From contig NC_002937.3 of NCBI RefSeq assembly GCF_000195755.1, forward strand, positions 2,070,001 to 2,102,000: DNA of 32,000 bases, written 5' to 3'. The notes below the pieces were generated by a model. The model was given only the letters and a program-made list of their open reading frames with translations, had not been told where the DNA came from and made no database searches. Of the stretch, positions 1 through 32,000 are shown piece by piece. Each line of letters begins with the position of its first letter. The stretch's first letter is position 1. Origin of the DNA: Nitratidesulfovibrio vulgaris str. Hildenborough. Lineage in GTDB: Bacteria; Desulfobacterota; Desulfovibrionia; Desulfovibrionales; Desulfovibrionaceae. The position numbers were made by a program, and so were the translations under genes.

Positions 1-223
1 GCGCGCGGGTGTTGCAACACGCGCTTGCGCCAGCTGGCCATCGGAAGCCACCCGCATAAAACGTCATTCCCCGTACCGCCCATGTCAGGCATCACTTACT
101 AATACCCTTCGAATCAGGTAGCGTGTAGCGCTTATCACAAGGCGTAAAGCCATACGCGTGACACGCCGTGTGCGGGGCGGCAGTGCTGTGACAGCCGGGC
201 ACGGCATTACACCGGGGGGACCT

Positions 224-1219
224 ATGAACCACGAATTCCATTATTGGATGACGGGCATCATCGCCCATGCGGCAGGCTTCGACGAAGACGAGGCGCAGAC
301 CATCGCCCACGCTTCGCAGTATGTCGACGACAACGACAAGCACCTCATGGTCGAACTTCCTGAACATGGCGGCATGTATGAAGCCTACATCAGCCAGACC
401 ATGAACATCCTCAAGCCGAAGCAGACGCTGATGCGCATCTACCCCATCTTCCATTTCATTCCCGGCGCACCCGAGGCACCATCGGCCCGACGCGGGGACG
501 GCAAGATGCACATTCTCACCACAACGCCCGACAGCGAACGCGCCAACCGCATCTTCGATGCCGCATTGTCCGACATCTCATCGCACAGGCTTCACCGCAT
601 CGCCGTGGCGACCCATGCCTACGCAGACACATGGGCACACCAGAACTTCGTCGGCTGGCATGACGCCATCAACGGCATGAGCCTGAACCCCCTGCCCAAC
701 ATCGGGCATGCCGACTACGCCCACCACCCCGACCTTGTGGCGCACCGCTGGCAAGACAGGCGTGTGCTCGACAACGCTGTCAGCAACAACGAGCGCTTCA
801 TCGCCGCGGCAGGGCACATCTATGCGAAATTCCGCAGCATTCCCGGCATGCGCCCCGCCAACAGGCCTTGGGAGGCGCTTGCCGACGACCTTCGCAAGGC
901 GATGGGTGCCGTATCAGACGACGTGACGAACAAGGGAGAGGCACGGCGCATCGCCGCCTACAGGCGACTGCTGGAAATGGACGAGTACTCGCCCACGCGC
1001 TGGTTCGATGAAGCCATCGCAACGCAGGTGAACGGGCTGGACGACATGCATACCAAGGGGCCGACCATCTTCCGCGACAGCTACACCTTCAGGGGTAACC
1101 ACTGGCAGTCGACCGACTGGGCGCACTTTCAGGACGCAGTGAAGGCACACCAGAAATACTGCATGAGCGATATGGACGCCCTGTTCAGCCAGATGGGCAT
1201 CAGGCTTGGAGACCATTAG
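224..1219 (+). CDS. conserved hypothetical protein, His-rich (family not recognised with certainty)
   Basis: Long ORF 158..1219. The ATG at 224 lies 3 nt after a GGGGGGA Shine-Dalgarno-like run (214-220). The product starts MNHEFHYWMTGIIAHAAGF and carries His-rich motifs (HAYADTWAHQNF, GHADYAHHPD). Confidence 0.6.
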   Translation: MNHEFHYWMTGIIAHAAGFDEDEAQTIAHASQYVDDNDKHLMVELPEHGGMYEAYISQTMNILKPKQTLMRIYPIFHFIPGAPEAPSARRGDGKMHILTTTPDSERANRIFDAALSDISSHRLHRIAVATHAYADTWAHQNFVGWHDAINGMSLNPLPNIGHADYAHHPDLVAHRWQDRRVLDNAVSNNERFIAAAGHIYAKFRSIPGMRPANRPWEALADDLRKAMGAVSDDVTNKGEARRIAAYRRLLEMDEYSPTRWFDEAIATQVNGLDDMHTKGPTIFRDSYTFRGNHWQSTDWAHFQDAVKAHQKYCMSDMDALFSQMGIRLGDH

Positions 1220-1421
1220 CCGAACAGCCCCGGCACGATAGAAGCATGGCAGGGAGTGCGCCTTGGTCATGTCGGGGAGTGAACAGGGGCCGGAAAGGGC
1301 AGAACGCTTCAGCCTACCAGCATCACTCTGGATGTGCTGCAAGCAAATGAGATTCAGCGTGTCGAGTGGCATGGCACGATGGCGCGTGCCACTCGCACGA
1401 CAACGGCGACCCGTGCCGGAT

Positions 1422-2066
1422 TCAGCGCGTTGTATCGCACCAGCCACGCCAGTAGGTGTGCAGGTCCCTGATGCGGCTGGCACATAGTAACGGCATGGCC
1501 TCATGCAGACGTTCCAGAGGCCAGTCCCACCACTGCATCTCCAGAAGCAATGCAATGTTCTCTTCATCGAAACGCTTACGAATGAACTTCGCCGGATTGC
1601 CGCCCACAATACTGTAGGGTTCGACATCGCGTGTGACCAGCGCACGACTGCCGATGACAGCCCCGTCCCCGATGCTGACACCGGGCATGATCATCGCCTC
1701 GGTCCCTATCCAGACATCGTTGCCGACAAGGGTATCGCCAGCGCGCACGAATCCGTCCACTGCCCCCGAAAAGGCTGCTTCGTCCTGCATGTAGAAGAAG
1801 GGAAAGGTCGCCGCCCATTCAAGCTGATGCCCCTGATTGCCAGCCATGATGAAGCTTGCACCGCTGCCGATGGAACAGAAACTTCCGATGACGAGTCTGT
1901 CCACGTCATCGCGGTCGGGGGCGAGATAGCGGGCGCAGTCGTCGAAGCCATGTCCGTGGTAGTACCCGGAATAGTAGCTGAAACGCCCGACTCTGATGTT
2001 CGGGTTGGTTACCTGCTGTGACAGCGGAATCCCCTCAAAGGGACTCCTGAATGGAGAGTCGGACAC
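1422..2066 (-). CDS. catB: type B chloramphenicol O-acetyltransferase (CatB / xenobiotic hexapeptide acyltransferase family)
   Basis: ORF 1422..2165 trimmed to the GTG at 2066, which is preceded by GGGAGGA (plus-strand tcctccc 2071-2077); 214 aa. It is colinear by eye with CatB proteins: [71 protein letters not shown], then ...[12 protein letters not shown]...[11 protein letters not shown]. Confidence 0.85.
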
Positions 2067-2209
2067 AGTATCCTCCCATGGGGATGGCTCAAGTCTTACG
2101 GCCCATACAGGATGCGCTGGCGCGCCGCAAGAAACGCGGGTCACACGAACGGCCTCCCCCCACACATGGCAGGCGGAGGCCGCGTCAGTACGTCAAGACA
2201 CATGCGGGG

Positions 2210-4963
2210 TTACTTCAATGCACCCCTGGCCCGAAGCTTCTTGTCCGCCTCGACAACGCCATAGGCGAGGACCGAGACACCAAGGATACGCAACCATGCC
2301 CCCAGTCCTATGGGGGCGCTACCGAACAGCCCGTTCATGACAGGCACATAGGTGAACGCCACCTGCAAGACGATCATGCACGCCGCCCCGAGCAACGTCC
2401 ACGGGTTGCTCATGATACCAAGCTCGAAGGGAGACCGGGTGAAAGACCGGCTATTGAACAGATAGAAGGTCTGCACCAGAACGAACACGTTCACCGCAAC
2501 GGTACGTGCCGCCTCCTGCGTGTGCCCCTGCGCCAGTTCGAACTTGTAGAGTCCGAAGGCAGACACCAGAAGCAGCGAGCCCACAAGAACGATGCGCCGG
2601 AAGAGCTCACGGTCGAGAATGGGGTGCGCCGGGTCGCGCGGCTTGCGCTGCATGAGGCCCGGTTCCATGGGCTCAAAGGCCAGCATGATGCCCAGGATGC
2701 TGGCGGTTGTCATATTGATCCACAATATCTGCACGGGAAGGATGGGCAGTGCCATGCCAAGCAGCACCGCCACCAGAATGACCAGCCCTTCGCCAAGGTT
2801 GGTCGGCAACGTCCACACGATGAACTTGAGCAGGTTGTCGTACACGCCGCGCCCCTCTTCGACGGCAGCCTTGATGGTCGCGAAATTGTCGTCGGTGAGC
2901 ACCATGTCCGAAGCTTCCTTGGCGGCCTCTGTCCCTCCGTGCCCCATGGCAACGCCGATGTCCGCCTGCTTGAGTGCGGGGGCGTCGTTGACGCCGTCCC
3001 CCGTCATGGCGACGACCTCGCCCCTGCTCTGCAACGCCATGACCAGTCGCAACTTCTGTTCCGGCGCGACACGCGCGAAGATGGATGTCTCAGCGGCATG
3101 ACGCACCAGTTCATCGTCGGTCAGTCCCGCAAGTTGCGCACCCGTGAGCACCTTGCAGGCGGGGTCGCCGGGGCATCCGGCATCGCCAAGGCCGATCTGC
3201 TTGCCGATGGCGGCGGCTGTCACGGCATGGTCGCCTGTTATCATCTTGACCTTCACGCCCGCACCATGGAATGCGGCGACAGCCGCCACCGCCTCGGCCC
3301 TGGGCGGGTCGATCATGCCCTGCAACCCGACCACGACAAGTCCGGACGCGACATCATCATGTGTCAGATGCGCCACACCCACACCGTCCACGCGCTGGGC
3401 CAACGCAAGCACACGCAATCCCTGCACCGCCATGCGTTCGACCTCTTCGCGAAATGCCGCGACATCAAGCGGAACGAGCGTGCCATCGTCCAGCAGCATC
3501 CGGTCTGCGCGTGACAGGACGGCCTCGACCGAACCCTTCACGTAGACCACCGGGCCAGCCTCGCCATGATGCAGCGTCGCCATGTACTGATGCTCGGACT
3601 CGAACGGCAAGGCATCCGCGCGGGGCGCAGTCCTCAACGCGTCGGCGACATGAATGCCCGCCTTCGCAGCCACAACCAGCAATGCGGCCTCGGTGGGGTC
3701 GCCCTCGACCTTGTCGCCTTCGGGGGTTGCTTCGATGCGGGTATCATTGCAAAGCGCACCACCCAGCAACGTGGCGAACAGGGCCTTCCGGCCCGAAAGT
3801 TCAGCCATGGCAAGTCCACGATGCGCATCATCACCGGCAGGCGCATATCCCTCGCCACTGGGCATGATGTCCCCGGTGGGCCGATAGCCTGTCCCGGTTA
3901 CGGCATACCGTCTGCCCGCCGCATAGAGGGCGGTGACGGTCATCCTGTTCTCGGTGAGCGTTCCGGTCTTGTCGGAACAGATGACGGAAGCCCCGCCAAG
4001 AGTCTCAACGGCCGGAAGGTTACGGATGATGGCCCCGCGCGACGCCATGCGCGACACGCCAATGGCCAGAATGACCGTCACGGCTGCCGGAAGGCCCTCG
4101 GGGATGGCACCCACCGCAAGCGCGACCGCTGCCATGAACATCTCCGCTGCCTTCTCGCCGCGTGCCACTCCGGCGACGAAGGTCAGCACCGCAAGAGCCA
4201 TGATGGCCCACAACAACAGGTGACTGAACTTCTCGATACGGCGGGTGAGGGGTGTTGCCAGTGTGTCGGCCTCATGCACCATGGTCGAGATACGCCCGAT
4301 TTCGGTATGGTCGCCCGTGGCGACCACCACCCCCGTGGCAGTGCCGTAGGTGACCAGCGCCGAAGCGTAGGCCATGTTGGTGCGGTCTGCGAGAACGGTC
4401 TCCCGTGGCAGAGTGCCCACCGCCTTGGAGACAGGTACGGATTCTCCCGTAAGGGCCGATTCGTCGACCCGCAGGTCTTTGACAGTGACGAGACGCAAGT
4501 CAGCGGGAACTTTATCGCCGCTGCGCAACAGCACCACGTCTCCGGGCACGAGGTCCACGGCGCCGATACGCCGGACACCACCTGACCGGACGACCTCGGC
4601 CTCTGCCACCATCGAACGGGCCAGTGCCTCTAGCGCACCGGCAGCCTTGGCCTCCTGAATGTAGCCGACGATGGCGTTGACCAGCACCACACCGATGATG
4701 ACGGAAGAGTCGACGACCTCGCCCAGCACAGCCGTGATGAGCCCGGAAAGCAGCAGCACATAGATGAGCGGCTGATGGAATTGCAACAGGAACCGCTCCA
4801 GGGGCGTCTTTCCTCGACGTCCTGTGAGAGCGTTGGGGCCGAACTCTACCGCCCGCCGCTGCACCTCGAAGGTGTCCAGCCCCTTCTGCGGGTCGGTCTG
4901 CAGGGCTTCCGTAGCCTTTTCAGCACTGAGATGGTGCCAGAGCTTTCCTGTCAGAGAATCCAT
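2210..4963 (-). CDS. cation-transporting P-type ATPase (P2 type, Ca2+/Mg2+-like)
   Basis: ORF 2210..5026 trimmed to the ATG at 4963, preceded by AAGGAG (plus-strand ctcctt 4969-4974); 917 aa. It has an N-terminal cation-ATPase domain, the phosphorylation motif ICSDKTGTLTEN, the hinge motif MTGDGVNDAPALKQADIGVAMG and multiple TM segments. Confidence 0.9.
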   Translation of the reverse strand: MDSLTGKLWHHLSAEKATEALQTDPQKGLDTFEVQRRAVEFGPNALTGRRGKTPLERFLLQFHQPLIYVLLLSGLITAVLGEVVDSSVIIGVVLVNAIVGYIQEAKAAGALEALARSMVAEAEVVRSGGVRRIGAVDLVPGDVVLLRSGDKVPADLRLVTVKDLRVDESALTGESVPVSKAVGTLPRETVLADRTNMAYASALVTYGTATGVVVATGDHTEIGRISTMVHEADTLATPLTRRIEKFSHLLLWAIMALAVLTFVAGVARGEKAAEMFMAAVALAVGAIPEGLPAAVTVILAIGVSRMASRGAIIRNLPAVETLGGASVICSDKTGTLTENRMTVTALYAAGRRYAVTGTGYRPTGDIMPSGEGYAPAGDDAHRGLAMAELSGRKALFATLLGGALCNDTRIEATPEGDKVEGDPTEAALLVVAAKAGIHVADALRTAPRADALPFESEHQYMATLHHGEAGPVVYVKGSVEAVLSRADRMLLDDGTLVPLDVAAFREEVERMAVQGLRVLALAQRVDGVGVAHLTHDDVASGLVVVGLQGMIDPPRAEAVAAVAAFHGAGVKVKMITGDHAVTAAAIGKQIGLGDAGCPGDPACKVLTGAQLAGLTDDELVRHAAETSIFARVAPEQKLRLVMALQSRGEVVAMTGDGVNDAPALKQADIGVAMGHGGTEAAKEASDMVLTDDNFATIKAAVEEGRGVYDNLLKFIVWTLPTNLGEGLVILVAVLLGMALPILPVQILWINMTTASILGIMLAFEPMEPGLMQRKPRDPAHPILDRELFRRIVLVGSLLLVSAFGLYKFELAQGHTQEAARTVAVNVFVLVQTFYLFNSRSFTRSPFELGIMSNPWTLLGAACMIVLQVAFTYVPVMNGLFGSAPIGLGAWLRILGVSVLAYGVVEADKKLRARGALK

Positions 4964-6255
4964 GCTTGCTCCTTGTGGCAAATGGTCCAAGGATATTGCA
5001 ACACTCCATGCAAAAGATATCATCACCTATCATTCTGAACAGTCAACCACTAGTATACACTGAAGAAGAGAGAAGACTCAACAGTAGAGTCCACTTCGTG
5101 GCCCCGTAACGATGGCCGGACGGTCTTTTTCTTACGAGGCCAAAGGCATTGAGTTTTCCGCCACTGGAATGCCAGATCCCGCAGGTCAAGACCCCTCTCA
5201 TACGGCGCATACCCAATCCAGATTCGATAGAACTCGGCCGTGACAGCCCTTGCAGGAGAGCCTTGGCGAAGACGTGCGGAGCCCGTTGGCAAGATTCATA
5301 TCGCTTTCAGCTGCGCAATTGTGTACCAGTCTCCCACGCACGATTGCGCCGACATCATAGGTGCCACATGCAGGTTCCGCACAAGAGGAAAATGCTCGCC
5401 AGCCGTACGCCTCACACCTGTTCCTGCAATTACTGCCCTGCCGTGTGCCGTGTATAAGGCTATGCCTTTACCTAGCCTGAGGGCGCACGCTACAATGCGG
5501 GTTGAACTGGGGCTGCACTGGTTCGTCAGATGCAATTTGCCGGGTTTACAGGACCGCCGAGAATGGACTTGAGGTGTGCACATTCGTCAGGTCGAGTCTG
5601 CATGGGCCCATTCGGTCGGTTTGAGCAGGGCAAAACGGATTCCGCCCCTGTTTTTCCACAGCCATTCAACGGCAGGACGCCGGACTTGATATCATGCTCG
5701 TTGGTCAACTGGCACATGACTCTGCACTCATGCTCATCGCGCGCAAACAGGTCGGGGGCGGAACACCCGCTCTTTCCGGTCAGTTCGCGCCTCCCCTCCC
5801 TGCATGTTTTCAACGTCCTTTCCGGCGGTTTCTGGGTGGGAACAGGCACAGTGTGACAAGCCTGGGCCGAGCACACACCCCACCGTTACGACTCGAATTC
5901 GCGGATGGCCCGCATTGGGCTGAAACACAGGCATACCCCATGGTCGGGGCCATGCCTGATATGACACCTGCGACCATAACAGTGCATATAATGCCCGGTA
6001 CGCCTCATTTCATGTACACAGCCAGCCCATCCGAGGCCATGAACGCCAACGGGTACCTGTACGGAAGAATCCGCCTTACGAAAACTCACACTTCCCTTGC
6101 CGGAGAATACACCCCCCTGACAGGCGAAGACGAGGCATCTGCACTCGCGTTGTCAGGGAGGCAACCCACTCCGAGGATATGATCAGGTTGGCGGTGCACC
6201 ACGTCGCCCCAGCTCAACAGGGAAAACGCTTTGAAATGCTTTTTCAGGAGGATAC

Positions 6256-6585
6256 ATGGACATCACATGCACTCTTTCCAACAATCGAGCTCTGGTAGGA
6301 TTATCCGGACGCATGGATGCTGTAACCGCCCCTGCGTTCGAGCAACATTGTGAGTCTCTGATAACGCAGGGAACCACCGCCGTCATCGCGGATATGTCCG
6401 GCCTTGAGTACATCAGCTCTGCGGGGCTGCGCAGCATCCTGTCGTCTGCCAAGAAGCTGCGCACAGCAGGAGGCAACCTTTCGTTTTGCGGCATGACCGG
6501 AATGGTTGACGAGGTATTCCGCGTTTCCGGATTTTTCAAAATGTTCCGTGTGTTTGCCACAAAAGACGAAGCACTTGCAGAATGA
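6256..6585 (+). CDS. STAS-domain protein (anti-sigma-factor antagonist, SpoIIAA/RsbV-like)
   Basis: The ATG at 6256 follows CAGGAGGA (6244-6251); 109 aa. It has the typical STAS layout, with the candidate phospho-acceptor in DMSGLEYISSAGLRSIL. Confidence 0.85.
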   Translation: MDITCTLSNNRALVGLSGRMDAVTAPAFEQHCESLITQGTTAVIADMSGLEYISSAGLRSILSSAKKLRTAGGNLSFCGMTGMVDEVFRVSGFFKMFRVFATKDEALAE

Positions 6586-7183
6586 CACGGAACTGCGTGT
6601 CGCTTCGCTTCGACCACGGGGAACAGCCTTGCCGGAGTTCAGTTGTCTCTTCGCAAGCGAAGCGTTACACGAAGCGTCCCTGAATTGCTTCTGGGTGTAT
6701 CGAGCTGGTTTTGGAGGAGTGTGTCGCCCCAGCACAGGCAGCTAGCTATCCGGAAGGCGTGAGCGATATGGAATTGGAGTGCGGCGAAGAGGTAGAGGGG
6801 TCAGACACGCCTGCTATGCCCTCCGGCATCCAGCAGGACGTGGGTGTCCCTCTGACCTGCGGACAGGCAAACATGCCCCGGACGCCTCGCTAGGGTCACA
6901 GCCTATCGCCAGACTCGGCCATATCTCATGCGGAGACTGACGGTGCACTGCGAATACCAGCGTAATGCCGACGCCAACGAGTCAAGAGCCTACTTCAGCA
7001 AGGAGGACAAACGGTAACCACACAGCCAGCTGCATCCCTTTCCGGTCTTCGCTGTGCCCACACGCTCTCGCGCGGTATGCTCTTGCTACCAAGGCCGAAT
7101 TGACACTCAAGCCATGCGCAGCCAATCTGATAGATTTCGCAACAATGCACTCACCCTGATCATCTTAGTAACGTGGAGTATAT

Positions 7184-7513
7184 ATGTTAGAAAGCTGGAT
7201 TATTCTTTTTTTGTCCATTTTTTGCGAAGTCACCGGGACCTCGTGCTTGAAGCTGTCGGATGGATTCTCCAAAATCATTCCGACTATCTCTGTTTTTCTC
7301 TTTTATGGATTGGCCCTCTGGGGACTCTCTGTGGTGGTGAAGAAAATGGACGTAAGCATCGCCTATGCTGTGTGGTCAGGCGTAGGGACAGCAACGGTAG
7401 CCATGATCGGGATTTGTATTTTTGGAGAAAGGGCAACAGTCGTAAAGATATGCTCACTGTTACTCATCATCATAGGAGTAGTAGGTCTCAACTACACTTC
7501 TTCAGGGGAATGA
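7184..7513 (+). CDS. SMR family small multidrug resistance transporter (EmrE/Qac-like)
   Basis: 109 aa with four hydrophobic helices, the conserved membrane Glu in helix 1 (FCEVTGTSCLK) and an AYAVWSGVGT motif. GTGGAG precedes the ATG. Confidence 0.85.
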   Translation: MLESWIILFLSIFCEVTGTSCLKLSDGFSKIIPTISVFLFYGLALWGLSVVVKKMDVSIAYAVWSGVGTATVAMIGICIFGERATVVKICSLLLIIIGVVGLNYTSSGE

Positions 7514-7514
7514 C

Positions 7515-8978
7515 CTAAACGGCCCTTTCCTCCCAGCACTGATGAACATAAGCTTTCAGTTTTTTCGCAAAATCAGAGAATGTATGTATCGATTCAAATC
7601 CTGGTTCAACACCGTTCAAATATTGCAGCATCAAATTCTCGCTGCTGTTGTAACCAGATGACACTCCGGCAAAGAAGAACCCCATCGACTCAAACTCACT
7701 GCACATTTCCAAAGTCATTGCATTTGCGAGAGGAAGCCCGAGCTGGATAGATGGAATCCCTTGAACGACAGCCTTGTAGAACTCACTTTTCAGATGGGAG
7801 AACGTATCAGGGCCGTATTCCTTTACCACAATCAGCATCCAGCCTTCCTTGAACTCTACATCCGTCACGATTTGCGAACACCCACGCATTGAATCGCTTT
7901 CAGCAGTCTTTTCAGCAACGACCGGTTCAACCCCCATGTGTGCGTATATATCCAAAATCATCTCCCTGTGGCGAGGCGGAAGAAACAGGGGGGCGGATTC
8001 TCTCGCACCAAGATATCTTACAAGCCCTAGGTTGCCTATCCTATGCAATGAAGACTCTTCATTCTGCTTATGGCGGGAGGCTGTATTCAGCGCAAGATAC
8101 AGGGCGTTTTCAGAAAAACCATCAGCCAGGCATCCTTTTTGCGCGTATATATGATTGGTCACGACATAAGATTGAATTGCGTACACACCTCGTCGCTTGG
8201 CATCTTCAATCAGTATTGCAGGCAACTTCGTAGTGTCACGACTTTTGAAATTCTTATCACTTACCACATAGGTCAACTCCTCCACCCGGTCTCCAGAGAT
8301 GTCCTTCAGAAGAGCGAAGTGGGCTATCAACTCTCCGCATTCAGCCTCTGCAACGACTGAAACCATCCTCTTTTCCGCAAGCATCTCTTTAACCATATCA
8401 GGATAATATATACTCTCACCGAACAACACTGCATCATGCGACCGCAAGACAAGACGAGAAATCTTCTCTGCGTCTTCAGGCACTGCAAATCGCTTGGTAT
8501 GCTCAGTTGCAACTCGAAGTGTTCTTTTACGCTGGACCGCATCTTTAACTTTCTGTTCAGGAATGTATTTTTCAAAATACAGATCTCTCGCCCCATCTTC
8601 ACTAATAGAAACACGAAAACTATCTGACATGTTTTTCATAAGATGATAACTCAAGCCAGTCGTGTCATTGTATTGTGACACTCTTTGAAAATTATACTGC
8701 GGAAGTTTTTCAGGCTCCAAAGGCAAACATACGCTGTCAATTTTAACCCCAAGCCCTGACGTTATGTTATAGATTGTGATATCGACCTCATTCTCTGTAT
8801 CCCCAAACCCCATCTCGATCGAGTTGGTCAGGGCCTCTTCCACAACAAGGCAAAACGTCTGCACATCTTCCTGTGAAAAGCCTCTTGCCCTCGCGCATTC
8901 ACGCGCTGCGCTGCAAACGACTGATATATTCTCTACATTCTCAGGAATCTGCATCCCGAATATTTTCTTGCTCTTCAT
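7515..8978 (-). CDS. RsbW/SpoIIAB-like ATP-binding (anti-sigma kinase type) domain fused to GNAT-like acetyltransferase region
   Basis: ORF 7515..9086; I prefer the ATG at 8978 (MKSKKIFGMQIPEN), with 9086 as the alternative. The N-terminus has the HATPase N-box-like VVEEALTNSIEMGF. The middle part resembles GNAT (RFAVPEDAEKISRLV ... IEDAKRRGVYAIQSY). Its stop is 1 nt from the stop of the convergent SMR gene. Confidence 0.6.
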   Translation of the reverse strand: MKSKKIFGMQIPENVENISVVCSAARECARARGFSQEDVQTFCLVVEEALTNSIEMGFGDTENEVDITIYNITSGLGVKIDSVCLPLEPEKLPQYNFQRVSQYNDTTGLSYHLMKNMSDSFRVSISEDGARDLYFEKYIPEQKVKDAVQRKRTLRVATEHTKRFAVPEDAEKISRLVLRSHDAVLFGESIYYPDMVKEMLAEKRMVSVVAEAECGELIAHFALLKDISGDRVEELTYVVSDKNFKSRDTTKLPAILIEDAKRRGVYAIQSYVVTNHIYAQKGCLADGFSENALYLALNTASRHKQNEESSLHRIGNLGLVRYLGARESAPLFLPPRHREMILDIYAHMGVEPVVAEKTAESDSMRGCSQIVTDVEFKEGWMLIVVKEYGPDTFSHLKSEFYKAVVQGIPSIQLGLPLANAMTLEMCSEFESMGFFFAGVSSGYNSSENLMLQYLNGVEPGFESIHTFSDFAKKLKAYVHQCWEERAV

Positions 8979-9511
8979 CAACGCCACCCTACTATTCCAT
9001 AGTTGATATTCAGGCATTTCCGACTGCGAATCGGCGGTGTCGGACCGACCATGCAACACATACCATATCTCGCAAAGCGGCCCCAACCTTCATACGTAAT
9101 CACGGCTACGAGAAGAAGACACAACACCTGCGACGCTCACCACGCACATCTTTCTATATACATCATGAAACGTGCGTTCAGCTTCAGTTACCGCACAAGG
9201 CCTGCCTGTGTAAAATAGTGTTTTCCACATCAGCGACATGCTGGCTCACCGTCAGCGTTCCACATCTACTCACCGATACGTTGCTCCCTCGACGTACACT
9301 GTAGCGGGACGAAGCTGGTCATAACGTGGGCCGCCCCGGCAAGAATACACATGTCTTCTTCCTCCTTCGCCGGAGGCGGTTCCGTGGTCAGTCGCAACAA
9401 GGAGTCCAACTTCGAACACATCTGTGTCATTGCCGTTTGCTTCAACTTTCCATATGAAGCAGACAACTCGCCGCATGGACTGACATGGAAAGCGGCACCG
9501 GAGAAAATGGC

Positions 9512-11704
9512 ATGAAACACCTTTTCAAAGAGCTTGCCGAAGACGCAACGTCTCCCCAGATGGTTCCCGCTCTTGCCCTCGGGCTTGTCATCGGCGTGCT
9601 GCTTGTCGTGATTGGCGTCTCCTTTGCAGCCATGATCTTTTCCGGGCCGCTGGCGCCACTTGCAACCCGCGGTGCTGGACTCACCCTTTTCGGCGCGGCA
9701 TCTCTATGCGGTTTTCTGGCTGTTTCCAGCTCGTTCCGATCAGCCATATCAACACCACAAGACGCCCCCGTAGCCGTTCTGGCCACCATGGGCGTGCCGG
9801 TCGTAGCAGCCATGGGCATGTCGGACCCCAATGCCACATTCGCCACAATGCTCGCCGCCATGAGCATTGCCACCCTCGCCACAGGTATCGCGCTGATGGC
9901 CATAGGGCACTTCCGGCTCACCAGATTTTTCCGCTTCATGCCCTATCCGGTTGTAGGCGGATTCCTCGCTGGCGGTGGCTGGATGCTCGTCAAAGGGGGC
10001 ATCTCCGTGATGAGTTCCCTATCGCTGAATGTTGAAAGCCTGCCAATGCTTTTTGAAAGCGTACATATCTGGAAGTGGAGCCCCGGAGTCCTGTATGCCA
10101 TTTCGCTATGGCTGGTACTCAAACGATGGTCGCACTTTCTGATTCTGCCCTGTTCCATCGTGATGGTCACAGCAGCCTACTACGTGGCCTTTCACATCCT
10201 CGCCATATCCTTGGCCGATGCCCGCGCGGCAGGCATTCTTCTTTCTGGGGTTCCGTCATCGGGCCTCTGGCCCGCCTTCTCCATTTCCGACCTGCAGACT
10301 GTGCGTTGGGATATCGTGTTTGACCAGACGCCCATCATGTTCACGGTGGTGCTCGTAACCATGATGGGACTGCTGTTGAACATAAGCGGTCTGGAACTGG
10401 GGAGCGGTACGGATATCGATTTCGACCGTGAATTCCGCAATGCCGGACTTGCCAATACTCTGGGCGGGCTTGGCGGAAGCGCTCCCGGCTCGCACACGCT
10501 CTCCCTCTCACTGCTATGCAGCTCAAGCGGGGCTTACACTCGCTTGGCGGGCATTATCACTGCCAGCGTTATCGCCGCGGTGCTTTTCATGGGCGGCAGT
10601 GTGCTTGAATACTTTCCCCTGCCGGTTCTGGGCGGACTGCTGGTGTTCTTGGGCATAGACATAATGGACAGCTGGCTCCGTGCCACGCGTCGCAGACTCC
10701 CCCTCTCCGACTATCTTGTTCTGTGTGTCATCTTTCTTGTCATCTGCTTTTCGGGGTTTCTTGAAGGCGTCGCTGTCGGTCTCGTCATCACGGTTGTGCT
10801 GTTCATAATCCGCCTAAGCAAAGTCGACATCATCCACGACAGCTTTACCGGCCTCACTCTTCACAGCAGGGTGAACCGCTCCATTCCACAGCGGACGATT
10901 CTCCAGCAGCATGGGGAACGCATCCGCGGTTACAGATTGAGCGGCTACCTGTTCTTTGGCTCTGCCTCCCTTCTGGTCGAAACCCTGAAGCAGGAACTGC
11001 GCAAGACTCCGCAGCCATGGTGTATCCTTCTGGATTTCAAAAATGTTTCAGGATTTGACATATCCGCAGCCAACGCCTTCCAGCGATTCATCTCCTCAGC
11101 GCACGCCGAGCACGTACGCATCGTACTTACCGAGACCTCTCCCCGCTTCATTTCCATGCTCCAACGGATTCTGCCAATAGAGAGCATAGACAATCTGGTG
11201 ACGGCACAGGATATTGACCGAGGTCTGGAGGCATGTGAAGAAGCCATACTGACCGAATATACAGAGCGGACTGCGCAACAGGCAAACGCTGCGGATATGC
11301 TGTTCGAACAATCCGTCGATGATATGATGGCCCATCTCGACCGGCAGATTCTCTTTGAAGCACTCGTAGAAGAGTTGCGTCCGTGGGTGCAAGAATGCCA
11401 CTACGAAGGCGAAACGCTCCTCGTAGAGAAAGGGAAGACGCAGCAGGGGTTGCAGATGCTCGTATGGGGCTCTGCAACGGCAACGGACGGGGATGGAGGA
11501 ACCCGCTTGGCCCACCTCCGCGCCGGTGACGTGCTTGTACCGCAGGCGGCCTTCGCCCCATTCGTCGCCAGAGAACACATCATGGCCGACAGCCCATGCC
11601 GTACGGTCCTGCTCACCGCGCAGGCAAGACTCCTTATGGAACAGGAGAATCCTGACCTTGCCCTGCGCCTTGACCGATACGTCATCTCTTCATGGAAGGC
11701 CTAG
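9512..11704 (+). CDS. SulP-family anion transporter with C-terminal STAS and cyclic-nucleotide-binding-like domains
   Basis: ORF 9485..11704. The ATG at 9512 has GGAGAAAA (9500-9507) upstream, whereas 9485 has no SD. There is a polytopic membrane N-terminal two thirds, then STAS (YRLSGYLFFGSASLL ... DFKNVSGFDISAANAF), then a cNMP-binding-like segment (GETLLVEKGKTQQGLQMLVWG ... LRAGDVL). Confidence 0.85.
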   Translation: MKHLFKELAEDATSPQMVPALALGLVIGVLLVVIGVSFAAMIFSGPLAPLATRGAGLTLFGAASLCGFLAVSSSFRSAISTPQDAPVAVLATMGVPVVAAMGMSDPNATFATMLAAMSIATLATGIALMAIGHFRLTRFFRFMPYPVVGGFLAGGGWMLVKGGISVMSSLSLNVESLPMLFESVHIWKWSPGVLYAISLWLVLKRWSHFLILPCSIVMVTAAYYVAFHILAISLADARAAGILLSGVPSSGLWPAFSISDLQTVRWDIVFDQTPIMFTVVLVTMMGLLLNISGLELGSGTDIDFDREFRNAGLANTLGGLGGSAPGSHTLSLSLLCSSSGAYTRLAGIITASVIAAVLFMGGSVLEYFPLPVLGGLLVFLGIDIMDSWLRATRRRLPLSDYLVLCVIFLVICFSGFLEGVAVGLVITVVLFIIRLSKVDIIHDSFTGLTLHSRVNRSIPQRTILQQHGERIRGYRLSGYLFFGSASLLVETLKQELRKTPQPWCILLDFKNVSGFDISAANAFQRFISSAHAEHVRIVLTETSPRFISMLQRILPIESIDNLVTAQDIDRGLEACEEAILTEYTERTAQQANAADMLFEQSVDDMMAHLDRQILFEALVEELRPWVQECHYEGETLLVEKGKTQQGLQMLVWGSATATDGDGGTRLAHLRAGDVLVPQAAFAPFVAREHIMADSPCRTVLLTAQARLLMEQENPDLALRLDRYVISSWKA

Positions 11705-12528
11705 ACCCGACAGTGAGCCGCCAGTTCAAGTCGAAGGCCTTGATTGCGACTTGTCGTCTATTACAGGTACGTGCGCGTGGTTAGTGGATTCAGATAAAGA
11801 CGCATGATCGCAGTCTGCTTTCCACAGAAATATGGGGCGGAGGCTTACCGCACCTAAACGTGGCCATGTATAGCTTGATAGCACCCTCGACAGGGTTTTC
11901 AGGTGCGGACCAACTGTGGAGGGCACCCTCGTCCAGTGACCTGCTGGCCGAATCGGCGCCGGGACCAGACACCCTTGAGTTGGCCCCATACGCTGGCAGT
12001 GAAAACGTCGGCATTGCCCGCCCCTATCCGGACGGCGCAACCTCGGCATCGAACTGTCCAAGGATTATAACCAGAGACCCTACGAATGGCTCGCTGCCTA
12101 CCGGCAGACGATCGGAAGCGAGGGCACAAAAGAATTCCCTGAAGGCAACACCCTCGGGGGCTTCTACGATAGCCGACTTCGCGCACGCGCTCGCAACGCT
12201 TATGCCTGTCACGCAAGTCGAGAAAACAGCTTTCTCAACTTTGTGCCCCCCACAACTGGCAGATGCGTTGTCGGAATCGAGCTTTCCGCCGGGTACCATG
12301 CAAGGGCATCGCCCCCCTCGCCGAAGCCGCCCAAATCATGGCCGGAGACAGGCCCAAAACGAAGCCCCCGGCAGACCATCCTACCGGGAGCTTCTTGCCG
12401 TATGTTCCTTGTGCCAATTCGCCCGCCACACAATGTCAAAGCGTTCGCGCACGTCCAGGCTTGCGTGACGCATTTTCTCAACTGGGGTGACACCCCACAC
12501 CTATAATCACCACCGCTGAAAGATTACT

Positions 12529-12552
12529 AGCCCCCCGCATAGCGGGGGGGCT
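12529..12552. terminator. GC-rich hairpin, possible terminator or RNA structure
   Basis: gccccccgc-ata-gcgggggggc: 8 contiguous G:C/C:G pairs with a 3-nt loop. There is no clear U tract on either strand. Confidence 0.3.
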
Positions 12553-12563
12553 ACATACACAAC

Positions 12564-12594
12564 AAAAAGCGCGCATGGAATATTCCATGCGCGC
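12564..12594 (-). terminator. rho-independent terminator downstream of the tRNA-fMet remnant
   Basis: A perfect 26-nt palindrome GCGCGCATGGAATATTCCATGCGCGC (12569-12594) is followed on the minus strand by TTTTT (12564-12568). It starts 10 nt past the tRNA CCA end. Confidence 0.75.
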
Positions 12595-12604
12595 TTGCGT
12601 TTAC

Positions 12605-12649
<45 letters not shown>

Positions 12650-12852
12650 TTTATTAGTCCATACTTTTCCCTAACTTTCCCGACCCATCACAGATCTCCA
12701 CTTTTATACAGTAAGATTGCAATTTTAAATAATAAATCCTCAAATTAAACCTCCCCAAACCTTCCCGAACTTTCGCATTGTCACCCCGTAAAAGGTGGGG
12801 CTATAGTGGGGCTGCAAATTCTCTCACTGAAACATGCCACACAGAGGCCCCC

Positions 12853-14039
12853 ATGACTACGATGACTTCCACCAGCTACCGTGGCGTTCGCTACCGGGAA
12901 AGCCAAACCCGCAAACATGGGTCAAAACCAGACCGCTACTTCTTCATACGGTACAAAACCGATGGCAAATCAAAAGAAGAAGGTGCCGGATGGGCATCCG
13001 AGGGCATGACAAGCCAGAAGGCCTCTCAGCTGCGGGCCAGAATCACTGAAAACATCAGGCTTGGACGACGCCCCCAGTCTCTTGCCGAAATGCGCGAGAT
13101 GATGCGAGAGGCCCGCGAACAGGCAGCGATCGAAGAACGACGTGCTGCCAATGCAGCTACGACCATGAACGAATTCTGGGAAAAGCACTATCTGCCTTCA
13201 TCAACCCTGCACAAGACACCGCAGACGATGAAAACGGAATCTGGCTACTACGCAAAATGGATCAGGCCAGTCCTTGGAGATTCCGCCCTCAGCGACCTTA
13301 CCCCACCCTAATTGAGCAGGTGGCCAGCAATGCCATGACAGCAGGGCGCAGTGCAGCTACCATCCGCCACTTGCTGGCCATTATCTCCCAGATCTGGGGC
13401 ATGGCCCGCAACCATGAAATCGTCAACGGAGAGTGCCCCTGCACCCGCATCAAAAAACCTCGCAAAGACAACAGACGGATGCGTTTCTTGACTGAAGCCG
13501 AAGCGAGCACCCTACTCGTTGAGCTAGAAAAAAGATCAAAGGACACTCACGACAGCGCCCTACTATCGCTCTTCTGCGGCCTCAGAGCAGGGGAAATCCA
13601 CTCGCTCACCTGGACGGACCTCAACTTCACCTCGGGAACTATCTACATCCGTGACCCTAAAAACAAGCATAGCCGCCATGCCTACATGACTGATGAAGTC
13701 AGATCGATGCTCATAGAGAGATCCAAACAGTTAAACGCTACCGAATACGTTTTTCCGGCTCAAAACGGAGCAAAGCGCAACTGGGTTTCTGACACCTTCG
13801 AGCGCGTCGTCGACCAACTTGGCCTCAACGACGGGATCACCGACTCCAGACAACGTGTGGTGTTTCACACTCTTCGCCACACTTTTGCCAGCTGGCTCGT
13901 TCAAGACGGGACACCGCTGTATACCGTCGCCGAACTCATGGGGCATACAACGCTCGAGATGACTAAGCGTTATTCACATCTTAGCCCCGACACGGTCAGG
14001 GCTGCAGCATTAACACTTCAAGGCAGACTCAACAGATAG
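12853..14039 (+). pseudogene. int: tyrosine recombinase / phage-type integrase, split by a frameshift near 13301-13310
   Basis: ORF 12778..13311 (ATG at 12853 after AGAGG) encodes the N-terminal DNA-binding and core-binding part (SYRGVRYRES...WIRPVLGDSALSDLTPP*). ORF 13257..14039 in another frame continues ...LIEQVASN... into the catalytic domain (LFCGLRAGEI, HTLRHTFASW, GHTTLEMTKRYSH). Confidence 0.85.
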
Positions 14040-14660
14040 CCTACTGACAATATCCACTCTCTTCTTTACAGTACAACATCACCATAATGGAGTACGAACA
14101 CCAAAGTAAACAGTGCAAGGCATCCCTTGACGCAACACAGATTTTGGCAGCTCCATGTCTGGCTTGAGCAATACTGGCACTACAAGCATCGGTGCAGAAA
14201 ATGAAGAATGCAAAGCCACTGGTATACGTTGCGTTATGCCTGCGACACTGAAAACTGTCAGAGGAACTGAAACGCCTTCCGCAAATTGCCCATACGCCTT
14301 TGCCCCGACGCGTACTCGCAGCATGTCGGCTGGTGCAATGTATGCTGTGATATATCCTGGCCCTTCGACTGCAAGAGTCAGGAGAGGAGCCCCTTGTGTC
14401 GCGACCTCGCTCTAACCAGCGTTTTTTTCAAACACAAAACTCTAGGAGTTGCTTCACGTCGCTACGAAGCCAGAGAAGCAAAGGTCGGCCGTGCATTAGC
14501 GAAGACAATCAAGAGTGATTACTTTGGCGCAAACTCTCCTATAACGCACAAACCGTCCTCGGACATGCCCGAGGAATCGAAGACTACAGCGGAAACGTCC
14601 ATACGAAGGCATGCTGTGAAATCGCCCGATAATTCAAACACATGCCCCCCACCCAAGCTG

Positions 14661-14855
14661 CTATGGCCGACATACACCACAAGGCCTGAAGCCCTGTCGC
14701 ACAGCCTCTTCTCTCGACGGCAACTCTATAATGCAATTAGGGCACTGGTAGTCTTTACAGCGAGGATGATGAAAAACCTTACTTCTCTGGTTACCATGGT
14801 AAACGAGTTTCCCTGACGAGACAGCCACTGCCGGACTTCCTCCAGTAGCAGACAC
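14661..14855 (-). CDS. small Cys/His-rich metal-binding-type protein (Ada Zn-binding-like / sunset-type motif)
   Basis: 64-aa ORF ending ...YHGNQRSKVFHHPRCKDYQCPNCIIELPSREEAVRQGFRPCGVCRP. This matches the recurrent ..FH.P.C......F.S.EEA...G..PC..C.P pattern. The start codon is uncertain. Confidence 0.4.
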   Translation of the reverse strand: MSATGGSPAVAVSSGKLVYHGNQRSKVFHHPRCKDYQCPNCIIELPSREEAVRQGFRPCGVCRP

Positions 14856-16238
14856 TGTGGACGGACTCCGCTTGTCCCTACGCCAATCCCAAGGCGGAAC
14901 AGGCTCTTTGTCATTCCAAAGACCTACACCCCCGTTCTTAGCGGCAGCCTCTAGCAGCCCGTTGATTTATTCATGATCAACACCGCTCGACGGCAATCTG
15001 AGTTCCGACGAATTCTTGGCCAGTCTCGCTCTTCATCTCAACCAAAATTATCGAAACGACCATCCGTCCCCAAACAATAATAAAAATTTGCGCTGAATTG
15101 AGGTAAAAATACCCCTTCGGGGTCCCGAAACCTATCAACTGACGCATTAGCAGGCCGAGATTGAACCCGGCCACACACAGGAGGTATCGTTTGTGGACGT
15201 TTTCCTGCCCTCGAAGGTGCGTTCTCCGCATACCTCCACGATCGAGCACATGCTGGAAACTTCGTTCGACCAATTCCGTTCGTCGCTTTGCCAGTTCGCG
15301 CCCTTTGGCTGACTTCAACCGGGCGCGGTTGTTGTAAACGGCCCGCCGCGCCTCGTGGTCACCTTTCCAGTTGAGCAGACCGTTCGCTTTCGGCACGGCG
15401 ATCCTCGTCCTCCAAACTCCGCCATCCAGTTCTTTCACTACTTCCCGGGAATGGTAGCCCTTGTCCGCGATGACTTCCGTTGGAGCCGTGGTAATCGGCG
15501 TACAACCGATGTCGGAAAGATTCTTCCTGGCGGATTCCAGCGTCTTGCCGATCGTCGTCGTATCCCCTTGGTCGGCCTTGTGGATGTCGGCGGAAACAAT
15601 CGCTCCGGTGTCCAGATCTACGGCGTGCTCGGGCTTGTAGGCGAGGTGAGTGCGGCTGTCCTTCATCTTGGTGATCCGCGCATCCTCGTCAATCTCCGAC
15701 TTCCAGTCCTTGTTCGAAAGCTTCTTTCCCTTGCGCTTGCGATCCATGCGAGCCAGTTCTTCACGGGTCGGCGTTTTGATCCCACTGTCCTTGGCGATGC
15801 GCTCAAGCATCTGCTGATACGTTTCGCCCGTGTCTCGGCGTACGATCGAGCGCATGGCCGCGTTGGCTTCCATGGTCGAGGCGTCGATGCCAAGACGTTC
15901 CCCAACTACCAGGCCGGACTTGGTCAGTGCCTGCAACACCCATCCGAACACTTCCTGATGAACTTCCAGAGGCAACCTCTGTCGGATTCTGCTCAGGCTG
16001 GAGTGATCAGGTACCCTCTGGGTCAGGGAGAGCCGCAGGAACTTTCGCAGCGACAAGGAGTCGGAACACCGCCACTCAAGCCCGCGCTCGCTCTCGATCC
16101 CTTCAAAATAGCCAACCAAGTGCATCCTGAAATAACGACCTGGAGGAATGGATTTCCTGCCGGGACCAGACGCATAATACGGCTCACAGACCTTCTCGAC
16201 AAAACGGTCAAAGCCGCCCTTGATCAAGACCGACTGCA

Positions 16239-17458
16239 TGTGCTGAGCTAGTTATTACCTGACAGTAGGCCCTTCAAAAGGAAGTGGTCATGCCGTTCCC
16301 GACTGGGGTAGCGATGAGGTTGCGAAGCTTCATCAACCACCAGCAAGGAATCCGACATGACCACAGGCAAGAAGGTAGCACGAAGGAAGTTGAGCCTGCT
16401 AGAGCTTGCAAGCGAACTCGACAACGTGAGCAAGGCGTGCCGCATCATGGGGTATTCGCGGCAGCAGTTCTATGAAATCCGCCGTAATTACCAGACGTTT
16501 GGCGCAGAAGGGCTTGTGGACCGCCTGCCGGGGCCACGAGAACCACACCCGAACCGGGTGGACGAGGCGACAGAGGATAGGATTTTGGCGTACAGCCTTG
16601 AATTTCCGACGCATGGCCCCGTCCGCGTGGCCCAACAGTTGGTTTTGCAAGGTGTTCAGGTCAGTTCCGGGGGCGTGCGGGGTGTCTGGAGCCGCAACGG
16701 GATGCTGACCCGACATGAACGGCTGCTGCGCCTGGAGCGGCATGTGCGTGATACCGGAATCGCCCTGAATGACGACCAGGTTCGCACCTTGGAGCGATTC
16801 AGCCCGGAATTCCGGGAGCGCCATATCGAAACCCGGTGCAGCGGCGATCTGGTGGCCGTGGATACGTTTTTCGTAGGCACGCTGAAGGGCGTGGGGAAAA
16901 TCTATCTGCAATCGGCCATCGACTGCCACAGCCGCTACGCCTTCGGCAGACTGTACACCAGCAAGCTGCCGGTTACGGCGGTACACATGCTCAACGAGTC
17001 CGTGCTGCCCTTTTTCGAGGAGCACGACACGCCGGTCGTCACAGTGCTTTCGGATAATGGCCGGGAATTCTGCGGGCGTCCTGACAGACACCCCTACGAA
17101 CTATTCCTGCAACTGGAAAATATCGAGCACCGGACAACCCGCGTCAGACGTCCGCAAAGCAACGGCTTTGTGGAGCGGCTGCACAGGACATTGCTCGACG
17201 AGCATTTCAGGATTCAGGGGCGAAAAAACTGGTATGAGTCTCTGGATGAAATGCAGGCAGACCTTGACGCCTACTTGCGCCACTATAACCACGAGCGGGC
17301 ACACCAAGGCAGAAACATGAGCGGCCGGACACCCTATCAAGCCTTCCTTGATAGCCGTCCCGAAGGGCAGCCGAAAGAAGACAACGAAGGACACTACGCA
17401 GCCTGATCAGCGCCCCAGCCGGGTACGGCAAGTGTCAGGTGAATACTATCTCTGTACA
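16239..17458 (+). mobile_element. IS481-family insertion sequence (1220 bp) with 7-bp target-site duplication
   Basis: Terminal inverted repeats start with TGT at 16239 and end with ACA at 17458, with about 24 of 32 positions matching. Identical GACTGCA copies flank the element at 16232-16238 and 17459-17465. Confidence 0.85.
16357..17406 (+). CDS. IS481-family transposase (HTH + rve integrase core)
   Basis: 349 aa with an N-terminal HTH (LSLLELASELDNVSKACRIMGYSRQQFYEIRRNY) and a DDE core (LVAVDTF ... VLSDNGREF ... RPQSNGFVERLHRTL ... YNHERAHQG). Confidence 0.9.
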   Translation: MTTGKKVARRKLSLLELASELDNVSKACRIMGYSRQQFYEIRRNYQTFGAEGLVDRLPGPREPHPNRVDEATEDRILAYSLEFPTHGPVRVAQQLVLQGVQVSSGGVRGVWSRNGMLTRHERLLRLERHVRDTGIALNDDQVRTLERFSPEFRERHIETRCSGDLVAVDTFFVGTLKGVGKIYLQSAIDCHSRYAFGRLYTSKLPVTAVHMLNESVLPFFEEHDTPVVTVLSDNGREFCGRPDRHPYELFLQLENIEHRTTRVRRPQSNGFVERLHRTLLDEHFRIQGRKNWYESLDEMQADLDAYLRHYNHERAHQGRNMSGRTPYQAFLDSRPEGQPKEDNEGHYAA

Positions 17459-17681
17459 GACTGCAAGCGGTCATAAAAAACGTGTCCAGGTGAGCGCGGT
17501 AAATCCGCACACATGACAAACACCTGACTCTGGTCATCACTCTGGTTGCCAAGTCCCATAACAGCTCCTTGTTCATGGCAACCTTCTATATTTTTGAGAT
17601 TTTTTCAATATATAAATAGCTTCGTATATAAAAAAATCATTTGTTAAAATTTTGTAAAATGCTTGTCTTGTTTAAAATTTG

Positions 17682-17699
17682 GTCCGCCAACTGACGAAC
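17682..17699 (-). promoter_or_regulatory. candidate bacterial SECIS-like hairpin
   Basis: The minus strand reads GUUCGUC-AGUU-GGCGGAC: 7 bp including two G:U pairs, with loop AGUU. It starts 12 nt after the in-frame UGA, so the apical loop lies 19 nt from the UGA and has G at its second position. Confidence 0.3.
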
Positions 17700-17711
17700 G
17701 TCTGAAAGACA

Positions 17712-17867
17712 TCAGCGACCTTTCGGATTCTTTTCAGCACACTGGCACCCACCAGCCTTTTTTTCGTTCATGATACGTTCAAAAATTGTAGATTTTCCGT
17801 TTTGAATAACATCCTGCTCAATATCGTTGGATGTATAGCCAAAACAATAGCATACGAGTTCTGACAT
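17712..17867 (-). CDS. small BFD-like [2Fe-2S]-binding protein; TGA at 17712-17714 may encode selenocysteine, extending the CDS to 17637
   Basis: Not in the ORF track because it is under 60 aa. The ATG at 17867 follows AAGGAG (plus-strand ctcctt 17876-17881). The product is MSELVCYCFGYTSNDIEQDVIQNGKSTIFERIMNEKKAGGCQCAEKNPKGR-TGA. Reading through gives -CLSDVRQLADQILNKTSILQNFNK, ending at the TGA at 17637-17639. Confidence 0.55.
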   Translation of the reverse strand: MSELVCYCFGYTSNDIEQDVIQNGKSTIFERIMNEKKAGGCQCAEKNPKGR

Positions 17868-17977
17868 AATCAAACTCCTTAAAGAAATTTTCCGATGAAT
17901 GCATGATTTTCTCTGAATGGATTACGGCCAGGATGACGGCGATGTCAATTTTTGGCTCTGACGTCGGAAGGAATTTT

Positions 17978-18394
17978 TCAACACGCTGCTAGGCCTATCC
18001 AGCCTGAGCAGAAACCATCCCGGCAGTAATGGCGGTACACCCACGCCATCCCCTGCCGAATCTGCTCAGCATTGACGTCTAATGATCCCACGTAGAGCCT
18101 TGCCACGACACGCCCATATCGATCGCGGTCCTTCTCTTCGACCCGAACGACCTTACCAAACACCATATTGGCAAGAGACTGTTTTGCTTTCGCACCAAAT
18201 GCCTGAGCGCTTTCTGGCGCGTCAATTCCGTAGAGCCTGATACGGATCTGATCATTATTTTTCGACAACACAGTAACGGTATCACCATCTGCGACACCAA
18301 CAACCTTCCCCTCCCATGCTGATGCATCTTGCGATATCAACAACAAAAAAGAGCTCAAGCATACAAAAAACATGAACACGAATAATCTTTTCAT
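17978..18394 (-). CDS. secreted thermonuclease (staphylococcal nuclease / SNase family)
   Basis: The ATG at 18394 follows GGAG. There is a signal peptide (MKRLFVFMFFVCLSSFLLLISQDASA) and SNase motifs (GDTVTV, RIRLYGIDAPES, DRYGRVVA). Confidence 0.85.
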   Translation of the reverse strand: MKRLFVFMFFVCLSSFLLLISQDASAWEGKVVGVADGDTVTVLSKNNDQIRIRLYGIDAPESAQAFGAKAKQSLANMVFGKVVRVEEKDRDRYGRVVARLYVGSLDVNAEQIRQGMAWVYRHYCRDGFCSGWIGLAAC

Positions 18395-18754
18395 CAAGGC
18401 ACTCCAGCATCAGCATTCTCATGCATTGCAAGCAGAAACATCATCAACACTACAAGCTTACTATATTATAAAATAAGTCTGACAAAAATAGAAATTACAA
18501 ACACCACACAGAATGGACAAAGCAATCCACTAACATCACAACTTCAATCAACTTAACATCATGCTAAAATAGGTATATCTAACATAAATACAATCTAAAT
18601 ATAATACATAATCTAAATTAATACAATATACAATACAACACTACATGCAATACAAGCTTAACACAAGAACAGACAAGACTAATATCTTCGAGAAAGTCTG
18701 TCTTGATGTAAACTGCCACACGACATTTCAATTTAATAAACAAGGACAACAAAA

Positions 18755-19102
18755 ATGCTTATCACTGATCGAAATATATACAGGAACTATACAGTACAGG
18801 CATACGAAGACAAACCAATTCGTACAGACATCATTGATGCGATTGTGAATCGCATTGAATATATGACTTCACGGTTTAGCAGAGTCCTCTTTATACGATT
18901 CGATCTGCACTACCCTATTGATTTCATAGCTCCTCATGACAATAGCCATCTGAGCAAATTTCTTAATAGCTTTACACGCTACTTGTCACGTGAAGGCATC
19001 GCCTTTCAATACGTCTGGGTACGGGAACAATCCAGAGAGAAACATCAGCATTATCACGTGATACTCCTCCTAAATGGCAACGTCACTTGCCATAGCTGGA
19101 AC
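18755..19102 (+). pseudogene. YagK/YfjJ (inovirus Gp2-type) family gene, 3'-truncated by the IS3-family element
   Basis: The product has ...RVLFIRFDLHYP...FQYVWVREQSREKHQHYHVILLLNG, typical of YfjJ/YagK. From 19103 on the reading frame continues into the IS inverted repeat. Confidence 0.6.
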
Positions 19103-19118
19103 TGTAAACCTCCCCAAG

Positions 19119-19967
19119 TTAGTGCCATCCAAAAGTAGAGACTTCCTTGGGTGAATTTTTCAGGAGGAACTCTGCCGGGGTCAAATCGCCAAGAGACTCA
19201 TGGGGTCGTTCCTCGTTGTACTGCCGCAGCCAGTTCTCCGTAATTTCCTTCACTTCTGTAAGGGATTTGAACAGATAGAAGTCCAGAACCTCTTCCCGAT
19301 AGGTCTTGTTGAACCGCTCAATGTACGAATTCTGTGTGGGCTTGCCTGGCTGGATGAACTCCAATGCCACGCCGTTTTTCTCGGCCCAGTCGGCCAGCAG
19401 CACCGAAATCAGCTCCGGCCCGTTATCCATTCTCAATTTGGCAGGCAGCCCGCGCCAAGCCACTATTCGGTCCAAAACTCGCAAGACTCGTGCCGCTGGC
19501 AAATTCGTATCAACTTCGATAGCCAAACACTCACGGCTGAAGTCGTCCAACACATTGAACGTCCTGAACCTTTGACCACTAGCCAATGCGTCATGCATGA
19601 AGTCAATGGACCAGCAGACATTTGCGCATGGCGGAACCGCCAGTGGTTGCGGGTTTCGCGAGGGCAGGCGCTTCTTGCCTTTGCGCCGAAGGTTCATCTT
19701 TAAAAGACAATATACCCGGTAGACGCGTTTATGGTTCCAGCGAAAACCGTGTCGGCGCAATACCGCGAACAGCTTGCCGAAACCGTAACGAGGATACCTG
19801 TCGGCCAGCCCCAGGAGCGCTTCAATGATCGGCGAATCATCTCTCGGTTTGAGCTCATACCGGTACACTGTCCGGCTAAGCCCCAGCGCAGCGCATGACC
19901 GCCGCTCACTGAGGCCATGCTCGCTGTGTATGAAATCCGCCAAATCGCGCTTCTCGGCTGGCCTCAA
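19119..19967 (-). CDS. IS3-family transposase OrfB (rve integrase core)
   Basis: 282 aa with WSIDFMHD..., LRMDNGPELIS, PGKPTQNSYIERFNKTYREE and YNEERPHESLG. Confidence 0.9.
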   Translation of the reverse strand: MRPAEKRDLADFIHSEHGLSERRSCAALGLSRTVYRYELKPRDDSPIIEALLGLADRYPRYGFGKLFAVLRRHGFRWNHKRVYRVYCLLKMNLRRKGKKRLPSRNPQPLAVPPCANVCWSIDFMHDALASGQRFRTFNVLDDFSRECLAIEVDTNLPAARVLRVLDRIVAWRGLPAKLRMDNGPELISVLLADWAEKNGVALEFIQPGKPTQNSYIERFNKTYREEVLDFYLFKSLTEVKEITENWLRQYNEERPHESLGDLTPAEFLLKNSPKEVSTFGWH

Positions 19968-20230
19968 AGCTTTTTTGCAATGACGTCCTTCAAGGCCTCG
20001 TTCTCGAGGCTGAGATTGGCGAACATGCGCTTGAGCTTGCTGTTCTCTTCTTCAAGTTCCTTGAGCCTGCGGATATCCGAAGCTTCCATGCCGCCGAACT
20101 TGGCCTTCCACTGGTAGTAGGTGGCTTGGCTCACGCCGTTTTCACGGCAGATATCAACGACCTTGCGACCGCCATCGGCTTCTTTCAAAATCCTGATGAT
20201 TTGGCTTTCAGAAAATCGAGATTTCTTCAT
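19964..20230 (-). CDS. IS3-family transposase OrfA (HTH)
   Basis: The ATG at 20230 follows GGAG. The product is MKKSRFSESQIIRILKEADGGRKVVDICRENGVSQATYYQWKAKFGGME... followed by a leucine-zipper-like tail. Confidence 0.85.
   Translation of the reverse strand: MKKSRFSESQIIRILKEADGGRKVVDICRENGVSQATYYQWKAKFGGMEASDIRRLKELEEENSKLKRMFANLSLENEALKDVIAKKL
19970..19976 (-). promoter_or_regulatory. A6G slippery heptamer for -1 programmed frameshift (OrfAB fusion)
   Basis: The minus strand reads AAAAAAG exactly in the orfA/orfB overlap, the classical IS3-family frameshift site. Confidence 0.6.
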
Positions 20231-20302
20231 TTTGCACTCCATGAGGCAATCTTGATCAGAAATCTCTATTTTTCAATGGACCTATTCTAGGGGAGGGCTA
20301 CA

Positions 20303-20436
20303 CTGTGAGGCCAAGGCCCAACGTCAGTAAATCGTTAGCTTCCACGGCTCCTTCCCTCCTGGGCAAAAGGAAAGGCTACGATGCGTCAGGAAGGAGAGTC
20401 AAGAAAGCTGATTTCCACGTCTCGCGGCGAGGAACC
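20303..20436 (-). repeat. 134-bp fragment of an ISL3-family element (terminal IR plus first ~25 codons of the transposase), identical to 25878-26011
   Basis: Base-by-base comparison shows 134/134 identity in direct orientation with 25878..26011. The fragment is cut on its inner side by the IS3 end at 20302. Confidence 0.9.
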
Positions 20437-20557
20437 CCAGAACCTTGGCGGGAATGGGTGGTTTTTCCTTGTTGATGGCGTAACCGCCAAAAATCAGGAC
20501 TCCAAATGTCAACGCGAGACAAAAAAAGAAAACAGCCTTTACCTTTGGACTTATCAT
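20437..20557 (-). pseudogene. 5' part of a small membrane-protein gene truncated at the ISL3 fragment
   Basis: The ATG at 20557 follows GGAGGG. The product is MISPKVKAVFFFCLALTFGVLIFGGYAINKEKPPIPAKVLG, after which the frame runs into ISL3-derived sequence. Confidence 0.35.
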
Positions 20558-20667
20558 TTCTGCCCTCCATTGAATCCAACACAAAATCTGATTGGAAGCC
20601 TCAACGAATCTTTAAAGCAGAGATCAGCTATTGATGAAAAAAAGGGGAGCCGAAGCCCCCCCTTCAT

Positions 20668-22329
20668 CTATTTACCCGCCATCATGGCCGCGATGTCATC
20701 CTGCACTGTTCCGATTGGTTTGATGTTGAAATTTTCAACCAGTACCTTGGCCACGTTCGGGGACAGGAATGCCGGAAGCGTGGGTCCGAGGCGGATTCCC
20801 TTCACACCTAAGAATAGGAGGGCCAGAAGCACGGCCACGGCCTTCTGCTCGTACCAGGCGATATCGTAAGATACGGGCAGATCGTTGATGTCATCCAGGC
20901 CGAAGACTTCTTTGAGTTTCAGAGCAATGACGGCCAGGGAATAGGAATCGTTGCACTGCCCTGCGTCCAGCACACGTGGAATGCCACCGATGTCACCGAG
21001 ATTCAGTTTGTTATAGCGGTACTTGGCGCAACCGGCCGTCAAGATCACGGTGTCCTTGGGCAAATTTTCGGCCACTTCAGTGTAATAGGAACGAGACTTC
21101 TGCCGACCGTCACACCCGGCCATGACCACAAAGCGCTTGATCGCGCCGGACTTGACAGCCTCAACCACCTTGTCGGCCAAGGCTAGTACCTGATGATGGG
21201 CGAAACCGCCGACGATGCTACCAGTCTCGATCTCAACGGGCGGAGGACATTTCTTGGCCTGTGCGATCAGCGCCGAGAAATCCTTGGCTCCTCCCGCAGG
21301 CCGGTCAGCGATGTGCTTGGCCCCTTCATACCCAACCACGCCAGTGGTGTAGAGACGGTCCAGATAGGTGTTCTCTTTTTTGAGCGGCACCAGACAGTTT
21401 GTGGTCAGCAGGATGGGGCCGTTGAAGGACTCGAATTCGGGATTCTGCTGCCACCAGGAACCGCCGTAGTTCCCCACGAAATGCGGGTACTTCTTGAACG
21501 CCGGATAATAGTTGGCGGGAAGCATTTCGCCGTGGGTGTAAACGTCCACGCCTGTGCCCTCGGTCTGCTTCAGCAACTCGGCCATATCCTTCAGGTCATG
21601 GCCGCTGATGAGGATGCCGGGGTTCTTGCCCACGCCGATGTTGACCTGGGTGATTTCCGGGTTGCCGTAGGTAGTGGTGTTGGCCTCGTCCAGCAGGGCC
21701 ATGGTGGTTACGGCCATGCCGCCGGCCTTCATGACCAGCGCGACCATTTCATCCACGGACAAATCCTTGGTCGTTGAAGCCAGGGCCTCAAGCATGAATT
21801 CGTCGATTTCGGTCTTGCGAAAGCCCAGTACAGCAGCGTGCTCGGCATAGGCCGCGACACCTTTCAGACCGATTATGAGCAGTTCGCGCAAAGAACGCAC
21901 ATCTTCGTTCTCAGTTGCCAGAATGCCTACGCTCTTGGCCTTTTCAGCAAAAGCGGTAGAGTCCCCAGTCCAAGTCGCGGCTTCGGGCAACGGCTCGCTG
22001 AAATCTTTGCCATTTTTTGCCTTGTAAACAGCCAGAAAAGCATTTCTCAACTTGTCACGCCGAGCCAAGCCTTCCGATATCATAGCCTCAAATCGGGCAT
22101 CATCCCAGTTAGCATTGGTGATGGTCGCAAATAATCCCTGGAGCACGAAGTCGTCATTAGAGCGGTCCGGCTGTCCCAACTCCTTTAATTTTTCGCCATA
22201 AATGGCGATGCCACGCAGCACAAAAATGAGCAGATCCTGCAAATTGGCGGTTTCTTCCGGCTTGCCGCACATACCTTTGACCGTGCATCCCGTATTCTTC
22301 GCTGTTTCCTGACACTGGAAGCAAAACAT
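20668..22329 (-). CDS. hcp: hybrid cluster protein / hydroxylamine reductase
   Basis: 553 aa with the N-terminal Cys cluster [23 protein letters not shown] and full-length prismane-protein colinearity. AAGGAGG precedes the ATG. Confidence 0.95.
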
Positions 22330-22403
22330 AGTGACCTCCTTTATAATTACTGTTGCCGATCGCGTGACAATGCACGCACCTCAAATCGATACTAGAAAAA
22401 AAA

Positions 22404-23579
22404 CTACCTCTGAAAGCCGCTTTCCTTGTGCTTGGCGGCAATGGCATCCGCCAGACGATCCAGGGCACCGTACGTGTCGTCTGTGGGCAACCCCTTACAC
22501 AGCACAGGATCCAGCACCTCGACCTTCAGATTGGGAATCATGCCGGCCAGAGTTTCCACTGTCTTGCCGCCCCAGCCGTATGAACCGACTATGGACAGAT
22601 ATTTGGCCTTGGGCCGCAGGGCGTTGGCCAAAAATGCCGCGTAGGCGGCCATGGGATGCGGACCGGCAAGCACTGTGGGGGTGCCGAGCACGATGGTGCC
22701 CGCATCCACGAGGGACATAGCCAGCTTGCCGATGTCGGTCACGGCAAGGTTAAAGAGTTCCACCCTCACATCGCGTTCGGACAAAGCTGCCGCCAAGTGG
22801 TCGACCATGAGCCTAGTGCTGCCGTGCATGGACACGAAGGGAAAGGCCACCAGGTTGTGCGCCACGCCTGAAACCCAGTCCCTGTAGGCGTCAATGATCC
22901 AGCCGGGGCTGTCGTAAATCTGGCCGTGGCTGGGGGCGATCATGCGTATGTCATAGGGGCCGAGTTTTTCCAGGTTCTTGGCGATTATGGTCCTAAACGG
23001 CATCATGATCTCGCCGAAATAGCGTTTTGCCGCTTCATGTACCCGGCCTTGATCGCGCACAAAGAGATCGCTCGTTGCGATGTGCGAGCCAAAAAAGTCG
23101 CAACTGAACAGAATCTTGTCTTCGGCCAAGTAGGTGGACATGGTTTCCGGCCAGTGCACCCAAGGCGTGAGAATGAATGTGAGCGTCTTGTCGCCAAGGG
23201 AAAGGGTTTCGCCATCCCCGACAACGATGAATTTGTCGTCGGGGATGAGCAAAAGATCCATGAGCATAGACTTGGCCTTGGCGTTGGTGACGACCTTGGC
23301 CTCAGGGTACAGGTCCAGCACCAGGGCAATGGTCCCGGAATGATCCTGCTCCGCATGCTGGGATATTACGTAATCAAGCTTTTCCACCCCATCCAGATGC
23401 CCAAGTAACGTATCGACCATATCCGGGTCCACGGCGTCGATGAGAGCGGTCTTCTCGCTGCCTTCCACGAGATAGGCGTTGTAGGTTGTCCCATCGGGGA
23501 GCGGAACCAAGGAGTCGAACAGACGCCTGTCCCAATCCACTGCACCAACCCAATACACTGATTCTACAATTTTTCTCAT
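22404..23579 (-). CDS. roo: FprA-family flavodiiron protein (rubredoxin:oxygen oxidoreductase-like)
   Basis: 391 aa. The metallo-beta-lactamase-like part carries the diiron motif ISQHAEQDHSG, followed by a C-terminal flavodoxin-like domain. The start codon overlaps the upstream stop (ATGA). Confidence 0.9.
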   Translation of the reverse strand: MRKIVESVYWVGAVDWDRRLFDSLVPLPDGTTYNAYLVEGSEKTALIDAVDPDMVDTLLGHLDGVEKLDYVISQHAEQDHSGTIALVLDLYPEAKVVTNAKAKSMLMDLLLIPDDKFIVVGDGETLSLGDKTLTFILTPWVHWPETMSTYLAEDKILFSCDFFGSHIATSDLFVRDQGRVHEAAKRYFGEIMMPFRTIIAKNLEKLGPYDIRMIAPSHGQIYDSPGWIIDAYRDWVSGVAHNLVAFPFVSMHGSTRLMVDHLAAALSERDVRVELFNLAVTDIGKLAMSLVDAGTIVLGTPTVLAGPHPMAAYAAFLANALRPKAKYLSIVGSYGWGGKTVETLAGMIPNLKVEVLDPVLCKGLPTDDTYGALDRLADAIAAKHKESGFQR

Positions 23580-24648
23580 TTTTTTCTCCCATACTGAATT
23601 TTAGTATCAAAAATTACAGACTTGTTTCTTCCAGTTCTTTTAGCTTCATACAAAGCTTTGTCAGCTTGATTATAACAATCAGAATGACTCATTCCATCTG
23701 TATACACAGAAGCGCCTATGCTAATCGTTATCTTGGACTTGTCTTTGGAAAATTCTTTTTCCACTACACTCCGAATTTTTTCAGCCAAAAGTAACGCGCT
23801 TTCGTGATCTGTCTCGGGTGACAAAACAGCAAATTCTTCCCCCCGATCCGGTAGAAAAAGTCTGTCTTTCTGATACATTGCCTGACCGTCCCTGCCATTT
23901 TTTTAAGAACCCTGTCTCCTTCTGTATGCCCTAAAGAATCGTTAACTTTTTTAAAATGATCTATGTCCATTATGAGCAATGAAAACTCCCTCTTGTTTCT
24001 CTCATATCTGTCTATTTCTTCTTTGATATCCAGGTCAAATTGACTCCTGTTATAAACAGACGTCAAACTGTCATGGCAGGAGCTATGCTCGACTTTTTGT
24101 ACAAAAATCTTCGATATCAAATAGAAAATGAATGACGAGCCAAAAAGGAAGAAAACATAATAGTATAGTTTTTTGATATTTGAAGTTTTACGATCTGATC
24201 CAATAACTTTCCTCAACATGAGAGAATTAGAACCACTCCAAATAGATTCACTCATTAATGACAGTTCTTGTAAAAATTGCTGCTGTCCAGCCCTGTTTTT
24301 ATACAAAACATCCTTAAATGCATTCCATTCACCATAAAGACTCTTAAAAGGCTGATATATCTCTGGGTCAAACCTAAATTCAGCCGCCTTGCCATCAGCA
24401 ACGTAAATAGCAAATATTTTATCCACCTCGCTAATAGAGAAATCAGCACTATCAATATTTTTAAGCAATTCAAATTTCAGAATTCTTTGTGTCGACCCAC
24501 GAATAAAACCTATGTTGCTAATAAGCTTGGCATCGCGCTCCAACGAAGAATGAATCGAATATATACTCCACACAATAAAAATATTAATAATAAAAAGAAT
24601 TAACGAAAAAAAAGATATCAGCTTTGATGCGAAAAGTTTTTTCATCAA
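23576..24648 (-). pseudogene. membrane sensor diguanylate cyclase (GGDEF), frameshifted in a G6 run inside the GGEEF codons
   Basis: ORFs 23764..24648 and 23576..23878 overlap in different frames. They join at the C6 run 23839-23844 (G6 on the coding strand). One extra G reads ...KTDFFYRIGGEEFAVLSPETDHES.... The N-terminus has 2 TM segments and a periplasmic helical region. Confidence 0.8.
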
Positions 24649-24663
24649 TCCCTCACGTTTTTA

Positions 24664-26011
24664 GGGTCTTCGACGTTAGCTGTGGAATTCACGCCTCCAA
24701 GAGTTGGGTGATGGGCGCTCCGATCAGGTAGATCATGGTGATGAAGGTTGTTACGTTCCGATACCCTCTGGCCCGCGAGCGAGCAGCCTGAAAGAGGCCA
24801 TTGAGCCCTTCCAAGCGAGCATTGGAAAGCAAGGAGTCCCATCTTCTCAATATTCGAGGCAAATGATCCTCGAACGTGTTCAGCGCCTTGCGTACCGGTG
24901 CGAGCAGAACCGAATCCCCGGCAAGTTCCCGAGCGAATTCGAAAAACCGCGTTGCTCGCCATCGCGCACCCTGCCTGGTGTCAGCTTTGCGCACCCACCG
25001 CAGCAGTTCCTTCACCCGAAACGCGGTGGCTGTCGCCAATCCACGTTCCTCCAACTCCTTGAGCGCCGCGACCTGCTCCTCGATACGCCAAGTTTCCAGG
25101 CCCTTGAGAACCGCCCACCGGGCAGCCTTGGGAAGTATGACCTCTCTGGCTTCCAGACGCCTGACCTCGTCGAGGGCTTTGGTGAAAATCTGAACCACAT
25201 GGAACCAGTCCACGGTTACAGCGGCATTTCTGAAGGTCGCCTCGGCCGCCGACAGAAAAGCTGGTGACATGTCGCAGACCACCTCGACCACGTTCTCCGG
25301 ATTGCCCTGACGCCCTTTGAGGTACGCGGCAAAGGTCTTGAGGCATTCCTTGCCTTTGCCTGGAGTCGCGAAGACCACCGGGCGGCTTTCCCGGTCCATG
25401 TCCACGAAGATGGTGACGTAATGATGGCCACGCTTGGTTGCCGTTTCGTCAAGGCCGATTCCGCACAGTCGGCTGAGATCAAGCTTGCCCATGCCCTTCA
25501 AGACGTAGTGCGTCACGACCCGCCATATCCGCTTGTCGGTGACGCCGACGTAACGCGCCACGGCGTTGACCGGCATCTCTCGGGCAAGAAGCATGACCGC
25601 TTGCTCGAAAAGCAGGGTGAACCCGCTGCCAGGCCGTGCCCATGGGACATTGACGCGCTTGAGGCCATGTTCCGGGCATCTCACTCGGGGGACACGGGCC
25701 TTGATCAGGCAGTGATGCTGGAAGAAGTTGAGATGCCGCCAGCTGAACTCAGCGAAATCATGGGCCTTACACAACGCACCGCACGCCGGGCAAGGGTAGC
25801 GCTCACCTCTCGCGGCCTCGACCTCAAGGCGAAGTTCGCTTGGCTGCTTTGAAAGGTCCAGAGACTGGTCCACGACTCGCCAGGGAGCTGTGAGGCCAAG
25901 GCCCAACGTCAGTAAATCGTTAGCTTCCACGGCTCCTTCCCTCCTGGGCAAAAGGAAAGGCTACGATGCGTCAGGAAGGAGAGTCAAGAAAGCTGATTTC
26001 CACGTCTCGCG
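24664..26011 (-). mobile_element. ISL3-family insertion sequence (1348 bp)
   Basis: Terminal IRs are GGGTCTTCGACGTTAGCTGTGGAATTCA (24664-24691) and GGTTCCTCGCCGCGAGACGTGGAAATCA (reverse complement of 25984-26011), matching at 20/28. The transposase stop lies inside the IR. The 8-bp flanks are only partly alike (cgttttta versus agttttct). Confidence 0.8.
24689..25951 (-). CDS. ISL3-family transposase
   Basis: 420 aa with a zinc-ribbon-like CPACG...CPEHG, then GIGLDETATKRGHHYVTIFVDMD and VCDMSPAFLSAAEATFRNAAVTVDWFHVVQ. Confidence 0.9.
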   Translation of the reverse strand: MPRREGAVEANDLLTLGLGLTAPWRVVDQSLDLSKQPSELRLEVEAARGERYPCPACGALCKAHDFAEFSWRHLNFFQHHCLIKARVPRVRCPEHGLKRVNVPWARPGSGFTLLFEQAVMLLAREMPVNAVARYVGVTDKRIWRVVTHYVLKGMGKLDLSRLCGIGLDETATKRGHHYVTIFVDMDRESRPVVFATPGKGKECLKTFAAYLKGRQGNPENVVEVVCDMSPAFLSAAEATFRNAAVTVDWFHVVQIFTKALDEVRRLEAREVILPKAARWAVLKGLETWRIEEQVAALKELEERGLATATAFRVKELLRWVRKADTRQGARWRATRFFEFARELAGDSVLLAPVRKALNTFEDHLPRILRRWDSLLSNARLEGLNGLFQAARSRARGYRNVTTFITMIYLIGAPITQLLEA

Positions 26012-26186
26012 GCGAGGAACCAGTTTTCTTTTCAATTGAACGGAACAGGTTGGAAAGCGTTGATTTGCCGGTGCCATTCCAGCCATAGAACAGATTCTTC
26101 TCCTTGAAATCCAGCAGGTCCAGGGGCCAGACGAACCCACGGAAGATCCGATGGCTTTTGATTTTGCTTATCCGTTCAATGGTCAT
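26012..26186 (-). pseudogene. N-terminal 55-56 codons of a P-loop AAA ATPase (AAA_13 / PrrC-RloC-like start), truncated by ISL3
   Basis: The product is MTIERISKIKSHRIFRGFVWPLDLLDFKEKNLFYGWNGTGKSTLSNLFRSIEKKT, after which the ISL3 inverted repeat begins at 26011. The start overlaps the brxL stop by 11 nt. Confidence 0.6.
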
Positions 26187-28245
26187 TGTCAGATTCTCCG
26201 GTTTTGATGAACGTCACCTCGAACGCCTTGCATGGTCGGCATTGCTGCAAGCGATTGGCGAAGGTAAAGGCATCGTTCATCTCATAGTGCTGAAAGATGT
26301 CTAGGCCACGATCCAGGGAGATTTTCCAGCCGTGGTCGGTGACGATATGGCGGGCATGGATCGTCCCGGTGCCGTCGAACTCCCAGGTGAAGTTCACTCC
26401 TACGCTGCAGGCGGCTTCCTTCATCTTCTCGAAGTTGTCCTTCTGCTGTTCGCCTTTGAACTCGTCTTCCGTGGTCACCAGATGCACGGACACTTCCTCA
26501 TCCGGGGCCTTGTGTTTGACCACGGTCTCCAAAAATTCCATGAAGTTGCGCACCTGGTAGAACAGGCGGATGTATGGATCGGTGACGGTGATCGTGGTCG
26601 CGCCCTTGAGATAAGGGCCGAGCAGCGTATCGAAGGAGAGGCCCTTCTGGTTCTCCTGGAATGTGAGGTGCTTTTCCTTGAGGACGGGCTCGGCCGGAGC
26701 TAGGGGTTCGGATGGACCTTGGGGCGAGTCCGGTTGCGCAGCTTCCAAGATTTCCCCGTCTTCGCCCTCGGCGATGGTCTTGTGGTAGTAGCCGGGGTAT
26801 TCCTCTTCTTCGAGCGTGGTGACAGGCTTGGCCCGACCATCAGTGTCTTGATAGGTAAAGCGGACGTTGCCGTAGGTGGAGTCGATGCGCATCAATTGGT
26901 CTTTGACGCGCTTGCGGCCTTCAATCGCGAACCTTAGCAGTTCCTCGACCTCTTCCTTTGTTGCTCCACCATGCGGAAAGAGGATCTTCATCAGACCGGA
27001 GAACGTCTTGTTGATGCCATCGCGGTCCCGCGTCGAAATATCGGAGGAGAGGGAGAAGTGGTCCTTGTAGCGGTCCGAGTAATCGTGATTGCGCAGTGAG
27101 CGAAGGATCTCGGCCAGGTAGTCCACCACGAAACCATAACCGTTGGAGAACATCTCGCCCCGGATGATGTCCACCTCCCAGCCGGGGATGTAGAAATGGA
27201 TGCGGTCCAAAAACGCGGAGTCGTAGAATTTGTCGGGCAACTCGCAGAACAGGTCAGAGTGCTTGAGCATGTAGGGCACGGTGTGCTGGGTGTTGCCCAC
27301 GAAAACCATGGACGCCTCCGCGCCCAGCGTCTCGACGCCCCGCGAGAAGGACTTGTTGGCCATGTAGTTCTTCATGATGTCGACGAGGGCCTTGTCCACG
27401 CGCTTTTGCTTTCCGGCAAACTCGTCGAAGGCAACGCAATCCCAGTAGCCGACCAGGCCGATCTTTCCGGAAGAGTTGTTTACGAACAGCTTGGGAACCG
27501 TAACCTCGCCGCCGGAGATCAGGATGCCGTGAGGCGAGAACTCCGAGTAGATGTGCGATTTGCCGGTCCCCTTGGGGCCAAGCTCGATCAGGTTGTAGTT
27601 GCGCTCGCAAAACGGGATCAGACGGACCAGTTGGGTCAGCTTGCTGCGCTTGCCGAACATCTCCGGGTTGAAGCCGATGCTTTGCACCAGCAGGTCGATC
27701 CACTCGTCGGTGGTGAATTGTTTGCGGGCCTCAACATAGCCGTCGAAATCGAAATGGGAGAGCTGGATCGGCTTGAGGGTCGACAATATCCAGGGGCTGG
27801 CGCTTTTGTCTTCGGTAAACTCATATTCCAGATCAGCGATGCACCACACGCCGCCGACCAGAAGCTTGGGGTGCTTTTTTACCGTTCCGGAATCAACAAG
27901 AACCTCTTTTAGCCCTAAGTTGGAGAACTGCGCCTGATAAACATCCTTCTTGTCGTTCAGATCTACACTGATCTTGTCGATGACCTTGTAGCGCCCCTTT
28001 TCCTTGATGTTCGAGCGGACCAATCCGGCTTCGTTCCGGTGAACATAATGCTTGGCAAGGATCTCCTTGACCGTCTCGATGCCGGTCTGGATGGTCGGCT
28101 CATCGCTGGTGGCGCAATACTGTCCTAGCAGGTATTCCAGCACGTAGGAGGGAACGATGGCGTTGCCCTTGACCGTCTTGACGAGATCCTTGCGGACAAC
28201 GAGTCCCGGGAAGTGTGTGTTGATTTTCTGGTCAAGTTCGTTCAT
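26176..28245 (-). CDS. brxL: BREX BrxL-like AAA+ protein with a non-canonical C-terminal MIT_C/PLD-like domain in place of the Lon-protease-like domain
   Basis: 689 aa. The N-terminal ~478 aa are colinear with BrxL (VVRKDLVKTVKGNAIVPSYVLEYLLGQYCA, GPKGTGKSH, GLVGYWDCVAFDEF, FYIPGWE). The C-terminal 164 aa do not look Lon-like (see findings). Confidence 0.85.
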   Translation of the reverse strand: MNELDQKINTHFPGLVVRKDLVKTVKGNAIVPSYVLEYLLGQYCATSDEPTIQTGIETVKEILAKHYVHRNEAGLVRSNIKEKGRYKVIDKISVDLNDKKDVYQAQFSNLGLKEVLVDSGTVKKHPKLLVGGVWCIADLEYEFTEDKSASPWILSTLKPIQLSHFDFDGYVEARKQFTTDEWIDLLVQSIGFNPEMFGKRSKLTQLVRLIPFCERNYNLIELGPKGTGKSHIYSEFSPHGILISGGEVTVPKLFVNNSSGKIGLVGYWDCVAFDEFAGKQKRVDKALVDIMKNYMANKSFSRGVETLGAEASMVFVGNTQHTVPYMLKHSDLFCELPDKFYDSAFLDRIHFYIPGWEVDIIRGEMFSNGYGFVVDYLAEILRSLRNHDYSDRYKDHFSLSSDISTRDRDGINKTFSGLMKILFPHGGATKEEVEELLRFAIEGRKRVKDQLMRIDSTYGNVRFTYQDTDGRAKPVTTLEEEEYPGYYHKTIAEGEDGEILEAAQPDSPQGPSEPLAPAEPVLKEKHLTFQENQKGLSFDTLLGPYLKGATTITVTDPYIRLFYQVRNFMEFLETVVKHKAPDEEVSVHLVTTEDEFKGEQQKDNFEKMKEAACSVGVNFTWEFDGTGTIHARHIVTDHGWKISLDRGLDIFQHYEMNDAFTFANRLQQCRPCKAFEVTFIKTGESDNDH

Positions 28246-28259
28246 CGGTCACCCGTCCT

Positions 28260-30758
28260 TTAAAAGTCGAAGTCACTAGTAAATGAGCGCCGTACCAAGT
28301 ACCGGATCGACTTGTATTCCTTGTAATGTGAAGTCCCGGCGTGCTTTTCCTCCAGCCGTAGAATGACTTCCTGGCCGTTGGCCTCGTCGGCCTTGCGGGT
28401 GAGCACGAAGCGCACCTGCAGCTCCCGCTCCCGGGGATTGTCCGAGCTCAGATCAAAGGTCAGGTCGTGGCTGTCGGAGATCAGGTCGCCTGCCTCGGTG
28501 TAGATGCCAGCCCGCAGCACACGCGGCTGGATCTTGTCCGTCACCGGTCCGGCCTGGTACATGGTCACCACCAATTGCCCGGAGGTGATCACCGAGCTGG
28601 CTCCGCGCAGGATGTCCACCTCGACGGCGGTGACATCGCTCTGGCGCTTCTTGTTGATCTTGAGCACCGGGATCACCACCTCCTGCAACGATGCGCCGCC
28701 ATGCACAAAGCGGCTGCCGGAGCCCTTCAGACGCAGGCGGTTGATCGACTTGGGAATCTGCACCTCCACCTCACCTGCAAGGCCAAGCGGCTCGGGGGTG
28801 AACTTGTGCAGGCTGGATGCCTCGGCAAGCCCCTTGCCGAGCACGAAGCGGCGGTCCCGGAACAGAATCTGTTCACCCTCGGCATCGACCCCGGAAAAGT
28901 CGCTCTCGTCGATGGCGCGGTTCTGGTAGATGAAGCCATGGTCCGAGGTCACCAGCAAGTTGTTGGCGTTGGCCCCGGTCAGCTTCTTGATCAGGCGAAT
29001 CAGCTCCTGCAGGGTTTCTTCCACCGCCTCGAAAACCCGCTCCTCGGATTCACGCTTGTCGCCGGTGGCATCGATGCGGTTGTGGTAGACGTAGATCACG
29101 TCGTGATCGCGCACCAGCGCCCGGCAGTCGTCACCCTTCATGGCCATCAGTTCATCGGCCTTGCAGGCCGTAGCTCGATGACTGATCGCCTGGCCAAGGA
29201 TCTTGATGCGATTGGCCGTACCCTGCGAACTTTGCCCATCCACCAGCACGGTACCGGTTTCATTGTCGGCAATCGCCAACGCCTTGTTGGGCAACAGCGC
29301 CGCCATACCGAGCTGGGTGTAGCTGGGCAGCATTGAAAGGGCCGGTTCCAGTTCTGCGCTGTAACGATCCTCCTGACGGATCAGGCTCAGCAGCTCATCA
29401 CCGATCTCGTAGCGCATGGCATCGGAGATGATCACGCAGACCTTGTTATCCTTGCGCAGGAACGGCCGGACCCAGTGCTCGAAAAACTCCTTCTGCTTGC
29501 GCACCGGGAAGGCTTCCCACTTCGTTGCCGCGTCCACGAAGGTCTGGAAACGGTCGCCCAGCTTCAGCAGGTAGTTGTTGGAGTAGAGGTTTTCGACCTG
29601 GTCGGTCAGGCTGCCCATCAGCGACGCCTGCCCCGACATGCGCACGTGGTAAGTGAACTTGCGGTAGAGCTGATCCAGCTGATACCAGAAGCGGCTGTAG
29701 CGCTGCACGCCCTCGGCCAGGCTGTCCATGGCGAGCTTGGCCTCGCCCAGGGCATTGGTAAACTGGGCGGCGTAATCGACCGCCTCGTACAGATGCCGGT
29801 ATTCGCGATACCAGTGCCCTTGCCGCCGCTGGCGAACCCAGATCGCCACGTCACCGCTGGAGGCCGTGCGGGCTGCCACCGCCCGCACCAGGTCGCTGAT
29901 GATCTTCTGGTCGATCAGGCGGAAGTAATCCAGCTCGATCAACTCGCGGAAATCCCGCTTGGTCAGATCCTGCTCAATGCCAAGGACCTCGGCGCATTCC
30001 CCCGAGAGGGTCTCGAAGCCGCCCTCGAACTGACGGCTATCCTTCCAGCGCTTGAGAAACACCAGGGCGTCGCCGGTCAGTTTCACCTGGCCGTCGGTGC
30101 CCATGGCGTAGCAGGACTTGAACAGCTCGATGGCGAAGTCGCGGATGCCCGGTTCCTCAGACTTGTAGCCATAGCAGCGGGTCATCTGTTCCCAGAGGAA
30201 ACCGTCCAGGCTGCACCGGCCAACCAGCTTGATCTTCTCGTCGCGACCGTCGGCCAGCTCCTGCAGCAGGTTTTCCACCACCGCATCCATGCGCGGCTCG
30301 CTGCCGGTGCATACCGCCAGCATCTTCAGGCGAATCTGCCCGGCGGTGTCGTCGGCTTTCAGCAGCTTCTTGAGGGCGTCCTTGCGTTTGATCGCTTGAA
30401 AGAACTCCGCATGGGCCTGCACCACATCCGTGAACTCCAGGCCGAGCTCCAGTTCGGACAGCCAGATGGCCACCTGATCGGTGCGGAACTCGCCGTGGGC
30501 CAGTTGCACATCCAGCAGCCAGTTATCCAGATCGGCGGGCTGAGGGCCTTCTCGGTAGAGCAGGAATTTCTGTTCCGGTTGCTCGCGCAGCAGCTTGTAC
30601 TTGATGCCGTACTCGTTGTTGGTCAGTTCCAGCTTTTCGACACCGGGTAGATGAAGTGCCTCGAAATCGTCGCGCAACTCCAGCTTGGCGTCGTACCAGA
30701 AGACGATCCGGTGCCGGTCGAAGAGTTTGGTCAGGGCCTGGGCAATGCGGTCGTTCAT
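28260..30758 (-). CDS. pglZ: BREX-1 alkaline-phosphatase-superfamily protein PglZ
   Basis: 832 aa with the typical N-terminus MNDRIAQALTKLFDRHRIVFWYD and a PglZ core (VIISDAMRYE ... TSDHGF). It lies between pglX and brxL. Confidence 0.9.
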   Translation of the reverse strand: MNDRIAQALTKLFDRHRIVFWYDAKLELRDDFEALHLPGVEKLELTNNEYGIKYKLLREQPEQKFLLYREGPQPADLDNWLLDVQLAHGEFRTDQVAIWLSELELGLEFTDVVQAHAEFFQAIKRKDALKKLLKADDTAGQIRLKMLAVCTGSEPRMDAVVENLLQELADGRDEKIKLVGRCSLDGFLWEQMTRCYGYKSEEPGIRDFAIELFKSCYAMGTDGQVKLTGDALVFLKRWKDSRQFEGGFETLSGECAEVLGIEQDLTKRDFRELIELDYFRLIDQKIISDLVRAVAARTASSGDVAIWVRQRRQGHWYREYRHLYEAVDYAAQFTNALGEAKLAMDSLAEGVQRYSRFWYQLDQLYRKFTYHVRMSGQASLMGSLTDQVENLYSNNYLLKLGDRFQTFVDAATKWEAFPVRKQKEFFEHWVRPFLRKDNKVCVIISDAMRYEIGDELLSLIRQEDRYSAELEPALSMLPSYTQLGMAALLPNKALAIADNETGTVLVDGQSSQGTANRIKILGQAISHRATACKADELMAMKGDDCRALVRDHDVIYVYHNRIDATGDKRESEERVFEAVEETLQELIRLIKKLTGANANNLLVTSDHGFIYQNRAIDESDFSGVDAEGEQILFRDRRFVLGKGLAEASSLHKFTPEPLGLAGEVEVQIPKSINRLRLKGSGSRFVHGGASLQEVVIPVLKINKKRQSDVTAVEVDILRGASSVITSGQLVVTMYQAGPVTDKIQPRVLRAGIYTEAGDLISDSHDLTFDLSSDNPRERELQVRFVLTRKADEANGQEVILRLEEKHAGTSHYKEYKSIRYLVRRSFTSDFDF

Positions 30759-31222
30759 GAAAGATTCCTTGAACCGCGAAAGGCGCTAAAATCGCGAAAA
30801 TTAGAGTTAGCAATGCGAACGATTTCAACTTTTGGATATGCGCCGAAGTTGACCAGCAGGCCGAGTTCAAGACCCGTCGCCTTGAGGTAGTTCAAAAGCT
30901 GGGCTTTATGCTCTGAAGCAATCTCTTTAACCGATTTCAACTCAACAATAATATTGCCGTAGCAGATAAAGTCGGGCTTGTAGGTTTGAGATAGGGGCTG
31001 GCTTTTGTATGACAGAAGAAGCTCCTTCTGGGCCTCAAACGGCAACTCCCGTGATCTGAACTCCTTTTCCAGACACTCCTGATAGACAGCTTCAAGGAAC
31101 CCGCAGCCCATTTCTCGATATACCTCAAAGATCGCTCCCTGAATGGCATAGCATTCATCTTTGAAGAGAAGTTCTTCTTTAGCGCCTTTCGCGCTTTTTG
31201 CGGTTAAATCTTCGTGGTTCAT
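30755..31222 (-). CDS. GxxExxY family protein (PD-(D/E)XK nuclease superfamily)
   Basis: 155 aa with the signature GFLEAVY, a D...ELK nuclease-type motif (DFICYGNIIVELK) and the LLNYLKATGLELGLLVNFG tail. Its start overlaps the pglX stop (TGATG) and its stop overlaps the pglZ start (ATGA). Confidence 0.85.
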   Translation of the reverse strand: MNHEDLTAKSAKGAKEELLFKDECYAIQGAIFEVYREMGCGFLEAVYQECLEKEFRSRELPFEAQKELLLSYKSQPLSQTYKPDFICYGNIIVELKSVKEIASEHKAQLLNYLKATGLELGLLVNFGAYPKVEIVRIANSNFRDFSAFRGSRNLS

Positions 31223-32000
31223 CAGTCTTCCTTGGCATCGAGTCCGGGTATTTTCTTTAATGCAGATCCGAGTTTGGGGTAGTTGACCTTCACGCCGTCG
31301 TCGAGGTCGATCTCCACCTGCTCGGTGGCCAGCGGGTAAAGCACCTCGCGCTCGTACTCCTCCATCTCGGCGATCATCTTGGTGATCTTCTCGATCTCCT
31401 TCAGGGCCTTGGTCTTCTCGCCCTGGCTGCTGCTGGCACTGATGCTGACCGCCTCCAGATGGTTCTTGTGCGAGGTGAGCTTGGTGCGGAACTCGCGCAG
31501 GTAGTCGTTGAGCACCACGCTGGCTGTATCCGGGCGGTAGCGGTGCATGTAGATCAGCGCGTTGAAGCTGCCCTTGGGGCTGGAGAACAGCCAGTAGATG
31601 GGGCGCTTTTTGTAGCGTTTCACATGATCGGTGTAAAACTCGCCAAGGAAGTAGTCGCGGATGCTGTAATTGCGCTTGCCCTTGATGTTCAGTGCCTGCT
31701 CGACGAACCGGAGGTTGGCCTCGTAGTGCTCCTCGCCAAAGGCCACACGCAGGAACTTGCGGAAGCGCTCGGCGATGTCGTCGGTGAACCAGTCGCCGTC
31801 CAGCATGGGGATGACGTTGTCGTCATCGGCTGGGAAGCTGGGCTCCGGAACCCGCTTTAGGTAGTCCTCGATGGTCTCGCCCTGGTTGGCCAGGATCAGA
31901 CCCGGCTTATCCAGCGCATAACGTCCAAACATGCAGCCCACGGCATAGGAAACCAGCTCCCGCATGGTGTCGGCCAGCAACAGAGCCTCCAGTTCATCCT
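31222..32000 (-). CDS. pglX: BREX-1 adenine-specific DNA methyltransferase PglX, C-terminal part (5' end outside window)
   Basis: The frame is open to the window edge. The C-terminal region has RPIYWLFSSPKGSFNALIYMHRYRPDT..., typical of PglX and type IIG methyltransferase tails. Its position upstream of pglZ supports the call. Confidence 0.8.
   Translation of the reverse strand, partial: DELEALLLADTMRELVSYAVGCMFGRYALDKPGLILANQGETIEDYLKRVPEPSFPADDDNVIPMLDGDWFTDDIAERFRKFLRVAFGEEHYEANLRFVEQALNIKGKRNYSIRDYFLGEFYTDHVKRYKKRPIYWLFSSPKGSFNALIYMHRYRPDTASVVLNDYLREFRTKLTSHKNHLEAVSISASSSQGEKTKALKEIEKITKMIAEMEEYEREVLYPLATEQVEIDLDDGVKVNYPKLGSALKKIPGLDAKED

What the first reader, a model, noticed from the sequence alone, without database searches (positions are those of the whole stretch)
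26176..28245. BrxL with its Lon-protease-like C-terminus replaced by a MIT_C / phospholipase-D-like module
Residues 1 to about 478 (28245 down to about 26812) are colinear with canonical BREX BrxL as I remember it. Shared landmarks are the N-terminal VVRKDL..VP.YVLEYLLG.YCA block, Walker A GPKGTGKS, GLVGYWD.VAFDE and YIPGWE. Canonical BrxL then continues into a roughly 200-aa Lon-protease-like domain. Here there is instead a 47-aa acidic/Pro-rich linker (26671-26811) and a 164-aa module (26179-26670). That module matches, motif for motif and in the same order, the PLD-like C-terminal domain of eukaryotic MITD1 (Pfam MIT_C, from memory). The matching blocks are GLSFDTLLGPYL, ITVTDPYIRLFYQVRNFMEFLE, VHLVTTEDE, IHARHIVTDHGWKISLDRGLDIFQ and RPCKAFEVTFI. 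It also retains an H-x-R-x4-D string (IHARHIVTD, about 26335-26358), placed like the HxK(x)4D signature of single-HKD nucleases that act as dimers. That would make the least understood BREX component a candidate nuclease or phosphodiesterase effector. I know of no description of this architecture.
Basis: partly seen in the sequence, partly recalled or inferred. Interest (0 to 1): 0.8.

Follow-up and report, generated by a model that had tools for sequence, protein, structure and literature searches.

The report
Known BrxL variant with PLD-like tail
The gene is a real BREX phage-defence protein (BrxL) whose usual dead Lon-protease tail is replaced by a phospholipase-D-like "MIT_C" module, but this form is common, already published and catalogued, and its suspected nuclease activity remains untested.

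Summary
ORF 26176-28245(-) encodes a 689-aa BrxL with BrxL_N, a BrxL AAA+ ATPase, a 47-aa acidic/Pro-rich linker, and a full-length MIT_C domain (E=1e-46). There is no Lon_C match. An AF2 model of the tail (pLDDT 88.8) superposes on human MITD1 (TM 0.81-0.89, 1.9 A) and more weakly on catalytic PLD-superfamily enzymes. H630 and R632 of the HxRx4D string are near-invariant.

The novelty claim fails.
- The protein is WP_010939301.1 of Nitratidesulfovibrio vulgaris, which NCBI names BrxL.
- PADLOC has a BrxL HMM (PDLC02508) that covers it end to end.
- Li et al. 2025 (PMC12065111) reported MIT_C at the C-terminus of many BrxL proteins.
- A 2026 BREX survey (PMC12839542) found it in 1030 of 2913 Type-1 BrxL and called it an HKD-endoDNase with an HRD motif.
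- My own scan found it in 73 of the 80 most similar species-representative loci.

The nuclease reading is plausible but unproven. The domain has no sequence-level match to HKD enzymes. The same K-to-R change inactivates PLD1. The only documented roles of MIT_C in MITD1 are membrane binding and dimerisation.

Verdict: real, ordinary, already known.

The parts
26176..28245 (-). brxL, 689 aa, MIT_C-type (identical to WP_010939301.1 / AAS96494.1 / UniProt Q72AH6)
27823..28215 (-). BrxL_N domain (aa 11-141)
   Evidence: Pfam PF20442, E=2e-50
26857..27789 (-). BrxL AAA+ (MCM-like) ATPase domain (aa 153-463)
   Evidence: Pfam PF13337, E=2e-133; aligns to 8EMC
27556..27579 (-). Walker A, GPKGTGKS (aa 223-230)
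27421..27435 (-). Walker B, VAFDE (aa 271-275); identical in 8EMC. 8EMH carries the E-to-Q mutant at this position
26671..26811 (-). Acidic, Pro/Ala-rich variable linker (aa 479-525)
   Evidence: 13 D/E, 7 P, 3 K/R. 71 distinct versions among 117 proteins that are otherwise 93-100% identical, length 43-49 aa. It is the least conserved segment against the P. aeruginosa homologue (83% aa)
26203..26643 (-). MIT_C / PLD-fold module (aa 535-681)
   Evidence: Pfam PF16565, 155 bits against a cut-off of 25, full profile. AF2 pLDDT 88.8. Foldseek match to MITD1, TM 0.81-0.89
26566..26580 (-). D556-P-Y-I-R560 block (conserved acidic residue after beta-2)
   Evidence: D556 in 119/119, 103/106 and 73/73 homologues
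26335..26358 (-). H630-A-R632-H-I-V-T-D637: the HxRx4D string, lying just before and within a predicted beta-strand
   Evidence: H 120/120, 102/106, 70/71. R 119/120, 102/106, 70/71. D637 is D or N (103:16, 88:17, 60:9). Secondary structure
26299..26328 (-). W640-K-I-S-L-D-R-G-L-D649: second near-invariant block, in the position of the GSxN segment of HKD enzymes
   Evidence: W640 120/120 and 106/106; R646, G647 and D649 each at least 93%
28260..30758 (-). pglZ (BREX-1 type A phosphatase), 14 nt upstream of brxL
   Evidence: TIGR02687, 1222 bits; PF08665
30755..31222 (-). PDDEXK_3 accessory gene (155 aa) inserted between pglX and pglZ
   Evidence: PF13366, E=1.5e-42
31222..32000 (-). 3' end of pglX (the gene runs off the window)
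   Evidence: PADLOC PglX models, E down to 4e-122; intact 1158-aa gene in L001
25971..26186 (-). 71-aa stub of an AAA_13 / PDC-S06 gene, overlapping the brxL stop by 11 nt and truncated by an IS
   Evidence: PF13166 matches aa 12-55. PDC-S06 matches 1-66 of 740 positions. Sister loci carry an intact 858-aa AAA_13 gene at the same position
24689..25951 (-). ISL3-family transposase gene; the IS end lies at about 26021
   Evidence: PF01610, PF13542 and PF14690; 134-nt repeat boundary

Best explanation
Identity (near certain, about 0.97): this is the brxL gene of a complete Type-1 BREX system in Nitratidesulfovibrio vulgaris. The gene order is brxA, brxB, brxC, an AAA_21 gene plus a 179-aa gene, pglX, PDDEXK_3, pglZ, brxL. 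It belongs to the known, widespread BrxL subclass in which the catalytically dead Lon-like C-terminal domain is replaced by a MIT_C (PLD-fold, 'HKD/HRD') module.

Mechanism (inferred, about 0.5): the conserved N-terminal DNA-binding region and MCM-like AAA+ ATPase assemble into a ring on DNA, as shown for Lon-type BrxL. The variable 43-49-aa acidic/Pro-rich linker tethers the PLD-fold modules flexibly. Two modules from neighbouring protomers or rings pair, as single-HKD nucleases and MITD1 do. They would build a composite His630/Arg632 site, supported by D556, R560, R646 and D649. That site would hydrolyse phosphodiester bonds of unmodified invading DNA through a metal-independent phospho-histidine intermediate. 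This would add a nuclease layer alongside PglZ and the accessory nucleases in the locus.

Shown here: the domains, the fold, residue conservation and the locus context. Inferred: oligomerisation of the tail, catalysis, and DNA as the substrate.
For: Domain calls. Colinearity with 8EMC up to residue 481, and with MITD1 for the tail. Confident model (pLDDT 88.8, pTM 0.85), with H630/R632 immediately before a beta-strand, then a hairpin, then the W640...D649 block, which is the HKD topology. Foldseek ranks MITD1 first, followed almost exclusively by PLD-superfamily proteins (Zucchini nuclease E=2e-4, PssA, PLD1/2, SauUSI restriction nuclease TM 0.50, PLD3). H630, R632, D556, W640, R646, G647 and D649 are near-invariant in 120 close homologues, 106 distant representatives and 73 species-representative homologues down to 35% identity. 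The module also occurs fused to other nucleic-acid-binding or nuclease domains (BrxA; S1 repeats; DUF7669+DUF6884+GIY-YIG). Complete BREX-1 locus. pglZ lies directly upstream in 78/80 related loci. The BrxL C-terminus behaves as an exchangeable slot (Lon-like, MIT_C, SLFN_AlbA_2, none). There is purifying selection on the tail (31 synonymous to 19 nonsynonymous codon changes against the P. aeruginosa homologue). Two papers independently propose the same reading: PMC12065111 and PMC12839542.
Against: No enzymatic activity has been reported for any MIT_C domain. In MITD1 (31% identical, with the same H, R and RGLD residues) the domain is described as membrane-binding, and MITD1 forms homodimers. 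The canonical HKD lysine is arginine here, and the equivalent K898R change is the standard catalytically inactive allele of PLD1. There is no sequence-level match to PLDc/PLDc_2 or to any solved HKD enzyme, so the link is fold-level only (TM 0.46-0.50, rmsd 5-7 A). The motif's Asp (D637) is Asn in 11-16% of homologues, as in MITD1. The domain it replaces in canonical BrxL is itself non-catalytic, so the C-terminal position may be structural. I could not superpose residues or model the dimer with these tools.
Confidence: 0.5

Rival explanations
1. The MIT_C module is non-catalytic. It would be a dimerisation and/or phosphate-ligand or membrane-binding module, as documented for MITD1. It could hold BrxL rings together or place them at the inner membrane where phage DNA enters, much as the inactive Lon-like domain plays a structural role in canonical BrxL.
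For: MITD1's PLD-like domain mediates membrane association and is not needed for MITD1's antiviral effect. MITD1 forms homodimers. K-to-R in the HKD motif inactivates PLD1. There is no sequence-level HKD membership. The canonical BrxL tail lacks its catalytic dyad.
Against: About 15-20 polar residues, including His/Arg in the HKD-like position, are near-invariant from bacteria to human, which is more typical of an active or ligand site than of an interface. The module is repeatedly fused to nucleic-acid-binding or nuclease domains. In some BrxL proteins the same slot is occupied by a Schlafen/AlbA_2 domain, from a family with known RNase members.
Confidence: 0.3
2. The module is an active PLD-type phosphodiesterase, but its substrate is not phage DNA. 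It might act on RNA, on a nucleotide or cyclic-nucleotide signal, on a DNA-protein or 5'/3'-phosphate adduct (as Tdp1 does), or on a phospholipid.
For: The PLD superfamily covers lipids, nucleic acids and DNA adducts. One homologue pairs MIT_C with S1 RNA-binding repeats. MITD1 binds membranes. The His-Arg pair departs from the canonical DNase HKD motif.
Against: BrxL's other domains bind and encircle DNA (8EMC). The fusion to the DNA-binding protein BrxA and the BREX context both point to DNA.
Confidence: 0.15
3. The tail is a decaying relic with no role in this genome.
For: The locus lies in an IS-rich island, and the neighbouring AAA_13 gene is destroyed by an ISL3 insertion.
Against: The ORF is intact and identical in many assemblies (148 contigs). 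The tail is under purifying selection and all conserved residues are retained.
Confidence: 0.03

Closest known systems
BrxL-HKD / BrxL-MIT_C variant of Type-1 BREX (Li et al. 2025, PMC12065111; NAR 2026 BREX survey, PMC12839542; PADLOC PDLC02508; NCBIfam TIGR02688)
   Same: The domain order, the HRD (HxR...D) motif and the position after pglZ in a BREX-1 locus are identical. The PADLOC model covers aa 1-682 and TIGR02688 scores 693 bits against a cut-off of 329.
   Different: Nothing substantive; this is a member. The local peculiarities are accessory genes inside the locus and an IS-truncated downstream AAA_13 gene.
Canonical Lon-type BrxL (Acinetobacter BrxL, PDB 8EMC/8EMH; NCBIfam TIGR02653)
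   Same: Residues 3-481 are colinear (E=2.6e-151), with identical Walker A and B cores. Both lie in BREX-1 context after pglZ.
   Different: The C-terminal roughly 200-aa Lon-like (inactive) domain is absent. TIGR02653 matches only positions 2-471 of 675 and falls below its cut-off (619.8 < 628.25). There is no Lon_C Pfam hit.
Human MITD1 C-terminal PLD-like domain (PDB 4A5Z, 2YMB; Pfam MIT_C PF16565)
   Same: Same Pfam family (E=1e-46), 31% identity, TM 0.81-0.89 and rmsd 1.9 A. D556, Y558, R560, Q564, N567, H630, R632, G639, W640 and R646-G-L-D649 are shared.
   Different: MITD1 pairs the domain with an ESCRT-III-binding MIT domain and uses it for membrane binding. It has N instead of D637, M instead of K641 and G instead of D645. 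No catalysis is known for it.
Single-HKD PLD-superfamily nucleases (Nuc, Zucchini/PLD6, BfiI, the SauUSI nuclease domain)
   Same: Same fold class (Foldseek: Zucchini E=2e-4, SauUSI TM 0.50). A His-x-basic-x4-Asp string starts a beta-strand and is followed by a hairpin and a conserved polar loop.
   Different: Arg replaces the motif's Lys. There is no GSxN signature and no PLDc/PLDc_2 sequence match. The structural similarity is only moderate (TM below 0.5 apart from SauUSI).

Membership tests
BREX Type-1 BrxL (BrxL_N + BrxL_ATPase core; TIGR02688) | BrxL_N domain and BrxL AAA+ ATPase domain with intact Walker A and B | tested here: met
   PF20442 2e-50; PF13337 2e-133; TIGR02688 693 bits against a cut-off of 329; GPKGTGKS and VAFDE present
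BREX Type-1 BrxL (BrxL_N + BrxL_ATPase core; TIGR02688) | Encoded directly after pglZ in a locus with brxA, brxB, brxC and pglX | tested here: met
   Window: pglX 3' end, PDDEXK_3, pglZ, brxL. The full locus with brxA, brxB and brxC is seen in L001
Lon-type BrxL (TIGR02653) / peptidase S16 Lon_C | C-terminal Lon-protease-like domain | tested here: not met
   No Lon_C hit at E<=1. TIGR02653 matches only 2-471 of 675 positions and scores below its cut-off. PADLOC PDLC02506 matches only 6-487 of 680 positions. The tail folds as PLD
BrxL-MIT_C ('BrxL-HKD') subclass (PADLOC PDLC02508; PMC12065111; PMC12839542) | BrxL core followed by a MIT_C/PLD-fold domain carrying the H-x-R (HRD) motif | tested here: met
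   PDLC02508 covers 1-682 against 1-695 of 698 positions, 1240 bits. MIT_C 1e-46. H630/R632 are conserved. 73 of the 80 closest species loci share the architecture
Pfam MIT_C (PF16565) | Full-length match above the gathering score, and the MITD1-like fold | tested here: met
   155.5 bits against 25, profile positions 1-142/142. TM 0.81-0.89 to 4A5Z/2YMB
PLD-superfamily HKD nucleases (PLDc_2; Nuc/Zucchini/BfiI) | HxK(x)4D(x)6GSxN signature and a PLDc/PLDc_2 profile match | tested here: not met
   Lys is Arg, there is no GSxN, and there is no PLDc hit at E<=1. A profile search of PDB sequences finds only MITD1
PLD-superfamily HKD nucleases (PLDc_2; Nuc/Zucchini/BfiI) | PLD fold | tested here: met
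   After MITD1, nearly all Foldseek hits are PLD-superfamily proteins (Zucchini 2e-4, PssA, PLD1/2, SauUSI, PLD3)
PLD-superfamily HKD nucleases (PLDc_2; Nuc/Zucchini/BfiI) | Dimer-built active site and His-dependent, metal-independent phosphodiester hydrolysis | not testable with these tools
   This needs multimer modelling or cryo-EM plus biochemistry. No experimental report was found

The most novel reading that the evidence does not exclude
The MIT_C tail is not a DNase. As in MITD1, it would be a phosphate- or lipid-headgroup-directed PLD-fold module that docks the DNA-encircling BrxL ring at the inner membrane, at the site of phage DNA entry. More generally, the BrxL C-terminus would be an exchangeable slot (dead Lon, MIT_C, Schlafen/AlbA_2, none) that decides where or how the same AAA+ platform acts. 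The conserved His-Arg site shared with human MITD1 would then point to a common, still unknown ligand or substrate in bacteria and eukaryotes.
Probability: 0.15. Interest if true: 0.6.

Novelty: already known. Interest (0 to 1): 0.2.

Why it matters
BrxL is the least understood BREX component, and how BREX stops phage DNA is still debated. A BrxL subclass that carries a possible phosphodiesterase is a natural handle on that question. However, it has already been recognised in print (2025, 2026) and in annotation resources, and it makes up about a third of Type-1 BrxL proteins. This window therefore adds one ordinary member. What remains open is experimental: whether the His-Arg PLD-like site is catalytic, given that K-to-R inactivates canonical PLDs and that MITD1 has no known activity. 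The D. vulgaris or P. aeruginosa proteins would be suitable for that test.

Tried and rejected
- **Lon_C/S16 in the tail:** no hit at E<=1, so rejected.
- **Sequence-level link to HKD enzymes:** there was no Pfam PLDc/PLDc_2 hit. A profile of 40 tails searched against all PDB sequences at E<=10 found only MITD1.
- **Experimental data on MIT_C-type BrxL:** the searches 'BrxL'+'MIT_C', 'BrxL'+'phospholipase D', 'BrxL'+'HKD' and 'MIT_C'+'nuclease'+'defense' turned up only the two comparative-genomics papers.
- **Hadders et al. 2012 (PMC3491508):** not held. 'MITD1'+'PLD'+'HKD' gave nothing. Statements about MITD1 therefore rest.
- **Terminal inverted repeats of the ISL3 element:** none convincing. 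The boundary was inferred from the 134-nt repeat instead.
- **Near-identical DNA on plasmids:** only five distant brxL matches at 72-75% identity.
- **tRNA genes as island boundaries:** none in the window.
- **Extreme cross-phylum protein identity as a sign of unusual constraint:** rejected in favour of recent horizontal transfer, given 91% nucleotide identity and only 19% third-position differences against P. aeruginosa.
- **Not attempted:** a full-length or multimer structure prediction. Only near-identical full-length homologues were available, and the tool models monomers only.
Full report
**1. The observation**

The window has an ATG-initiated ORF at 26176..28245 on the minus strand, encoding 689 aa. 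H630-D637 (HARHIVTD) maps to 26335-26358.

- Pfam finds BrxL_N (aa 11-141, 2e-50), BrxL_ATPase (153-463, 2e-133) and MIT_C (535-681). The MIT_C match covers profile positions 1-142 of 142, at E=1e-45 in the whole protein and 1e-46 for the tail alone.
- There is no Lon_C/S16 hit even at E<=1.
- Against solved structures, residues 3-481 align with the Lon-type BrxL 8EMC residues 8-486 (E=2.6e-151). The alignment ends where 8EMC's Lon-like domain begins.
- Residues 524-674 align with human MITD1 (2YMB, 4A5Z; E~1e-16).
- The segment between the two parts (aa 479-525) has 13 D/E, 7 P and 3 K/R.

**2. What the tail is**

I predicted residues 521-689 with a 40-sequence alignment. The model is confident (mean pLDDT 88.8, pTM 0.85) and forms an alternating beta/alpha fold.

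Foldseek against the PDB puts MITD1 first by a wide margin (TM 0.81-0.89, rmsd 1.9-2.0 A, 31% identity, E~1e-16). Nearly all remaining hits are PLD-superfamily proteins: mouse Zucchini/PLD6 (E=2e-4), phosphatidylserine synthase, PLD1/PLD2, Streptomyces PLD, the SauUSI restriction nuclease (TM 0.50) and PLD3. The fold assignment is therefore sound.

At sequence level there is no link to canonical HKD enzymes. Pfam PLDc/PLDc_2 gives no hit, and a profile of the tail family searched against all PDB sequences at E<=10 finds only MITD1.

**3. Conservation of the candidate site**

I checked three sets of homologues: 120 from a C-terminal query (56-98% identity), 106 full-domain representatives from the 50%-identity library (37-80%), and 73 species-representative genomic homologues (35-97%).

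| Residue | 120 close | 106 distant | 73 genomic |
|---|---|---|---|
| H630 | 120/120 | 102/106 | 70/71 |
| R632 | 119/120 | 102/106 | 70/71 |
| D556 | 119/119 | 103/106 | 73/73 |
| W640 | 120/120 | 106/106 | 70/70 |
| D637 (D:N) | 103:16 | 88:17 | 60:9 |

- R646, G647 and D649 are each at least 93% conserved in all three sets.
- The motif's Asp (D637) alternates with Asn, and human MITD1 has Asn there.
- MITD1 shares D556, Y558, R560, Q564, N567, H630, R632, G639, W640 and R646-G-L-D649.
- In the model, H630/R632 sit immediately before strand 633-636. A hairpin then leads to strand 640-644 and the D645-D649 loop. By my knowledge of PLD structures, this is the arrangement of HxK(x)4D...GSxN in HKD enzymes. 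I could not superpose residues to confirm it.

**4. Context**

The identical protein is WP_010939301.1 / AAS96494.1 / UniProt Q72AH6 of Nitratidesulfovibrio (Desulfovibrio) vulgaris, which NCBI names 'BREX system Lon protease-like protein BrxL'.

- In the window, brxL follows pglZ (28260-30758; TIGR02687, 1222 bits), a 155-aa PDDEXK_3 gene (30755-31222) and the 3' end of pglX.
- In strain RCH1 (L001), the rest of the system lies beyond the window edge: brxA, brxB, brxC, an AAA_21 ATPase plus a 179-aa gene, then pglX. This is a complete Type-1 BREX with embedded accessory genes.
- Downstream, a 71-aa stub of an AAA_13/PDC-S06 gene overlaps the brxL stop and is cut by an ISL3 element. Sister loci in P. 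aeruginosa and others carry an intact 858-aa AAA_13 gene there.

**5. How common it is, and whether it is known**

*Annotation resources*
- PADLOC (2023) has a dedicated BrxL model, PDLC02508, that covers aa 1-682 including the tail. The tail alone scores 248 bits against it.
- NCBIfam separates this lineage (TIGR02688, 693 bits) from the Lon-type equivalog TIGR02653, which matches only the first 471 positions and falls below its cut-off.

*My own searches*
- More than 120 clusters at the 90% level are 93-100% identical over the whole length and have the same three Pfam domains. They come from Pseudomonas, Bordetella, Aromatoleum, Chlorobium, Aeromonas, Leptospirillum and CPR bacteria.
- The isolated domain has 1106 representatives at the 50%-identity level.
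- I scanned species-representative genomes with the BrxL N-terminal and ATPase region. At least 595 loci matched. Of the 80 closest, each from a different species, 73 carry MIT_C, 2 begin it and are then broken off (one by a premature stop, one by a masked N-run), 3 are cut by contig ends, and 2 carry a different tail.
- pglZ lies directly upstream in 78 of those 80 loci.

*Literature*
- Li et al. [quoted passage not shown] WP_019470419.1)' and propose that both are enzymes.
[quoted passage not shown] It notes a K-to-R 'HRD' motif and proposes an auxiliary nuclease role.

**6. Mechanism**

*What is shown.* The DNA-binding and AAA+ core is intact. The linker is the most variable part of the protein: 71 versions among 117 near-identical proteins, 43-49 aa long, rich in Glu, Pro and Ala, and 83% identical against 97% for the ATPase in the P. 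aeruginosa comparison. The tail is a PLD-fold module under purifying selection, with a conserved His/Arg-centred polar cluster.

*What is inferred.* Pairs of tethered tails would form a composite His site and cut DNA engaged by the ring.

*In support.*
- The module recurs next to nucleic-acid-related domains: BrxA; S1 repeats; DUF7669+DUF6884+GIY-YIG.
- The BrxL C-terminus behaves as an exchangeable slot.

*Against.*
- No MIT_C domain has a reported activity.
- MITD1's domain is described as mediating membrane association, and MITD1 forms homodimers.
- The same Lys-to-Arg change is the standard catalytically dead allele of PLD1. The published statement that HRD 'likely preserves' activity is therefore an assumption.
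- Canonical BrxL carries a dead domain in the same position.

I put the nuclease reading at about 0.5, a non-catalytic binding or dimerisation role at about 0.3, and a non-DNA substrate at about 0.15.

**7. Verdict**

The feature is real, correctly described, and a member of a known and common BrxL subclass. Novelty is 'already known' and interest is low (0.2). The open question, whether the site is catalytic, is experimental and is not specific to this window.

Noticed in passing
L084:1589-3598 (+) and L085:4001-6013 (+) (Anaerolineae MAGs DYML01000111.1, JBEKFY010000016.1): A third BrxL C-terminal class. BrxL_N and BrxL_ATPase (about 74% identical to the window's) are followed by an acidic linker and then a SLFN_AlbA_2 (Schlafen) domain (PF04326, E=2e-20 and 9e-19) in place of Lon or MIT_C. 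The main text of the 2026 BREX survey mentions Schlafen only as separate neighbouring genes. I did not check its supplements.
   Followed up: partly
P0279 / L008:1297-2484 (PDWI01034893.1): The MIT_C module is also fused to BrxA (BrxA aa 7-172, MIT_C 248-393). This gene is not in a BREX locus. It lies upstream of CTD2, MComp1 and a 985-aa SMC-like AAA_15 gene, which looks like a ternary conflict system. Other architectures seen were DUF7669+MIT_C+DUF6884+GIY-YIG (P0327) and two N-terminal MIT_C matches plus S1 repeats (P0265).
   Followed up: partly
window 25971-26186 (-), 24689-25951 (-): The gene after brxL is a 71-aa stub of an AAA_13 / PDC-S06 defence-candidate gene. It overlaps the brxL stop by 11 nt and is truncated by an ISL3-family insertion. 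The Pfam match ends at stub residue 55, which corresponds to position 26022. Sister loci carry an intact 858-aa AAA_13 gene followed by SbcD and SbcC.
   Followed up: yes
window 20303-20436 and 25888-26021: A perfect 134-nt direct repeat, 5585 nt apart. It consists of the ISL3 end plus the first codons of its transposase. The second copy is a solo fragment next to an IS3-type element (19119-19967). The repeats bracket the hybrid-cluster-protein (Prismane) gene, an ODP/flavodoxin gene, a partial GGDEF gene and the ISL3 transposase gene. This suggests IS-mediated rearrangement. No convincing terminal inverted repeats were found.
   Followed up: partly
window 26176-30758 compared with L004/L006/L007: brxL and pglZ are 91% and 90% identical at the nucleotide level to those of P. 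aeruginosa and other proteobacterial ICE-borne loci, with only 19% third-position differences. GC is about 0.55-0.61. The BREX cassette has therefore been transferred recently across phyla. The genes inserted between pglX and pglZ differ: PDDEXK_3 here, and AAA_21 plus a 174-aa gene, SIR2_2, DUF87 and a 591-aa gene there.
   Followed up: yes
L001:4456-6056 (beyond the window edge) and window 30755-31222: Accessory genes are embedded in the BREX operon. An AAA_21/AAA_15 ATPase (354 aa) plus a 179-aa gene lie between brxC and pglX, and a PDDEXK_3 nuclease-family gene lies between pglX and pglZ.
   Followed up: partly
window 12778-14039 (+), 14977-16239 (-), 16357-17406 (+), 19119-19967 (-): The region is dense in mobile elements. 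It holds a tyrosine recombinase split over two overlapping ORFs (SAM-like N-terminal domain, then Phage_integrase), a DDE_Tnp_1/DUF772 transposase, and two rve-type (IS3/IS481-like) transposases. GC dips to 0.40-0.47 at 7-9 kb, 17-19 kb and 23-25 kb. There are no tRNA genes in the window.
   Followed up: no
window 23764-24648 (-): A 294-aa ORF has only the first 88 of 161 GGDEF profile positions at its C-terminal end. It is probably a truncated diguanylate cyclase gene next to the ISL3 element, and the public annotation of L001 does not call it.
   Followed up: no
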